The notes beneath the pieces are model-generated. The model saw only the letters and a program-made list of their open reading frames with translations, was not told the origin of the DNA and ran no database searches. From an uncultured Gemmataceae bacterium (lineage in GTDB: Bacteria; Planctomycetota; Planctomycetia; Gemmatales; Gemmataceae): a stretch of 64,000 nt of DNA. Shown here in pieces: positions 1-64,000 of the stretch. The stretch spans positions 2,284,270 to 2,348,269 of the forward strand of contig CAVVPN010000011.1 of assembly GCA_963750165.1 (NCBI GenBank), in the 5' to 3' direction. The translations under genes were made by a program, and so were the position numbers. Numbering within the stretch: the first letter of the stretch is position 1; each line of letters begins with the position of its first letter.

Positions 1-1
1 G

Positions 2-871
2 CCGCCGCCGCTGGCCCTGCGCTTCGCCCGCCGCTGCTGGCCCGGCCCGCTGACGCTGGTCCTTGACGCTACGCCCGACCGCGGCCCGGCCGCCCAGTTG
101 CCCGAGGCGGCACGCGCCCGGCTGTTCGCCGACGGCACCGTGGCCCTGTACGCGCCTGCCCACGAAGCGCCGCTGCTGCTGTTGCAGGCGCTGCCGTTCC
201 CGCTCGCCGCCGCCACGCCGCGCCTCGACGGCCAGCCGGTGACCACCGCGGCGCAGGCCCTGGCGGTGCTCGGCGACGCGGCGGCCCTGGTGCTCGACGA
301 CGGCCCCACGCAGTTCGGCCAGGCGCCGACGCGGGTGCGAGTTCGCGGCGACCGATGGGAGATCGTCGGCGACGGCGTGCTGTCGGAGGCCGTGCTACAA
401 CAGGTGGCGCCGTGCCTGATCCTGTTCGTCTGCACGGGCAACACCTGCCGCAGTCCGCTGGCGGAGGCATTGTGCCGGCGGCTGCTGGCCGAGCGGCTCG
501 GCTGTGCGGTACAGGAATTGCCTCGAAGGGGGTACGTCATCACCTCGGCGGGCCTGGCCACTGGCGGCGGAGAGCCGGCGACGTCGGAGGCAGTCGAGGT
601 CGCCCGGGAACATGGCGCCGACCTGAGTCAACACCAGAGTCAACCCCTGTCACTGGAATTGCTGGCCGCCGCCGATCACGTTATCGCCATGACGCGCGGT
701 CACCTGCGGGCGCTGACGGCCCACACGACGGACGGGGGTGGGACGCTGCGGCTGCTGATGGCGGACGGTTCGGACGTGGCGGACCCCATCGGGGGGCCCG
801 GCGAGGTGTATCGCGCCTGTGCGGAGCAGATTCGCCGGGCGCTGGTGGAGTGGCTGCCGCAAATGGGGTAG
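2..871 (+). CDS. Sua5/TsaC-like domain fused to a low-molecular-weight protein tyrosine/arginine phosphatase (5' partial)
   Basis: Frame open from base 2 reads ...RRCWPGPLTLVL (Sua5 motif). C-terminal LFVCTGNTCRSP and DVADPIGG are LMW-PTP motifs. Confidence 0.8.
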   Translation, partial: PPPLALRFARRCWPGPLTLVLDATPDRGPAAQLPEAARARLFADGTVALYAPAHEAPLLLLQALPFPLAAATPRLDGQPVTTAAQALAVLGDAAALVLDDGPTQFGQAPTRVRVRGDRWEIVGDGVLSEAVLQQVAPCLILFVCTGNTCRSPLAEALCRRLLAERLGCAVQELPRRGYVITSAGLATGGGEPATSEAVEVAREHGADLSQHQSQPLSLELLAAADHVIAMTRGHLRALTAHTTDGGGTLRLLMADGSDVADPIGGPGEVYRACAEQIRRALVEWLPQMG

Positions 872-889
872 GGGTGAGTGAGTGGAGCC

Positions 890-1369
890 ATGAACATTGC
901 AATCGGCAGCGATCACCGCGGCTTCGAGGCCAAGGCGCGCCTGACGGCGCTGCTGCGGCAACTGGGGCACGAGGTGCTGGACGTGGGGCCGCCGAGCGGC
1001 GACAGTGCGGACTACCCGGACTTCGCGTTCGCGGTGGCCGAGGCGGTCGCTGGCGGTCGGGCGGAGCGCGGCGTGTTGATCTGCGGCACCGGCATTGGCA
1101 TGTGCATCGCCGCCAACAAGGTGCCCGGTGTGCGGGCGGCGCCGTGCCACGACCCGATCACTGCCGAGATGAGCCGTCGCCACAACGACGCCAATGTGTT
1201 GTGCCTGTCAGCGGACCTGCTCGGCGACGAACTGATGGCCCGCATGATGCGCACCTGGTTGGAGACGGAGTTTGAAGGCGGCCGTCACGCCCGCCGCGTC
1301 GAGAAGATCACGCGCTATGAGGCGCAGCACCCGACGATGGGTTTCGGTCCTGGCGAGCGGACGCCATGA
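890..1369 (+). CDS. rpiB: Ribose-5-phosphate isomerase B
   Basis: IAIGSDHRG, CGTGIG, HNDANVL and FEGGRH motifs. Confidence 0.95.
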   Translation: MNIAIGSDHRGFEAKARLTALLRQLGHEVLDVGPPSGDSADYPDFAFAVAEAVAGGRAERGVLICGTGIGMCIAANKVPGVRAAPCHDPITAEMSRRHNDANVLCLSADLLGDELMARMMRTWLETEFEGGRHARRVEKITRYEAQHPTMGFGPGERTP

Positions 1370-1680
1370 AGCAATTCACCGTGGTCGTGAAGCCCTTCCG
1401 CGCCGAGGCAGTGTTGCGCACCGCCGCCGAACTGGAGGTCAGCGCCTGCGTCGTGCAGGAGGCCAAGGGCTACAGCCGCCAGAAGGGTTACCTCGACCGC
1501 TACGCCGGCAGCGAATACAGCCTGGCGTTCCTGCCCAAGGTCGAGATCACTGTCTGGGTGCGCGACGAGCGTGCCGCCCTGGTCGCGGAGCGCCTCGCCG
1601 CCGTCGCCCGCACCGGCCGCATCGGCGACGGCAAAATCTTCTGCGTCGAGGCCGCCTGGCCCGAGCCGCTGGAGTTCTAA
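1366..1680 (+). CDS. P-II family nitrogen regulatory protein
   Basis: KGYSRQKG, FLPKVEI and RTGRIGDGKIF motifs; ATGA overlap with rpiB. Confidence 0.9.
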   Translation: MKQFTVVVKPFRAEAVLRTAAELEVSACVVQEAKGYSRQKGYLDRYAGSEYSLAFLPKVEITVWVRDERAALVAERLAAVARTGRIGDGKIFCVEAAWPEPLEF

Positions 1681-1686
1681 TTGGAG

Positions 1687-1774
1687 AAAAGAGGATCCAC
1701 AGATGACACAGATAAAGACAAATTCAAATGTCTTTTGTCTGTGTTTCATCTGTGTCCTCTGTGGATCCTCTTTT
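1687..1774. repeat. AT-rich intergenic palindrome (CCACAGATGACACAGAT family)
   Basis: aaaagaggatccacagatgacacagat...atctgtgtcctctgtggatcctctttt; related copies at 7485 and 41065. Confidence 0.8.
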
Positions 1775-1811
1775 GTCTGTTCTCTGCGCTCTCCGCGTTC
1801 TCCGCGGTGAA

Positions 1812-2927
1812 TTATCCGGGCGGCCCCGTGGTCTGGCCGGTGCGCAGCGTGTGCGGACACAACTGGTGCTCCGGCCCCCGGCCCGCCAGCGCCTGCAGCA
1901 GCAGCCGCACTGCTGTCCGGCCGATCTCGCTCCAGTCGGCCTGATGGCAGGTCAGGCCCGGCACCTCCTCGCCGCCGCCGCCCAGCACGCTCACGTCCCC
2001 CGGCACCCGCAAGTCCTGCCGCCGCAGTTCGGTGATGACCAGGCTGGCGAGCGTGTTGTTGAAGCAATACAGGGCGCTCGGCCGCGGCGCCAGCTCCAGA
2101 AATTGCCGCACCGCCCGCTCCGCGCCGGCTGGCGTCAGTTCGACCGACAGTTCCCACGCCCGGCGGCACGACAGTTTCGCGTCGCGCAGCCCCTGACGGT
2201 AGCCCTGCAAACGCCACGGGTTCAACTCCTCCTGCCGCCAGTTGACGAACGCCACGCGGCGGTGCCCCAACTCGGCCAGGTAACGCACCGCCGTCCGGGC
2301 CGCCGCGAAGGAGTCGTCGCGCACGGAGGGAATGCGGCTTAGCTGCAAATCATGGTCGAGCAGGACGGTCGGCAACCCCAGACCATCCGTGCGTCGCAGC
2401 AGTTTTTCCTCGCCGTAGTGGGCGAAGACGACGCCGCGCAGCCGTTGCTCCTGCTGCACCTGCCGCAGCGCCTGGCCGATCTGCGTGTACGCGGCGTGTT
2501 GCACGACCAGGCGAAAACCGTTCCGACTCGCCTCCTCCAGCGCCCCCTGCAACATCAGGGCGCTGACCAGGCGCGTCACCGCCTCCTCCTGGCCCGGCTC
2601 ACTCGGGTAGCCGGCCTGCAGGTAGGCCAGACAGGTCGAAGCCGTCGGCTCGATGCGGTCAGGCAACTGCGGCGGTCGCACAAACGTACCCTTGCGGCGA
2701 ATCTTGACGAGCAGCCCCTCGCCCTGAAGGTTCTCGGCGGCCAGGCGGACGGTTTCGCGGCTGACGCCGAGCTGCTTGGCCAGCTCCACCTCGGTCGGCA
2801 GCCGGCCGTCGGGGAACTGCCCGGCGGCGATGGCCTGCCGCAACATTTGTTCGACGTGCGCAGTCAGGCTCGGCGGCCGCGCCAGCCGGCCAAACTCCTG
2901 CGCCCGGTCCTGTGGGGACGAGGACAT
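1812..2927 (-). CDS. GntR HTH + LacI-type sugar-binding transcriptional regulator
   Basis: LPTEVELAKQLGVSRETVR HTH followed by a periplasmic-binding-protein-like domain (YLAELGHRRVAF). Confidence 0.9.
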   Translation of the reverse strand: MSSSPQDRAQEFGRLARPPSLTAHVEQMLRQAIAAGQFPDGRLPTEVELAKQLGVSRETVRLAAENLQGEGLLVKIRRKGTFVRPPQLPDRIEPTASTCLAYLQAGYPSEPGQEEAVTRLVSALMLQGALEEASRNGFRLVVQHAAYTQIGQALRQVQQEQRLRGVVFAHYGEEKLLRRTDGLGLPTVLLDHDLQLSRIPSVRDDSFAAARTAVRYLAELGHRRVAFVNWRQEELNPWRLQGYRQGLRDAKLSCRRAWELSVELTPAGAERAVRQFLELAPRPSALYCFNNTLASLVITELRRQDLRVPGDVSVLGGGGEEVPGLTCHQADWSEIGRTAVRLLLQALAGRGPEHQLCPHTLRTGQTTGPPG

Positions 2928-3130
2928 GGTTGGAGCCCCGGAGCGCCCAGTTACGTTTCGCGCGGGCAGCAGTCCGCGCGAAACTGGAAACGGGGCGCGG
3001 GAACGGTTGCGTTTCGTGAATAATGACAAATTTACAATCCCCTTGTCTTATCCGCAAGTGCTGGCATTGCCATCGGGGAGTGGGTACGATTGCAATTGTC
3101 CAACCCACCCTCCCCCCCGAGGAGAGCGCC

Positions 3131-4738
3131 ATGCCCTCCCCCCGCACCCCCGCCGCGGCGTGCCTGATCGCGATAACGCTGGTTCTGCTGGCCTGCGCCA
3201 CTCCTGCGTGCGCTGGCGACAAGCCGTTGCGCCAGGCGATCGACACGGAAGTCCGCGCCGCCTGGCAGCGCGAGAAGGTCACGCCCGCCGCCCGCAGTTC
3301 CGATAGCGCCTTCCTGCGCCGCCTCTACCTCGACCTGCTGGGCGTCGTCCCGACGCTGGAGGAGACGCAGAAATTCCTGGCCGACGCGAGCACGAAGAAG
3401 CGTGAACAACTGATCGACCGCCTTCTGCAAGACCCGCGCTTCGCCGCCGCCCAGGCGGATGTGCTGGACCTGGTGCTGTTCGGCCGCCATCCGGGCGGCG
3501 GCGACCAGACACGGCGGCGCGACGGCTTCAAGAAATGGCTCGCCGGTCAGATTGCGAAGGACGTGCCGTATGACCGCCTGGTGCGCACGCTGCTGACGGC
3601 GGACCAGGACGGCTCGGAGTTGTTTTACGTGCAGTTCCGCAACCAACCGGCGGACGCGACGGTCGCGGTCACGCGCATCTTCCTGGGCACGCAGTTGCAG
3701 TGCGCCCGCTGCCATGACCACCCCTACGAGAGTTGGACGCAGAAAGACTTCTACGGCATGGCTGGTTTTTTCGTCCGCCTCGTGGTGCTGGACGCCGGCG
3801 CGAAGAAGTTCCGCATCGCCGAGAAGAGCACTGGCGAAGTGCTGTTCACCGGTTCCGTGAAGGACCAGAAGCCGGGCCAGAAGGGCGAACCGGTCAAGGC
3901 TCGCTTTCTCGGCGGCGCCGAACTGGCCGAGCCGCCGGTGCCGAAGGGCTTCAAGGAACCGGTCTTCAAGGGCAACCAGGCCCCGCCGCCGCCGCGGTTC
4001 TCGCGCAAGGAGAAACTGGCCGCGTGGTTGACCGCCCCGGAGAATCCGTACTTCGCCCGTGCCGCCGCCAACCGCGTCTGGGCGCAGTTCCTCGGCCGCG
4101 GCCTCGTCCATCCCGTCGATGACCTGAGCAAGAAGAACAACGCCAGCCATCCCGCCCTGCTCGACGCGCTGACCAAACACCTGATCGCCAGCAAGTTCGA
4201 TCTGAAGAGCCTCATCCGCGAACTGGTGAACAGCGAGACGTATCAACTCGCCGGCACCGGGCCGAGCACCGAGGCGCTGCCGCGCTGGTTCGAGCGAGCG
4301 CGAGTGCGGCCGCTGACGGCGGAGGAGTTGCTGGCGTCGCTGCGAGCCGCAACCGCTTTTCCGAAGGACGGCTTCAAGGGCTCCGGCGAGCCGACCGAGT
4401 ATTTCCTGCGTTACTTCGGCGAGCCGAACGACGGTCAGGGGAATTTTCAGGGCAGCCTGCAGGAACACCTGTTCCTGAACAACGCGCCGTTCATCCGCAC
4501 GTTCGCCCAGCAGCGCAAGGGCAACCTCACGGACCAGATCCTCGGCATGAAGGCGGCGACCTGGGAGCAGAAGGTGGATCGACTGTTTTTGAGCGTGCTG
4601 TGTCGGCTGCCCAGCGCTGCGGAGCGGCAGCGTTTCGTGCAGCATTTCGGCGGCGGCCTCGCTGCCATGACGCCCGCGCTCGTCGAGGAGGCGGTGTGGG
4701 TGCTGGTGAGCTGCTCGGAGTTTCGGTTTAATCATTGA
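3131..4738 (+). CDS. DUF1549/DUF1553 planctomycete protein
   Basis: FLRRLYLDLLG, QCARCHDHP and NRVWAQFLGRGLV motifs; signal peptide. Confidence 0.9.
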   Translation: MPSPRTPAAACLIAITLVLLACATPACAGDKPLRQAIDTEVRAAWQREKVTPAARSSDSAFLRRLYLDLLGVVPTLEETQKFLADASTKKREQLIDRLLQDPRFAAAQADVLDLVLFGRHPGGGDQTRRRDGFKKWLAGQIAKDVPYDRLVRTLLTADQDGSELFYVQFRNQPADATVAVTRIFLGTQLQCARCHDHPYESWTQKDFYGMAGFFVRLVVLDAGAKKFRIAEKSTGEVLFTGSVKDQKPGQKGEPVKARFLGGAELAEPPVPKGFKEPVFKGNQAPPPPRFSRKEKLAAWLTAPENPYFARAAANRVWAQFLGRGLVHPVDDLSKKNNASHPALLDALTKHLIASKFDLKSLIRELVNSETYQLAGTGPSTEALPRWFERARVRPLTAEELLASLRAATAFPKDGFKGSGEPTEYFLRYFGEPNDGQGNFQGSLQEHLFLNNAPFIRTFAQQRKGNLTDQILGMKAATWEQKVDRLFLSVLCRLPSAAERQRFVQHFGGGLAAMTPALVEEAVWVLVSCSEFRFNH

Positions 4739-4750
4739 AAGTTGGATGCC

Positions 4751-4826
4751 GGCGAGCGGGGTCGCGTCAGCGCCCCGTGGGACGCCACAAGGGACGCCAC
4801 GGGGCGCTGACGCGACCCCGCTCGCC
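4751..4826. repeat. REP-like palindrome (GGCGAGCGG...CCGCTCGCC family)
   Basis: Long near-perfect inverted repeat; relatives at 8767, 25436 and 35862. Confidence 0.8.
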
Positions 4827-4841
4827 GAAGAGAACCCAACC

Positions 4842-6110
4842 ATGACCACGAACACCGGGTCCGAACACCTGAGCCGACGGGCGTTCCTCAAGGGCGTCCT
4901 GGGCACCGCGGGCGGCGCCGCCGTCGCCAACTGGGGCGGCCTGGCCCACTCGCAGACCGCCGCGCAGACCGCCGTGCGCCGCAACAAGCGCTGCATCCTG
5001 CTGTGGATGAACGGCGGCGCCAGCCAGCTGGACACCTTTGACATGAAGCCCGGCCGGCCCACCGGCGGCCCCTTCCGGCCGATCGCGACCAACGTCCCCG
5101 GCATTCAGATTTGCGAATATTTGCCGTTGTTGTCGCGCATGACCGACAAGCTGGCGGTCATCCGCAGCATGCGCACGCACTCGCCGGACCACCCGGACGG
5201 CATCTACCACATGCATACCTGCTACCGCATGGCCGAGCGAGTGCCGCACCCCGAACTCGGGGCCATGATCGCGCGCTACAACGGCCATCCGGACGCGGAC
5301 CTGCCGAGCTTCGTGCGCATCGGGCCGTGCGGCAACGCCGGCGCCGGCTACCTCGGGCCGCGCTACGAGCCGTTCGCCATCGGCCGCGATGGCCGGCTGC
5401 CGTACTTCAGCGAACCCACCGGCACGCCCCAGGCGCAGCAGCGCCGCGGTGAACTGCTCAACTTCATGGAGGGTCAGTTCGCCCAGGATCACCGGGCGAC
5501 GCCGTTTGAGGCGCACCGGCTGGCGGAGGCGCGGGCGCACCGGCTGATGCGAGCGCGGCGCGTGTTCGACACGACCGGCGACTGGCCGGCGGCCCGCGAC
5601 CGTTACGGCAATACCGCGTTCGGCCGGCACTGCTTTTTGGCCCGCAAACTGGTCGAGGCGGGCGTGCCGTTCGTCGAGGTCGGCCAGGACAACTACGACA
5701 GCCACGCCGACAACTTCGTCTGCCACCGCGGCAACATGGACGTGCTCGACCCGGCCTGGACCGCTCTGTTGCAAGATTTGCAGGACCGCCGGCTGCTCGA
5801 CGACACGCTGGTGGTGTGGATGGGCGAGGTGGGCCGGACGCCATACATCAACAACCGCGCTGGCCGCGATCACTACATCCGCGCCTGGACAATCGTGCTG
5901 GCTGGCGGCGGTGTCCGCGGCGGTCAGGTGTATGGCGCCACCGACGCGGACGGCCGTGATGTGCGCGACCAGCCGGTGAGCGAGGGCGATTTGTTCGCCA
6001 CGATTTACACGGCGCTGGGCATCAACCCGCGCGTTCGCCACACGCTCGGCACGCGGCCGATCTGGGCGACGCCGGAGGGTTCGACACCGCTGCGGGCGCT
6101 GCTCGGCTGA
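4842..6110 (+). CDS. DUF1501 family protein (Tat signal)
   Basis: SRRAFLK Tat motif, WMNGGASQLDTFDMKP, GEVGRTP. Confidence 0.9.
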   Translation: MTTNTGSEHLSRRAFLKGVLGTAGGAAVANWGGLAHSQTAAQTAVRRNKRCILLWMNGGASQLDTFDMKPGRPTGGPFRPIATNVPGIQICEYLPLLSRMTDKLAVIRSMRTHSPDHPDGIYHMHTCYRMAERVPHPELGAMIARYNGHPDADLPSFVRIGPCGNAGAGYLGPRYEPFAIGRDGRLPYFSEPTGTPQAQQRRGELLNFMEGQFAQDHRATPFEAHRLAEARAHRLMRARRVFDTTGDWPAARDRYGNTAFGRHCFLARKLVEAGVPFVEVGQDNYDSHADNFVCHRGNMDVLDPAWTALLQDLQDRRLLDDTLVVWMGEVGRTPYINNRAGRDHYIRAWTIVLAGGGVRGGQVYGATDADGRDVRDQPVSEGDLFATIYTALGINPRVRHTLGTRPIWATPEGSTPLRALLG

Positions 6111-6282
6111 TGCCAGCGCTGGCCCCGCGCTGGCGCTCGGGCTCGGATCGGAACCATGTGAAGACCTCTCCCATGCCGGGATCAGGCCGGGGTGGGGTAA
6201 GGGGGGCAGTGTCGCGGCTCGCGGCACCTCCCCACCCTGGCCGAACCCGGATGTTTTAAACCCCTTGCCAGGTGACAGAACC

Positions 6283-7467
6283 ATGTCGCGGCACCCGCTC
6301 GTTCAACATCGACGCACCCTCCTGGCGCTGGCCGTACTGGCGGCCCTCGTCCCCATGACCAGCGCCCGCGCCCAACCGGCCGGCCCCGACAAGGCGGCCC
6401 TGGCCTGGACGCTGCCCTGGGACGCCGACTGGGTGACGGCGGTCGCTTTCCTGGGCAACCACCGCATCGCGGCCGGCAACAACCTGGGCCAGATCCTCGT
6501 CTGGGAGTTGCCTGATAAAACCGGCGGTCCTGCCCCAGCGCCGAAGTGGCGGCTGCACGGCCACGACAACACCGTCAACCGCCTGGTCGCGACGCCGGCC
6601 GGCCGCTGGCTGATCTCCGCGAGCAACGACCACACCATCCGCTACTGGGACTTGCAGGCCCCGCCCAGCCGCACCGAATCGGTGGTGCTCAACGCCCGCG
6701 CCCGGGACGAGGCCGTGGCCCGCAAGCGCAAGGTGCCGCCGCCGGTCGAAGTCAAGGTGTCGGTCATTGAGGCGGCCCGGGTGCTCAAGGGCCACAAGGA
6801 CTGGGTGCTCGGCCTGAGCCTGACGCCGGACGGCAAGACCCTGGTCAGCGGCGACGACAAGGGTGTGGTCATCGTCTGGGATCGGCCCGCGGCGAAGGAG
6901 CTGCGGCGCTGGCAGGTCAAGGGTTGGGTCTGGGCCCTGGCTGTGGCGCCCGACGCGCAAACGCTGGCGGTGTCCGAGCGCGTCCACCTCGTCTTCGACT
7001 CCGGCCGGCACGCCGGATTGAAGCTGTGGGACCCGCAGACGGGCAAGGTGAAACTGGACCTCGGCAAGCTGTTCGACAAGCAATTCATCGCCGCAGCGGC
7101 GTTCGCGCCGGACGGCAAAACGCTGGCGGTGTGTCGCGGCGGCGAGGTCGATGGTCAGAACGGCAAGGCGTCACTGGTCGATCCGGCCACCGGCAAGAAG
7201 CTCCGCGACCTGACGCCCGGCCACCTCAACGGCGCCACGGACGTGCTCTTCTCGCCGGACGGCCAGTACCTGTATTCCAGCGGCCGTGACACGACGGTGC
7301 GCGTCTGGCGCGTGGCCGACGGCAAGCTGGTCAAGGAACTGGGCCGGCCGCGCGGCGGTCAGTTCAAGGACTGGATTCACGCCGTGGCCGTGACGCCGGA
7401 CGGCCGCTGGCTGGCCGCCGCCGACATGGCCGGGCAAGTGCAGATCTACGCGCTGCGGGGCAAATGA
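6283..7467 (+). CDS. WD40 repeat protein
   Basis: Repeated GH...WD units; N-terminal signal peptide. Confidence 0.9.
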   Translation: MSRHPLVQHRRTLLALAVLAALVPMTSARAQPAGPDKAALAWTLPWDADWVTAVAFLGNHRIAAGNNLGQILVWELPDKTGGPAPAPKWRLHGHDNTVNRLVATPAGRWLISASNDHTIRYWDLQAPPSRTESVVLNARARDEAVARKRKVPPPVEVKVSVIEAARVLKGHKDWVLGLSLTPDGKTLVSGDDKGVVIVWDRPAAKELRRWQVKGWVWALAVAPDAQTLAVSERVHLVFDSGRHAGLKLWDPQTGKVKLDLGKLFDKQFIAAAAFAPDGKTLAVCRGGEVDGQNGKASLVDPATGKKLRDLTPGHLNGATDVLFSPDGQYLYSSGRDTTVRVWRVADGKLVKELGRPRGGQFKDWIHAVAVTPDGRWLAAADMAGQVQIYALRGK

Positions 7468-7484
7468 CGGCTCAATAAATTGAC

Positions 7485-7560
7485 CCACAGATGACACAGA
7501 TGTCACAGATAAAGACCAATTTCTTTTTGTCTTTATCCGTGTCATCTGTGTCATCTGTGG
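7485..7560. repeat. AT-rich intergenic palindrome (CCACAGATGACACAGAT family)
   Basis: ccacagatgacacagatg...catctgtgtcatctgtgg between convergent genes. Confidence 0.8.
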
Positions 7561-7561
7561 A

Positions 7562-7987
7562 TCACTTCTTCCTCATATCGGAGACGCGCTTGAAGGTGAG
7601 CATGCGGCCGACCGGGTTCTGACGGGGGATGTCGAAGGTCGTCTGCCGATTGTTGTCGCCGTTCCAGAAGCAAATGACCAAGGTGTCGGCGTCAAAGCGG
7701 TAGATGCCCTTTTCGTGGTTGATGTCGAGGCGTGACGGCATCGCATTCGGATCGATGATGATCGCGTACGGGCCGGTCTCCGCACTGCCGCCCTTGCCGA
7801 TCCACGACACCTTGTCGCCCCGGATGATGAGCGTCCAGCCGGTGTCGTTGGGGTTGAGTCCGCCCTGGTTCTGGGAGCGGACGCACAGCCAGTGGCCATC
7901 CAGCTGGGGCGTCCGTCTCTGCTGGGAATCGACGCCGGCCGGCAGGGCCAGCGCGACCACGGCTACGGTCAGGAATATCGTTCGCAT
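7562..7987 (-). CDS. TIGR03067-like planctomycete domain protein
   Basis: Signal peptide, LDGHW, IDP...KGIYRFDADTLVICF. Confidence 0.75.
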   Translation of the reverse strand: MRTIFLTVAVVALALPAGVDSQQRRTPQLDGHWLCVRSQNQGGLNPNDTGWTLIIRGDKVSWIGKGGSAETGPYAIIIDPNAMPSRLDINHEKGIYRFDADTLVICFWNGDNNRQTTFDIPRQNPVGRMLTFKRVSDMRKK

Positions 7988-8085
7988 GGGTTCCTCCGAT
8001 CCTGCCTGTCGTAGAATAAACTTTGGACGATTCTCGCACGAATTCCCAACTGGTTCAAGAGTCTGCTTTTCGACCGCAGTTGCTC

Positions 8086-8655
8086 ATGCCGATGACGCAC
8101 CTGGAAGCTCTGGAAGTGCTGGCCGTCCACCGCGACCGCCACGTCGTCCTCACCACGCACGGCTCCATTGACCTGTGGACCGCGTTGTCGGACACGCCGC
8201 TGGACCTCGCCTACGTCCCGGCGTCGATGGGCCAGGCTCCGGGCCTGGGGCTGGGTCTGGCGCTGGCGCGGCCGGGTCTGGGCGTCGTGGTGGTCTGCGG
8301 CGACGGCCATCTGCTCATGAACCTCGGCTGCCTGGTCACGCTGGCCAGCCATCCGGCCGACGTGTATTTGCTGGTCGTGGACAACGGCGTCTATGAAGTG
8401 ACCGGCGGCCAGCCGACCCCCGGCTCCGGCCGCACCGACTTCGCCGGCCTGGCGCGGGCGGCGGGCGTTCGGCGCGTGTATGCCTTCGATGCCCTGACAG
8501 CCTGGCAGCGGGGCGCCGCCGAGGCGCTGACCGGGCGGGGGCCGGTGGTGGTCTGGCTGCGCGTGGCACCGCGGCCAGGTCAACGCGCGCCCACCACGGC
8601 GCGGCCAATGGCCGAGCAACTGGCCCGACTGCGGCAGGCGCTGGGGACTGGCTGA
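8086..8655 (+). CDS. Thiamine-pyrophosphate-binding protein (sulfopyruvate/phosphonopyruvate decarboxylase beta-like)
   Basis: SMG, GDGHLLMNLG...DNG TPP-binding motif, TGGQPT. Confidence 0.8.
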   Translation: MPMTHLEALEVLAVHRDRHVVLTTHGSIDLWTALSDTPLDLAYVPASMGQAPGLGLGLALARPGLGVVVVCGDGHLLMNLGCLVTLASHPADVYLLVVDNGVYEVTGGQPTPGSGRTDFAGLARAAGVRRVYAFDALTAWQRGAAEALTGRGPVVVWLRVAPRPGQRAPTTARPMAEQLARLRQALGTG

Positions 8656-8766
8656 AGCGCTTGCTCCGTTGATGATGGCCAGTCAGCAGTCGGTTTCCCG
8701 CATTCTCCCCGATCAAACTCTCTCGTAACGGCATCCTTGCCGAGTTAAACTCAATGTCACTCTCCG

Positions 8767-8833
8767 GGCGAGCGGCGCGGCGTCAGCCCGCCGGTCCAGG
8801 CGCTACCGGCGGGCTGACGCCGCGCCGCTCGCC
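8767..8833. repeat. REP-like palindrome (GGCGAGCGG family)
   Basis: ggcgagcggcgcggcgtcagcccgccggt...accggcgggctgacgccgcgccgctcgcc. Confidence 0.8.
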
Positions 8834-8859
8834 AAGACATGAGCCACGCTGGGATCAGT

Positions 8860-9693
8860 ATGAAGCAGTATCTGGACCTGTTGCGACACGTGCTGGAGCG
8901 CGGGGTGCGCAAACCCACCCGTGCCAAACTCCTCTCGACCGGGGAGAACATTGACGCCCTGAGCGTCTTTGGCTATCAGATGCGCTTCGACCTGAACGAG
9001 GGGTTTCCGGCGGTCACGACCAAGAAGCTCGCGTTCAACGCCGTCGTTCACGAACTGCTCTGGTTCCTGAGTGGTTCGACCCGGGTCGCGGACTTGCGGA
9101 AACACAACGTCACCATCTGGGATGAATGGGAAAACGCGAACGGCGACGCCGGCCCGATTTATGGCAAACAGTGGCGCACCTGGGAGGCGCCGGACGGAAA
9201 GCAGATCGACCAGATCGCTTATTTGCTGGAGGGCATCCAGGCGGTCAAGCAGGATCCCACCGCCGCGGCAGGTCGCCGTCTGGTGATCTCGGCCTGGAAC
9301 CCGGCTGACCTCCAGGCGATGTCCGTACCGGCCTGCCATACTCTTTGTCAATTCCTGCTCACGGAGGGCCGGTTGTCCTGCCAGCTCTACCAGCGCTCGG
9401 CGGATTCGTTCCTGGGCGTGCCGTTCAACATCGCGAGCTACGCCCTGCTGACGCACCTGGTCGCGCACGTCAGCGGCGTAGGGGTCGGTGATTACATCCA
9501 CACCTTCGGAGATGTGCATATCTATACCAATCACCTGGAGCAGGTTGAGGAGCAGTTGCGGCGCCAGCCTTACCCGTTGCCGCGGCTGTGGATTGACCCT
9601 GCGATCAACGATCTGGACCATCTCGAGCGCCGACAAATCGCCTTGCTCGACTACCGACACCACCCGGCCCTGACCGGGGAGGTTGCGGTTTAG
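8860..9693 (+). CDS. thyA: Thymidylate synthase
   Basis: HELLWFL, PACH, YQRSADSFLGVPFNIASY, GDVHIY. Confidence 0.97.
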   Translation: MKQYLDLLRHVLERGVRKPTRAKLLSTGENIDALSVFGYQMRFDLNEGFPAVTTKKLAFNAVVHELLWFLSGSTRVADLRKHNVTIWDEWENANGDAGPIYGKQWRTWEAPDGKQIDQIAYLLEGIQAVKQDPTAAAGRRLVISAWNPADLQAMSVPACHTLCQFLLTEGRLSCQLYQRSADSFLGVPFNIASYALLTHLVAHVSGVGVGDYIHTFGDVHIYTNHLEQVEEQLRRQPYPLPRLWIDPAINDLDHLERRQIALLDYRHHPALTGEVAV

Positions 9694-9702
9694 GGATGCC
9701 GC

Positions 9703-10221
9703 ATGCTCGTTTCCATCATTGCCGCAATGGACCGCCGCGGGCTGATCGGTACTGAGGCTGGCCTGCCCTGGCAGCTGCCCCAGGACCTCCGGCGCTTCCG
9801 GGCGCTCACCTGGGGCAAGCCGGTCATCATGGGCCGCAGGACATTCGAGTCGATCGGCAGGCTGCTCCCGGGGCGTCTCAACATCATCCTCACCCAGCAG
9901 CCCGAGTATCACGTCCCGGGTGGTCGCATCGCCCGCACCCTTCAGGAAGCCCTGGCCATCGCCGCCGACTACCTCACCGGGGCAGGCGGCGACGAGGCCA
10001 TGATCATCGGTGGCGGCCGGGTCTACGCGCAAGCCATTCCTCACTGCGACCGCTGTTACCTCACGATCGTCGCGGGGCACTTCCAGGGCAGCACCTATTT
10101 CCCCCTTGAAGCGTTGCTGCGGCAGCGCTGGCGATTGGTCTGCGAGCCGGAAACACACCCCGCCGATGCGCAGAACCCGCACCCGCACTCCTTCTACTAC
10201 ATCGAACGCATCACGGATTGA
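9703..10221 (+). CDS. folA: Dihydrofolate reductase
   Basis: LPWQLPQDL, VIMGRRTFESI, IIGGG; adjacent to thyA. Confidence 0.95.
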   Translation: MLVSIIAAMDRRGLIGTEAGLPWQLPQDLRRFRALTWGKPVIMGRRTFESIGRLLPGRLNIILTQQPEYHVPGGRIARTLQEALAIAADYLTGAGGDEAMIIGGGRVYAQAIPHCDRCYLTIVAGHFQGSTYFPLEALLRQRWRLVCEPETHPADAQNPHPHSFYYIERITD

Positions 10222-10234
10222 AGATAGTTTGACT

Positions 10235-11032
10235 TCAGGCATTCCCCGCCCGGGCCAGCACGGCGACCACCACGCCCGCCGCGCCGGCATCGCGAAGGGT
10301 GCGGGCGCATTCGTGCATGGTGCTGCCAGTGGTCATCACGTCATCGACGAGCAGGACGGTGCGGCCCTGGAAGCCGGTGCGCGGGGCGACGCGGAAAGCC
10401 CCCTTGACGTTGAGGCGGCGGGCGGTGGGAGAGGCCTGGTGGTGTTGCACGGGGGTGTCGCGCCAGCGGCACAGACCGTGGGCCAGGCACGGCAACCGGA
10501 GGTGGTCGGCCAACGCATAGGCCAGCGCTTCACTCTGGTTGTAGCCGCGCGACCAGCGTCGCCGCCAGTGCAGCGGCACGGGCACCACCAGGTCCGCGGC
10601 CAGCGCCCGCAACCGGTCCGCGACGTGCTCCACGAAGAGGTCGCCAAGCACTTCCGCCAACCCTTCACCGGAGTGGTGCTTCAGGCGCAGCACCGCCCGG
10701 GACAGCAGATCACCTGTCGTGCGGTTCTCGTACGGACCAAGGCGCCGAACCGCGGCGAAGGCGAAGTGTTCCCCGCGGCACTTCGGGCAGCCGTCGTCAG
10801 TATCGGTGCGTGGGCCGACATTGGCGGCGCAGCGCGGACAGGTCGCGAAGGGGTCGCTGGTCAGGGCGGACTGGCAAGGCTTGCAGAACGCGCCGGTTTC
10901 CTCGGGCATTGAGACGCCGCAGAGCCAGCAGACACGCGGGTAGATCAATTCGACGAAGCCCTGGCCCAGGGCGCGGGCGGCGCTGACGAACCGGGCGGAC
11001 CAGGGTGAAGGCGGTGGCGTGGAGGACGGCAT
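10235..11032 (-). CDS. comF: ComF family protein (double zinc ribbon + phosphoribosyltransferase)
   Basis: CxxC repeats, PVPLH..R...RGYNQS, LLVDDVMTTGST. Confidence 0.88.
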   Translation of the reverse strand: MPSSTPPPSPWSARFVSAARALGQGFVELIYPRVCWLCGVSMPEETGAFCKPCQSALTSDPFATCPRCAANVGPRTDTDDGCPKCRGEHFAFAAVRRLGPYENRTTGDLLSRAVLRLKHHSGEGLAEVLGDLFVEHVADRLRALAADLVVPVPLHWRRRWSRGYNQSEALAYALADHLRLPCLAHGLCRWRDTPVQHHQASPTARRLNVKGAFRVAPRTGFQGRTVLLVDDVMTTGSTMHECARTLRDAGAAGVVVAVLARAGNA

Positions 11033-11175
11033 AACGCCTCGAAAATCAGTCGGCGTTGGCGAGCGGCGCGGCGGAAAGAGCTGCCGAACTTGCTGAATAC
11101 AACGCCCAGGGGCAGGAGAAATGGCGAGATTTGCCGGCCGAATTGCCGCAGAGAGGGATTTCAGAGGGCATAAGA

Positions 11176-11318
11176 AGAGTGTTCCTGGTGGGACGCACGG
11201 GTGCGGGCGATAGGCCACGGACCTAAACGGTAACGGGATTGGACTCCACCCCGGCACGAGGCCGGCCCTTTCCCGACTAACCTAAAGGGCACCGCTAGTG
11301 GCCCACCAGGGACACTTT
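11176..11318 (+). ncRNA. Structured intergenic RNA, possibly 6S RNA
   Basis: Terminal stem agagtgttcctggtggg/cccaccagggacacttt (G-U wobbles only on +), inner stems ggtgc/gcacc and cggga/tcccg, and a central bubble. Confidence 0.4.
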
Positions 11319-11431
11319 CCAGAAGATACTCATCCCCCAGCGCCGACACAAGACAACTCTCACCGAATCCCGGCCCATCCTGGTTTCCGCTGACAACCTG
11401 CACCAGCATTGCCGAGAATGCCGGCCAGTCC

Positions 11432-12739
11432 TCACGCCCCAGTGGACGCCATCACTTGCTCCAGATCCTCCAGCAGCTTTTTGCCCAGTTGCGGATCCGT
11501 CATGTAAACATACGCCGCGTAGCCGCGCAACCGCGCCGGCGTCTCGCCCTCCTGGAGCCCCCCGCCGTGCTTCAGATTGTGAATCGCGGCCCGCAGCTGC
11601 CGCTTCAGTTTGCGCGGCACGCGCGGCTCGCCCTGACCGTTGACCACCAACCCCGTGATTTTCTGGCGACCGCCTTTGCGCAGCACCCGCGTCTTGTCCT
11701 CGTTGAGCGTGAAGCCCTCGCTCTCGACGATGCGCTTGACGAAGCCCAGCAATTTTCCCAGGAACGGCTTGCCCTTGTGCTCGGCCGGCAAGCTGAACGT
11801 CAGGTCGTCGGCGTAGCGGCTGTAGCGCCAGCCGAGCTTCCTGGCCAGCGACGCAATGCGGTTGTCCAGATGCAGGCAGAGCGTGTTCGTCAGTCCGGGA
11901 CTGGTCGGCGCCCCCTGTGGCAGGCAGCGCGGCCCCAGGGCGATGTAGTACGTCTTGCCCTGGTGCTGTACGACCTCGCGCGGCGACTCCGTGCAGAGCA
12001 GCGCCAGCAGCGTCGCGATCTGTTCGCGGTAGCCGGCCTTGCGGAAGACGCCCTTGACGCGCGGCAGTGTTACCGTCGGGAAGAATGACTTGATGTCCAT
12101 CTTGACGACGATTTTGGCGTCCGTGTGCCGGGTGGCGTTGGTCAGCGTGGACCGGCCCGCGAGGAAACCATGCACCGCCCCATGCACGAGCAGTTTTTCC
12201 ACGATGTTGCGCAGGATCCAGCGCTGGGCCGCCTTCAGCTTCTTCATCGGCGCCCAGATCGGCCGTTCGCTGCCGTCGCGCTTGGGGATGGTGAAGCGGT
12301 AGTAATGGATGCGCGTCGCCGCCTCACGGTGGTACGCCAGCCAGCGCAGATGGCCGACCGACAGGCTCAGCGCCTCGGCCAGCTGCTGTGGCGTGTCCAG
12401 TGGCGGCAGTTCGTTCTCGGCGGCACGCTCCTCGGCGTGCGGCGCGTCCCATTTGTCCTTGCGGTTCGGCTCGTCGTTCCAGTAGATACCCTCGCCGAGG
12501 TGGACGATGTGGTTGGCCTTGTACGCGAGCCACGTTTCCTTCTTGATCTTGCGGAGTTCTTCCGCCTCGGCGCGCAGCTGCTTCTTGTACTGCTCCAGCT
12601 CGCGCTCGGACATGCCGTCCGTCTCGCGGCGCTCGACAAGGTAGCCGCGCTCGCGCAGTTGCAGGTTGATGAACGCCTGCACGCCGCCGGCCTGGAGGAT
12701 GTTGCGCCAGAGGGTGATCGGGTCGGTTTGCTTGGCCAT
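11432..12739 (-). CDS. Retron reverse transcriptase, Mx162-like
   Basis: IPKRDG, NAxxH (NATRH), DIKSFFP, LPQGAPTSP, catalytic RYADD and the retron-type ITGLVVN motif. The N-terminal extension (KANHIVHLGEGIYW) resembles the Myxococcus Mx162 RT as I recall it. Confidence 0.95.
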   Translation of the reverse strand: MAKQTDPITLWRNILQAGGVQAFINLQLRERGYLVERRETDGMSERELEQYKKQLRAEAEELRKIKKETWLAYKANHIVHLGEGIYWNDEPNRKDKWDAPHAEERAAENELPPLDTPQQLAEALSLSVGHLRWLAYHREAATRIHYYRFTIPKRDGSERPIWAPMKKLKAAQRWILRNIVEKLLVHGAVHGFLAGRSTLTNATRHTDAKIVVKMDIKSFFPTVTLPRVKGVFRKAGYREQIATLLALLCTESPREVVQHQGKTYYIALGPRCLPQGAPTSPGLTNTLCLHLDNRIASLARKLGWRYSRYADDLTFSLPAEHKGKPFLGKLLGFVKRIVESEGFTLNEDKTRVLRKGGRQKITGLVVNGQGEPRVPRKLKRQLRAAIHNLKHGGGLQEGETPARLRGYAAYVYMTDPQLGKKLLEDLEQVMASTGA

Positions 12740-12752
12740 GATTCGCTCTTCT

Positions 12753-12815
12753 CGTGGGGCAGACATTCCTCTCTGCCAATCATCAAGGACGGCAGAGAGG
12801 AATATCTGCCCCACG
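12753..12815. repeat. REP-like palindrome (GTGGGGCAGACATTCCT family)
   Basis: Near-identical element at 55806-55866. Confidence 0.85.
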
Positions 12816-12820
12816 ACCAG

Positions 12821-14692
12821 TTACTCGGTGGTCGCGTCCAGGTAGCCGCGGGCGTGCAGGTCGGCGAGCCGGGCCTGGTACGCCGCCCGCGCCTCCTCCA
12901 GCGTCCCGAACTTCAGCCGCTGCAGCCGCGACTCCTTGCCGGCCCGGCCCCAGCGCAGTTTCAGGCGCTGCTTCTCCAGCGACACCTGGAACACATCCTC
13001 GCCGGCCGCGTCGCGCTTGCTGAAGGTGCGCGTCTCCATCGTCACCTTGTCCAGGCTCGGCTTGCCGCGCTGCTGCTCCGCGTAGGCCAGCCGCAGCGCG
13101 ATCAGGTGAGCGCACGGCCCCTGCTTCAGCCCCTGCTTGCGGTACAGCGCACACGTGCATTCCGCCTTGAGCACCTGGGCTTCGTCGCCCAGCAGCAGTT
13201 GCGGCCGGTACTCGCGCTTGTCCTCGTCCACGGCGACCTTGCCGGTCAGCTCCAGGCCGGTGCCGGCGATGCGGTTCTCACTCGTGAGCTTGACCGCCCC
13301 GCGCCGCACCAGCAAATCATGGGCGACGCGCTCACGCTGGTTGCGGTACTCCAGCCGCTCCAGGTCCAGCGGCGCCTCGGACAGCGGACGTAAGCGATAC
13401 ACATCCTCCGCCACGTCGTACATGAGCTTGCCCTGCTGGCAGCCCAGTTGCAGTGCCTCGACCAGCGCCGCTCCCTTGAGGCCAGTCTTTTTGGACAGGG
13501 AATCAGCGTTGGCGAGCCAGACGCCGGCGAGGTGGGCGAGGATGGCTTCGAGCGGCTTGCTCGTCTGCGTCTTGCGCGGCAGCAGCAGGTCGAAGTTGAT
13601 CGCCTGCGACCAGTTGGCGGCGGTGAAGCCGGTCAGGCCGACCGTCATGGAAAAATCCGCGGCGCGAAAGATCCAGAAGTTCGGCAGACCGTTGCCGAGC
13701 AGCCGCACGTCGATGGACTCGATCAGCGGTAGCAGACGCTGGAGCAGCAGCAGTCGGCGCCGTCCCCAGATGCGCACCACCTTCGGGCTCTTGCCCTTGA
13801 ACGTGCCGAGGCTCGACGGCAGCACCAGCTCCCACGGCTCCAGCACCAGCCGCGGTTTTTCCGCGGGAATCAACTCGATACGGATACCGCGGCGCTTGCC
13901 CTTTTTGTCGCCGTGCATGCGCAGATGCCGCATCAGGTTGTACAGATCGATGGGCGCCAGCGAAAATTCGTCCTGCGGCAGCGTCGCAGCGGACTGCACC
14001 TGCAAGAAACCGCGCAGCCAGGTGTCCGGGACCTGAATCTTCTTCTCCAGGATTTCCTTGTGCGTCGCGTCCGGCGTTTTCATGGCGACCTGTTCGCGGC
14101 CGATGTGCAGCCGCGTCGCGCGGAAACTGCGCAGTTGCTGCACGCCCGCGAACAGCGCGGGGCTGAAGTCGATGTTGGTGGTGCCATGCGTCGGGCTGCC
14201 CGCCACGTCGAAGGTGCCGCCGCGGTCGAAGCTCAACTTGGCGTAGGTGCCCTCGTCCTTGCTAAAAACCTCGAAAATTACCTTGTCCGGGTGGACGGTG
14301 ATGATCGGGTCGAGCATGACGAACGCCAGCGGGTCGTTGCGCAGCAGCCAGGAAAAATATGCCTGCTGCGCCTGCCAGGCCCCCTGGCCGAGCGACTCCT
14401 TGCGCATACGCTGGTAGGCCATGTACGCGGTGCGGTCCTTGGGCACGTAGCGGAAATCGCTGCCGACGACGGCGTAAAGCGCGGCCATCGCTTCACGGAA
14501 GCGCAGCGGCTTGCGGACGGCACCGTCGAAGCGCACCGGCTCGCGCTGCAGGTTGGCGAACAGGTCCAACTCAGTGCCGGCCTCCGTCGTCTCCAGGTGG
14601 CTGGCGCCGGCGTAGCTCAGGTGGAACGGCGTGCTCGGCGCCGGCTCCGGCGCGGCCGCCGGTTGCTCGACGGGTGTTTCTTCGGTGCTCAT
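12821..14692 (-). CDS. SWIM zinc finger + C-terminal WGR-domain protein (retron-associated)
   Basis: AECTC...GPCAH SWIM motif and LRWGRAG WGR motif; start overlaps the upstream stop (ATGA). Confidence 0.85.
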   Translation of the reverse strand: MSTEETPVEQPAAAPEPAPSTPFHLSYAGASHLETTEAGTELDLFANLQREPVRFDGAVRKPLRFREAMAALYAVVGSDFRYVPKDRTAYMAYQRMRKESLGQGAWQAQQAYFSWLLRNDPLAFVMLDPIITVHPDKVIFEVFSKDEGTYAKLSFDRGGTFDVAGSPTHGTTNIDFSPALFAGVQQLRSFRATRLHIGREQVAMKTPDATHKEILEKKIQVPDTWLRGFLQVQSAATLPQDEFSLAPIDLYNLMRHLRMHGDKKGKRRGIRIELIPAEKPRLVLEPWELVLPSSLGTFKGKSPKVVRIWGRRRLLLLQRLLPLIESIDVRLLGNGLPNFWIFRAADFSMTVGLTGFTAANWSQAINFDLLLPRKTQTSKPLEAILAHLAGVWLANADSLSKKTGLKGAALVEALQLGCQQGKLMYDVAEDVYRLRPLSEAPLDLERLEYRNQRERVAHDLLVRRGAVKLTSENRIAGTGLELTGKVAVDEDKREYRPQLLLGDEAQVLKAECTCALYRKQGLKQGPCAHLIALRLAYAEQQRGKPSLDKVTMETRTFSKRDAAGEDVFQVSLEKQRLKLRWGRAGKESRLQRLKFGTLEEARAAYQARLADLHARGYLDATTE

Positions 14693-17600
14693 GTTGTCTT
14701 GACCTCTCCGGCCGCCGTGGCCAGGCGCTGCCGCGCCCGCTTCAGGCGCCGCAGCGCCCGCCACGCGGCCTTGCGCAGCTCTTCCTCTTCCTTGTCGTTG
14801 CGGGCGACGGCCAGCAATTTTTGCTCGGCCGCCGCCTGCGGGATTTTCGCCAGCCCCTCGACCGCCCCGAGTCGCGTCGCCTCGGGCAGCTTCGGGTTCT
14901 CCGCCACCGCGGCCAACCCATCCACGTCCGCTTGCGCGACCAGGTGCGGCAGGGCGACGCCCTGGTAGTGGACCTGGCGGACGGCGGCGCGGAGCGTGTC
15001 GGTCTCGGCGGCGCCGTCGCGGAGCAGCAGGCGGTTGAAGCTGACGCGATCCGACAGAAGTTTTTCCGCGATTTTTTTGGCCCGCTCCGGGCTGTTGCGG
15101 CCGAGCGCGTCCGCGGCGACGGTGCGGATTTCCGGGTCGTTGCCCAGCGCCGCCTGCTCCAGCACGTCGAGCGTCGCGGCGTCCTTCGAGTCCGCCAGGG
15201 CCGTGACCGCTTCCAGCCGGATCGGGCGGTACAGCGGGTCATCGGCCCCGGCGGCGGCCAGCGCGACGAGCCGGTCCTGCGCAACGCCGAGGCGGCCGGC
15301 GGCCCAGATCAGGCTCGTCAGGCACGGCGTCAACTGGTCGAGTTGCTGGCGGTCGCGCGGCAGGTTGTCCTTCGCGACCAGCCGCCGCCGTTCTTGCCAC
15401 GCCGCGGCCCAGCGGTCCAGCGCCGCGGCCACATCCTTGGCGGCGTCCTTCGCGGCGGAGCCGGCGCGGCCGAGCAGGTGGGCCGCCACCTGGACCGTTT
15501 TGGCGTTCTGGCTCGTCAGCGCCGCGCGGGCCTCCGCCAGCGGTGGCGGCGTGCGGTTGATGAGGGCGTTGGCGATGGCCGTGTGGACGAACTCGATGCC
15601 ACTGGCCAGCAAGCGGAATAACTCGGCCGGCTCCCCGCGCTCGCAGGCGCGCTTCAGCACCTCATCGTAATCGTTCCCCTCGTTCGGGTTTCGTAGCAGG
15701 GCATAATCCGGCTCCAGCGCGTCTGGTCCCCACAGCCGTCGAGCGCTGGTGAGCGCTGCCTCGACGGACATAGTGTCATCACTCTCCGACAACATCTTCA
15801 GCAGCAAGTCGCGGGTACTTGGTTCGTTGTTGTAGCCGAGTTGCTCGATGGCAAAATATACGGCATAGGTGGCCCAATCCTGGGTCTGTTCGCGGATCAG
15901 TTGCCAGGCGTCACGAGTGTTAAGCCAGCGCAATCCCTTGACTGCCGACCCCGCGAGAACGCTGTCGCTTTTGACCAAACGCGCCAGCAGCTTGAAGATC
16001 GCGTCCGCCTTGTCCGACCGGCCCAGGTGGCCGATGGCCTCCGCCGCCACGTCCTGCAGCGCGTGGCCCTCCTCGTTCGCCAGCCGCAGCAGCGTATCGA
16101 CCGAGCGCACGTCCGCCAGTTCGCCCAGCGCCCGCAGCGCCCGCGCCCGCATTGGATGATCGGTCAGGAAGTCGATGCTCGCCAGCAGCACGTTCATGCC
16201 GTCGTTGCGGCCCGCCTTCGCCAGGCCCTCCGCGGCCAAAAACTGCGTCACCGGGTCCTTATGCGCCAGCGCCTTGACCAGCGACTCGGCCGGCCCGCCG
16301 CGCTTCCGCAGCCGCCAGCCGACCGCCTCTACGAACGAGTGCCGAAACCGCTCGTCCGGGTGCGCCACCACCACCGCCAGGGCGGAATCGACCTCCTGGC
16401 CCAGCGCCCACCGCGCCGCCGGGATCAGCCGCGTGAGCAGGTCGCCAGCGCCGACTGTGAAGCAGCGGTCGATCAGTTGCGCCAGGAGGGCGTCGCGGCG
16501 CGGGTGCTGCTTTTCCAGCCATTCGCGGTCGGGCTTCTCGTCTTCGTAATCCTCAATGGGCTGATCGTGGCCGCTAACCAGCTGCAGCGCCTCGAACGCC
16601 TGCTTGCGCCACTTCGGCTGCTTCTCGAACAGTCCGAACAGCCGCGGCGCCACCTCCGGCCGGCGGAACCTGCCGACGGCCTGGAACAGCTCCGCGACCT
16701 GGGCGGTGCCGGCGGGGTCGTTCTCCAGGCGGTCGAGCAGGGCGTCCGGCGTGCGCGGGTCGCCGAGCGTCACCAGCGCCTTGATGGCCTGATTCTGGGT
16801 CGCGGCGTCCGGGGCGGTGTTCAGCAAGCTCACCAGGGCGGCATACGCGGCGCTGTCCTTCTTGCCGGCCAGCTCCAGCGCGGCGCGGTTGCGGACGGGG
16901 CGGTAGCGCGAGTCCAGCGCCTGCCGCAGCGCCGCCTGGGCCGCCGGGTCTTTCTCGTACTCCGCGGCCAGCCACAGCACCGCCTGCTTGCGCACCTCGT
17001 CGTTGGCGGCCTCCAACGCGCGGGCCGCCACCGGCGTCTGGCCCTGCCGCGCCACCAGCAACTTCGCCGCCTCCAGCGCCAGGTTGTCGCCGCGCGTCAG
17101 CATCACCTGTTCGATGACCTTGTCGCCCTGGCCGCCCTTCGCCGACGCGCCGAGCAACTCCAGCCCCTTGATGCCGAGGTCGGTGTGGCCCGCCTCCAGC
17201 GCCTCGGCGCCGAGCGCCGTGCCGTCCATTTTGAGCGTTTGCAGCTGCTCGAACGCCTGGAAGCGCACCGGCTGGTTGGGGTCGCCGAGCGCCTGCACGA
17301 ACACCGGCACCGCGGCGCGGGCGTAGTGGGCGTCGGCGCCGGCCAGCGCCAGGATGCGGGCGAGCGCGGTCTGGCGGACGCGGATGACGAGGGCGGCGCG
17401 CTCCTGCCGGCCGGCGGCGCTGCCCTGCTCGCGCACCAGGCCGACGTAGGCGCCGAACGCCAGCTCCTGCAGCTGCTCGGGAGTGTACTGCGACGCGGGC
17501 GGCCGCTGCGCCTGCTGCCGCAGCGTGGCGATCTCGTGGGCGAAGCGCTGCGTGTGCGCGGCCCAGGCGGCGTTCCAGGCGTGCGGCTCCTTCTCCTTCA

Positions 17601-20600
17601 GCGTCTGCAGCAAGGCGGCGGTGCGCGCCTTCAGGTGCGGGCCGGCGTGCGCGACCAGCGTGGCCACCGTGTCCACGATGTCCGCGCCGATCTTCCACGG
17701 CTGCTCCTCGCCGCGGTCGTTGAACAGCTGCGTCACGAACTGCAGGAACGCCGCGGGGTCGGTGAAGCACTCCAGGGCGCGGGCGGCGGTCAGGCGGACG
17801 CGCGGCATGCGCGACGACAGCGACGCCAGGCAGCGCGTCGGCGTGCCCGCGTTCGCCTTCAGCTCCAGCATCATGAGGAGCAGCAGCGCCTGGTTGCAGA
17901 GGTGGGAGTCGGCGTCGTCGAGGAAGACGGTCAATTGGTCCTCACCGGCCGGCCCCAGCGTCAGGGCCGCGATCAGCCGTTCCTCCGGCCGGAAGACCGT
18001 CGCCGCCTGATCGACGAACACCCACGACGCCACGTAGGGGTCGCCGGCGTAAGCGAGGCCGAGCGCCGCCAGGTATTTCACGTGATTGTCGTTGTGCTGC
18101 AGCGCCTGCCGCAGCGCCTCGGGGGCGTTGGCCGGCGATACCCAGATGAGCGCCCGCGCCGCCGCCTGGCGGACGTTGGCGTGCGTGCTGTCGAGCAACG
18201 GCAGCACGTCCGTCAACGCCGCGGGGTCGCCCAGCTCGGCCAGGCCGGCCAGCGCGTCCGCGACCAGCGCCGCCCATTCGCCCTGCCGCTCCTTCTCCTG
18301 CGGCTCCGGCCGTGTCGCCAGGCTCAGCAGCACCGGCAGCGCCGCCCGGTCGCCGTGCTTCGCCAGCGCCTTCGCGGCGCTGAGGCGCACGTCATCGTGC
18401 GGACTCTGCAGCGCGTCGGTCAGGGCGGCGCGGGCGTCGTCGCTGACCAGCGACTGAATCGCGCGCTGCCGCACGACTTTTTCCTTATCGACCAGGGCGC
18501 GGACGAGGATCGCCTGCGCCGCCTTCGTGTGCTTCTTGACCAGGCCCTCCACCGCCGCCTTGCGGACATCGACGTACTGCGCGAGCAGGCCGACTTCCAG
18601 CGGCTCCAGCTCCTTCGTCTTCTTGACCGCGAACTGGAACGCCTCGTCGCGCAGCTTCGGGTCGGGGTCGTTGTAGAACTCCAGCAGCAGCGACCACGCC
18701 CACTGCTCGCCAACCTGGGCCATCACCTCGGTCAGCACCTCGCGGCGGACGTTGGCGTGGGCGCTCTGCAGCACGAAGCGCAGCGTGGCCACGCCGCCGC
18801 CGGCGATCTGTAAATTCAGCGCCGCCTTGAACGCCTCGTTGCGGACGCTCTCGAAGCTGTCGTTGAGCGCCCGCACCAGCAGCTGCCAGGTCGGCGCCAC
18901 GGCGTCCTTCGGTTTCGCCTTCTTCGCCTCGCTGACGAGCACCTGCAACCCGCGGCGGCGCACGTCTTCAAAAGCGGCGCTCAGGCCGGACTCGGCGACG
19001 GTTAGCGGCTGCTCGTCGTGCAGCGCCAGCAGGGCGGTGAACGCCGCGTCGCGCACCGCCGCCTCCTTGTCGTAGAGCAGCGAGCGCAGCCGCTTGACGG
19101 CGCGCTCGTCGTCCAGCGCCGCCAGCGCCCGGCAGACTTCCACGCGCGCCGCGGTGTCGTCCTCGCGGCTCAGCTGCAGCAGCAGCCCGAACGCGCGCGG
19201 GTCGCCAAGGACCGCCAGGCCACGGCCGCCCATCAGGCACACGTCCAGCGCCCGGCTGGCGGTCGCCTGCAGCAGCGGGTTGTAATCCGCCTCATCGAGA
19301 TTGGGCTTCTCCGCCGCGGGTTTCTGCGGCTTGCCCGCGACGGCCTTCACCTGGGCCGCGACCTTCTGCAGCGCCGGCTCGGCCTTCTCCGTCTTCTTGC
19401 CCTTCTTCTCCTTGCCCTCCGGCTCCGCTTCCTGGCCGAACGTCTCCAACTCGACCAGTTGCCGGTGCAGTTCCGGGTCGCGTGCCCGCAGCGCCGGCGG
19501 CAGCCGGTCGCGCGTACACAGCGAGATCAGAAAGGCGGTGCGGCGCACGTCGGCGTCGGCGTCCTCGGCCCGGCGGCGCAGTGCCGCCTGCACCTTCGCG
19601 TCCTGCAGCAGTTTCCGCTGAAACAGGCGGATCAGCGTGAATTTCCGCAGGTCCGCGTGCTTGCTGTTCAGCGCGATCAGGTTCGCTTCCGCCGCGCCGC
19701 CGTGGACGCGCTCCAGGCTCGCCAGCGCCGCCCGCCGCACTTCCAGCGTCTTCGCGTCCAGCGTCTCGACCAACCGGGTCAGCGCCTGGTCGTCCTTCGC
19801 CGCCAGCTGCTCCAGCGCCGCAACCGCCAACTTGCCGACATCCGGCTTGTCCGTCTTCAGAGCCAAATCGAGCGGCCGCAGGTCGCTGTCGCCGAGGTGC
19901 TTCCGCAGCCCCGTCAGCGCCGCGATGCGCACCGCCTCGTCCGCGTGGTTGAGCCGCTTCTCCAGCGCCTTCGCCGCGCGCGGGTTGGCGGCGTCGCCGA
20001 GCAGCTGCGTCGCCAGCAGCCGCAACCCGTGGTCGCCGTCCTTGCCGATTTGCTCCGACAGCAGTTCGATGCCGGCATTGTCGTTGAAGCCTGCCAGCGC
20101 CCGGATGGCGGCCTCGCGGCGGCGCGACTCGGTTTGCTCGAATTCGTTCTTGACCCAGGCGAAGGCGTCGTACACCTTCGCGGTCGGGTCGCCGATCTTG
20201 CCGGCCGCGTCGATGATGAAGCAGCGCAGCGTGTTGTCGTCGCAGACGACGGCCAGCTGCGTCCGCGTGTGGACCTGCACCAGCGTCAGGCCCGTCACCT
20301 TGACGACGCCGTCCTTCAGCGTCGCGGGTTTGGCGGCGCCGACGCGCGGCCACGCCTTCACGGTTTTGTCGCGGCTGCCGGTGTAGAAGCGCTCGCCGCC
20401 GGGCGCCCAGATCATGGCCGTGATCGGTTCGGTGTGGTTGTTGCCGCGGCCGCGGTCCTCCGGCTCCAGCTTGCCGCGCGCGTGCGTGGATAGCAGTTTC
20501 TGGTCGGCACCCACCGAGAAGAAGCGCAGCTCCTCCTGCTCGAACAGCAGCGCCGTCACGGCTCCTTCGTGGATTTTCTCGGATTCGCTGATGAGGAACT

Positions 20601-21093
20601 CGGGTTTGCCCTCGCCGTCGAAGACGGTCACGTGGCCCCGGGCGGTGCCCGCGACGAGCCACTGGCCGGTCGGGTCCGTCGCCAGCGCCGTGCCGGCGTC
20701 CGGCAGCGGCAGCGTCTGCACGGTCTTGCCGTCGCCGCGATTGACGATGACGACGGTGTTCTCGACCAGTGCCGCCAGCCGCTCCTGCGCCAGCAGCGCC
20801 AGCGCCACGGGCGCCGCGGCCAGCTGGGCGCCGATGGACTTCGGGGCGTTTTTGGCGGTGGCGTGGTAAATCCTGGCGTCGCTGCCGCCGACCCAGAGGT
20901 GCTCGCCGTCCGCGACGAGCGCGACGCCGCCGGCCGGCAGCAGGGCGGCGTCGAGGGTCTGCTTCTCGGCGTGCCAGCGGTACAGGGCGGTCGGCTGGCC
21001 CTCGGGGTGGACGGTGACGAAGGCCACCTGGTTGCCGACGCCGACGGCCGCCCGGATGTCGCCGCGGTACTGGGAATAGCGTTCCGTCGTCAT
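14689..21093 (-). CDS. 2134-aa WD40 beta-propeller + HEAT/ARM repeat protein (retron-associated)
   Basis: N-terminal WD-like repeats (FYTGSRDKTVKAW) followed by many VR..A..AL HEAT units. Confidence 0.88.
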   Translation of the reverse strand: MTTERYSQYRGDIRAAVGVGNQVAFVTVHPEGQPTALYRWHAEKQTLDAALLPAGGVALVADGEHLWVGGSDARIYHATAKNAPKSIGAQLAAAPVALALLAQERLAALVENTVVIVNRGDGKTVQTLPLPDAGTALATDPTGQWLVAGTARGHVTVFDGEGKPEFLISESEKIHEGAVTALLFEQEELRFFSVGADQKLLSTHARGKLEPEDRGRGNNHTEPITAMIWAPGGERFYTGSRDKTVKAWPRVGAAKPATLKDGVVKVTGLTLVQVHTRTQLAVVCDDNTLRCFIIDAAGKIGDPTAKVYDAFAWVKNEFEQTESRRREAAIRALAGFNDNAGIELLSEQIGKDGDHGLRLLATQLLGDAANPRAAKALEKRLNHADEAVRIAALTGLRKHLGDSDLRPLDLALKTDKPDVGKLAVAALEQLAAKDDQALTRLVETLDAKTLEVRRAALASLERVHGGAAEANLIALNSKHADLRKFTLIRLFQRKLLQDAKVQAALRRRAEDADADVRRTAFLISLCTRDRLPPALRARDPELHRQLVELETFGQEAEPEGKEKKGKKTEKAEPALQKVAAQVKAVAGKPQKPAAEKPNLDEADYNPLLQATASRALDVCLMGGRGLAVLGDPRAFGLLLQLSREDDTAARVEVCRALAALDDERAVKRLRSLLYDKEAAVRDAAFTALLALHDEQPLTVAESGLSAAFEDVRRRGLQVLVSEAKKAKPKDAVAPTWQLLVRALNDSFESVRNEAFKAALNLQIAGGGVATLRFVLQSAHANVRREVLTEVMAQVGEQWAWSLLLEFYNDPDPKLRDEAFQFAVKKTKELEPLEVGLLAQYVDVRKAAVEGLVKKHTKAAQAILVRALVDKEKVVRQRAIQSLVSDDARAALTDALQSPHDDVRLSAAKALAKHGDRAALPVLLSLATRPEPQEKERQGEWAALVADALAGLAELGDPAALTDVLPLLDSTHANVRQAAARALIWVSPANAPEALRQALQHNDNHVKYLAALGLAYAGDPYVASWVFVDQAATVFRPEERLIAALTLGPAGEDQLTVFLDDADSHLCNQALLLLMMLELKANAGTPTRCLASLSSRMPRVRLTAARALECFTDPAAFLQFVTQLFNDRGEEQPWKIGADIVDTVATLVAHAGPHLKARTAALLQTLKEKEPHAWNAAWAAHTQRFAHEIATLRQQAQRPPASQYTPEQLQELAFGAYVGLVREQGSAAGRQERAALVIRVRQTALARILALAGADAHYARAAVPVFVQALGDPNQPVRFQAFEQLQTLKMDGTALGAEALEAGHTDLGIKGLELLGASAKGGQGDKVIEQVMLTRGDNLALEAAKLLVARQGQTPVAARALEAANDEVRKQAVLWLAAEYEKDPAAQAALRQALDSRYRPVRNRAALELAGKKDSAAYAALVSLLNTAPDAATQNQAIKALVTLGDPRTPDALLDRLENDPAGTAQVAELFQAVGRFRRPEVAPRLFGLFEKQPKWRKQAFEALQLVSGHDQPIEDYEDEKPDREWLEKQHPRRDALLAQLIDRCFTVGAGDLLTRLIPAARWALGQEVDSALAVVVAHPDERFRHSFVEAVGWRLRKRGGPAESLVKALAHKDPVTQFLAAEGLAKAGRNDGMNVLLASIDFLTDHPMRARALRALGELADVRSVDTLLRLANEEGHALQDVAAEAIGHLGRSDKADAIFKLLARLVKSDSVLAGSAVKGLRWLNTRDAWQLIREQTQDWATYAVYFAIEQLGYNNEPSTRDLLLKMLSESDDTMSVEAALTSARRLWGPDALEPDYALLRNPNEGNDYDEVLKRACERGEPAELFRLLASGIEFVHTAIANALINRTPPPLAEARAALTSQNAKTVQVAAHLLGRAGSAAKDAAKDVAAALDRWAAAWQERRRLVAKDNLPRDRQQLDQLTPCLTSLIWAAGRLGVAQDRLVALAAAGADDPLYRPIRLEAVTALADSKDAATLDVLEQAALGNDPEIRTVAADALGRNSPERAKKIAEKLLSDRVSFNRLLLRDGAAETDTLRAAVRQVHYQGVALPHLVAQADVDGLAAVAENPKLPEATRLGAVEGLAKIPQAAAEQKLLAVARNDKEEEELRKAAWRALRRLKRARQRLATAAGEVKTT

Positions 21094-21116
21094 AGAGCAC
21101 CGATCGTATGATCATG

Positions 21117-21195
21117 TGAGACGGCTCTGGAGAGCCGTCCTACATGATGTCGCACTCGCCTCGTATTCCGTAGGACGGCTCTCCAGAGCCGTCTC
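21117..21195. repeat. GTAG-type REP pair flanking RAYT
   Basis: gagacggctctggagagccgtcctac and gtaggacggctctccagagccgtctc. Confidence 0.85.
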
Positions 21196-22030
21196 ACACC
21201 TGCTTTGGCTCCTCGAATCGCCAGCCGAGATCAACCCACTGCGGCCTGATCCACAACGGACAATTCTTTCTCAGTAAACCCGCCCTCTCTGGATTCGAGC
21301 CAATATACTGAAGCGCACGCCACAAGTGTTCTTCATCGCGGAGGATACGGTCGTAATTTTCCTCTTGCCACAGGTCACCCGAGGTTTGCAGCGTCCGGTT
21401 GATGCGACGCGCACTGTACTTCTTCCAACTACCCAGAATCGCTTCGAGTGGGTGCTCAGTGGGAACTAAGGGTCGCACGATGACATGGGCGTGGTTGGGC
21501 ATGACCACGTAAGAATCAAGCTCATACCGCTCGCCGTCGAAATGGTGCAATGCGGAGATCACCAAAGCAGCCAGGGCGGGTTGCTTCAGCACGCAACTGC
21601 CCATGCCCTGATCGAGCCATCGCTCAACCCGCTCGAAAACCGCACGCGCGCGGTTTTCCAATTCATCGGTTGACGGTGTGGCGCCGTGAGTGGCGTCACT
21701 TGTAGCACCGATCGTAGGACGGCTCTCCCGAGCCGTCTCGCCGCAGAGACGGCTCTCCCGAGCCGTCTCGCCGCAGAGACGGCTCTCCCGAGCCGTCCTA
21801 CGATTCGCGTCGTGTGCCGCAGTGTTGTGCAGAGTGGTGCGTCGCTCCCATTCCACTTTCAGCTGTTCCAACTCGTCCAGTTTGCTCTGAGGTAGAGCGT
21901 CAGCCAGACGGAAGGTAACGAGGTAAGTAGCGCCCTCCTGACGCCAATGGGGCAGATGTCGATGGTACACCGTGACCGATTTGTCCGGATGGAGTCTTTG
22001 AAATCCTGGTGGTGGCGGCAAATTCCACAT
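21194..22030 (-). mobile_element. REP-associated tyrosine transposase (RAYT, IS200/Y1 superfamily)
   Basis: HLPHW, YLVTFRLAD, YVVMPNHAH (HUH), WQEENYDRILRD; flanked by REPs. Confidence 0.9.
21714..21801. repeat. Tandem REP array inside the RAYT CDS (in frame)
   Basis: Three gacggctctcccgagccgtc palindromes at a 30-bp period, encoding TARESRLCGE repeats. Confidence 0.9.
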
Positions 22031-22080
22031 CCCTCACTCCTTGACGGTTTTCGCCATCATGAGATCATTCCCACTCCCCC

Positions 22081-22172
22081 GTAGGACGGCTCTGGAGAGC
22101 CGTCTCTTGAGAAGAAGACGGCTCTGGAGAGCCGTCTCTTGAGAAGAAGACGGCTCTGGAGAGCCGTCCTAC
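22081..22172. repeat. Tandem GTAG REP array (3 units)
   Basis: gtaggacggctctggagagccgtc(tcttgagaagaa)...cctac at a 33-bp period. Confidence 0.9.
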
Positions 22173-25100
22173 GTTTTTTTCCCGTCAACACTGGACGGAA
22201 GCGGATCTTGCTTGCGTATCCGCGTCACCGCCACCAGGCACGCCGCTCGCTCACTCTGGCCGCGCGACTCCATGAACTCCACCAGCAACGGCAGCACCAC
22301 CGCCGCGAAATCGCGCTCCTCCAGCGCCAGATCGCGGATCACCTCCACCAGCGACAGTTTCGCCTTGCGCCGGCAGCGGCTTGACGCGCTGCATCAAACT
22401 CTCGCCGTCTTCCTTCGGCGCCGGCGGCAACCGCGGCGGCGGAATCTCGAACAGCACCCGCCGCATGAACTCCTGCAACGCCTGGAAGCTCGCCGGCAAC
22501 CGCGTCGGCCGCTCCGGTGCCCCAGTGCCCCGCTCCGGCACCGTATCGACCTTCTTCGGCTTCTTGCTCGTGCCGATGTCGGACTTCGGCGGCACATACG
22601 GCTTCCAACCCTCGGTGATGCCGCGGTCGCGGTACAGCGACCAGATGGAGCGGATCACAAACGCCCGCACGCGCCGATCCGGGCTCTCCGTCAAGCGGAA
22701 CAACTCTTCCGGCACCTGCAACCGCGGGATGCGCCGGATAAGCTGCATACCCAGCGAGCGCGTCGATTCCTCCGGCGACTCGCAAAAACTGTAGACGGCG
22801 CTGGCGGTCAGCACCGCCGGATCGACGCGGTAACGGCGATGCTCCGGGGCGTCGTCCGCCAGCAGCGCGTTGGCGACGAACTGCCGCACGTCGCTGAACG
22901 GCACCTCGCACAACCGCACCAACTCCGGCACCGGCGGCGCCCAGCGCGCGAACTCCCACTTGGCCAGTTCCAGCGCGAACTCGCGCAGCGGCTTGCGGGT
23001 CTCGCTGAACAGCGGCTTCACCAGGTCGAACGTCAGGAACGCCGCCGGGATTTCCGCGCCCGGGTCCACCGGCCGGTCCGTCTCCGCCAGGGCGATGTCC
23101 GGGTGGTGCAGCTTCAGGTAGCGGCGGGCGAAGCGGCCCAGCGGCGCGTCGTCGGGGCCGGGCGCAGTCGCCAGTTGCCACAGCCGTTCGCAGCCGGCCA
23201 GCGTCGCGTCCGCCGAGAACGTCTGCTGCCGGCCCGCCAGCATCTGCAAAAACGCCGTCTCGGAGATGATCTTGATGTTGCCGCCGGATGCGTTGACCTC
23301 CTCCGCCTTGACCTGCTTGCTGCCCTTCTTGCCCTGGCCGTACAGCGGCGAACCCTCGTCACCAATGACGAGATAATGGAGCTTGTTTGTCACCGAACTG
23401 AAGATGACGCCATTGTTCTCGCGCACCTTCTTCTCGGCGTCCTTGCGGTCCATGGTCGCCATCTTGCCGGTGAAGACGAACGACGCGCCTTCCAGGTCAA
23501 CCTTGACGGCACCCGCTTCCGCCGCGGCCGGGGCGGCGGCCGGCTGCTGCGGGGCAAAGTCGGCGGGCACGAACACCTTGCTCAGCGTCTCGACGGCGAA
23601 GTCATGGTAGCGCGGTTCGCTGCGCACCACCAGTTTCATCAGCCAGTCCTGACCGAGGTCGGCGGTCGTGAAGCGGCGCACGTCGCTGAGCCAGGCCAGC
23701 ACCTTGTCGGCCAAATTCTCGTCAAACTTCAGATCCTTCGCCCAGGCCCGGTCGCTCGCCTTCAGCGCCGCCACCCACGGATCGGTCTCGAAATCGGGGT
23801 GAAACGCCACCGTCTTGAGGAACGGCGCCCCGAGCGTCTGGGCCTTGAGTCGGCCCTCGTCGATCCAGCGCATGACGTGCGCCCGGCCGCGCGGCATCAG
23901 CAGCAGGCGCTTCAAAAAGTCCGCGTCGAGCGTGTCCAGGTCGAAGCGGGCCAGCTCGCCGAGCGCGAAGTCGAGCACGCGATTCTCGGCGGCGTCGTTG
24001 GCCTGTTTGACGCGGTCGATGAGGCCGGTGAAGAAGGCAGCCCCGAGTTTTTCGCGCGGATGAATCTGCGGCAGCAACTTCTTCAGGAAGTCGAAGGCGG
24101 CGAAGTTCTGCGTGAACAGTCGATCCGCGAACCACTCCGGCGTCAGTTCCTTGACGCCGAAACTCTTCTTGATGACGCCCGCCGCCAGGTCGTGGCCGTG
24201 CTGCGATTCCAGCAGCGTGCCCCACACGTCGAGGCCAACTTCCTTGCGCGGGTCGCGGGACAGCAGCAGGTCCGCGGCCAGCTTGCGCACGTTGGCGCTG
24301 GTGCTGTTCGCCAACCGCACCAGCTCCGTCACGGGCAAATCCCGGGCGTGGGTGCGGGCGTAGTCGGCGGCGTACACCTGCGCCTCATTCGAGCCGGAGT
24401 CGAACAGCCGCAGCACCGCCTCGTGCAGCCCCAACGTGCGAAAACTGCCCTGCTCGAAGCGCGGCACGTTGTTCAGGATCCACACGACGAAACTGTCGAT
24501 GGTCGGGCTGCCGACGTTGACCAGGCGCGCGACCCACTCCGGCTCAACTTCACGTAGCAGAGCGCGGAAGTCCGTTTTCAAACTCTCGGTGGCGAACAGC
24601 CGCACCTGCTCGGATCGGGCCCGCTCCAGTAGCGAAAACAGCGGCCGCGGGCTGCGCTTCCACAGGTCCGCGAACGCCCGGTTTTTCAGCAGACTCGGCG
24701 GCTGCCGGTGATAGGTGAAGCGGCTGCGGTTGTACTTCTTCTCCTCGTGGTGAAAGATGTGGTTCGCCACCCAGGTGCGCAGCCAGTGCGTCTGATCGGT
24801 GTAATGGGCCAGCACATCGACGCAGGCGTCGGCGTAGGTCGCCGGCAGTGTCACGCCGGTGCGGCGCAGAAAACGCCAGGCCCGGCGGCACAGGTAGCCC
24901 AACGTGGCGATGCTGATCTGATACTGACCGCCGCCGTAGGCCATGTCGAAGCGCGCCGCCAGGGCGCCGTAGATTTCGGTGTCGCCGCGGCCCTCGGCCT
25001 CCTTGAAGATTTTCTTGAGGGCGCGCCAGGGGCCGTAGGTCAGCGGCACCGTGGCGATGATGCGCAGCAGGGCGGTGCGCGCGAACAGGCCGTTGTCCTG

Positions 25101-25403
25101 CCACAGCGCCAGCAGCACCTCGTGCAACCGCAACTTGTCGTCGAGCGGCACCTCGGCGTCGGGCGCTTCGAGGGCCTTCATGGTCTCGATGCGGTAGTGG
25201 GCCTGCTCGGCGTCGGGCCTGGCCTTGAAGGCGCGGGTTTGCAGCGTGGCGAGGAATTTGGCGAAGGTGAGGGCGCCTTTGCGCGGCGGCGTCTTCGGCG
25301 GCGGTGGCGGCTGCGCGGCGAGCAGATCGACCAGCTGGACCACCTGTGGGTCGTGGGCTTCCCAGGCACGGCGAACGTCGTCGAGTTGCAGTTGCGTGGC
25401 CAC
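22169..25403 (-). CDS. Helical-repeat protein with a LigA-type BRCT domain (retron-associated); probable frameshift near 22368
   Basis: BRCT LEGASFVFTGKMATMDRKDAE...SSVTNKLHYLVIG...GSKQVKA. The ORF as sequenced stops at 22251, but a protein-like tail (RKAKLSLVEVIRDLAL...) continues in another frame to 22169. Confidence 0.8.
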
Positions 25404-25435
25404 CGGTGGTTACCCTCCGCGGGCGCGGCTCGAGC

Positions 25436-25509
25436 CCGGCGAGCGGGGGGCGTGAACCCCCTGTTGGATCGCACACCAATACAGGGGGCTCACGTCCCCC
25501 GCTCGCCGG
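25436..25509. repeat. REP-like palindrome (GGCGAGCGG family)
   Basis: ccggcgagcggggggcgtgaaccccctg...cagggggctcacgtccccgctcgccgg. Confidence 0.8.
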
Positions 25510-25570
25510 CATGACGACTCATAATCGGTCAGACACTTCTGGTTCGTCGTTGAACCAGCGCGGTTGGAGC

Positions 25571-25846
25571 GCCGGCCCGTTTTTCTCGGAGGTGAGACTA
25601 CTTCTCCGCCTGGGTCACGGAAGGCTCACGGGCTCGCCGGAAGTATTCCTGCAGAGCATGCAGTGAAAACCGCGGCGGGCGTGGTTGTCCCAGACTCACT
25701 GCATGCTCTGCAGGAATACTTCCGAACAGCGAGCCTGAAACAGCCTTCCCTGAGACAAATCCCACACAAACCACTGGGGCGGCGCAACGCCGCCCTCGGT
25801 GCAAGGCACCAAGCTAGTCCTCCGCCTCCGAGAAAAACGAACCGGC
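25571..25846 (-). ncRNA. Retron msr-msd ncRNA, unit 1
   Basis: a1/a2 inverted repeats at 25571-25600 and 25815-25846; candidate branch G at 25814; msr stems; perfect 29-bp msd stem 25638-25666/25696-25724. Confidence 0.85.
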
Positions 25847-25934
25847 AATCCTTGAACGTGGATGTGTTGCGGTCGGGCCTCCGGCCCGAGAGGAGCAAGC
25901 ATGCAGCGAAAACACACCACCGGGCGATGTAATC

Positions 25935-26209
25935 CCTTGAGGTTGCTCCGGGGAGGGCACTTACTTCCCCGCCTGGGTCACGGAAGGCTCACGGACCCGC
26001 GGCCCATCACGGAGATCACCGTGATGCCGGAACCGCGGTTCGCGTGGTTGCTCCAGACCGGCGTCACGGTGATCTCCGTGATGGGCCAACGGCGGGTCTG
26101 AAACAGCCTTCCCTGAGATGGTTGACACAGAACACGCCCGGGTGACGCAACATCACCCACGGTGCAGAGCACCGGGCTAAGTTCCCCGGCCCCGAAGCAA
26201 CTCTCAAGG
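25935..26209 (-). ncRNA. Retron msr-msd ncRNA, unit 2
   Basis: Inverted repeats at 25935-25963 and 26178-26209; candidate branch G at 26177; 30-bp msd stem 26001-26030/26058-26087 with one G-T pair. Confidence 0.85.
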
Positions 26210-26217
26210 TTGGGTGT

Positions 26218-26246
26218 GTTGTAACCGACGCCGCGCGGCCGGGCAA
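26218..26246 (-). promoter_or_regulatory. Putative sigma70-type promoter for ncRNA unit 2
   Basis: TTGCCC-17nt-TACAAC on the minus strand, 8 nt before the a1 arm. Confidence 0.65.
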
Positions 26247-26260
26247 GGTGCGTAGCGGCG

Positions 26261-26300
26261 AAAAAAACGCGAGCCGCCAGGATTTTTCCAGGCGGCTCGC
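26261..26300 (-). terminator. Intrinsic terminator after ncRNA unit 3
   Basis: Minus strand GCGAGCCGCC-loop-GGCGGCTCGC followed by GTTTTTTT. Confidence 0.8.
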
Positions 26301-26303
26301 AGG

Positions 26304-26554
26304 GTTTCCGGAGCGGGACTACTTCGATTCCTGGGTCACGGAAGGCTCTCTGGCTCGCCGACGCGCGTGCCCTGGCGCGCGCGCCGGTACCACGGTTGGC
26401 GTGGTTGATCCAGATCGGCGCGCGCGCCAGGGCACGCGCGTCGAACAGCGAGCCTGAAACAGCCTTCCCTGAGACGATCGGTCCAGCACACGCTCGGGCG
26501 ACGCAACATCGCCCACGATGCAGAGCATCCAGCTAATCCGCCGCCTCCGAAAAC
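26304..26554 (-). ncRNA. Retron msr-msd ncRNA, unit 3
   Basis: Inverted repeats at 26304-26321 and 26534-26554; candidate branch G at 26533; perfect 28-bp msd stem 26359-26386/26416-26443. Confidence 0.85.
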
Positions 26555-26561
26555 TGGGCGT

Positions 26562-26590
26562 GTTGTAGTTGGCACTCCGCAAAACGGCAA
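26562..26590 (-). promoter_or_regulatory. Putative sigma70-type promoter for ncRNA unit 3
   Basis: TTGCCG-17nt-TACAAC on the minus strand, 7 nt before the a1 arm. Confidence 0.65.
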
Positions 26591-26877
26591 GGCAGGCCCG
26601 TGCCACGCCGTGACCGCCAAGGCCGTCAGGGTGGCTCGCGAAAACGTTGGCGGTCTTGGCGGTCTTGCTCGGCCCGGCAACGCCGGGCGTCCGTTGGCAC
26701 CGCGTTTTCCGTCCCCGACTGGCGCTGGCCGCGCCGCCCCGGCCCGGCGACCGCAGGAGGAAGCGCCTGGGCGACGGCGGTCACCACCGTGGGAGGTTCG
26801 TTGCCGAAAAATACGCCGCGGGCGCCCGATTCGTTCGAGCGCCCGCGGCGTCGCCTCTCTCCGTTTTTCCGGCCCCG

Positions 26878-27006
26878 CTAGCGGACAGTGCCGCCCCATG
26901 GGAATCCGAAGATCCAGCCCATCAACAACAGCACGCCGCCGATGATGACGGCCCAAACCAACATCGGCACGGATCGCGACGCGGGACGGTCATTGAAATT
27001 CTCCAT
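26878..27006 (-). CDS. Small 42-aa single-TM protein
   Basis: GGAGGGG RBS; hydrophobic stretch MLVWAVIIGGVLLLMGWIFGF. Confidence 0.55.
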   Translation of the reverse strand: MENFNDRPASRSVPMLVWAVIIGGVLLLMGWIFGFPWGGTVR

Positions 27007-27083
27007 GACACCCCTCCGTATTGAGGCGACCCCCTCGACCAGTTCGATGAGGAGAAAAATTGCAAACGCTGTGCCACTCTGGT

Positions 27084-27140
27084 CGTGGTGCAGGCGTCCC
27101 GCCTGCAAAACCTTCATGCAGGCGGGACGCCTGCACCACG
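27084..27140. repeat. REP-like palindrome
   Basis: cgtggtgcaggcgtcccgcctgca...tgcaggcgggacgcctgcaccacg. Confidence 0.8.
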
Positions 27141-27825
27141 GAACAGCACCGCGACGCCGCGCAGCGAACCTTCGTCCAACTCATGTACCTCCGCGCTGGC
27201 GTACGCCGGGATCAACCGCCGCACCACCTCCACTCCTCCGCCGGTCAGGAACACGCGCCGCACCGTGCGCGGCCCCAGCGCCGCCAGCGCCCGCTCGTGC
27301 TGCTCCGCCAGCGCCCGCAGCACCGCCGCTAGCAGGTCCAACCGATCCGTCTCCAGCGTCAGCTCGCGGAAGGCCGCCCGGTGCGCCTCGATCTCCAGCC
27401 AGTCGCCACCCAGGTACGCCGGCTCCAGCGCCACCCGCGTGCTGCGCTTCTGGGCCTCGACAAGGGTCTGATGGAAGAACTCCGCTGCCGACTGCTCGCG
27501 GAAGCACAGCCGGTGCAGCCAGTCCAGGGCCACACCGCCTACCGGGTTGTGCGTCACCGCCACGTAACCGCCGCCGACGCCGTGCAGCCGCGTCAGCCGC
27601 CGTGGGTCGGGCCGCGGTGCGTCCGTCAGCACCGCCAGCACCTGCGTGGAGCCGACCACGTGCAGCAGGTCGTCGCGCGTCATGCCGGCCGCCAGCATGG
27701 CGCAGCTGGTGTCCGCGGTGCCGAGCTTCACCGGCAGCCCCGGCGGCACGCCCAGGTCCGCCGCCGCCGCCGAGCGCAGCAGCCCCACCGTCGCCGTGCC
27801 GTCCACCACCGGCGGCAAGGGCATC
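27114..27825 (-). pseudogene. C-terminal part of an FGGY carbohydrate kinase (N-terminus missing)
   Basis: GTADTSCA, GST, VFLTGGG motifs; coding signal lost at ~27825. Confidence 0.7.
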
Positions 27826-28212
27826 ATCGCCGTCTGCAAGAACGAAGGCCTCCGATTGTGGGAGGTCGCCACGGGCAAAGAACTCCACAATTTCTCGGGC
27901 TATCGGCTCCCGAGGAATGCGCGTGCGCCAACGCTGGTCGTGTCCGGCGACGGCAAGGTGATTGCCACCAACATCGCCTATGAGCCGGTCGTCGTTCTGT
28001 GGGACGCGGCCACGGGCAAGGAACTGCGTCGCCTGAAGGTGCCGGGCCAAGGGGACACCATCCTGGCGTTCACACCGGACGGCCAGCAGCTGGCGACGGC
28101 CCCGCACTACCAGGACAACCCGCGCCGTCGCAGCATCGTGTTGTGGGAGGTCGCGACGGGCAAGCAGCTTCGCCGTAACGGGGCCGGCAGGGGTGCGATC
28201 ACTTCTTCTTGA
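27815..28212 (+). pseudogene. Internal WD40 repeat fragment
   Basis: LRLWEVATGKE, VVLWDAATGKE and IVLWEVATGKQ repeats without a plausible start or complete end. Confidence 0.65.
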
Positions 28213-29206
28213 GCGGTGTCACCCGCGCCAGGTTGCCGGCCTCATGTCCGGTGACCACGGCGCCGCCGTCCGGCGTGAACGCCACGCAGTACGTCACCGT
28301 CCGCGGCTTCTTCTCGCCCTTGAGCTGCACTGTGAACGCCGGTTTGCCCGTGTTCAGGTCCCACAAATTCAGACTACCGCCGTAGCCGGCCGTCACCACT
28401 TGCTTGCCGTCCTTCGACACCGCCAGGCCGAAGATGTCGTCCGGCGTCGGCCCCAGTTTCTTGATCTCCTTGCCGGCGGCCACGTCCCACAGGTGCAGGT
28501 GCTTGTCGAAGCCGCCCGTCAGCAGCTTGTCGTTGCCGATGAACGCAGCCACCGTCACGCCGTCGCGGTCCTTGGTGACGTCGCCCAGGGCCTTCAGCTC
28601 CTTCTGCCCTTTTACGTCCCAGACCTTGACGGCGACGTTGGCCGGCGGCGTCGGCTTGCCGGCCGGGCCGGGCTCGAAGTTGCTGGTGCTGGCCAGCAGT
28701 TTGCCGTCCGGGCTGAACGCCACCGCGTACACCGAACTGGCGTGCGTGCCGAGGTTCTTGACCTCCTTGCCGTCCTTCGGATTCCACAGCCGCACCGATT
28801 TGTCCACGCTGCCCGAGGCCAACAGCGTGCCGTCTGGTGAATACGCCACGCTCTGCACGATGTCCGTGTGGCCCTTCAGTTCCTTGATCAGCGTGCCGTC
28901 CTTCACGTTCCAGATGCGAATGGTCTTGTCCTGGCTGGCGCTGGCCAGCTGTTCGCCGTTGGGGCTGAAGGCCACGCAGTAGACGGCGTTGGTGTGGCCC
29001 TTGAGCGTCGCTTTTTCCTTGCCGGTCTTGAAGTCCCACAGCTTGATCGTGTTGTCGAAACTGCCGGTCGCCAGCAGTTCGCCCTTGGGGCTGAACGCCA
29101 CGCTGTACACGAAATTCGTGTGGCCCTTGAACACGGCCGGCGGTTGCGCCGCCGCCGCGCCCCCCAGGGCCGCTACCAGCACCAATGCCATCGTGTGCCG
29201 AACCAT
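28199..29206 (-). CDS. WD40 repeat protein (signal peptide)
   Basis: Canonical GHT..VYSVAFSP.G..LASGS.D repeats. Confidence 0.92.
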   Translation of the reverse strand: MVRHTMALVLVAALGGAAAAQPPAVFKGHTNFVYSVAFSPKGELLATGSFDNTIKLWDFKTGKEKATLKGHTNAVYCVAFSPNGEQLASASQDKTIRIWNVKDGTLIKELKGHTDIVQSVAYSPDGTLLASGSVDKSVRLWNPKDGKEVKNLGTHASSVYAVAFSPDGKLLASTSNFEPGPAGKPTPPANVAVKVWDVKGQKELKALGDVTKDRDGVTVAAFIGNDKLLTGGFDKHLHLWDVAAGKEIKKLGPTPDDIFGLAVSKDGKQVVTAGYGGSLNLWDLNTGKPAFTVQLKGEKKPRTVTYCVAFTPDGGAVVTGHEAGNLARVTPLKKK

Positions 29207-29229
29207 GATGCAAACTCCTTCACACCGCC

Positions 29230-29354
29230 CTGTTGTGGCCCGGTCTCCGGATCGGGCCACGGCCGCGACCGCAGGTCTCCTCTTCGGGTTCACAAGCATT
29301 CGGGGAGACCTTCGGTCGGGCTCGTGGCCTGGTCCGGAGACCAAGCCACAACAG
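29230..29354. repeat. REP-like palindrome cluster
   Basis: ctgttgtggc...gccacaacag ends with internal aggtctcc/ggagacct inverted repeats. Confidence 0.6.
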
Positions 29355-29383
29355 CTTTGAGATCAAACCACAACGATATCGAT

Positions 29384-32300
29384 TTACACGCCGACGCCGG
29401 CCGTCGCCGGGCTCCTGTCCCCACCGCCCGGAGCGAAGCCGCGCCGCATCGTATTTTCTGTGATAGTCCGCGGCACCACGAACTGCAACAAGTAATCCGG
29501 CCCGCCTGCCTTCGAGCCGATGCCCGACATCTTGAAGCCGCCGAACGGCTGCCGATGCACCTGCGCCCCCGTGATCTTGCGGTTGACGTACAGATTACCC
29601 ACGCGGAACTTCTTCTTCACGCGGCGGATGTTCTCCGGGCTGCGCGAGTACACGCCGCCCGTCAGCGCGTAGGAGGTGCCGTTGGCGATGGTCAGCGCCT
29701 CGTCCAGGTCCGCCGCCTTCAGCACGGCCAACACCGGCCCGAAAATCTCCTCCTGAGCGATCACCGCCGTCGGCGCCACGTCCGCGAAGACGTGCGGGCC
29801 AATGAAATAGCCCTGATCTTTGAGCGGCCCCGGGTCGCCCGCGTACACCAGCCGCGCCTCCTGCTTGCCTTTCTCGATGTAATCGCGGATGCGCTGTCCG
29901 GCCTCCGCATCGATCACCGGCCCCACCGTACAGGCGGAATCCTCCGCCGGCGCGACGATCAGGCTGCGCGTCGCCTCGATCAGCCGCTGCAAAAAGGCGT
30001 CGTGCAGCGACTCCAGCACAATCGCCCGCGAACACGCCGAGCACTTCTGCCCCTGGTAGCCGAAGGCGCTGCCGACGACGCCGTGCACCGCCTCGTCCAG
30101 GTCGGCGTCGGCGTCCACGATGATCGCGTTCTTGCCGCCCAGCTCCGCCAGCACGCGCTTGATGTGGTCCTGCGCCGGTTGCACGGCCGCCGCCTCACGG
30201 TTGATGAGCAGTCCCACGGTGCGCGAACCGGTGAACGCGATCATGGCCACGTCCGGGTGGTTCACCAACGTCGGCCCGATCTCCTCGCCGATGCCCGGGA
30301 GGTAGTTGACCACGCCGCCCGGCAAACCGATTTCCTCGAAGACCTCCATCAGCTTGGCGGCCATGACCGACGACTGCTCCGCCGGCTTCATGACGACCGT
30401 GTTGCCCGTGACCAACGCCGCCGTCGTCATGCCGGTCAGGATCGCTAGCGGGAAGTTCCACGGCGCGATCACCACGCAGACGCCGCGGCCCTCGTAAATG
30501 GTCAAATTCTCCTCGCCGGGCAGTTTCACCGCATGGCCGGCCGCCAGCCTGAGCATTTCGCGCGCGTAATACTCGCAGAAGTCAATGGCCTCGGCCACGT
30601 CAGCGTCGGCCTCGCGCCACGGCTTGCCGCACTCGAAGATTTGCCACGCCGACAACTCGAAGCGCCGCCGCCGCATCACCGCCGCGGCCCGACGCAGGAA
30701 CTCGGCCCGCTCGCCCGGCTCGGCGTCGCGCCACGCCGGGAAGGCACCCCACGCCGCCGCGATGGCGTCGCGCGCCTGCGTGGCGCTGGCCTTGCCGCAG
30801 CGGCCGACGACCTCGCTGGCGTGCGACGGATTCAGCGATTCAATCCAGCCGTCTGTCGGGATGTGCTGGTGGCCGATGACGAGCGGATATTGCTTGCCGA
30901 ACTGCTGACGGACAGCGGCCAGGGCGGCGGCCTGCTGCGCGCGAGCGTCGGCGCGGCTGAAGTCGGTGACCGGCTCATTCCGGAAGATGTCGGTGGCCTC
31001 GTGATTGATCGTTTCGCGAACCGATACATCATTGGCGTGCGGTTTCATGAGCAGGACATCCTCCGACACATGTTCGGTGAAGCTGGCGCAGGAACGACTC
31101 GTTGGCGGTGTTCTCCAGCAGGCGCCGCACCAGGTACGCCATGCCCGGCAGCAATTGGCCATATGGCGTGTACACGCGCACGCGCCGGCCCAGCGACACC
31201 AGCGCCGCCTTGACCGGCTCCGCCATGCCGTAGAGCATCTGGATTTCGTAGCTTCGCGGCGGCAGTCCGAGCACGTCCGCCAGCGCCAGGGCGTGGGCGA
31301 TGCTGCGGACATTGTGGCTGCCGAACGCCGGCCGCAGCACGTCATGGTGCTCGAACAGCAGCCGGGTCATGCGCTCGTAGCAAGCGTCGGTGGCGGCCTT
31401 GTCGGTGAAGACCGGCACCGGCCAACCCTGCTGGGCGGCGTTGACGGTTTCGTAATCCCAGTACGCGCCCTTGATGAGCCGCACTTGCACCGACGCCCCG
31501 GTTTGATCGCGGCGGCGGCGCGACCATGCGGCCAGTTCGGTCAGGTCGTGGTCGGTGTCGCGCAGGTACGCCTGGATGGCGATGCCCACGTCGGACCAGT
31601 CGCGGAATTCGTCTTCCTCCAGCATGTCGCGAAAGATTTGCAGTGTCGCGTCCTTGAAGGCGTGCTGCTCCATGTCGAAGTTGAGGAAGGCCCCGTGCCG
31701 CCGGGCAGCGCGAAACAGCGGCCGCAGCCGGTCGCGCACCGCCCGGCTGGTGCGCTCCGGCGCAATCGGGTCGAACTGGCTGTACAGCGACGACAGCTTC
31801 AGCGACACGTTAACGCGCGGCAGCGGCCCGCGCTCATCGCGGTCGATACTTGCGACGGCCGGCCAGTGATTGACCTGCCGGCTCAGGCCCTCGATGAGTT
31901 GCAGGCAGGCCCGTTGATACTGTTCGGCCTCGAACTCGGTGATGGTGGCCTCGCCGAGCAGATCGACGGTGAAGGCGAGAGACTGGCCGCGCAGGCGGTG
32001 AATGGTGTGCAGGGCCTCGTCGAGGTTGGAGCCGGCGATGAAGCGGCGGGCCATGCGCTCGGCACTGCTGCGGGCCACGGTCGCCAGCACCTGACCGGGC
32101 ACGCCGCCGGTGGGGATCCAGCGCAGCCCGAAGCGCGCCCAGCCGGGCAGCGCTGCGCGAGCCTCCTCGAAATATTCGCGCAGGTGCCGGCTGACCTCCG
32201 GCGCGGCGTGGAGCATCGGCAGCACGTCGATGAAGCGGAACAGCTGCAACTTGACGGCCTCCTCGGCCATCGTCCATTCCATGAGGCGCTCGTCGAACCA

Positions 32301-32429
32301 ACCTGGGCTGAACAGTAGGGGGCCGCGGCGGTCGAGGCGCGCGAACAGCTCGTGACCATAAGCCCGCGTCAGGTGCTCGACCGCGGCGTCCTGGTCGGCA
32401 CGGTCGGCGGCGGGCGGGGTTAAATCCAT
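29384..32429 (-). CDS. putA: Bifunctional proline dehydrogenase / P5C dehydrogenase (frameshift at ~31087)
   Basis: PRODH motifs VRLIKGAYWD and AYLVRRLLEN; ALDH motifs PWNFP, ELGGKN, GQKCSA, QPFGG in the next frame. Confidence 0.9.
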
Positions 32430-32537
32430 CGCACCTCTCCGCGAATCACAAGATGGGGCGGACCTACCCGCCACCGCGGGGCGCTGTTACTATGATGGCC
32501 GATGGGGCCTGCGCTTCTTTTTGAGCGATCACCTATC

Positions 32538-33398
32538 ATGGACATCGGCGCCATCGGCAAGTTTCAGATCCTGGGCACCCTCGGTAGCGGCGCGCACAGT
32601 ACCATCCTGCACGTTCGCCGCAGTACCGACTCGAAGCAGTACGCCCTCAAGGTGGTGCCGCTGGAAACGAAGGAGGACCACAAGTTCCTCGAACAGGCCC
32701 AGCACGAGTTCCGCGTCGCCAGAATGCTGGACCACCCGCATTTAATCAAGGTGTATGCCCTGGAGACGGTGCGCGACTGGCTGTTCCGCGTGCGCAAGGC
32801 CCACTTGCTGATAGAGTACGTCAACGGCAAGACGCTGGACACGGTGAAGGGATTGTCGTTGCCGCGGTTGGTGCAGGTCTTCGAGCACATCGCCGCCGGC
32901 CTGGTCCACATGCACCGCCGTGGCGTCTGTCACGCGGACCTGAAGCCGAACAACATTCTGTTGAGCCGCACCGGCGACGTGAAGATCATTGACTACGGCC
33001 TGGCCCACATCAAGGGTGAAACCAAGGGCCGCGTGCAGGGCACCCCGGAGTACATGGCCCCCGAACAGGCGCGCTCCGGGACCGTCAACGAGCGCACCGA
33101 CATTTACAACCTCGGCGCCACCATGTACCGCCTGGTGACCTGGCGACTGCCGCCGAGCACGCTGCCGGCCGCCGACGGCATAACTGTGACCGCCAAGGTG
33201 TTTCAGAACATGCTCAAGCCAGTGCAGGAGTACAACGCCGCGTGCCCGAAGGAACTGTGCAAGCTGATCGAGCGCTGCCTGTCGTTCCAGCCCCAGTCGC
33301 GGCCCGAACGCGCCAGCGAGGTGCAGGCGGCGCTCGACCAGCTGGCGGAAGCGCTGGTGCAGTCAGAAGACGATCGGTTGGACACGATGGAATGGTAA
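32538..33398 (+). CDS. Ser/Thr protein kinase
   Basis: LGSGAHS, YALK, HADLKPNN, DYG, GTPEYMAPE. Confidence 0.92.
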   Translation: MDIGAIGKFQILGTLGSGAHSTILHVRRSTDSKQYALKVVPLETKEDHKFLEQAQHEFRVARMLDHPHLIKVYALETVRDWLFRVRKAHLLIEYVNGKTLDTVKGLSLPRLVQVFEHIAAGLVHMHRRGVCHADLKPNNILLSRTGDVKIIDYGLAHIKGETKGRVQGTPEYMAPEQARSGTVNERTDIYNLGATMYRLVTWRLPPSTLPAADGITVTAKVFQNMLKPVQEYNAACPKELCKLIERCLSFQPQSRPERASEVQAALDQLAEALVQSEDDRLDTMEW

Positions 33399-33463
33399 CT
33401 ACTCTTCCTCCCCTCTCCCCTTCAGGGGAGAGGGGAGTCAGACACTGAGAAAGGGACCGCCCC

Positions 33464-34693
33464 ATGGCCGAGTACGTGGACCGCGAGCACTACATCCCGC
33501 TGCGTCTGAGCGACCTGATCGACCTGCTGTGTTCCCAGAAGGACCTGCCGGCGCACGAGCGCCAGGAGTTCCGCCAGTTCTGCCGGCTGGTGGCGGCAAC
33601 CTTCCATTTCGAGTACCACGAACGGCTGCGTCAGCTCAAGGACCATTACGCTCCGTTCGACCCCGACCGCGTCACCACAACGCTGGCCAAACTGTTGCCG
33701 GAGGTCAAGGAAAAACACATCGACAAGCTCTTCGACGAGTTCGTCAAGCTGATGGAGCGGGCCAACTACAAGCGGCTGTCACGCGAGGAGATCGAAAAGG
33801 CCCTGGAGGGCTCCAGCGAGTGGGGCCTCGATATGGACGTGAACTTCGACGCCTTCGAGCACCTGGAAGTCTTCATCCGCGGTGACGACATGGGCAAGCG
33901 CTACCTGCGGCGCTGGTATCGGCCGTGGACCACGGAGGAGGTCAAGGTGCCGGTCTACCGCCGCTTCGTGCTGATGGTCAAGGCACGCAAACACAAGCGA
34001 CTCGGGCCAGAAGTCAATGTCGAGGACGTTTATGTCAAGATGTTCAAGGACATCCCCAAGATGGACATCGAGATGCTGCTGCCCGGGGCGCAGGTCAAGA
34101 TGCCCAAATTCACGCTCCTGAAGATGGGCGGCTCGGTCATCACCGGGTTGGGACTGATCGTCTGGAAACTGGCGCAAGAAGCGGCGATCCTCCTCACCGA
34201 GGTGGCGCGCGGCGGCCTCTTCATCCTGTACGCCCCCATCGCCGCGGTGCTGGGCTACGGCTACAAGCAGTACTACGGCTACAACGTCGCCAGGCAAACT
34301 TACAGCTTGCAGCTGACGCGCAGCCTGTATTATCAGAACCTCGACAACAACCAGGGCGTGTTCTACCACGTCATCGACGAGGCCGAGGAGCAAGAGTGCC
34401 GCGAGGTCATCCTGGCGTACTTCTGCCTTTGGCGCTCCGCCCCCGAGGCCGGCTGGACGGCCGCCGACCTGGATGATTATGTTGAGATGGAACTGGAACG
34501 GCTGGCGAACCTGAAGGTCGATTTCGAGATCGGCGACGCGCTGGAGAAGCTCGACCGGCTCGGGCTGGTCGAGAAGCAGGGCGACCGCTACCGGGCCAAG
34601 CCGCTGCGCACGGCGCAGGAGCGGCTGGATTATTTGTGGGACAATTATTTCCAGTACAACAACGCGCCGGCGGCGCCGGCGCCGACGGCGTGA
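33464..34693 (+). CDS. TMEM143/DUF3754 family protein
   Basis: REHYIP, KMFKDIPKMDIEMLLP, LYYQNLDNNQG, AEEQECRE. Confidence 0.8.
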   Translation: MAEYVDREHYIPLRLSDLIDLLCSQKDLPAHERQEFRQFCRLVAATFHFEYHERLRQLKDHYAPFDPDRVTTTLAKLLPEVKEKHIDKLFDEFVKLMERANYKRLSREEIEKALEGSSEWGLDMDVNFDAFEHLEVFIRGDDMGKRYLRRWYRPWTTEEVKVPVYRRFVLMVKARKHKRLGPEVNVEDVYVKMFKDIPKMDIEMLLPGAQVKMPKFTLLKMGGSVITGLGLIVWKLAQEAAILLTEVARGGLFILYAPIAAVLGYGYKQYYGYNVARQTYSLQLTRSLYYQNLDNNQGVFYHVIDEAEEQECREVILAYFCLWRSAPEAGWTAADLDDYVEMELERLANLKVDFEIGDALEKLDRLGLVEKQGDRYRAKPLRTAQERLDYLWDNYFQYNNAPAAPAPTA

Positions 34694-34974
34694 GGGTTGG
34701 TGCCGGCCCAGGGGAAAAACTTGTACAAGTCCTTGCGAGGCAGGCACCGGACAAAATCAACCGTGTCACCGTCCACCGCGACACCGATCCGGTGTTCGCC
34801 CACGCGGATTCGGTAGTAGTTGGTGGTGTCGCTCATCTGCTTCAGGTTCGGGATGTTTTCCAAACTGGTCGCCTCCTCGACGGCCTCGATGGCCTGGCGG
34901 ATGCGGTCCAGAAGTTTCTGGTCCTCGAGCTTTTTCAGGTCGCGCGCGAAGCTTTTGCGGAACGTCGTGTTCAT
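34645..34974 (-). CDS. RelE/ParE family toxin
   Basis: FRKSFARDLKK, YYRIRVGEHRIG, RKDLYKFFP; ATGA-coupled to the upstream small gene. Confidence 0.85.
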   Translation of the reverse strand: MNTTFRKSFARDLKKLEDQKLLDRIRQAIEAVEEATSLENIPNLKQMSDTTNYYRIRVGEHRIGVAVDGDTVDFVRCLPRKDLYKFFPWAGTNPHAVGAGAAGALLYWK

Positions 34975-35177
34975 GACTCGCCCCGCAGGATTTGAAAGAC
35001 CTCCTCTCGGGCAACGGGTTTTGTCTTCAGCCCCTCGCGGATGGCCTCGGTGAGGGCAAAATCTTCGAGCACGTCCGTAAAGACTTCGTGCAACAGTTCG
35101 CGGTTCTCGCGCAGTGTTTCCGCCAGGGCTTCTTTCAACAAGCGCTTCAAGGCGGTCGGGTCGAGGTCGGTCGTCAT
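34971..35177 (-). CDS. Putative antitoxin
   Basis: 68-aa acidic protein (LEDFALTEAIREG) directly upstream of the RelE-like gene. Confidence 0.75.
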   Translation of the reverse strand: MTTDLDPTALKRLLKEALAETLRENRELLHEVFTDVLEDFALTEAIREGLKTKPVAREEVFQILRGES

Positions 35178-35441
35178 GAAGCGGCGCTCCAGCGATCTTC
35201 CGGCGCTGCCGCCGCGGAAACGGGCTTGCAGCGGTGTCCACTTTCGGGTATGACTTCTTCTCGCACGCCAAGAAGCGTGGGGATGATCCCCACGGCATTT
35301 CTCGCCACGCGGCACGGACGCTGCCGCTTTCCTGGCTGGTCCCGACCCCGCACCACGATTCTCCGCCGCGACCTTTTCTGGTTTTCACCACCGTCGGCCG
35401 CCCCGCGCGGCCCACCTTCGCCAGGTTAGGAGACCCCTACC

Positions 35442-35851
35442 ATGCTTGTCTTCGCGCGAAGTGCGCTCAACAGATTGCGTTCCCCGACCACCACATCCAC
35501 GTCAAGGTGCTGGCGGTCAAACCGGGCGTGGTGCGCCTCGGCATCGAGGCGCCGCCGGACGTGCGCGTGCTGCGCGGCGAGCTGCCCGACCGCGTCGCCG
35601 AGTGGGGCCCGGAGCCCGAGGAGCGGCCCGGCCAGCTGGAGCAGCTGACGCGCAAGGGCCTGACGCTGGCCAGCGTCGGCGTCGGCCTGGCCCGGTTGCA
35701 GGTGGACGCCGGGCTGACCGATGACCTGCGCCAGACCCTGGAACAGCTTCACGAACAACTGCAATGGCTCCGCAATCAATGGCAGCCCGACGAAGCCCCG
35801 CCCCGCAAAGCCCCCGTGTCGCCGGCCGAGTCCCTGGCCGTTTGCTCATGA
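35442..35851 (+). CDS. CsrA-like carbon storage regulator with C-terminal extension (frameshift at ~35458)
   Basis: GGAG RBS then MLVFAR; continues in another frame as QQIAFP...VRLGIEAPPDVRVLRGEL. Confidence 0.7.
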
Positions 35852-35861
35852 CAGCGGTGTC

Positions 35862-35929
35862 GGGCGAGCGGCGCGGCGTCAGTTCGCCGGTCCTGTCTTG
35901 ACCGGCGGCCTGATGCTGCGCCGCTCGCC
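35862..35929. repeat. REP-like palindrome (GGCGAGCGG family)
   Basis: ggcgagcggcgcggcgtcag...ctgatgctgcgccgctcgcc. Confidence 0.75.
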
Positions 35930-36005
35930 TGGTGGCGGGCTGCCCTTGCCCGGGGTATGATTAATGCTACCAGTGTGGCATTCCCCCCAGGCGGAGGGCG
36001 ATCCC

Positions 36006-36968
36006 ATGAACGAGGCAACCAACCGGCGGCGATTTCTCCGACAACTGCTGGGCGCCGCGGCGGCCGCGGGCATCGCGGCCCGGAGCCACGCGGCCCCCGT
36101 GCAGCAGGCCCAGGGCCCACCGCCCATCGTGGACACGCACCTGCACCTGTGGGATCTGAAGCACTTTACGCTGCCCTGGATTCAAAAGGGTTCGCCGCTG
36201 AACCGCAGTTACGTCATGAAGGACTGGCTGACCGCGACCGCCGGCCTCAACGTCGTCAAGGCGGTCTACATGGAAGTTGATGTGAATCCCAAGCAGCAGG
36301 TCGCCGAGGCGGAATACGTCACGGACCTCTGCCGTCAGGGCAAGACGCCAATGGTCGCCGCCGTCATCTCCGGCCGTCCCGCCGCCGCCGACTTTGGCCA
36401 GTATCTCAACCGCTTCAAGGGCAACGCCCACATCAAGGGCGTCCGCCAGGTGCTGCACACGCCGGCCACGCCCGCGGGCTTCTGCCTGGGCGAAGCGTTC
36501 GTCAAGGGCGTTCGCCTGCTGGGCGAACGCGGTCTGAGCTTCGACCTGTGCCTGCGGCCGACCGACCTGCGCGACGGCCTCAAGCTGTCCGAGGCGTGCC
36601 CCAGCACGCGCTTCATCCTGGACCACTGCGGCAACGGCCCGGTGTTCACGAAGGACCGTAGCCAGTGGCAAAAGGACATGGCCGCGTTGGCGCAGCGCAA
36701 GAACGTTGTCTGCAAGGTATCGGGCATCGTCGCCCAGTGCCGGCCCGGCAAATGGACCGCCAACGATCTGGCCCCGGTCGTCAACCACACGCTGGACGTA
36801 TTCGGGCCGGACCGGGTCATGTTCGCCGGCGATTGGCCGGTGTGTACGCTCGGGGCGACGTACCGCCAGTGGGTCGAGGCGCTCCGCCAGATCGTGCGAC
36901 AGCGGCCGCTCGCCCAGCAACGGCGGCTGTTCCACGACAACGCCGTGGCCTTCTACGGCCTGAAGTGA
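36006..36968 (+). CDS. Amidohydrolase_2 family (L-fuconolactonase-like), Tat signal
   Basis: NRRRFL, DTHLHLW, LDHCGN, FGPDRVMFAGDWPV. Confidence 0.88.
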   Translation: MNEATNRRRFLRQLLGAAAAAGIAARSHAAPVQQAQGPPPIVDTHLHLWDLKHFTLPWIQKGSPLNRSYVMKDWLTATAGLNVVKAVYMEVDVNPKQQVAEAEYVTDLCRQGKTPMVAAVISGRPAAADFGQYLNRFKGNAHIKGVRQVLHTPATPAGFCLGEAFVKGVRLLGERGLSFDLCLRPTDLRDGLKLSEACPSTRFILDHCGNGPVFTKDRSQWQKDMAALAQRKNVVCKVSGIVAQCRPGKWTANDLAPVVNHTLDVFGPDRVMFAGDWPVCTLGATYRQWVEALRQIVRQRPLAQQRRLFHDNAVAFYGLK

Positions 36969-36972
36969 CGTT

Positions 36973-37148
36973 ATGGACGAACCCACCCTGGACACGCGGC
37001 AACTGGTCCGCTGCCTCGAACGGATGCGCCGTAGCGACGCGCAGGCGCGCGACGAGTTGCTGAACCACGTCTGCGCCTCGCTGGAGGACATGAAGGAGTA
37101 CATGGAGTGAACTTGCTCCTGGACTCGCATACGCCCCGCTGTTCTTGA
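36973..37148 (+). pseudogene. Composite remnant: ECF sigma N-terminus, antitoxin-like tail and PIN/VapC start
   Basis: MDEPTLDT...DAQARDELL, then LEDMKEYME*, then overlapping GTG-NLLLDSHT, which is truncated. Confidence 0.5.
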
Positions 37149-37153
37149 TCCTT

Positions 37154-37945
37154 TCACGGCACCAGCCAGAAGTACACGCCCAGCAGCACCCCCGCTCCCA
37201 GCGACAGCGCCCCCAGGCCCAGCCAGCGCCGCGTCTTGAGCGACGCCAGCAAGATCAAGCCCGTCAAACCCAAACACACCATCAGCACCGCGGCGCTGTC
37301 GATGACCCACGGCCACGCCCATCCCGGATGGCGATGGCTCGCCTTGCCGCGGTGCAGATCCGCCAGCCGCCCGGCCAGGTTGAATGTCTGATAGACCACC
37401 TCCAGGTCGCCGGCTTTGCGCGCCTTCCTGGTCTCCGCGTCCGGGGGCTGCTCACCGTCCTTGCCGTTGGCACCTTCCACGGGGGCGTTGTCGCCGGGTG
37501 GCGGGTCGTCGCCCTTGCGCTCGATGTTGACGTGGACTTCGCGGCCCGGGGCTTTGAACCGCACCCGGATCTGATTCTCGTCGATCTCGAAGCCGCTTTC
37601 CCTGTCCTCTTCCTCGTCGATGTCGAGGGGCAGGGTGATGCCGTACCCCTTGCGCAGTTGCTCCACCACGCGGAGTTTGTCCACCGGTTCGCGCAGGAGG
37701 GCAGGCGGCAAGGTGCCGAACTCCTTGTGTTCGTCGGCCTCCCGCTGTTGCAGCCAGTCGGGATGGTTGAGGAGCAGCCCGGTCAGGCCGAATAAGAGCA
37801 GCACCAGCAGGCCGAACATGCTCACCACCAGGTGCGCCAGCCGGGCTGACTTCATCAGCCAGCGGTACAGCGTGTGGCCCAGATTCTGCAACGCCGGGCG
37901 GTCCACGCGTGCCGCCGGGCCGAGCTTCGGGGTACTCACCGCCAT
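37154..37945 (-). CDS. PepSY-associated TM helix protein
   Basis: HLVVS, GLTGLLLNHPDW, LADLHRGK, VIDSAA. Confidence 0.8.
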   Translation of the reverse strand: MAVSTPKLGPAARVDRPALQNLGHTLYRWLMKSARLAHLVVSMFGLLVLLLFGLTGLLLNHPDWLQQREADEHKEFGTLPPALLREPVDKLRVVEQLRKGYGITLPLDIDEEEDRESGFEIDENQIRVRFKAPGREVHVNIERKGDDPPPGDNAPVEGANGKDGEQPPDAETRKARKAGDLEVVYQTFNLAGRLADLHRGKASHRHPGWAWPWVIDSAAVLMVCLGLTGLILLASLKTRRWLGLGALSLGAGVLLGVYFWLVP

Positions 37946-37947
37946 GA

Positions 37948-39493
37948 CTACTTCCCCTTCGGCCCGTAGCGCACCTGCGTCTCCGCCGTCTCCGCCGTCT
38001 TCGCCAGTGTGATGCTGACCGGGTCGGGGCCGCCGCACTTCAGCGAACCCGTCTGCCGCACGTACTTGCCGTGCTCGCGGTGGACCTCCACCTGCACCTT
38101 GTACGTGGCCGGTTCGACCGGCATTTTCCTGTCGTCCAGGCCGTCCCAGACAACGGTGTACTTGCCGGCCGGCCGCGTCGCCCGCGTCACCGCATTGACG
38201 AACTTCGTGTCCTTGCCGTGCAACTTCCACCACTGATACAGCTGCGGCTGCCAGCGCGGCTGCCGGCCCCAGACCTCCAGGGTCCGCACCGGCTTGCCTT
38301 GTGCGTCCTCGATCCAGACGGCGACATAAGGCCGCTTGGGCCGCTGCTTCGCCGGGATCAACGTGAACGTGATCGCCACCTGGTTGGCCGCCGGCCACTT
38401 GCCGGCCTGGGCCCTATCCTTGTCCTTCTCCTCCTGCTCCGCGACCTCGTAGGCGGCGAAGCCGGCGCTGCGATACCCCTTGCCATCGGCGCCGATCACC
38501 AGGCAGGCGGCGCCCGGCGTCGCCTCGACCAACCGCACGCCCTCCGCGGGTGACAGCACGCACAGCGTCGTGGCCAGAGCGTTGGCGATGGTGCTGTCGC
38601 GCGCGATGACGGTGCTGCTGGCGACGCCCGCCGCGGGCCGGCCGGTGCGCGGGTCGAAGATATGCGAGTAGCGCTGGCCCTGGATCGTGTAGTAGCGCTC
38701 GTAGGCGGCGCTGGTAGCCACGGCGGCGTCACGCAACCGCACGCGCGTCAGCGGCGGCGCGTTGTGCTCCGGCCGCCGCGGGTCCGCCACGCCGATGTGC
38801 CAGCCCTGGCGGAATCCGTCCGCGTCGCCCAGGGCCATCAGGTCGCCGCCCAGGTTCACGAGCAGGCCGCGCACGCCCGGCACCTCCTCCTTCGCCTTGC
38901 GCCGCCCGGCTCAGGATGTAACCGCGGCCGATGGCGTTGACGTTGATCTGCTGGTCCGTCAGGCGCGTCACCGTGCCCGCCGCCGCGTCGATGCGCCACG
39001 CCGGCCGGGCCACGCGCTCCACCAGCGCCCGCAGGGCCGTGTCGTCCGGCAGCCGATTCTGCTTCTCCGCCTCCTTCCAGGTGCGGACCAGCTCGCCCAG
39101 CTGACCGTTGAGGGCGCCGCCGCTGCGCCGCTGCCAGACCTCGTACTGAGCGAGCACGTCGAGCAACTCGGGCGCGCACGGCACCGGGCCGGTTGTGCGG
39201 TTGACCCGGCTGATCGCGCTGGCCGGGTCGTAGGTGCTCAGCAGCCGCCGCAGCCGTTCGATCTCGTCCAGGACGACCCGCTCGCACCGGCGGGCCTCGT
39301 CGGCGTCGGCGGTGACCACCACCAGGTCGAGCGAGGTGCCAAGGATGTTCTCGTGCTGGAAGGTGAACTCGCGCGGCGTCGCCGGCACACCGGCGGGCAG
39401 CCAGTTCATCAAGCCGAACAGGCCCAGCAAGCCGGCGAGCACGACGACATAACGGAAGCGGTGGGATGGCTGCGGCGGTCGTTTGGGGGCCAC
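37948..39493 (-). CDS. ApbE-like FAD:protein FMN transferase fused to DUF2271 (frameshift at ~38900)
   Basis: ENILGTS, NAIGRGY, VNLGGD, ATS, SHIFDPRTG; C-terminal RPYVAVWIED...EVHREHG. Confidence 0.82.
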
Positions 39494-39837
39494 GGCAAGT
39501 CTCCTTAACGGGTATCTGAACGGCCTGGCTGGAAAAGGCCGCAGAGTGGTTGGCGGGATTTTGGGAGAGGGGCCCGGCCAGCTTTCCAATTCAACCCCGC
39601 GCATCCGGCGAGGTCTCGGAAGCAACCGCCAGGCCATCTTACGAATCGGACAGTGCCTCGACCGCGCAGCGTGCATAAAATCTTCTTCATGATGGCGAGG
39701 GCACCCGCGGCAGAATGCCATTGACGCGGCCCCACAAACCCGGACAATAACGTGGCGAACCCGGCTTCTTCCTGGTCGCATTCGGTCAGCTGCGCGGACA
39801 GTTGGTCCTGTCCCTGGCGAAAGAGTAGCGGTCGATC

Positions 39838-40371
39838 ATGGGTGGTTCCACGGACAACCAGGCAGCAGACGACCCCACCGCTGCGTCGGCCCCGGCCGAC
39901 CGGAGCGACACCACGGCCAAGAACCTGGTCGTGCCGCTGCCCGAATTCCTGCAAGAAATTCACGCTACCCTGCAGCGCGCCGAACAGGCGTACGCACGTG
40001 GCGACCTCGACCAGACCGTCCGCTGCGCCGAGGAGGGCCTGATCATTCTGCGCCTGCCCTTGCCGCGGTCGTCCAAGGCGCCGGTGCCGCCGCAGTACGA
40101 ACTGTTTTTCCGCTGCTTCCAGAATCACGAAGTGTATCGGACGGCCCTGGCCCTGTACAAGCAGGGGCTGCTGCAACTGCGTCGCCCTGGAGCGGAAGCG
40201 GCCGCCCGGCAGGCGTGGCGGCGGGCCTGGGATCTCCTGGAGGGGCCCTTCGCCAACCTCGACGAGCGGCTGGCGCTGACCGCCGGCACCACTGACTTTC
40301 CCGTGGCCGGCCGGGTGCTGCGCGGTCTGCTCCGCCTGCGGCAGAAGCTCCGAGAGCACCTGCTCGGCTGA
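39838..40371 (+). CDS. Hypothetical helical protein
   Basis: Protein-like composition and GC3 bias; no recognised motif. Confidence 0.55.
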   Translation: MGGSTDNQAADDPTAASAPADRSDTTAKNLVVPLPEFLQEIHATLQRAEQAYARGDLDQTVRCAEEGLIILRLPLPRSSKAPVPPQYELFFRCFQNHEVYRTALALYKQGLLQLRRPGAEAAARQAWRRAWDLLEGPFANLDERLALTAGTTDFPVAGRVLRGLLRLRQKLREHLLG

Positions 40372-40547
40372 CCGCCGCCTCCCACCCGCTATCGGCGGCA
40401 GGTTCGACAGCCATCCGGTCCTTTTCCCTGTTGTCGCCGGCCGGTCTCTTGTCCGGATGCGCCCGCCGCGGTAGGATCGAAAGGCGGGCCCGTGAGGGCC
40501 CGATCAGCCGACCGCCCTCCTTCAGGGCCGGTCGCCGCCTGACCCGG

Positions 40548-41036
40548 ATGGACACCATGCCGCCCCAACTCCTGGCCCTGACCGAGGGCCCGAACATCTC
40601 CCTGAACAAGCCCATCGTGCTGCTCGGCCGGCACCAGGAGTGCGATATTCAACTCGTCTCGCGCAAGGTGTCGCGCCGCCACTGCTGCATCGCCCAGGTC
40701 GAGAACTACCTGGTGGTGCGCGACCTGGGCAGCACCAACGGCATTCGCATTAACGGCGTCCGCGTTCTGGAGGGTTGTCTCAAGGAGGGGGACGAGCTAA
40801 CCATCGGCAACCACCGCTATCAGGTGCAGTGGCACGCCGCCCCGCCGCCCCCGCCGCCGCCGCGCGGCCCCGCCATCGGCCGGGAAGCCAGCCGTATCCT
40901 GCGCTCCCCGGAAGAGGACGACCGGCTCGAATCCTGCGACGACCCGGTGCCGCTGACCGAACCGCCCCGCCTGCCGCCGGCGGTGCCCGAGAACCTCGAA
41001 CTGTTGCCACCCGGGGAGTCGTCAGGGGTGCGGTGA
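40548..41036 (+). CDS. FHA domain protein
   Basis: LGRHQECD, SRRH, DLGSTNG. Confidence 0.9.
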   Translation: MDTMPPQLLALTEGPNISLNKPIVLLGRHQECDIQLVSRKVSRRHCCIAQVENYLVVRDLGSTNGIRINGVRVLEGCLKEGDELTIGNHRYQVQWHAAPPPPPPPRGPAIGREASRILRSPEEDDRLESCDDPVPLTEPPRLPPAVPENLELLPPGESSGVR

Positions 41037-41064
41037 AAGTTCACCACGGAGCACGCGGAACCCG

Positions 41065-41164
41065 CAGAGAAAAGACAGAAGAGGATCCACCGATAACACA
41101 GATAAAGACATTTGAATTTATCTTTGTCTGTGTTATCGGTGGATCCTCTTCTGTCTTTTCTCTG
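41065..41164. repeat. AT-rich intergenic palindrome
   Basis: cagagaaaagacagaagaggatccaccgataacacaga...tctgtgttatcggtggatcctcttctgtcttttctctg. Confidence 0.8.
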
Positions 41165-41182
41165 GCGGTGCGGTGCGGTGTG

Positions 41183-41615
41183 TCACCGTTTATCGGAGCG
41201 CTGGAACAGCACGTCGGCGCTGAACAGGCCCGGGCCGTTGGCGATGATGAGCAGCATGGCCCCGGCCAGTGAGGCGTTTTTCAGGAAGTTGCCCATCTGC
41301 ATTTGCTGCTGCTGCGGGTCGGTGTAGTTCCAGAAGTCGTGGAAGATCGGCGTCACCGCAGCCAGGAAGATGAGCAGGAGCAGCGCCCCGATGCGGGCGC
41401 AGGCCGAGGATGACGGACAGGCTGCCGAGCACCAGGAACACGATGGCCCCGGCCAGCAGCACCTGACCCAGCGGTGCGGGCAGGCCTTTCGGGGCCATGA
41501 AATTGTCCACGGTCGCGTTGAACTCCATGGCGTGGCCGGCGGCGCTCGCCAGAAAGATGCCGCACAACAGTACACGCCCGACCAGTGTCAGCAGCCCCTG
41601 CACAACGTACGGCAT
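41183..41615 (-). CDS. DoxX family membrane protein (frameshift at ~41398)
   Basis: GRVLLCGIFLAS, then FHDFW...NFLKNASLAG...GPG in the second frame. Confidence 0.82.
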
Positions 41616-41626
41616 CACCGGACTCC

Positions 41627-42318
41627 TTACGCAAGGTCGAAGAGCATCACCTCCGCCGCGCCCGCGACACGCAGGGCGGGTTCGCCGCTGACCGCCAGCC
41701 CGTCGCCGGCAACGAGGCGCTGGCCGTTCACGTCGGCGCTGCCGCGCAGCACCTGCAGCCAGGCGTGCCGCCCGGCTGTCAGCGCGTAATCCAGCGGCTT
41801 GCCTTCTTCCACGTCCGCCAGGAACACCCGTGCGTCCTGGTGAATGGTCAGCGCCCGTCGGCGCCGTCGGGCGCCGCCACCAGCTGCCAGCGGCCGCGGC
41901 GATTCGCCGGATCGAAGGCGCGCTGATCGTAGCTGGGCCGCAAACCGCGGCGGTCGGGCAACAGCCAGATTTGATACAAATGCACCGGCTCCGTGGCCGA
42001 CGGGTTGAACTCGCTGTGCCGCACGCCCGTGCCCGCGGTCATGTGCTGCAACTCGCCGGGCCGGATAATGGCGCCGGTGCCCAGGCTGTCCTTGTGCTCC
42101 AGCTGGCCCGCCAGGACGTAGGTCAAAATCTCCATGTCCTGGTGGCCGTGCATGCCGAAGCCGCGGCCCGGCTGCACGCGATCCTCGTTCAGCACGCGCA
42201 GCGCCCGAAAGCCCATGTGTCCTTCATCATAATAGTCCGCGAAGGAGAAGGTGTAATAGGTATCCAGCCAGCCGTGGTCGGCGTGGCCCCGGTCCTGTCT
42301 GCGACGCACTCGCAACAT
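41627..42318 (-). CDS. Pirin family protein (frameshift at ~41853)
   Basis: RGHADHGWL, GFGMHGHQDMEI, AGTGVRHSE, QIW; ends LFDLA. Confidence 0.88.
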
Positions 42319-42382
42319 GGCTCACCTTCCTGAGATCAGGTAAAACAGCATGGTAACTCGACCGGTTGCCCCGGTCCTCAAT

Positions 42383-42400
42383 TAGTTTACATGTCAACTA
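42383..42400. promoter_or_regulatory. Palindromic operator-like site between the divergent pirin and FAD oxidoreductase genes
   Basis: TAGTTTACATGTCAACTA near-perfect palindrome overlapping TTGACA on the minus strand. Confidence 0.55.
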
Positions 42401-42444
42401 TTTGCAAGTCAAGGCGCCGGGAGTGGACGAACGAGGGCGGAACC

Positions 42445-43629
42445 ATGCGGATTGCGATCAGCGGCGCCGGCGTTGCCGGCCCAACCCTGGCGTACTGGCT
42501 CCAGCGTAGCGGCCACGAGCCGACGCTGATCGAGAAGGCCCCGCACTTCCGCACGGGCGGCTACGTCGTCGATTTCTGGGGCGTGGGCTACACGGTGGCG
42601 GAACGGATGGGCATCCTGCCGGAGCTGCACAAGGCCGGTTACTCGGTGCGGGAGCTGCGCATCGTCAATGACCGCGGCCGCAAGGTAGGCGGGTTCACCG
42701 TGGATCGTATGCGCCGCATCCTGAAGGACCGTTTCACGAGTCTGCCGCGCGGCGACCTCGCCGCCGCGATCTACGGGACGGTCGCGGGGCGGGTCGAAAC
42801 GATCTTCGGCGACAGCATCTCGGCCATCGAGGAGCGCGCGGCTGACGTACTCGTCTCGTTCACGCACGGCGGGCCGCGGTCGTTTGATCTGGTGATCGGC
42901 GCCGACGGTCTGCACTCGGCCGTGCGCGGCCTCGCCTTCGGCTCCGAGGCTCAGTTTGAACAGCAACTCGGCTATCACGTCGCCGCCTTTGCGGTCGCGG
43001 GCTACCGGCCGCGCGACGAACTCGTTTACGTCAGTTACTCGACGCCCGGAAAGCAGATTGCGCGCTTCGCCCTGCGCGGCGACCGGACGCTGTTCCTTTT
43101 CGTCTTCGCCGACGAACACCTGAAGGGCTCGGAGCCGCACGGCCGCGCCGAACGGCAGGCGCTCCTGCGCCGCGTTTTCGAGGACGACGGCTGGGAATGT
43201 CCTCACATGCTGCGAGCGCTGGATTCGGTCGAGGAGCTGTATTTTGACCGCGTCAGTCAGATCAGGATGCCGGAGTGGTCGAGGGGTCGGGTGGCACTCG
43301 TCGGGGACGCGGCCGTCTGCGTGTCGCTGCTGGCGGGCGAGGGGTGCGGGCTGGCAATGGCCGCGGCGTATGTGCTGGCCGGGGAGCTGCACCGCGCCGG
43401 CCAGGACTACCGGGAAGCGTTTCGCCGCTACGAGCAGCGACTGCGGCCGTTCATCGAGGGCAAACAACAAGCCGCACGCAGGTTCGGCGCCGCGTTCGCA
43501 CCGAAGACGTGGTTCGGAATCTGGTTCCGCAACCAGGTGAGCCGGCTGCTGGGACTGCCGCTGATCGCCGACTTTTTTCTCACCCGCGAAATCCGCGACA
43601 ACTTCGACCTGCCGGATTACGGGCTGTGA
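42445..43629 (+). CDS. FAD-dependent monooxygenase/oxidoreductase
   Basis: GAGVAG, GADGLHS, LVGDAA. Confidence 0.9.
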   Translation: MRIAISGAGVAGPTLAYWLQRSGHEPTLIEKAPHFRTGGYVVDFWGVGYTVAERMGILPELHKAGYSVRELRIVNDRGRKVGGFTVDRMRRILKDRFTSLPRGDLAAAIYGTVAGRVETIFGDSISAIEERAADVLVSFTHGGPRSFDLVIGADGLHSAVRGLAFGSEAQFEQQLGYHVAAFAVAGYRPRDELVYVSYSTPGKQIARFALRGDRTLFLFVFADEHLKGSEPHGRAERQALLRRVFEDDGWECPHMLRALDSVEELYFDRVSQIRMPEWSRGRVALVGDAAVCVSLLAGEGCGLAMAAAYVLAGELHRAGQDYREAFRRYEQRLRPFIEGKQQAARRFGAAFAPKTWFGIWFRNQVSRLLGLPLIADFFLTREIRDNFDLPDYGL

Positions 43630-43640
43630 CGCGGCGGCGG

Positions 43641-44114
43641 TCAGTCCTGGTCGCGCTGGCACTCGTCGAAGAGGTGACGGGCGGCGCGGCCGCTGATTTC
43701 GCCGAGCCGCAGCAGTTCCGCGGCCAGGCGTTCGACCGCGCGCCAGTTGCCGGGCCGGCTCAACAGGTACTCCGCCTTGGACAGCAGGCGGCGTTCCAGG
43801 CGTTCGGCCTGTTTGGCGCTGCCGGTGCGCTCACGGGCCAGGTCGAGCGCGAACTGACGGTCGCGGTCGGCCTCCTCCCAGGCGTAGTCGCCGGTGTGCA
43901 GCGCCTCCGCGGCGAGGCCGGCCAGGGCGATGAGGATTTCGCGCTCGACCCAGTCCTCGGAGGGCCGGAAGACCGGCTTGCGGAAGTGACAGATGCCGAG
44001 TTCTTTCGTCGTCGCGCGGACGGAGACGCGGTCCACGGGGCGGCCCAGCGCCAGGGCCATGACGGCGTGGCCGGCTTCGTGGTAGGCGGTGGCGGTGGTG
44101 GGAGTGTCGTCCAT
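43641..44114 (-). CDS. Peptidase M41 (FtsH-protease-like) single-domain protein
   Basis: TAYHEAGHA, LAGLAAE. Confidence 0.75.
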   Translation of the reverse strand: MDDTPTTATAYHEAGHAVMALALGRPVDRVSVRATTKELGICHFRKPVFRPSEDWVEREILIALAGLAAEALHTGDYAWEEADRDRQFALDLARERTGSAKQAERLERRLLSKAEYLLSRPGNWRAVERLAAELLRLGEISGRAARHLFDECQRDQD

Positions 44115-44171
44115 TGCAAGTGGCTCGCGTAGTCGGCGGTTGGGCAGTGTTCCGATACTACCTCAGTGGAA

Positions 44172-44450
44172 TCAAGTGGGGTCCACCGACCAAACCTCTG
44201 TACCGACCGGGACCGCTTCCTTCTCCAAACCCACGAGCAGGAGAACAACGTCATGATGCGCTCTCGGACCGCTTATCAGTCCCAGGCCACCGATCCGCCA
44301 GGCAAGCGTTGTCTCGTCGGGACGGACGAGCAGAATGGGATCACCGATTCGGAACACCTCGTCGCCTTGCGGCACCACCCCCGGGACCGGCATCAAGCCC
44401 CGGCCTCGGATCATGAATGTGTCCTTGACGGTGAACAGTCGCCGTGCCAT
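44172..44450 (-). CDS. Small protein with a translation-factor domain-II-like fold
   Basis: FTVKDTFMIRGRG...IGD, VPVGTEVW. Confidence 0.55.
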   Translation of the reverse strand: MARRLFTVKDTFMIRGRGLMPVPGVVPQGDEVFRIGDPILLVRPDETTLAWRIGGLGLISGPRAHHDVVLLLVGLEKEAVPVGTEVWSVDPT

Positions 44451-44499
44451 CGAACGGACTCGCTTTCGCAGAATCGGTTGTGGCCAACCCCCGATATGC

Positions 44500-47400
44500 T
44501 CAACGCTGAAACCGTTTCGCCACCGTCGAGCCGTTGTTCAGCTCGAAGCGATAGCCGTCGCTGAACGCATCGACAAACTCTTCCTGATGCGACACCAGCA
44601 GAATGCAGCGCATCTGATTCCGCAGATTTTTCAGCTCCTCAATCATCACTTGCCGGCCGTGGCGGTCGAGGCAGCCGAAGCCCTCGTCGATGATGACCGA
44701 CTCGATGGGCCGGTGCTGTTTGCTGGCGTACTGGCCGATGCCGAGCGCCAGGCTGACCGCGACGCGGAATTTCTGACTGCCGCTGAGGAACGCGACGTTG
44801 ATCGGCTTCTCGCCGGTGACGCGGTTGTGGACCTCCAGTTCCAGCGCCTTCGCGGTGTTGCCCTCGCCGCCGGCCTCGCCCGCCAGCCGCAACCGCAGCT
44901 GGCCGCCGGAGAGCCGGTCCAGCACGGCGTTGGCAAAATCGACCACCTGCCGCTCCGCCTGCCGTACCAGGTGCAGTTGCAGCCGGTCGCGGCCCAGTAA
45001 CTCCGCCAGCAATTTGCTCTCCGTAAACTCCTGATCGACCTGCCGGTTTTTCTCCTCCAGTTCCTGGCGCTTCTGGTGCTGTCGCTCCAGTTCCTCCTTG
45101 CGATGCTGCTTCGCGACCAGTTGCTGCTCGCACGCCGTCCGCGTTTGCTGCGCCGCTTTCAACCGCACCTGCATCTCCGCCACCGGCTGCCGCGCCTCCT
45201 CGGCGAACTGCTCCTGCTCCTGTTCCAGATTGTCCTGATCCTGCTTCAACAAATCGAGTCCGCCCTGCGCCTGCGACAATTTGCGCGCGCGCTCGTCGGT
45301 CTGCTTGCGCGTCAGGTCATCGACCTCCTGCTTGAGCAGGTTCAGCTCGGTCATGCCGGCCCGCTCCGCCTTCGGCCGCCACGCTTCCGACAGCTCGCGC
45401 AGCGTCCGCTCCAGCGTGTGCTGACACTGCTTGCGCGTCGCTTCCTCGGAGTGCAAACCGTTGGTCACGTCGCCGAGCAGCCGCTGTGTCTTCTCGCGCT
45501 GCTGCGCCAGCCTGTCGAGTTGCTGTTGCACCTCATCGGCCTCGCGCCGCCGGGCGCGCAAGGTCTTGTCCAGCGTCTGCTCATCCGTCTCCAGCCGGGC
45601 ATGGTCGCGGCGCAGCGGCTCGCGGTCCCGCGGCAACTCCGCCAGCACGCGCGCCAGGTTCTGCTGCACCGTCGCCTCGCGCGCCTTGGCCTGGGTCCAC
45701 TTCTGCAACCGGTCCTCCGCGTCGCGCAGCGTCTTCTTGACGCCGTCCAGTTCGCGCGTCTGCCGCCGCAGTTTTTCCAGGTCGCTCTCCTGCGGGAACG
45801 CGGTCGCGCACCAGTCCTCCGGCGGCGTTGGGCTGACCTGGTTGCGGAACGGCTCGGTCAGATCGTGGTACGTCACGCCGCACTCACGCTCCAGCCGCTC
45901 CACGTCCTTGACGGCCTGGTCCGCCTGCGCCTTGCGCTCGCGGTACTCCTCGCGCGCCTCGCGCAGGTGCTGAGTCGCCTCCTCGTATTGCTTGCGCAGC
46001 TGGCTCTCCTGCGCTTTCTTCGCCTTCTGCGTCGTCGTCGCCGCTGCCAGCTGCTCCTCCGCCTCCGACAGCGCTTTCGTGCGCCGCTTCTTCTCGTCCT
46101 GGAGGTGATTCGGCGTCAACTCCTGGCCGCAGTGCCGGCACACCTTCGCCCCGCCCAGCTTCAGCAACTCGTCCAGGTGGCCCTTTGCCTGGTCGCGCAG
46201 CGTCCGGGCTGTGGTCGCTGTCTCGTCCGCCTGCTGCCGCGTCTGCGTCGCCTCCTCCAGCAGCCCCTTGAACCGCTCGACCTCCAGCCCCACCTGTTTG
46301 CCGCGCGCGAAAATCGTCTGCATGTCTGCCGACGACTTGCCGGCGCGCTCGCGGCCCTGGCGCAACTCGTCGCGCAGCGTGTGCAGCCGGCCGAGCAGCG
46401 GCAGCGCGCTGGCCTGCGTCGCCAGCTGGTCGTGCTGCTCGCGCGCCTGCCGCACCGCCGCCTCCGGGTCCGCCCCAACCTGGGCCAGTTCCTCGCGAAC
46501 ACGCTTCAGGTCGTTCTCCTGCTGCTCGCTCTCCTTGAGCTTGACGATCAGCGCCGCAACTTTGCGCAAGTCCGCCGTCACCTGCCGCAGTTGTTGCTCC
46601 TCATCGGCGATCTGCTTCTGGTACAGCGTGCGCTTCTGCCGCGCCTGCTCCAGTGCCTGATCGTGCGTCACCAGGTCACCGTCGAGTTTCTCCTTGCGCT
46701 TCGTCAACTCGGCCGTCTTGCGCTCCGACTCCTGGACGTAGCCGCGCTGCTCCAGCACCACCTGCATCTTCGGCAGTACCAGCCGCAGTTCCGCCAACCG
46801 GTCCACGTCACGCTTGATGGCCACCGCGTCCGCGAGCAAGCGCTGCGCCTCCTGCCAGCGCTTGCGGGCCGCCTCCAGGCGCGCTTGCAACTCCGCCCAC
46901 TGCTTCGCCTGGTACTCCAGCTGCTGCCAGCGCTCGACCTGCTCCTGCGCCTGCTGTTTCGCCGTCTCCGCCGCGGCGATGTCACCCTCGGCCTCCAGCA
47001 GGTCGATGGCGCTGACCGCCGGTAACGAGTTCAGCTGGCCACGCATCTCTTTGAGGCGGTCGTCCAGTGTCTTGCGCTCCTCGTCGGCGCGCTCGTGCAG
47101 TTTGCGGAAGCGCTCCAGATCGACGATGCCTGCCAGCACCTCGAAGCGGCCCTTGGCGGTCGAGTCCAGCAGCTTTTCCGCCCGCCCTTGCAACAGCAGC
47201 ACCGACGACGTGAACGTCTCGTAACTCAGGCCGATGTGCTGAGAAATCCATTCGTCAAAGCCGGTCATGAGGTTGGTGCCCTCGACCGGCTCCCAGCCGC
47301 CGACCGCCAGACCGCGCGCAATCTGCTGGGCGCCGCGGCCCTTGCCCTGCTTGGTGCGCTGGATGGTGCGAGCGATCTGGAACGGCTTGCCGTCGATGGT

Positions 47401-47631
47401 GAACTCGAACGTGATGCTAGCCTTGTCGCTGTCCTTGTTGATGAGTTCGTGCGCGTCCCGACTGCCGCCGCGGTGATGGCCGAACAGCGCGAACGTGATG
47501 GCGTCAAAAATGGTTGATTTGCCGCTGCCGTTCAGGCCGGCCAGCAGCCACAGCGATGCGCCGTCGAAGCAGATTTCCTGCTCGTCCTTGTAGCACAGGA
47601 AGCCCTTCAACTGCACCCGTTGCGGGATCAT
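44500..47631 (-). CDS. sbcC: SbcC/Rad50 SMC ATPase
   Basis: GLNGSGKS, LLLQG, CRHC zinc hook, LSGSQ, IIDEGFG, SH. Confidence 0.92.
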   Translation of the reverse strand: MIPQRVQLKGFLCYKDEQEICFDGASLWLLAGLNGSGKSTIFDAITFALFGHHRGGSRDAHELINKDSDKASITFEFTIDGKPFQIARTIQRTKQGKGRGAQQIARGLAVGGWEPVEGTNLMTGFDEWISQHIGLSYETFTSSVLLLQGRAEKLLDSTAKGRFEVLAGIVDLERFRKLHERADEERKTLDDRLKEMRGQLNSLPAVSAIDLLEAEGDIAAAETAKQQAQEQVERWQQLEYQAKQWAELQARLEAARKRWQEAQRLLADAVAIKRDVDRLAELRLVLPKMQVVLEQRGYVQESERKTAELTKRKEKLDGDLVTHDQALEQARQKRTLYQKQIADEEQQLRQVTADLRKVAALIVKLKESEQQENDLKRVREELAQVGADPEAAVRQAREQHDQLATQASALPLLGRLHTLRDELRQGRERAGKSSADMQTIFARGKQVGLEVERFKGLLEEATQTRQQADETATTARTLRDQAKGHLDELLKLGGAKVCRHCGQELTPNHLQDEKKRRTKALSEAEEQLAAATTTQKAKKAQESQLRKQYEEATQHLREAREEYRERKAQADQAVKDVERLERECGVTYHDLTEPFRNQVSPTPPEDWCATAFPQESDLEKLRRQTRELDGVKKTLRDAEDRLQKWTQAKAREATVQQNLARVLAELPRDREPLRRDHARLETDEQTLDKTLRARRREADEVQQQLDRLAQQREKTQRLLGDVTNGLHSEEATRKQCQHTLERTLRELSEAWRPKAERAGMTELNLLKQEVDDLTRKQTDERARKLSQAQGGLDLLKQDQDNLEQEQEQFAEEARQPVAEMQVRLKAAQQTRTACEQQLVAKQHRKEELERQHQKRQELEEKNRQVDQEFTESKLLAELLGRDRLQLHLVRQAERQVVDFANAVLDRLSGGQLRLRLAGEAGGEGNTAKALELEVHNRVTGEKPINVAFLSGSQKFRVAVSLALGIGQYASKQHRPIESVIIDEGFGCLDRHGRQVMIEELKNLRNQMRCILLVSHQEEFVDAFSDGYRFELNNGSTVAKRFQR

Positions 47632-48869
47632 GACGCCTCCCTCGACAGCAGCGCCTCCGCCCGCGCCAGCACCGCGTTGCGCATTGGCTCGGGATGGTTC
47701 AGCAGTTCCTGGCGCAGGTAGTCGCGCACCGTCTCCTGCCAGCTTTTACCGCGATGGGCCTCCTCGGCGGTCACGCTCGGCCCCAGGGCGCTGGCCTCGG
47801 TCCAGGTGCGGGCGTACCAGCGCGGGAACAGGTCTTCCAGCGCCGCCAGGATTTTTTCCAGGCTGTGCTGCCCTGCAACGTAGCGGAAGTTGATCGAAAC
47901 CAGGTCCTGTTGCGCGTCCGGGTAGCGCTCGCGCAGCCGATACAGTTCGGTCTCCAGGTCGCTGTTCAGGAAGTCCAGGTCGATGGCGTAAACGGGCGTC
48001 GCCGGCAGCGGCAGCAGCAGCGGCTCGCCGACCAGGCCGGCGGGGCCGACTTCAAGAATGGTAACACTCTTGTTGTCGCGCTGCTCGCCGAGGTCGAGCT
48101 TCTCAACGCTGCCGGAGTAGCGGACGTGACTGCGGCCGCCGATGGCCTGCGGCTGGTGGATGTGGCCCAGTGCCACATAGGCGACATTGGTGGGCAGGTC
48201 GGTGTCGGTGAAGACGATGCTCTCCTGATCGCTCATGCGGAAAGCGTTCGGCAGCAGCGCCCCGGTGACGTGGATGTGCGCCGCCAGTACCGTCGGCAGA
48301 CTCGGGTCAAAGCGCGGATCCTTTTGCAGCTCGTGCGTCTTCTGCGTGTACGCGGCCTGCAGGCGCTGGTTCTTCTCCTCGACGCTGGCGAAACGCTGGC
48401 TCTCCTCATCGAGCAGGTAGCGCGGCGGCGTCGGGTAGGGCATGAGCTGGAACTGCACCTGGCCGCCGTGCCTGTCGGCGAGGCGGACGAAGGTCGGGTT
48501 GGTGGCGAGGTAGAGCCGGCCCGCGGGGATCAGGTCGCCGGGCTTGCTGAACGCGGGCGCCGCCAGCGTCATCACCAGCCGCAGCGTTTGACAGAAGTTT
48601 TCGTTATCGTGGTTGCCGGTCAGTGCCAGGATGGTGCCGCCATCGAGCAGGAAGCGCTCGAAGGTCGCCTGCAGGTGCTCGATGGACTCGCGCAGGTTAT
48701 CGGGCCGGCTCAACTCGCTGAACAGGTCGCCGGCGACCAGGAGCACGTCCACGGCGTGCTCGGCGCAGAGAACGGCAACACGCTCGACGGCGCGGCGCAG
48801 GTCGGCGGTGCGGTCGATCCGGCCCAGGCGGTCGCCCAGGTGCCAGTCGGCGGTGTGCAGGATTTTCAT
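47628..48869 (-). CDS. sbcD: SbcD/Mre11 nuclease
   Basis: HTADWHLG, AGDLF, GNHD, ALGHIH; ATGA overlap with sbcC. Confidence 0.92.
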   Translation of the reverse strand: MKILHTADWHLGDRLGRIDRTADLRRAVERVAVLCAEHAVDVLLVAGDLFSELSRPDNLRESIEHLQATFERFLLDGGTILALTGNHDNENFCQTLRLVMTLAAPAFSKPGDLIPAGRLYLATNPTFVRLADRHGGQVQFQLMPYPTPPRYLLDEESQRFASVEEKNQRLQAAYTQKTHELQKDPRFDPSLPTVLAAHIHVTGALLPNAFRMSDQESIVFTDTDLPTNVAYVALGHIHQPQAIGGRSHVRYSGSVEKLDLGEQRDNKSVTILEVGPAGLVGEPLLLPLPATPVYAIDLDFLNSDLETELYRLRERYPDAQQDLVSINFRYVAGQHSLEKILAALEDLFPRWYARTWTEASALGPSVTAEEAHRGKSWQETVRDYLRQELLNHPEPMRNAVLARAEALLSREAS

Positions 48870-48942
48870 GAGTATTATTGTGGCAGCCCGGACTGGTTCC
48901 GTCGAGGTCAGCAGGCGGCGGCCGGGACTCGACAGGATACCC

Positions 48943-49200
48943 CTAACTCGCCCGTTGGAGCTGTGACGCGAACTGGATTTCATCCACGATGTCATAAGAC
49001 GACACGACGTGGCGCGCCACGTCGAAATGTGTGGCGCTGACGAGTTCTGTTGGCTTGCGGTCGGGGAGCGACACGACGGCGCCGGTCGCCGCGTGCGTGT
49101 ACAGGCGGTGCTTCCCCTGTTCCACAAGGACGCTGAAGCCGAGCGATCACAGGACGGCAGCCAACTGGCCGTAGGTTACATCCGCCTGAGTGCGCGGACA
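48943..49200 (-). pseudogene. HicA-like small gene with an in-frame TGA
   Basis: VTYGQLAAVL*SLGFSVLVEQGKHRLYTH...VSLP is continuous across the stop at 49147-49149; start uncertain. Confidence 0.45.
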
Positions 49201-49467
49201 AGTGACCCGTTGTTCAACCGGTATGACCCGCGCCGGCAACGCCGTCTGGCACGGTCGGGCCTGGGCGGGCACTTTCAGGTGGCAACGCCGGGCGCTGGCC
49301 GGCACGGCCCGACGTGGGCGGGCGCCGTTTGGCCCATAGGGGTGCGTGAGAAACGTGAAATGAAACGGCAACCCCATCGCTGCCAGGAGGTTATTTCATC
49401 TCACCCCCGTGAAACGAAACCGCCCGCCCCGCGGGGGGGCGCAACGGGCGGTCGGTGCCTCCGTGTT

Positions 49468-49797
49468 TCAAAGAACAGATCCCTTGCTCCTGCCTTCGCG
49501 CACCACCCAGCGCCGCGCCATCTCCTGCGGCGCGCCGGCGCGCACCTCCACCACCTCGTCGCCGGCCTCGGCTCCGAAACCCTCCACCAGCGCGCGTTCC
49601 GGCTCCGCGCCGTCCGGCAAATCCTCGCGGAACACGACGTACACGTCCGGCTGCGCCCCGGCCAGGGTGCCGATGGCCTCGGCCAGTTCCCCGCAGCCCA
49701 GGCGCGTCCAGTCCAGTCCGGGGAAGAGCGGCTTGAGCAATTCCGCGCAGCGCCGGGCCAGAAACGGCCGCGGCGGTAGCAGGTAAAACGTGGACAC
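49468..49797 (-). CDS. Hypothetical protein
   Basis: STFYLLPPR...VYVVFREDLP...FGAEAGDEVVEV; start uncertain. Confidence 0.55.
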   Translation of the reverse strand: MSTFYLLPPRPFLARRCAELLKPLFPGLDWTRLGCGELAEAIGTLAGAQPDVYVVFREDLPDGAEPERALVEGFGAEAGDEVVEVRAGAPQEMARRWVVREGRSKGSVL

Positions 49798-49971
49798 GGC
49801 GCGAACCCTCTGGTGGTCCCATTCGTCCCCCCTTAGAATCGGCCAGGGGCCGCCGTCCACTGCGGTTCGTCAGCCGCGCGGCGCGATGCCGTCCACCCAC
49901 AGCGCCGCGGCCGCGGGCGCGACCGTCACCGCCGATACGACCCCGAGAACCCATCGAACGAGGACGCACGT

Positions 49972-50506
49972 ATGCGGCTCCGGCTGGACAAATTGTTGCA
50001 GAGTTTGCGCGACCGTCAGGAGAACATCCTGCGGGCCATCGACGCGGACCCGCTGCTGCTGAAGAAAGTGAGCGGCGACCTGGTCCTGGCCAACGCCAGC
50101 AAGGAGTTATTCACGCCGCAGCACGAGCACCAGTTGTTCGCCAAGGGCGTCGTCTACCGGCGGGCGCCGTATCGGCTGATGTCGTTGCCGCTGGTCAAGA
50201 TTTACAACCTCGGCGAACGCCAGGTCAGCCTCGACGACTTGCACCAGCTGCTGGATGAAGGGCCGACGCAGCCGCGCTTCCTGCGCAAGCTGGACGGCAC
50301 ATTGGTGCAGGCGTTCCGCCACGACGAGCGCGTCCACTTCACAACGCGCGGCATGATCGAGGGGGCCGGCCGTGGCGGCGCAGGCGGCGCAGTTTCCGCA
50401 CGCCGGGCTGATCTTTGCAGCGCTGGACCGACGGCTGGACCTGGCGCGCATCCGAAAATACCTGCCGTCGCCGAAGGAAGTGGCAGCGGTCCTGCAAGCC
50501 TGCTGA
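49972..50506 (+). pseudogene. T4 Rnl1-like RNA ligase with an apparent internal deletion
   Basis: KIYNLGE, KLDGT (motif I), TRG; after ~50370 a protein-like C-terminal tail lies in another frame. Confidence 0.6.
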
Positions 50507-50516
50507 GCGGCGCCGC

Positions 50517-51911
50517 TCAGTCTGCCGCCGTCGCCCGCGTGACCGCGGCCACCAGTTCCCCCTCCTGGGCCGGGAAAACGGTGCGCACGTCCAGCACCAG
50601 CTTACCGCCGCGCAGTCGGGCCATCACCGCCGGGCTGCCCGTCCGCAGTCGATACGCCAGGGCCTCGTCGCTCAGCGCCGCCAGCCGGATTTCCACAACC
50701 CACGTCCTGAGCGTCCGATCCGGCAGCGAACCGCCGCCGACGTAAGCGACATCCTCGGCCACCGTCACCGTCGCCATCCCCGGCAGCGGCCGCAGCTGTT
50801 CCGCCAGTGCCTCCGCCCGCCGCCGCAGTGCTTCCGGGTCGATGCCCAGCAACCACAGCACCGGCACCTCGCGCAGCGCCTGCGCCTCGTTGAGGTAGAG
50901 TCGCAGTGTCGCTTCCAGGGCGGCCAGCGTCATCTTGTCGAGGCGGAAGGCCCGCATGAGCGGATCGCGTTCGATCTTCTGAATCCACTCCTTGCGGCCG
51001 ACCAACAGTCCCGCCTGCGGCCCACCGAGCAGTTTGTCGCCGCTGAACAGCACCAGGTCCGCGCCCGCCGCGACGCTGTGCCGCACCACCGGCTCGCCCG
51101 GCAGTCCGAAGCGCGCGAAGTCCAGCAGCGCCCCGCTGCCCACGTCGTCGATCACCGGCACCTTGTGCTTGCGGCCCAGCGCCACCAGGTCCGCGACCGG
51201 CACCGACTTCGTGAAGCCGGTGATGCGGTAGTTGCTGGTGTGGACCGACAGCAGCGCCGCGGTGCTCGGTCCGATGGCGCGCTCGTAGTCTGCCAGGCGC
51301 GTGATGTTGGTGGTGCCGACCTCGCGCAGCGTCGCGCCGCTGACAGCCATGATTTCCGGGATACGAAAGCTGCCGCCGATCTCGATCAGCTGGCCGCGCG
51401 AGACGACCACCTCGCGGCCCTGGCACAGCGCCCGTAGCGCGATGACCGTGGCCGCCGCGTTGTTGTTGACAGCGGTCGCCGACTCAGCGCCGGTCAGGCG
51501 GCAGAGCCATTCGCGTACCGCCACCTGCCGCGACGAGCGCTTGCCGGTTTCCAGGTCGAGTTCCAGGTTGAGGTAGCCGTGCGCCGCCGCGAACGCCGCC
51601 TGGGCCGCCGCCTCGGCCATCGGGGCGCGGCCCAGGTTCGTGTGCAGGACGATGCCGGTCGCGTTGATGACTTCGCGCAACTTCGGCCGCACCGACTGCC
51701 GCAACCGCTCGACCGCTCGCCGCGCCAGCGCCTCCGGCGCGACCACACCATCCGCCGAGTCGCCGCGCCCCAACCGCTGTCGCAACTCCGCGAGTTCGGC
51801 ACGCACCGCGGAGACGATTTGCTCGTGGGCGAGGTCGGTGATCTCCTTGAGACAGGCGCACTGCAACACATCGTTGACAGCGGGGAGCTTGCGGAAGGGG
51901 TTGTCGCTCAT
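50517..51911 (-). CDS. selA: L-seryl-tRNA(Sec) selenium transferase
   Basis: VINATGIVLHTNLGRA, NNNAAA, EIGGSFRIP, FSGDKLLGGPQAG. Confidence 0.96.
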   Translation of the reverse strand: MSDNPFRKLPAVNDVLQCACLKEITDLAHEQIVSAVRAELAELRQRLGRGDSADGVVAPEALARRAVERLRQSVRPKLREVINATGIVLHTNLGRAPMAEAAAQAAFAAAHGYLNLELDLETGKRSSRQVAVREWLCRLTGAESATAVNNNAAATVIALRALCQGREVVVSRGQLIEIGGSFRIPEIMAVSGATLREVGTTNITRLADYERAIGPSTAALLSVHTSNYRITGFTKSVPVADLVALGRKHKVPVIDDVGSGALLDFARFGLPGEPVVRHSVAAGADLVLFSGDKLLGGPQAGLLVGRKEWIQKIERDPLMRAFRLDKMTLAALEATLRLYLNEAQALREVPVLWLLGIDPEALRRRAEALAEQLRPLPGMATVTVAEDVAYVGGGSLPDRTLRTWVVEIRLAALSDEALAYRLRTGSPAVMARLRGGKLVLDVRTVFPAQEGELVAAVTRATAAD

Positions 51912-52025
51912 AAAATCACACACCTGAACGCAAACGGAACTTTACCCGTCAGCATATCGGTCCGGCAGACTGCCAGCTATTTGCCCATGGGGCCGGTTGG
52001 ATTGGCTGGCGGGGATGGATAAGCC

Positions 52026-52691
52026 ATGTCAAACCCAAACGATGTAGATCCTGGGCGTGAATCAGGAACAGGGCGCGAGGAATTACCCCCCGTGGAACTC
52101 GGGGTGCTGCGCGCCTGCCTGGAAGTGATCGAACACAATCAGGAATTATTGCCTTTACTGGCAGAGGCTCTGGGAGTGCCCGAAACCGAAGTCTTTTACA
52201 CTTGGGCGTTCCGCCGGTGCCGGCAATGCATCCACTTCGGGGATACGGATTGGGTGACTTTCTTTCACGGGCTGGAATGTGACCTGAGAAACGAGCGCGA
52301 CGGATGTTTTCTGCGGATCGATTTCGGGCCGGGAGGGCGTGTGGACACCTTCAGTTCCTGGGGCGTGCTCCAGTACATCATGACCGCAACTGCCCCCTGG
52401 ACGGACTATCAGTGGCTGCGGCCGCACCTGGCCAAAGGCGGCCCTCCATATGATCGGCTTTCGGGTGATTTTTTGAAGATGGCTGACGTCTGGGATGCTC
52501 TGGAAGCTCGGGGGGTGTTTGCACCGGCAGAGCCGGCCTTGGTGCGATTGACTGAGCAACATACAGCCATCGGGGAAGACGGCATTCGCTGCGTCCGTTA
52601 TCCCCCTGGTACTTCAGACAGAACCGTGATTGATTGCATGGTCGCGGGCAGGACACGCCTTACCCCAGTCGGTTACTCTCTGCTTGAGTAG
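52026..52691 (+). CDS. Hypothetical protein (lower GC)
   Basis: FFHGLEC...IDFGPGGRVDTF; lower GC than flanks. Confidence 0.6.
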   Translation: MSNPNDVDPGRESGTGREELPPVELGVLRACLEVIEHNQELLPLLAEALGVPETEVFYTWAFRRCRQCIHFGDTDWVTFFHGLECDLRNERDGCFLRIDFGPGGRVDTFSSWGVLQYIMTATAPWTDYQWLRPHLAKGGPPYDRLSGDFLKMADVWDALEARGVFAPAEPALVRLTEQHTAIGEDGIRCVRYPPGTSDRTVIDCMVAGRTRLTPVGYSLLE

Positions 52692-52762
52692 GCTGCTGGC
52701 CTGTGCAAAAGAGCATGGGCGGAGGATCCTGGCCCTCCGCCCATGCTCTTTTCGAGAAAGTC

Positions 52763-54844
52763 TCACTTCTTCGCCGGCCGCACGAAGCGGTACACGCCCT
52801 GCCCGTTGGCCGAGTACGTCAAGTAATACACGTCGCCCTGCTCGTCCTCGCCGAACGACATGATCGGCAAGTTACGGTCGCGGATCGGCCGGTTCGCTAC
52901 GACACGCCCCTTGCCCTCGTCGTACCACAGCGCCCAGATTTTCCCGGTCACATAATCCGCATACAGGTACGCCCCCTCCAACTCCGGCAGCCGCTTACCG
53001 CGGTAGACGGTGCCGCCGGTGATCGATTTGCCGGTGTCGTGGTGGTACTCCCAGATTGGGTCGATCAGGTCCGCGCGCACGTCCACGCCATCGCGGCCGA
53101 ACGGATGCAGGCCCTCGCGCAATTTCCAGCCGTAGTTGCCGCCCTTCTTGATGAGGTTGATTTCCTCGTACAGATTCTGGCCCACGTCCGCGGCCCACAG
53201 CTGGCCCGTCTTGCGGTCGAAGGCCATCCGCCAGACGTTGCGCAGACCATAGGCCCACGTCTCCGGCACCAGCCCTTCCTTGCCCACGAACGGGTTGTCC
53301 GCCGGCACCGCGTACGGCTTGTCGCCATCCTTGCGGTTCACGTCAATGCGGTGAATCTTGCCGAGCATCGACTTCAGGTTCTGCCCGTTGTTTTGCGGGT
53401 CGTCCGCGGCGCCGCCGTCGCCCAGCGTCAGGTACAGGTAGCCGTCCGGCCCGAAGCAGATGGTGCCGCCGTCGTGGTTCCAGAAAGGCCGCTTGATGCG
53501 CATCAGGACTTCCTCGGAAGCCGGGTCCGCCTTGTTCGGGTCGTCCTTGCTGACGCGGAAGCGCACCAGCACGTTCGTCGTCTTGTCTTTTTTGAGGGTG
53601 TAAAAGGCGTAAAATTCGCCGTTCTTCTTGTAACTCGGGTGGAACGCCAGGCCGAGCAGGCCCTGCTCGTTCTCGTTGTCGCGGTAAAAGACTTTCTCGT
53701 GAATGTCGAGAAAAATCTGCGTCTTTTCCGCCTTCTGGTCGTTGGGGAAAACGTGAATGACGCCGTGCTGCGTGGCGACGAAGACGCGGTTGCTGCCGTC
53801 GCCGGCGTGCGTCAGCACCAGCGGCCGCAGCGGGTTCAGCTTGCCCGCGTCTGTGGTGCCCTGCCAACCGGTCCACTTCAGCTTGGGGAACGCGACCTCG
53901 CTCTCCAGTGACAGCGGGGTGTCATTGACCTCGGCGCCGGGGACGGTCGTGGGCAGGGCGGTAAGCGTGCCCTTGAAGGGGTCGGTCACCAACAAATGTT
54001 TCGCGTCCGGCGCCAGGCAGATCCCTCTGGGGTCCCCAAAACCCTTCGTCAGTAGCACCGCCTTCTGGCCCGGGCGGCCGATGACGAACACGGACCCCTT
54101 GCCGGTCCCCGGTTGCTCGTGGGGGCTGACGATGTACAGCCGGCCGAAACGGTCCCACGCCAGGCCCGCCGCGCTCCCAAACCCGTCCGCGACCTTCTGC
54201 GCGCTGCCGTCCTGGATACGGACGCGGTGCAGCTCCCCCGTCATGGCGTCGGTGACAAGGAGGTGTCCGATGCCGTCCATCACCAGGCTGTGCGGTTGCT
54301 TGAGTCCGGGGAAGCGCCTGGCATCGGTGACGGTCGTGACGGTGGGCGGCTTGGGCTTGCCCTTGCCGAAAAACGGCGGCGGCGCGATGCGGTAGATGGC
54401 GGCGGTCCCCTCGCCCTTGAGGTCGCCGGCGTCCACGACGTAGAGCGCTCCCCGTTCGTCCACCGCCAGGCCGGCCAGGGTCTTCGGCGGGTTGGGGAAG
54501 CGCTCCGCGGCGGCGTAGACTTCCACCTTGCCCTGGCGGTTCACGCGCACGATCCCGCGGGCCTCGGCGAGGTACAGCCACTGTTGCCAGGCCACCAGGC
54601 CGCGCGGGTTGGTGAGGTCGGCCGCGAACGGTTCCGCCTTGCCGTCCTTGAGCACCAGCAGCTTGCTGCCGGTGCCGTCCTTCTTGCCGCCGCGCACGGT
54701 CAGATACACCTTGCCGTCCGTGCCGACCGCGATCGCGAAGGCGTTGTCCACCCCCTTAACCGTGGGCGGCGGCAATGGCACCTGGGCCGCGACCGGCGAC
54801 ACCGCCACCAGCCACACCGCCACCATCCAGACAGCGCGATCCAT
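52763..54844 (-). CDS. Beta-propeller + PQQ-dependent glucose/sorbosone dehydrogenase family protein
   Basis: GLLGLAFHP, NHDGG, GDGG, AYGLRNVWR, GGNYGW; signal peptide. Confidence 0.88.
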   Translation of the reverse strand: MDRAVWMVAVWLVAVSPVAAQVPLPPPTVKGVDNAFAIAVGTDGKVYLTVRGGKKDGTGSKLLVLKDGKAEPFAADLTNPRGLVAWQQWLYLAEARGIVRVNRQGKVEVYAAAERFPNPPKTLAGLAVDERGALYVVDAGDLKGEGTAAIYRIAPPPFFGKGKPKPPTVTTVTDARRFPGLKQPHSLVMDGIGHLLVTDAMTGELHRVRIQDGSAQKVADGFGSAAGLAWDRFGRLYIVSPHEQPGTGKGSVFVIGRPGQKAVLLTKGFGDPRGICLAPDAKHLLVTDPFKGTLTALPTTVPGAEVNDTPLSLESEVAFPKLKWTGWQGTTDAGKLNPLRPLVLTHAGDGSNRVFVATQHGVIHVFPNDQKAEKTQIFLDIHEKVFYRDNENEQGLLGLAFHPSYKKNGEFYAFYTLKKDKTTNVLVRFRVSKDDPNKADPASEEVLMRIKRPFWNHDGGTICFGPDGYLYLTLGDGGAADDPQNNGQNLKSMLGKIHRIDVNRKDGDKPYAVPADNPFVGKEGLVPETWAYGLRNVWRMAFDRKTGQLWAADVGQNLYEEINLIKKGGNYGWKLREGLHPFGRDGVDVRADLIDPIWEYHHDTGKSITGGTVYRGKRLPELEGAYLYADYVTGKIWALWYDEGKGRVVANRPIRDRNLPIMSFGEDEQGDVYYLTYSANGQGVYRFVRPAKK

Positions 54845-54900
54845 GACCACCACTCCTCGGGTTGAGTTCGTCCGCAACGCCGACACTCGGCCGATGGATT

Positions 54901-55779
54901 TTATGGACGTGTCGATTTCTTTTCGAGTGCCGGCAGCGGCAGCGCCGTCAGCGTGCCCGCCAGGGGGTCCGCCACCAGCAACCGCTTGCCCGCCGCGTCC
55001 AGCCAGAGGCCCGTCGGCGCCTGCATGCCCTTCGCCAGCACCGTCGCCTTCTGCCCCGGCCCGGCGATCAGCAACACGCGCCCCTCCTTGGCGGTGAAGC
55101 TGGCCGGGGCGCTGACGTACAGCCGCCCGTGCTGGTCGCGCGCCAGGCAGCCGAGTTCGCCCAGGCCGTCCGCCACCTTCGTGACGTTGCCGTCTGTCAG
55201 CCGCACACGCGACACCGCGCCCGCCAGCCGATCCGATACCAGCAGGCCGCCGGCGCCGTCCAGCGTGACGCCCCACGGACAGCGCAGTCCCGGGAAGCGC
55301 TTGTCGTCGGTGACCGCGGTGATTTTGCCCTGCTGCGGGATGCGATACAGGGCCGCTTCGTCGCCCTCGAAGGTGCCGGCGTCCGCGGCGTACAACGTGC
55401 CCTGCGCGTCCACCGTCAGAGACATCAGGTGCTTCGGCAGCACCGGAAAGCGTGCGTTCGCCGCGAACACCTCCACCTTGCCCTTGCGGTCGATGCGCAG
55501 GATGCCGCGCTCCTCGGCGACGAACAACCAGTCCTTCCAGGCCACCAGGCCGCGCGGGTCGTCCAGGTCGCGGACGAACGGCACCAGTTTGCCGTCCTTG
55601 AGGATGAGGATTTTCCCGGTGTCCTCGTGCTCCGCGACGGAGAGGTAGACGGTGCCGTCGGCGGCGACCGTGACGAAGCGGAGGTTTTTCAGGCCCGCGA
55701 CCAACGGCTTCGGGGGAGCCTGGGCCACAGCGGTCGGGGCGATGGTCAGGCACAGCAGCAGACAGGCGATGCGAATCAT
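54901..55779 (-). CDS. SMP-30/NHL-like beta-propeller protein
   Basis: Signal peptide; paralogous to the N-terminal domain of the downstream gene (PRGLVAW..WL). Confidence 0.8.
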   Translation of the reverse strand: MIRIACLLLCLTIAPTAVAQAPPKPLVAGLKNLRFVTVAADGTVYLSVAEHEDTGKILILKDGKLVPFVRDLDDPRGLVAWKDWLFVAEERGILRIDRKGKVEVFAANARFPVLPKHLMSLTVDAQGTLYAADAGTFEGDEAALYRIPQQGKITAVTDDKRFPGLRCPWGVTLDGAGGLLVSDRLAGAVSRVRLTDGNVTKVADGLGELGCLARDQHGRLYVSAPASFTAKEGRVLLIAGPGQKATVLAKGMQAPTGLWLDAAGKRLLVADPLAGTLTALPLPALEKKSTRP

Positions 55780-55805
55780 GATGGGGAACCTTGGGGTTTC
55801 TTCTA

Positions 55806-55866
55806 CGTGGGGCAGACATTCCTGTCTGCCATTTGAGCTACGGCAGACAGGAATGTCTGCCCCACG
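55806..55866. repeat. REP-like palindrome (GTGGGGCAGACATTCCT family)
   Basis: Same family as 12753-12815. Confidence 0.85.
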
Positions 55867-55875
55867 GAATTCAGG

Positions 55876-57792
55876 TCACGCCGGCGCCAGCGTGCGCAGG
55901 TCACCGTCGCGGTGCGTCACGCCGGCGCGGTCCAGGTACTCGCACAGCGGCACCGCGAACTTGCGCGTCGTGCCCAGCAAATCACGAATCTCGGCGACCG
56001 TGGCCGCCGGGCCGCCCACCAGCTTCTCGCGCACGCGCCGCCGCATCTCCGCCTCCGCCTCGGCGAACAGATACAGGTCATCGACAATATGAACCAGGTA
56101 GCCCTCGGCGACGCACACGTCGAACAGGTCTTTCAAGTTGGCAGCGTTGCCGCCCGCGGCCCCGGCGAAGCTGGACGCCTCCGGCGGTTGAAACCCCGCG
56201 TCCTTGTAAGCGGCGATCACCTTGTCCTTCAACTTCCGCAGGTTGGCGCTGAGCTTCGGCTTGTGGTCCGCCCGGGCGACGCGACGCAAATCGCCCACCA
56301 GCCGCCGCTGTTGCAGTAATCGATCCACCGCCGCGTGGACCAGTGCCTCGTCGCCGAGGTAGTCGAGCTGCGACTGCACCTTCTGCCGGTCGTGCGCCGT
56401 CATCAACGGAAACTCCGCGTGCAGCCGGGCCAGCACTTGCATGATGCGCTCATCCAGTTCCCGGAGCAGGTCCGCGTGCAGCAGCCGGCGGCGGCCGGCG
56501 CTGACGACGATCTCCGCCAGGTCGCCGCGCACTTTCAGGCGCTGGATGAGGTCGTCCGCCGCATCCGGCGCGACGTTGGCGCCGCGCACCAGGTCCGCCG
56601 CGGTGAAGCCGCCGAAGCTGCCGAACCACGCCACCGTCAGCGCCCGCTGCTCCGCGTCGCCGCCCCACAGTTGTTCCACGCGCTCCAGGATTTCCAGGTG
56701 GCGGCGGCGGATTTTCCGCGCCACCGGCTGCAGCACCTGGCCGCCGCCCAGCGTCTGCGTCGCCGACGAGCCGCGCACCACGAACGGCTGGCCCCACGTC
56801 GCCGTCACCGGCTCCTCCAGGAACAGCTGCGCCAGCGCCCAGTCGCCCGGCTTGACCGCGTCGCAGTCCAGCAGTGCCACCGTGCCCATGACCTCCGCGG
56901 TGCCCAGGTGGACGCGCACCGGGGTGCGGTGCCGCAGCGGTTTCTTCAGGTCCGCCAGCGTGTGCAGCCGTACCGTCAACACGCGCGACGGCAGCAGATA
57001 GCCCGGCGTCGCCAGCTCCTGACCGCGGACCACGTCCTCGTGGCGGACGCCCGCCAGGTTGATGGCAGCGCGCATGCCGCGGTGGACCTCCTCGACGGGC
57101 TGGTCGTGGTTCTGCAGCGAGCGCACGCGCACGCGCTCGTTGCGCGGCAGCCAATCGACCTCGTCGCCGACGCGCAAACTGCCCGCGGTCACCGATCCGG
57201 TCACGACGGTGCCGTGGCCCTGCACCACGAACGCCCGGTCAATGGCCATGCGGAACCACTCCTGTCCGGAGCGCTGCTCCACCTGGCCGCACGCCGCGGC
57301 GATGGTCGATTTCAGCTCCGCGATGCCGACGCCGGAGTGGGCGGAGGTCGGCACCAGCGGCGCCGCATCCAGGAACGAGCCGCGCACCAGTTCGCGGATT
57401 TCCAGCTCGACCACCTCGCGCGTGGTGGCGTCCACCAGATCGCACTTGGTCAGGGCGATGACGCCGTGGCGCAGGCCGAGCAGCCGCAGGATTTCCAGGT
57501 GCTCGCGCGTCTGCGGCATCACGGAATCGTCGGCGGCGACGACCAGCAGGGCCAGGTCGATGCCGGTGGCGCCGGCGAGCATGTTCTTGATGAAGCGCTC
57601 GTGGCCGGGCACGTCCACGATGCCGAGGCGGTGGTCGCCCAGGTCGAGCGTGGCGAAACCGATGTCGATGGTGATGCCGCGGGCCTTTTCTTCCGGCAGC
57701 CGGTCGCAGTCGGTGCCGGTGAGGGCCTTGACCAGTGAGGTTTTGCCGTGGTCGATGTGGCCGGCGGTGCCGAGGATCAAATCGCGAGACAT
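55876..57792 (-). CDS. selB: Selenocysteine-specific elongation factor
   Basis: [26 protein letters not shown]-terminal winged helix [12 protein letters not shown]. Confidence 0.96.
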
Positions 57793-58294
57793 GGCGTCGT
57801 CCGTGCGGGGAGGTTGCGGGTTCCCCCTGATTATACTCCGCACGGCCAGGAATGAGGCATCGTTGAGCGGTTAGCGCGGTTCGCAGTGGTGTGGACCAGG
57901 AACGGCAGGCCAGTGCTCCCGAACCATCCTGCAAACTGCGCGAGCCGCTCCCAGGCTCGAATCTCGACGTGTGAAAAAGTTGGCCCCCTTGGCCCCCTTG
58001 GCCCCCTTGCTGTGGCAGCGCAGGCCGCTGGAGGTCAGCCCGTGCCCGCCGTCACTTGTGCGCAAACCGTGCGTGAACCGCTCGAGAGCGCGTTGCAGGG
58101 GGGTGTAGCACCCGGGGTCAGTTTGCCACTTTGCCAATGTTCACCTATCCCATGTCCCGGCCTGGCAACCCCGGGCACCGCCTCCCCCGCCGCACCCGAC
58201 TGCAAATCGCTCCAGCATCCGCCCAGCGGCGCGCAGGCCCGATTACCCTCGTTATTATCTGGTTCTGCCGGTTGTGGTCGTTATACTTGGTGGC

Positions 58295-58840
58295 ATGTCC
58301 GAGGTCACCCACCTCCTTGCCGCCGCTGCGGCCGGCGACCGCCGGGCTGCGGCCGATCTCTTGCCGCTTGTGTACGACGAGCTGCGCAAGCTCGCCGCCG
58401 CGCGCCTGGCCGCCGAGACTCCCGGCCACACCCTCGACGCGACGGCACTCGTCCACGAGGCCTATCTGCGGCTAGCCGGCGACCAGCACTTTGACGGCCG
58501 CGGCCACTTCTTCGCCGCCGCCGCCGAGGCCATGAGAAGAATCCTCGTCGATCACGCCCGCGGCCGCAAGACCGCCAAACGTGGGGCTGGCCGGCGGGCG
58601 ACGGTCGATCTGGACCGCCTTTCCGGGACCGACCCCGACGAGGACATCCTCGCGGTCCACGACGCCCTCGAGCGCCTGGCCGCGGTCGAGCCGAACGTGG
58701 CTCAACTCGTGACCCTGCGCTACTTCGGCGGCCTCACCATCCCCGAGGCAGCCGAGGCGCTGGGCGTTGCCCCGCGAACCGCCGACGCCTGGTGGGCGTA
58801 CGCGCGGGCCTGGCTGGCGGCCGACCTGTCCCGCGATTGA
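58295..58840 (+). CDS. ECF sigma factor, TIGR02999-type
   Basis: LLPLVYDELRKLA, TALVHEAYLRL, AMRRILVDHAR, LRYFGGL, WAYARAWL. Confidence 0.92.
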   Translation: MSEVTHLLAAAAAGDRRAAADLLPLVYDELRKLAAARLAAETPGHTLDATALVHEAYLRLAGDQHFDGRGHFFAAAAEAMRRILVDHARGRKTAKRGAGRRATVDLDRLSGTDPDEDILAVHDALERLAAVEPNVAQLVTLRYFGGLTIPEAAEALGVAPRTADAWWAYARAWLAADLSRD

Positions 58841-58920
58841 AAATCATTTTCGACATGCACTGCGCGATTCGGCGGCCGATTCCGCATTTTTTGACGAACC
58901 ACCCTGTTCTGGAGTGTGCC

Positions 58921-61900
58921 ATGAACGAACTCGACCTCTTCACCCAGGCCCTGGCCCACACCGACCCGGCCAAGCGCGCCGCGTTCCTCGACCAGGCGTG
59001 TGCCGGCAACCCGGACCTGCGCCGCCGACTGGACGAACTCCTGGCCGGCCACGCCCGGGCGGACAGCCCGCTCGACCAGCCGCCCGCCGCCGGGGCCACC
59101 GCCGCCCTGCCGCCCGCCCCGGACGCGGCCACCGGCGCCTTCGGCGCCACGCCGCCCGCCGACCGGCAAACCGCGCCCGCTGTCGCACTGGGCACGGTCC
59201 TCGCCGGCCGCTACACCCTCGTGCAAAAGCTCGGCGAGGGGGGCATGGGTGAGGTCTGGGTCGCCAGCCAGGCCGAGCCGGTCCGGCGGCAGGTGGCGCT
59301 CAAGGTCATCAAGACGGGCAAGGACTCGAAGGCGGTGCTGGCGCGCTTCGAGCAGGAGCGGCAGGCGCTGGCGCTGATGGACCACCCCAACATCGCCCGC
59401 GTCTACGACGGCGGCAGCACCGCGGCCGGCCAGCCGTTCTTCGTCATGGAGCTGGTCAACGGCCTGCCGCTGACGCACTTCTGCGACGAGGCCCGCCTGA
59501 CCCCCCGGCAGCGCCTGGAGTTGTTCTTGCCCATCTGCCAGGCCGTCCAGCACGCCCATCAGAAGGGCATCATCCACCGCGACCTGAAGCCCGCCAACAT
59601 CCTCGTCACCCTCATCGACGGCAAGCCGGTGCCGAAGGTGATCGACTTCGGCATCGCCAAGGCCACCGCCGGCAAGCTCACCGACGAATCGCTGTCCACG
59701 CAGTTCGGCGCCGTCCTCGGCACCTTCGAGTACATGGCGCCGGAGCAGGCCGGTTTTTCCGGCGAGGACATCGACACGCGGGCCGACCTCTACTCGCTGG
59801 GCGTCATCCTCTACGAACTGCTCACGGGCCTGCGGCCCCTCGACGCCCAGCGCCTGAAGAAGGCGGGTCTGGCGGAGATGGTCCGCGTCATCCGCGAGGA
59901 GGAGCCGTCCAGGCCCAGCACGCGGCTGTCCACCGATGCGTCCTTGCCGGCGCTGGCGGCGCTGCGGCAGACGGAGCCGAAGAAGCTGGCGGCGCTGCTG
60001 CGCGGCGAGCTGGACTGGGTGGTGATGAAGTGCCTGGAGAAGCAGCGCGACCGCCGCTACGAGACGGCCAACGCCCTGGCCCGCGACGTGCAGCGCTACC
60101 TGGCCGACGAGCCGGTGGAGGCGCGGCCGCCGAGCGCGGGCTACCGCCTGGGCAAGTTCCTCAAGCGCCACCGGGGGCCGGTGCTCGCGGCGAGCCTGGT
60201 GCTGGTGGCGCTGCTGGCGGGGATCCTGGGGACCACCTGGGGCCTGGTCGAGGCCCGGCGGCAGGAGTACGAAGCCAAACGCCAGGAGCAACTCGCCCGC
60301 GACGAGGCGGCCGCGAAGGAACAGGCCCGGGCGGCCGAGGCCGTGCACCGGGCCGTCGCCGAAGCGCAAACCAGGAAAGCACTGCAGGCCGCCGCGGCGG
60401 AGAAGGCCGCCAACGACCAGGCCCAGAAGCGGCTGCAGCAGATCGAGAAAGCCAACGACCTCCTCGGCTCGATCTTCCAGAACCTGGATCCGAAGGAGAT
60501 CGCCCGCACGGACCGGCCGTTGCAAGCCATCCTGGTCGCGCAGCTGGACCGGGCGGTCGAGCAGCTGGAGGGGGAGGCGGTGGGCGACCCCGTGGTCGTG
60601 GCGACCCTGCAGGACCGCTTCGGCCGCTCGCTGCTGGCCCTAGGGGCGCCGGGCAAGGCGGTCGTGCTGCTGGAGAAGGCCCGCGCCACGCGCCAGGCCC
60701 GGCTCGGCCCGGACGACCCCGGCACGCTCAGCACCATGAACAACCTCGCCGCGGCGTACCTGGAGGCCGGGGACCAGGGCCGGGCCCTGGATCTCTTCGA
60801 AGAAACGCTGCGGCGCTCGCGAGCCCGGCTCGGCCCCGAGCACAACGACACGCTCAGCACCATGATTAACCTCGGCTGTGCGTATACTGAGGCCGGCAAA
60901 CTGGACCTGGCCCGGCCGCTCCTGGAGGAGGCGCTCGGGCTCGCGAAGGCCCGGCTCGGCCTCGACCACACCGACACGCTCAACGCCATGAACAACCTCG
61001 CCCGCGTGAATCTTGAGGCCGGCAAACTGGACCTGGCCGTGCCCCTCTACGAGGAGGCGCTGGGGCACTGCAAAGCCCGGTTCGGCCCGGACGAACCCGA
61101 CACGCTCAACGCCATGCACAACCTTGCCTCGGCGTATCAGCGAGCCGGAAAGCTGGACCTGGCCCAGCCCCTGTTCGAGGAAACGCTGCGGCGCCGCAAA
61201 GCGCGGCTCGGCCCCGACCACCCCAACACGCTCGCCACCATGAACGGCCTCGGCGTCGTCTACTGGCGGGGGAAGCAACTCGGCAAGTCCATCCCGCTGT
61301 TCGAGGAGACGCTGCGCCGCCAGGAGGCGAAACTCGGCCGCGGCCACGAGGACACGCAGTTGACCGTGGTGAACCTGGGCGTGAACTACCGGGACGCGGG
61401 TCGGTTCAAGGAAGCGCTCCCCCTGCTCGAGGAGGCCGTCCGGGCCGCGCAGAAGTACCCGAGCCTCCGGGGTGCCCGCGTGAGTCTGCTCAACGCCTAC
61501 GCGCAGGCGGGGGAGTACGCCCGGGCCGTTCCACTGGTCCGGGAGTACCTGCCTGAGGCCCGCAAGCAGATGCCCAAAGACAGTGCGCAGCTGGCCAACC
61601 TGCTCGCGATGGGCGGCGCGGGCCTGCTGGAACTGCGGCACTGGGACGAGGCCGAACCGCTCCTCCGCGAGTGCCTGGCCATCCGCACGAAGGCGCAGCC
61701 GGATACCTGGTTCGTCTTCAACACCCAGTCGCAGCTCGGTGGGGCGCTGCTGGGCCAGAAGAAATATGCCGACGCCGAACCGCTGCTGCTGGCCGGCTAC
61801 GCGGGCATGAAGCAGTGCGAGAAGACGATCCCGTCGCCGGCACTGATCCGACTCCCCGAGGCACTCGACCGGCTCATTGAGCTGTACACCGCGACGAACC

Positions 61901-61968
61901 GGCCGGACGAGGTGACGCGGTGGCGGGCCGAGCGGAAGCAGTACCCGCCGCCGCCGCAGAGGAAGTGA
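58921..61968 (+). CDS. Ser/Thr kinase with TM segment and TPR repeats
   Basis: LGEGGMG, HRDLKP, DFG, GT..YMAPE; MNNLA TPR repeats. Confidence 0.95.
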   Translation: MNELDLFTQALAHTDPAKRAAFLDQACAGNPDLRRRLDELLAGHARADSPLDQPPAAGATAALPPAPDAATGAFGATPPADRQTAPAVALGTVLAGRYTLVQKLGEGGMGEVWVASQAEPVRRQVALKVIKTGKDSKAVLARFEQERQALALMDHPNIARVYDGGSTAAGQPFFVMELVNGLPLTHFCDEARLTPRQRLELFLPICQAVQHAHQKGIIHRDLKPANILVTLIDGKPVPKVIDFGIAKATAGKLTDESLSTQFGAVLGTFEYMAPEQAGFSGEDIDTRADLYSLGVILYELLTGLRPLDAQRLKKAGLAEMVRVIREEEPSRPSTRLSTDASLPALAALRQTEPKKLAALLRGELDWVVMKCLEKQRDRRYETANALARDVQRYLADEPVEARPPSAGYRLGKFLKRHRGPVLAASLVLVALLAGILGTTWGLVEARRQEYEAKRQEQLARDEAAAKEQARAAEAVHRAVAEAQTRKALQAAAAEKAANDQAQKRLQQIEKANDLLGSIFQNLDPKEIARTDRPLQAILVAQLDRAVEQLEGEAVGDPVVVATLQDRFGRSLLALGAPGKAVVLLEKARATRQARLGPDDPGTLSTMNNLAAAYLEAGDQGRALDLFEETLRRSRARLGPEHNDTLSTMINLGCAYTEAGKLDLARPLLEEALGLAKARLGLDHTDTLNAMNNLARVNLEAGKLDLAVPLYEEALGHCKARFGPDEPDTLNAMHNLASAYQRAGKLDLAQPLFEETLRRRKARLGPDHPNTLATMNGLGVVYWRGKQLGKSIPLFEETLRRQEAKLGRGHEDTQLTVVNLGVNYRDAGRFKEALPLLEEAVRAAQKYPSLRGARVSLLNAYAQAGEYARAVPLVREYLPEARKQMPKDSAQLANLLAMGGAGLLELRHWDEAEPLLRECLAIRTKAQPDTWFVFNTQSQLGGALLGQKKYADAEPLLLAGYAGMKQCEKTIPSPALIRLPEALDRLIELYTATNRPDEVTRWRAERKQYPPPPQRK

Positions 61969-62130
61969 AGGCGGGTCATCCGGCGACGGGAGCGTTCCCG
62001 CCGGGCAAGCAGTGCCGGCCTGGAGTACGGCGACTTTCCCGCCGAGGTAGAAAATTTTCTGAACGCACTGCGCGATTCGGCCGCCGATTCCGCATTGGGG
62101 GGGACGAACCACCCTGTTCTGGAGTTTGCC

Positions 62131-64000
62131 ATGAACGAACTCGAACTCTTCACCGCGGCCGTGGGCATCGTCGATGCAGCGGAGCGCGCCGCGTTCCTTG
62201 ACCAGGCGTGTGCCGGCAACCCGGACCTGCGCCGCCGGCTCGACGAACTCCTGGCCGGCCACGCCCGGGCGGACAGCCCGCTTGACCGTCCGCCGGTCGC
62301 GCCGGCCGCCCTGGCGACCGGGGAGCACGCACCGGACGGGGTCACAGCCACCTTCGCCGACACGCCCGCACCCGCCGGCCGGCACACCGCGCCCGCCTTC
62401 GCGCTGGGCACGGTCCTCGCCGGCCGCTACACCATCGTCGAACTCCTCGGCGAGGGCGGCATGGGCACGGTCTACCGCGCCACGCAGAGCGAGCCGGTCC
62501 GGCGGCAGGTGGCGCTCAAGGTCATCAAGACGGGCAAGGACTCGAAGGCGGTGCTGGCCCGCTTCGACGCCGAGCGGCAGGCGCTGGCCCTGATGGACCA
62601 CCCGAACATCGCCCGCGTCTATGACGGCGGCAGCACCGCGGCCGGCCAGCCGTTCTTCGTCATGGAGCTGGTGCAGGGCGTGCCGCTGACCGAATACTGC
62701 GACACGCAGCGGCTGACGGTGGACGCCCGGCTGCTGTTGTTCGTGGCGGTCTGCCAGGCGGTGCAGCACGCCCACCAGAAGGGGATCATCCACCGCGACC
62801 TCAAGCCGGGCAACGTGCTGGTCACGGAGGTCGATGGCCGGCCGACGCCCAAGGTGATCGACTTCGGCGTGGCCAAGGCCACCGAGCAGCCGTTGACCGA
62901 CCAGAGCTTCGCCGACACCGGGGCCATCGTCGGCACGCCGGCGTACATGTCGCCGGAGCAGGCCAACCCGTCCGCGATGGACGTCGATACCCGAACCGAC
63001 GTGTACGCCCTCGGGGTCATGCTCTACGAACTGCTCACCGGCGCGCCGCCGCTCGACACCAGGCAGTTCAAGCGCAGGGCGCTCCTGGAGATGCTGCGGA
63101 TGGTGCGCGAGGTCGAACCGCCGCGGCCGAGCGCGAAGTTGAGCACGGCCGACGCCCTGCCGGACATCGCCGCCAACCGCAGCATCGAGCCGGACAAGCT
63201 GGCGAAGTTGCTGCAAGGGGAACTCGACTGGGTGGTGATGAAGGCGCTCGAGAAGGACCGTACGCGACGCTACGACACGGCCAACGGGCTGGCCCGCGAC
63301 ATCCAGCGCTACCTCGCGGATGAGGTGGTGGAGGCCCGGCCGCCGAGCGCGGGGTATCGGCTGCAGAAGTTCGTCCGCCGGCACAAGGGTCAGGTGCTGG
63401 CGGCGAGCCTGGTGCTGCTGGCGCTGGTGGGCGGGGTGGTCGGCACGAGCCTCGGCCTGGTGCAGGCGACCGCGGCCGCCCAGAAGGAGCGCGACGCCAA
63501 CGCCGCCGCCCAGGCCGCCCGCACCGCGGCCGAGCACGCCGAGGCGAAGGAGCGCGCGGCGAAGCTCGCGGCCCAGGAGTCGGCGGTCAAGGAGAAAGAG
63601 GCGGCGGAGAAGGAGAAAGCAGCGGCGGCCCGGGAGAAGACGGCCCGGGAGCAAGAGGCGACCCAGCGGGCCGCGGCCGAGAAGGCCCGCGACCGTACCC
63701 GCGACGTGCTGGACGCCATGGTCTCGAACGTCACCGGCGATTCGCTGACCACCCAGAAGGAGATCAGCGCGGAGCAGAAGAAGTTCCTGGAGAGCGTGCT
63801 CGGTTACTACCGCGAGTTCGCCGGCGAGAATCCCGATGACGAACGCTCCCGCGCGCGCCATGCACAGGCCGCGTTTCGCGTGGGAACGATCGAGGATCGC
63901 CTGGGGCGCAAGGAGGAATCCGCGGCGGCGTTCCGCATCGCTCGGGATGGCTACGCTTCGCTCGCCGCCGAGTTCCCCGCTGTGCCCGACTATCGCCATG
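62131..64000 (+). CDS. Second paralogous Ser/Thr kinase (3' partial)
   Basis: MNELELF start near-identical to the preceding kinase; HRDLKP, DFG; frame runs off the window end. Confidence 0.9.
   Translation, partial: MNELELFTAAVGIVDAAERAAFLDQACAGNPDLRRRLDELLAGHARADSPLDRPPVAPAALATGEHAPDGVTATFADTPAPAGRHTAPAFALGTVLAGRYTIVELLGEGGMGTVYRATQSEPVRRQVALKVIKTGKDSKAVLARFDAERQALALMDHPNIARVYDGGSTAAGQPFFVMELVQGVPLTEYCDTQRLTVDARLLLFVAVCQAVQHAHQKGIIHRDLKPGNVLVTEVDGRPTPKVIDFGVAKATEQPLTDQSFADTGAIVGTPAYMSPEQANPSAMDVDTRTDVYALGVMLYELLTGAPPLDTRQFKRRALLEMLRMVREVEPPRPSAKLSTADALPDIAANRSIEPDKLAKLLQGELDWVVMKALEKDRTRRYDTANGLARDIQRYLADEVVEARPPSAGYRLQKFVRRHKGQVLAASLVLLALVGGVVGTSLGLVQATAAAQKERDANAAAQAARTAAEHAEAKERAAKLAAQESAVKEKEAAEKEKAAAAREKTAREQEATQRAAAEKARDRTRDVLDAMVSNVTGDSLTTQKEISAEQKKFLESVLGYYREFAGENPDDERSRARHAQAAFRVGTIEDRLGRKEESAAAFRIARDGYASLAAEFPAVPDYRH

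Follow-up and report, generated by a model that had tools for sequence, protein, structure and literature searches.

A type XIII retron variant of the Gemmataceae with one reverse transcriptase and dispersed msr-msd genes whose long stems are kept or replaced whole

Retrons are usually viewed as consisting of one reverse transcriptase (RT), one non-coding RNA (ncRNA) and one trigger range. In a 64,000-nucleotide stretch of DNA from an uncultured Gemmataceae bacterium (the window) and in the genomes of its relatives, we observed a family of many ncRNA copies linked to a single RT, in which the long msd stem has a fixed length, is non-redundant within the genome, is enriched in dyad-symmetric sites and is replaced as a whole cassette. 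Each gene combines a constant scaffold with a 29-bp stem, which is kept nearly unchanged and then replaced whole. The best reading is that one RT works with a whole family of msr-msd genes sited apart from one another. The kind of system is itself known; what is new is a type XIII retron variant with one RT and dispersed ncRNA copies that carry different stems.

Three msr-msd Units on the Minus Strand

The repeat array at 25590-26580 is composed of three units of about 360 nt each (periods 363 and 357). Their minus strand carries, in every unit, covarying a1/a2 arms and msr hairpins, together with a TAGC branch site and the long msd hairpin. In the first copy, w1 (25578..25837, minus strand), the a2 arm lies at 25815-25837 and the a1 arm at 25578-25600. 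The predicted branch G is at 25814 and the msDNA would start at 25601 on the plus strand, the branch point and the msDNA ends being putative. The variable stem of w1 (25638..25724) is 29 bp long, with arms at 25638-25666 and 25696-25724 paired at 29 of 29 positions around a conserved loop (25667-25695). Copy w2 (25941..26200, minus strand, predicted branch G 26177) has a 30-bp stem at 26001..26087, with arms 26001-26030 and 26058-26087 paired at 29 of 30 positions and the loop at 26031-26057, and copy w3 (26299..26556, minus strand, predicted branch G 26533) has a 28-bp stem at 26359..26443, fully paired (28/28) between arms 26359-26386 and 26416-26443 around the loop 26387-26415. The best pairwise identities of the three arms are 8, 11 and 9 positions of 28-30, which is the chance level. 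The initial annotation had described three near-perfectly paired and mutually unrelated stems under a conserved apical loop, with a covarying basal helix, and our data agree with it on all these points. It was also right to regard the letters that it quoted as retron msd stems, with the clarification that they represent the predicted msDNA strand, the RNA being encoded on the minus strand.

The RNA was assigned to the minus strand on the basis of the a1/a2 arms, the TAGC branch site, the context of which agrees with PMC6868368, and the wobble bias of the msr helices. Wobble pairs, counted in the helices of 58 related sequences, served to assign the RNA and DNA parts to their strands. Read on the RNA strand, the msr helices contain 51 G.U pairs vs a single A.C. 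The mismatches of the apical helix favour the DNA strand (19 A.C, no G.U), and the unique long stems have 31 A.C vs 15 G.U (p 0.026). The basal msd helices show the opposite bias, towards RNA-strand wobble (66 G.U, 24 A.C). Folding z-scores of the three units are -9.0 to -9.8, with none of 200 shuffles equally stable, and the a1/a2 duplex reaches -21.6 to -32.9 kcal/mol in all seven copies of the window genome. Covariation was 0.60 vs 0.14 after shuffling, in an alignment fitted to the covariance model described below. Rfam gave no family at threshold and generic hairpin matches below it. The ncRNAs may resemble the RNA of retron Mx162 in sequence.

A promoter-like motif defined in this analysis (a TTG hexamer, 17 nt and TACAAC) precedes w2 at 26218..26246 and w3 at 26562..26590, both on the minus strand. 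It was found upstream of 4 of the 7 copies in the window genome and of 21 of the 159 copies in the multi-copy genus, whereas in control windows (about 158) it occurred 0, 0 and 1 times. A generic promoter scan detected no promoter at the ncRNA copies, w2 included.

A Type XIII Retron Operon

The minus strand reads, in order, the ncRNA units, a BRCT/ARM gene, a Y1 transposase-like gene, a HEAT gene, a SWIM/WGR gene and the RT gene. Two proteins of the operon match the PADLOC model HEAT-ARM_XIII: the BRCT and HEAT/ARM protein (22251..25403, minus strand, 1122 bits) and the WD40 and HEAT repeat protein of 2134 aa (14689..21093, minus strand). The SWIM zinc finger and WGR protein (12821..14692, minus strand, SWIM_XIII, 628 bits) has the invariant residues C512, C514 and C527, and no PDB sequence matched it. 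The retron RT (11432..12814, minus strand) had RT_XIII as the top of 56 PADLOC models, with 545 bits vs 322 for the next one. The gene order was kept in all four long relative loci that were checked. Every protein and RNA feature tested at the sequence level thus points to a type XIII retron except the single contiguous ncRNA, since the nearest copy is 12.8 kb from the RT, on the same strand, and the genome holds seven copies. The window genome encodes another type XIII RT as well (G000:C3:793793-799450), accompanied by a SWIM protein of its own; our covariance model R1 finds no ncRNA there, and this RT probably uses another RNA subtype.

The Y1 transposase-like gene (21194..22030, minus strand; PF01797 at 20.9 bits, short of the cut-off, 23), which we take to be RAYT-like, is inserted within the operon between REP-like repeats. 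These tandem repeats occupy 21050-22210 together with the gene, and further REP-like hairpins surround the ncRNA array (25436-25509 and 27084-27140). The BRCT/ARM gene shifts frame near 22360, close to its 3' end; its homologues align to about residue 1013, a conserved-looking tail lies in another frame, and the change is either real or an assembly indel. At 27114-28212, sugar-kinase-like and WD40-like frame fragments abut near 27810, which suggests a junction or rearrangement.

One RT and Many Dispersed ncRNA Genes

The seven ncRNA copies of the window genome comprise the three in the window, a tandem pair on contig C1, one copy on C3 and one on C9. A covariance model built from them matched 29 of 151 genomes of the family, with scoring limited to 15 candidates in each genome, and gave one weak match among 150 genomes sampled from the phylum, the window genome apart. 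By this model, the RNA is therefore essentially confined to the family of the window, the search having covered genomes of this phylum. In one related genus (g21), 23 of 29 genomes contained 2-35 ncRNA matches each, and exactly one RT, 66-69% identical, was found in the same 23 genomes. Among 41 mixed relatives, too, the 5 genomes with the ncRNA were the 5 with a close RT, and some relatives have a single ncRNA copy. Usually one copy shares the strand of the RT and sits 12-16 kb upstream of it. The co-occurrence of ncRNA and RT, together with the DNA-strand wobble bias, leads us to predict that msDNA is made.

Beyond these genomes, an RT scan of a genome contig collection gave three loci, the exact scaffold pattern had no match in the same collection, and RTs 63-75% identical occur in named Gemmataceae or Gemmatales records. 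The scaffold patterns had 0, 0 and 1 match in viral contigs, the one match being without a covariance-model match, and no close RT was found in the phage collection. Among the sequencing runs listed, none contained the RNA, and the 5-6% of the words found in three soil runs carry no information.

The proposal of the initial annotation that stem length, pairing and loop are constrained extends to these copies. Starting from 153 model matches, 14 antisense or duplicate rows, 5 matches without anchors and 21 with broken or atypical stems were removed. Among the remaining 113 intact copies, the stem measured 29-30 bp in 97 (63 at 29 bp, 34 at 30 bp) and was perfectly paired in 82. A second set, in which the G145 and G164 copies are counted once more, comprised 163 copies; a canonical arm was present in 135, and the arm-to-arm span was 85 nt in 119 of these 135. 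Arm positions 4-24 are near-random, with all four bases present, and nearly all stems of a genome are distinct: 28 of 29 in G318, 18/21 and 19/19 in others, and 7/7 in the window genome.

The other 28 of the 163 copies lack a canonical arm, and many copies are decayed or collapsed. In L298, L220 and L293 a short palindrome is all that is left, L216 and L266 are chimeras with two arms from different stems, and in L127-L130 (G108), L089:3497-3734 (G088) and L034 the stem and loop have been swapped for tandem or REP-like repeats. Two copies are fused head to head through the loop in L022:1358-1641 (G016) and L262 (G326), either as an inversion product or by misassembly. L069 and L071 (G093, G138) represent a subtype in which the hairpin is longer, spanning 106 nt, and the loop is of another kind.

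Stems at Matched Loci Are Kept or Replaced Whole

Loci were matched between species by their flanking DNA, and flanks at least 88% identical yielded 35 comparisons. These data come from relatives within genus g21, not from close strains of the window genome, and because the genomes are kin the counts are not independent. Stems differed at 0-2 of 29 positions in 17 comparisons and at 13-22 positions in 18, with none intermediate. Two independent species pairs gave 13 stems kept (0-2 differences) and 12 wholly replaced (13-22) out of 25, again with none in between, and when both flanks were required, 10 of 15 were kept and 5 replaced. We left out 31 flank-linked pairs without a scorable arm; inspection of unscorable pairs by eye showed some kept, one replaced and one half replaced. 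A comparison of stems across related loci had been suggested by the initial annotation as a way to distinguish diversification from drift, and its outcome is cassette-like.

Per-site divergence was 0.7% in the kept stems, 3.3% in the msr and about 7% in the flanks. Of the earlier suggestion that the stem sequence is free or diversified, the first alternative was not supported, since kept stems diverge less than the msr, are rich in dyads and reuse motifs (see below). Their slow change is also expected from pairing alone. Replaced loci mostly keep their msr, with 0-9 differences of 55 (mean 2.8, vs 10.8 between paralogues), and stem and loop change jointly. Identical stems were found at unrelated loci, within and between genomes, next to different msr sequences. 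In such shared stems the identical stretch starts at a conserved block some 28-30 nt ahead of the stem, and the exchanged tract is bounded on both sides by conserved msd blocks. Since the tract ends coincide with these blocks, msDNA and chromosomal donors are indistinguishable. One pair in G088 is near-identical through the msr as well, as from whole-gene duplication. Among the 12 replaced pairs, no more than two stem types had a resident twin, and none of the 5 strict pairs had one, so that new stems would come from outside, arise de novo, or have had their duplicates removed.

Stem Arms Contain Dyad-Symmetric Sites

The initial annotation made no mention of dyads, and their enrichment in the stem arms is a new observation. 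Defining a dyad as a half-site of at least 5 with a spacer of up to 6, we found one in 132 of 182 unique arms (from 218), vs 52 expected from dinucleotide shuffles, and in 57 of the 80 arms of the second set alone, vs 23 expected. Centre-perfect dyads were present in 124 arms, vs 65 expected. As a control, 130 other long inverted repeats of the window genome had 31 spaced dyads vs 11.5 expected, and 18 centre-perfect dyads vs 18.7 expected. Enrichment is weaker for 6-bp dyads (1.5-fold at half-site 3) than for those of 10-14 bp. The centres of the dyads tend to fall near positions 8-9, 14 and 18-19, and a stem comprises about two dyad-symmetric modules. Against a geometry-preserving shuffle, GGTNACC (19 vs 1.5), ACCGGT (15 vs 2.0) and GAATTC (12 vs 1.4) recur in different genomes, as do 10-mers present in three or more arms (18 vs 1.3). 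GGTNACC occurs at varied positions, motifs are found in either half of the arm and some dyad sites recur across genera; shared ancestry of modules could account for the recurrence. Dyads are costly, in that collapsed copies have lost stem and loop.

A simple catalogue of restriction or methylase sites is not supported, on two grounds, the stronger enrichment of the longer dyads and the finding that stem palindromes do not track the sites avoided in the window genome (Spearman 0.15, p 0.23). As a separate observation, this genome strongly avoids GTCGAC (observed/expected 0.01) and GTGCAC (0.09), which suggests a resident restriction system.

Possible Function of the Stem Repertoire

We favour, with about even confidence, the reading that the stems form a recombination-renewed library of double-stranded DNA baits for DNA-binding proteins. 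The single RT would make msDNAs of about 160 nt from all copies, and the operon proteins would hold them by scaffold, loop and length. By analogy with other retrons, the exposed duplex would be the bait, different in each msDNA on a common scaffold. Dimeric proteins that act on DNA, encoded by phages or other mobile elements, would bind, methylate or cut its dyad sites, and tampering with the bait would trip the effector; methylation, cleavage or binding of msDNA triggers other retrons (PMC12640716). Recombination with copies from other cells, some of them on prophages, would renew the library, and selection would keep it non-redundant. Counted against the bait reading are the spaced dyads in other long hairpins of the window genome (31/130 vs 11.5), the RNA wobble of the basal helix, the many decayed copies and the lack of a foreign stem match. 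A literature search found no antiphage data for type XIII retrons.

A structural stem with neutral turnover, for which any 29-bp duplex works, is possible, though we lean against it. Broken or slipped hairpins would be repaired by gene conversion, fold-back synthesis would give rise to dyads, and horizontal flow would bring variety. The collapsed copies, interpretable as loss between dyad-made direct repeats, and the half-replaced chimeras are as this explanation predicts, the stems have no foreign match, and engineered msd stems accept new sequence (PMC8632793). However, conversion from resident copies should homogenise the stems, which are distinct, and strict replacements had no resident twins (0/5). 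Elsewhere in the window genome, long hairpins show no excess of centre-perfect dyads, and motifs recur beyond the shuffle expectation, although shared ancestry could give the same result. We also consider, tentatively and as somewhat unlikely, an adaptive sensor repertoire, in which up to 35 msDNAs bait different dimeric invader proteins and new stems are installed by recombination templated on msDNA, with the help of the SWIM/WGR protein of the operon, prophages or neighbours being the donors.

It is improbable, in our estimation, that the msDNAs are domesticated decoys that titrate host dimeric transcription factors, with dyads as operator mimics and no role in defence. The 10-14 bp dyads do resemble operators, engineered retron DNA binds transcription factors (10.1101/2023.09.27.556556) and type XIII is largely vertically inherited (PMC7736814). 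Nevertheless, the genome of origin offers none of the stems a significant second site (mean best match 16.3 nt for own arms vs 16.4 nt for foreign ones), and a third to a half of the stems are replaced between species about 5% apart, which is fast for host regulation. We likewise assign a low probability to the dyads being selected not as sequence sites but as local hairpins or four-way-junction mimics, for RT passage or as resolvase bait. In keeping with this idea, arms taken alone fold more favourably than their shuffles, with a mean z of -0.85 as RNA and -1.0 as DNA, and the dyad centres are clustered, but symmetry through the centre is commoner than random tetraloops would give (an excess of 21 vs 5.6 expected), and a short linear duplex disfavours hairpin extrusion. 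The reading that old duplicates drifted apart gradually by compensatory change, with which the window copies alone (about 70% identical) would be compatible, is refuted for genus g21 and highly improbable altogether, because stems were kept or wholly replaced with 0 intermediates in 35 comparisons and the replaced pairs computed had P of 3e-5 or lower even under 3x flank divergence.

If the library of baits is real, the cell may display many different DNA baits, and one RT with tens of interchangeable, non-redundant msDNA cassettes would constitute a programmable sensor library. Should the bait model fail, the all-or-none turnover, fixed length and dyad content would still hold as genomic findings. 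The purpose of the long msDNA stem in myxobacterial-type retrons, a long-open question, becomes testable, and the roughly 180 natural stem variants, together with a scaffold that accepts 29-bp cargo, are a resource. Dispersed copies of this sort escape annotation restricted to the vicinity of the RT.

Relation to Known Systems

REPINs are inverted REP doublets, with the same short palindrome many times per genome, and we rejected this identity since the stems have no significant second site in their own genomes. The type XIII retrons Mx162, Mx65, Sa163 and Ne144 (Mestre 2020, PMC7736814) share with the present system, so far as the available text describes them, a clade-10-type RT, SWIM and HEAT/ARM partners, and an msr-msd RNA with a1/a2 arms and a branch G. 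The 162 nt of the Mx162 msDNA (PMC6868368) fit the length of about 160 nt predicted here. In contrast to the single ncRNA contiguous with the RT in the available part of PMC7736814, the nearest ncRNA here lies 12-16 kb upstream of the RT, before the operon, and a genome has 1-35 scattered copies whose stems differ. The words 'tandem' and 'copies' do not occur in the accessible portions of PMC7736814 and PMC13712802. Titles and abstracts in the literature, subscription journals and preprint supplements lying outside the coverage, revealed neither variable stems nor a dispersed repertoire.

The closest parallel for RT-less copies is a myxobacterial one, Retron-Nex1 (Ne160) of Nannocystis, with several msr-msd repeats without a nearby RT (Lampson and Rice 1997, as cited in PMC6868368). 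Those were described there as duplicated or retrotransposed repeats, whereas the copies here keep the msr and often an upstream promoter-like motif. Since msDNA alone could not supply these two elements, our case differs from the retrotransposed-repeat account. In Eco1, Sen2 and Eco7, the msDNA stem is likewise the element acted on by phage methylases, nucleases and binding proteins, but in the part of PMC12640716 available each system has one msDNA and no diversified set.

Source of the Stems

Like CRISPR arrays and diversity-generating retroelements, the family sets variable inserts of one length in a scaffold that stays constant, and like the latter it involves an RT. Unlike a CRISPR spacer, the insert here is a self-complementary duplex that has no foreign match and is replaced in place rather than added. 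A CRISPR-like spacer array was rejected, as none of the three window stems had an exact 21-mer match in viral contigs. A diversity-generating retroelement was rejected as well, there being no adenine-specific pattern and positions 4-24 holding all four bases and changing wholesale. The initial annotation had called for a search of the stems against phage, plasmid and host sequences. Nothing significant was found in phages (best E 0.3) or plasmids (best E 0.02), collections in which, as in the viral one, phages of the window's family may be poorly sampled, and the own genome held no significant second site (mean best match 16.3 nt, vs 16.4 nt for foreign arms). A spacer-like foreign origin is thus unsupported, and without a phage or plasmid match the stems do not qualify as CRISPR-type spacers.

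Four RT-less copies adjoin genes for the large subunit of a phage terminase: L170, L177 and L187 in G318 and L237 in G319. At the two of these loci that were checked, portal and head genes follow, in related head-gene clusters, and all four stems are different. Their position beside terminase genes points to a possible vehicle for stem transfer.
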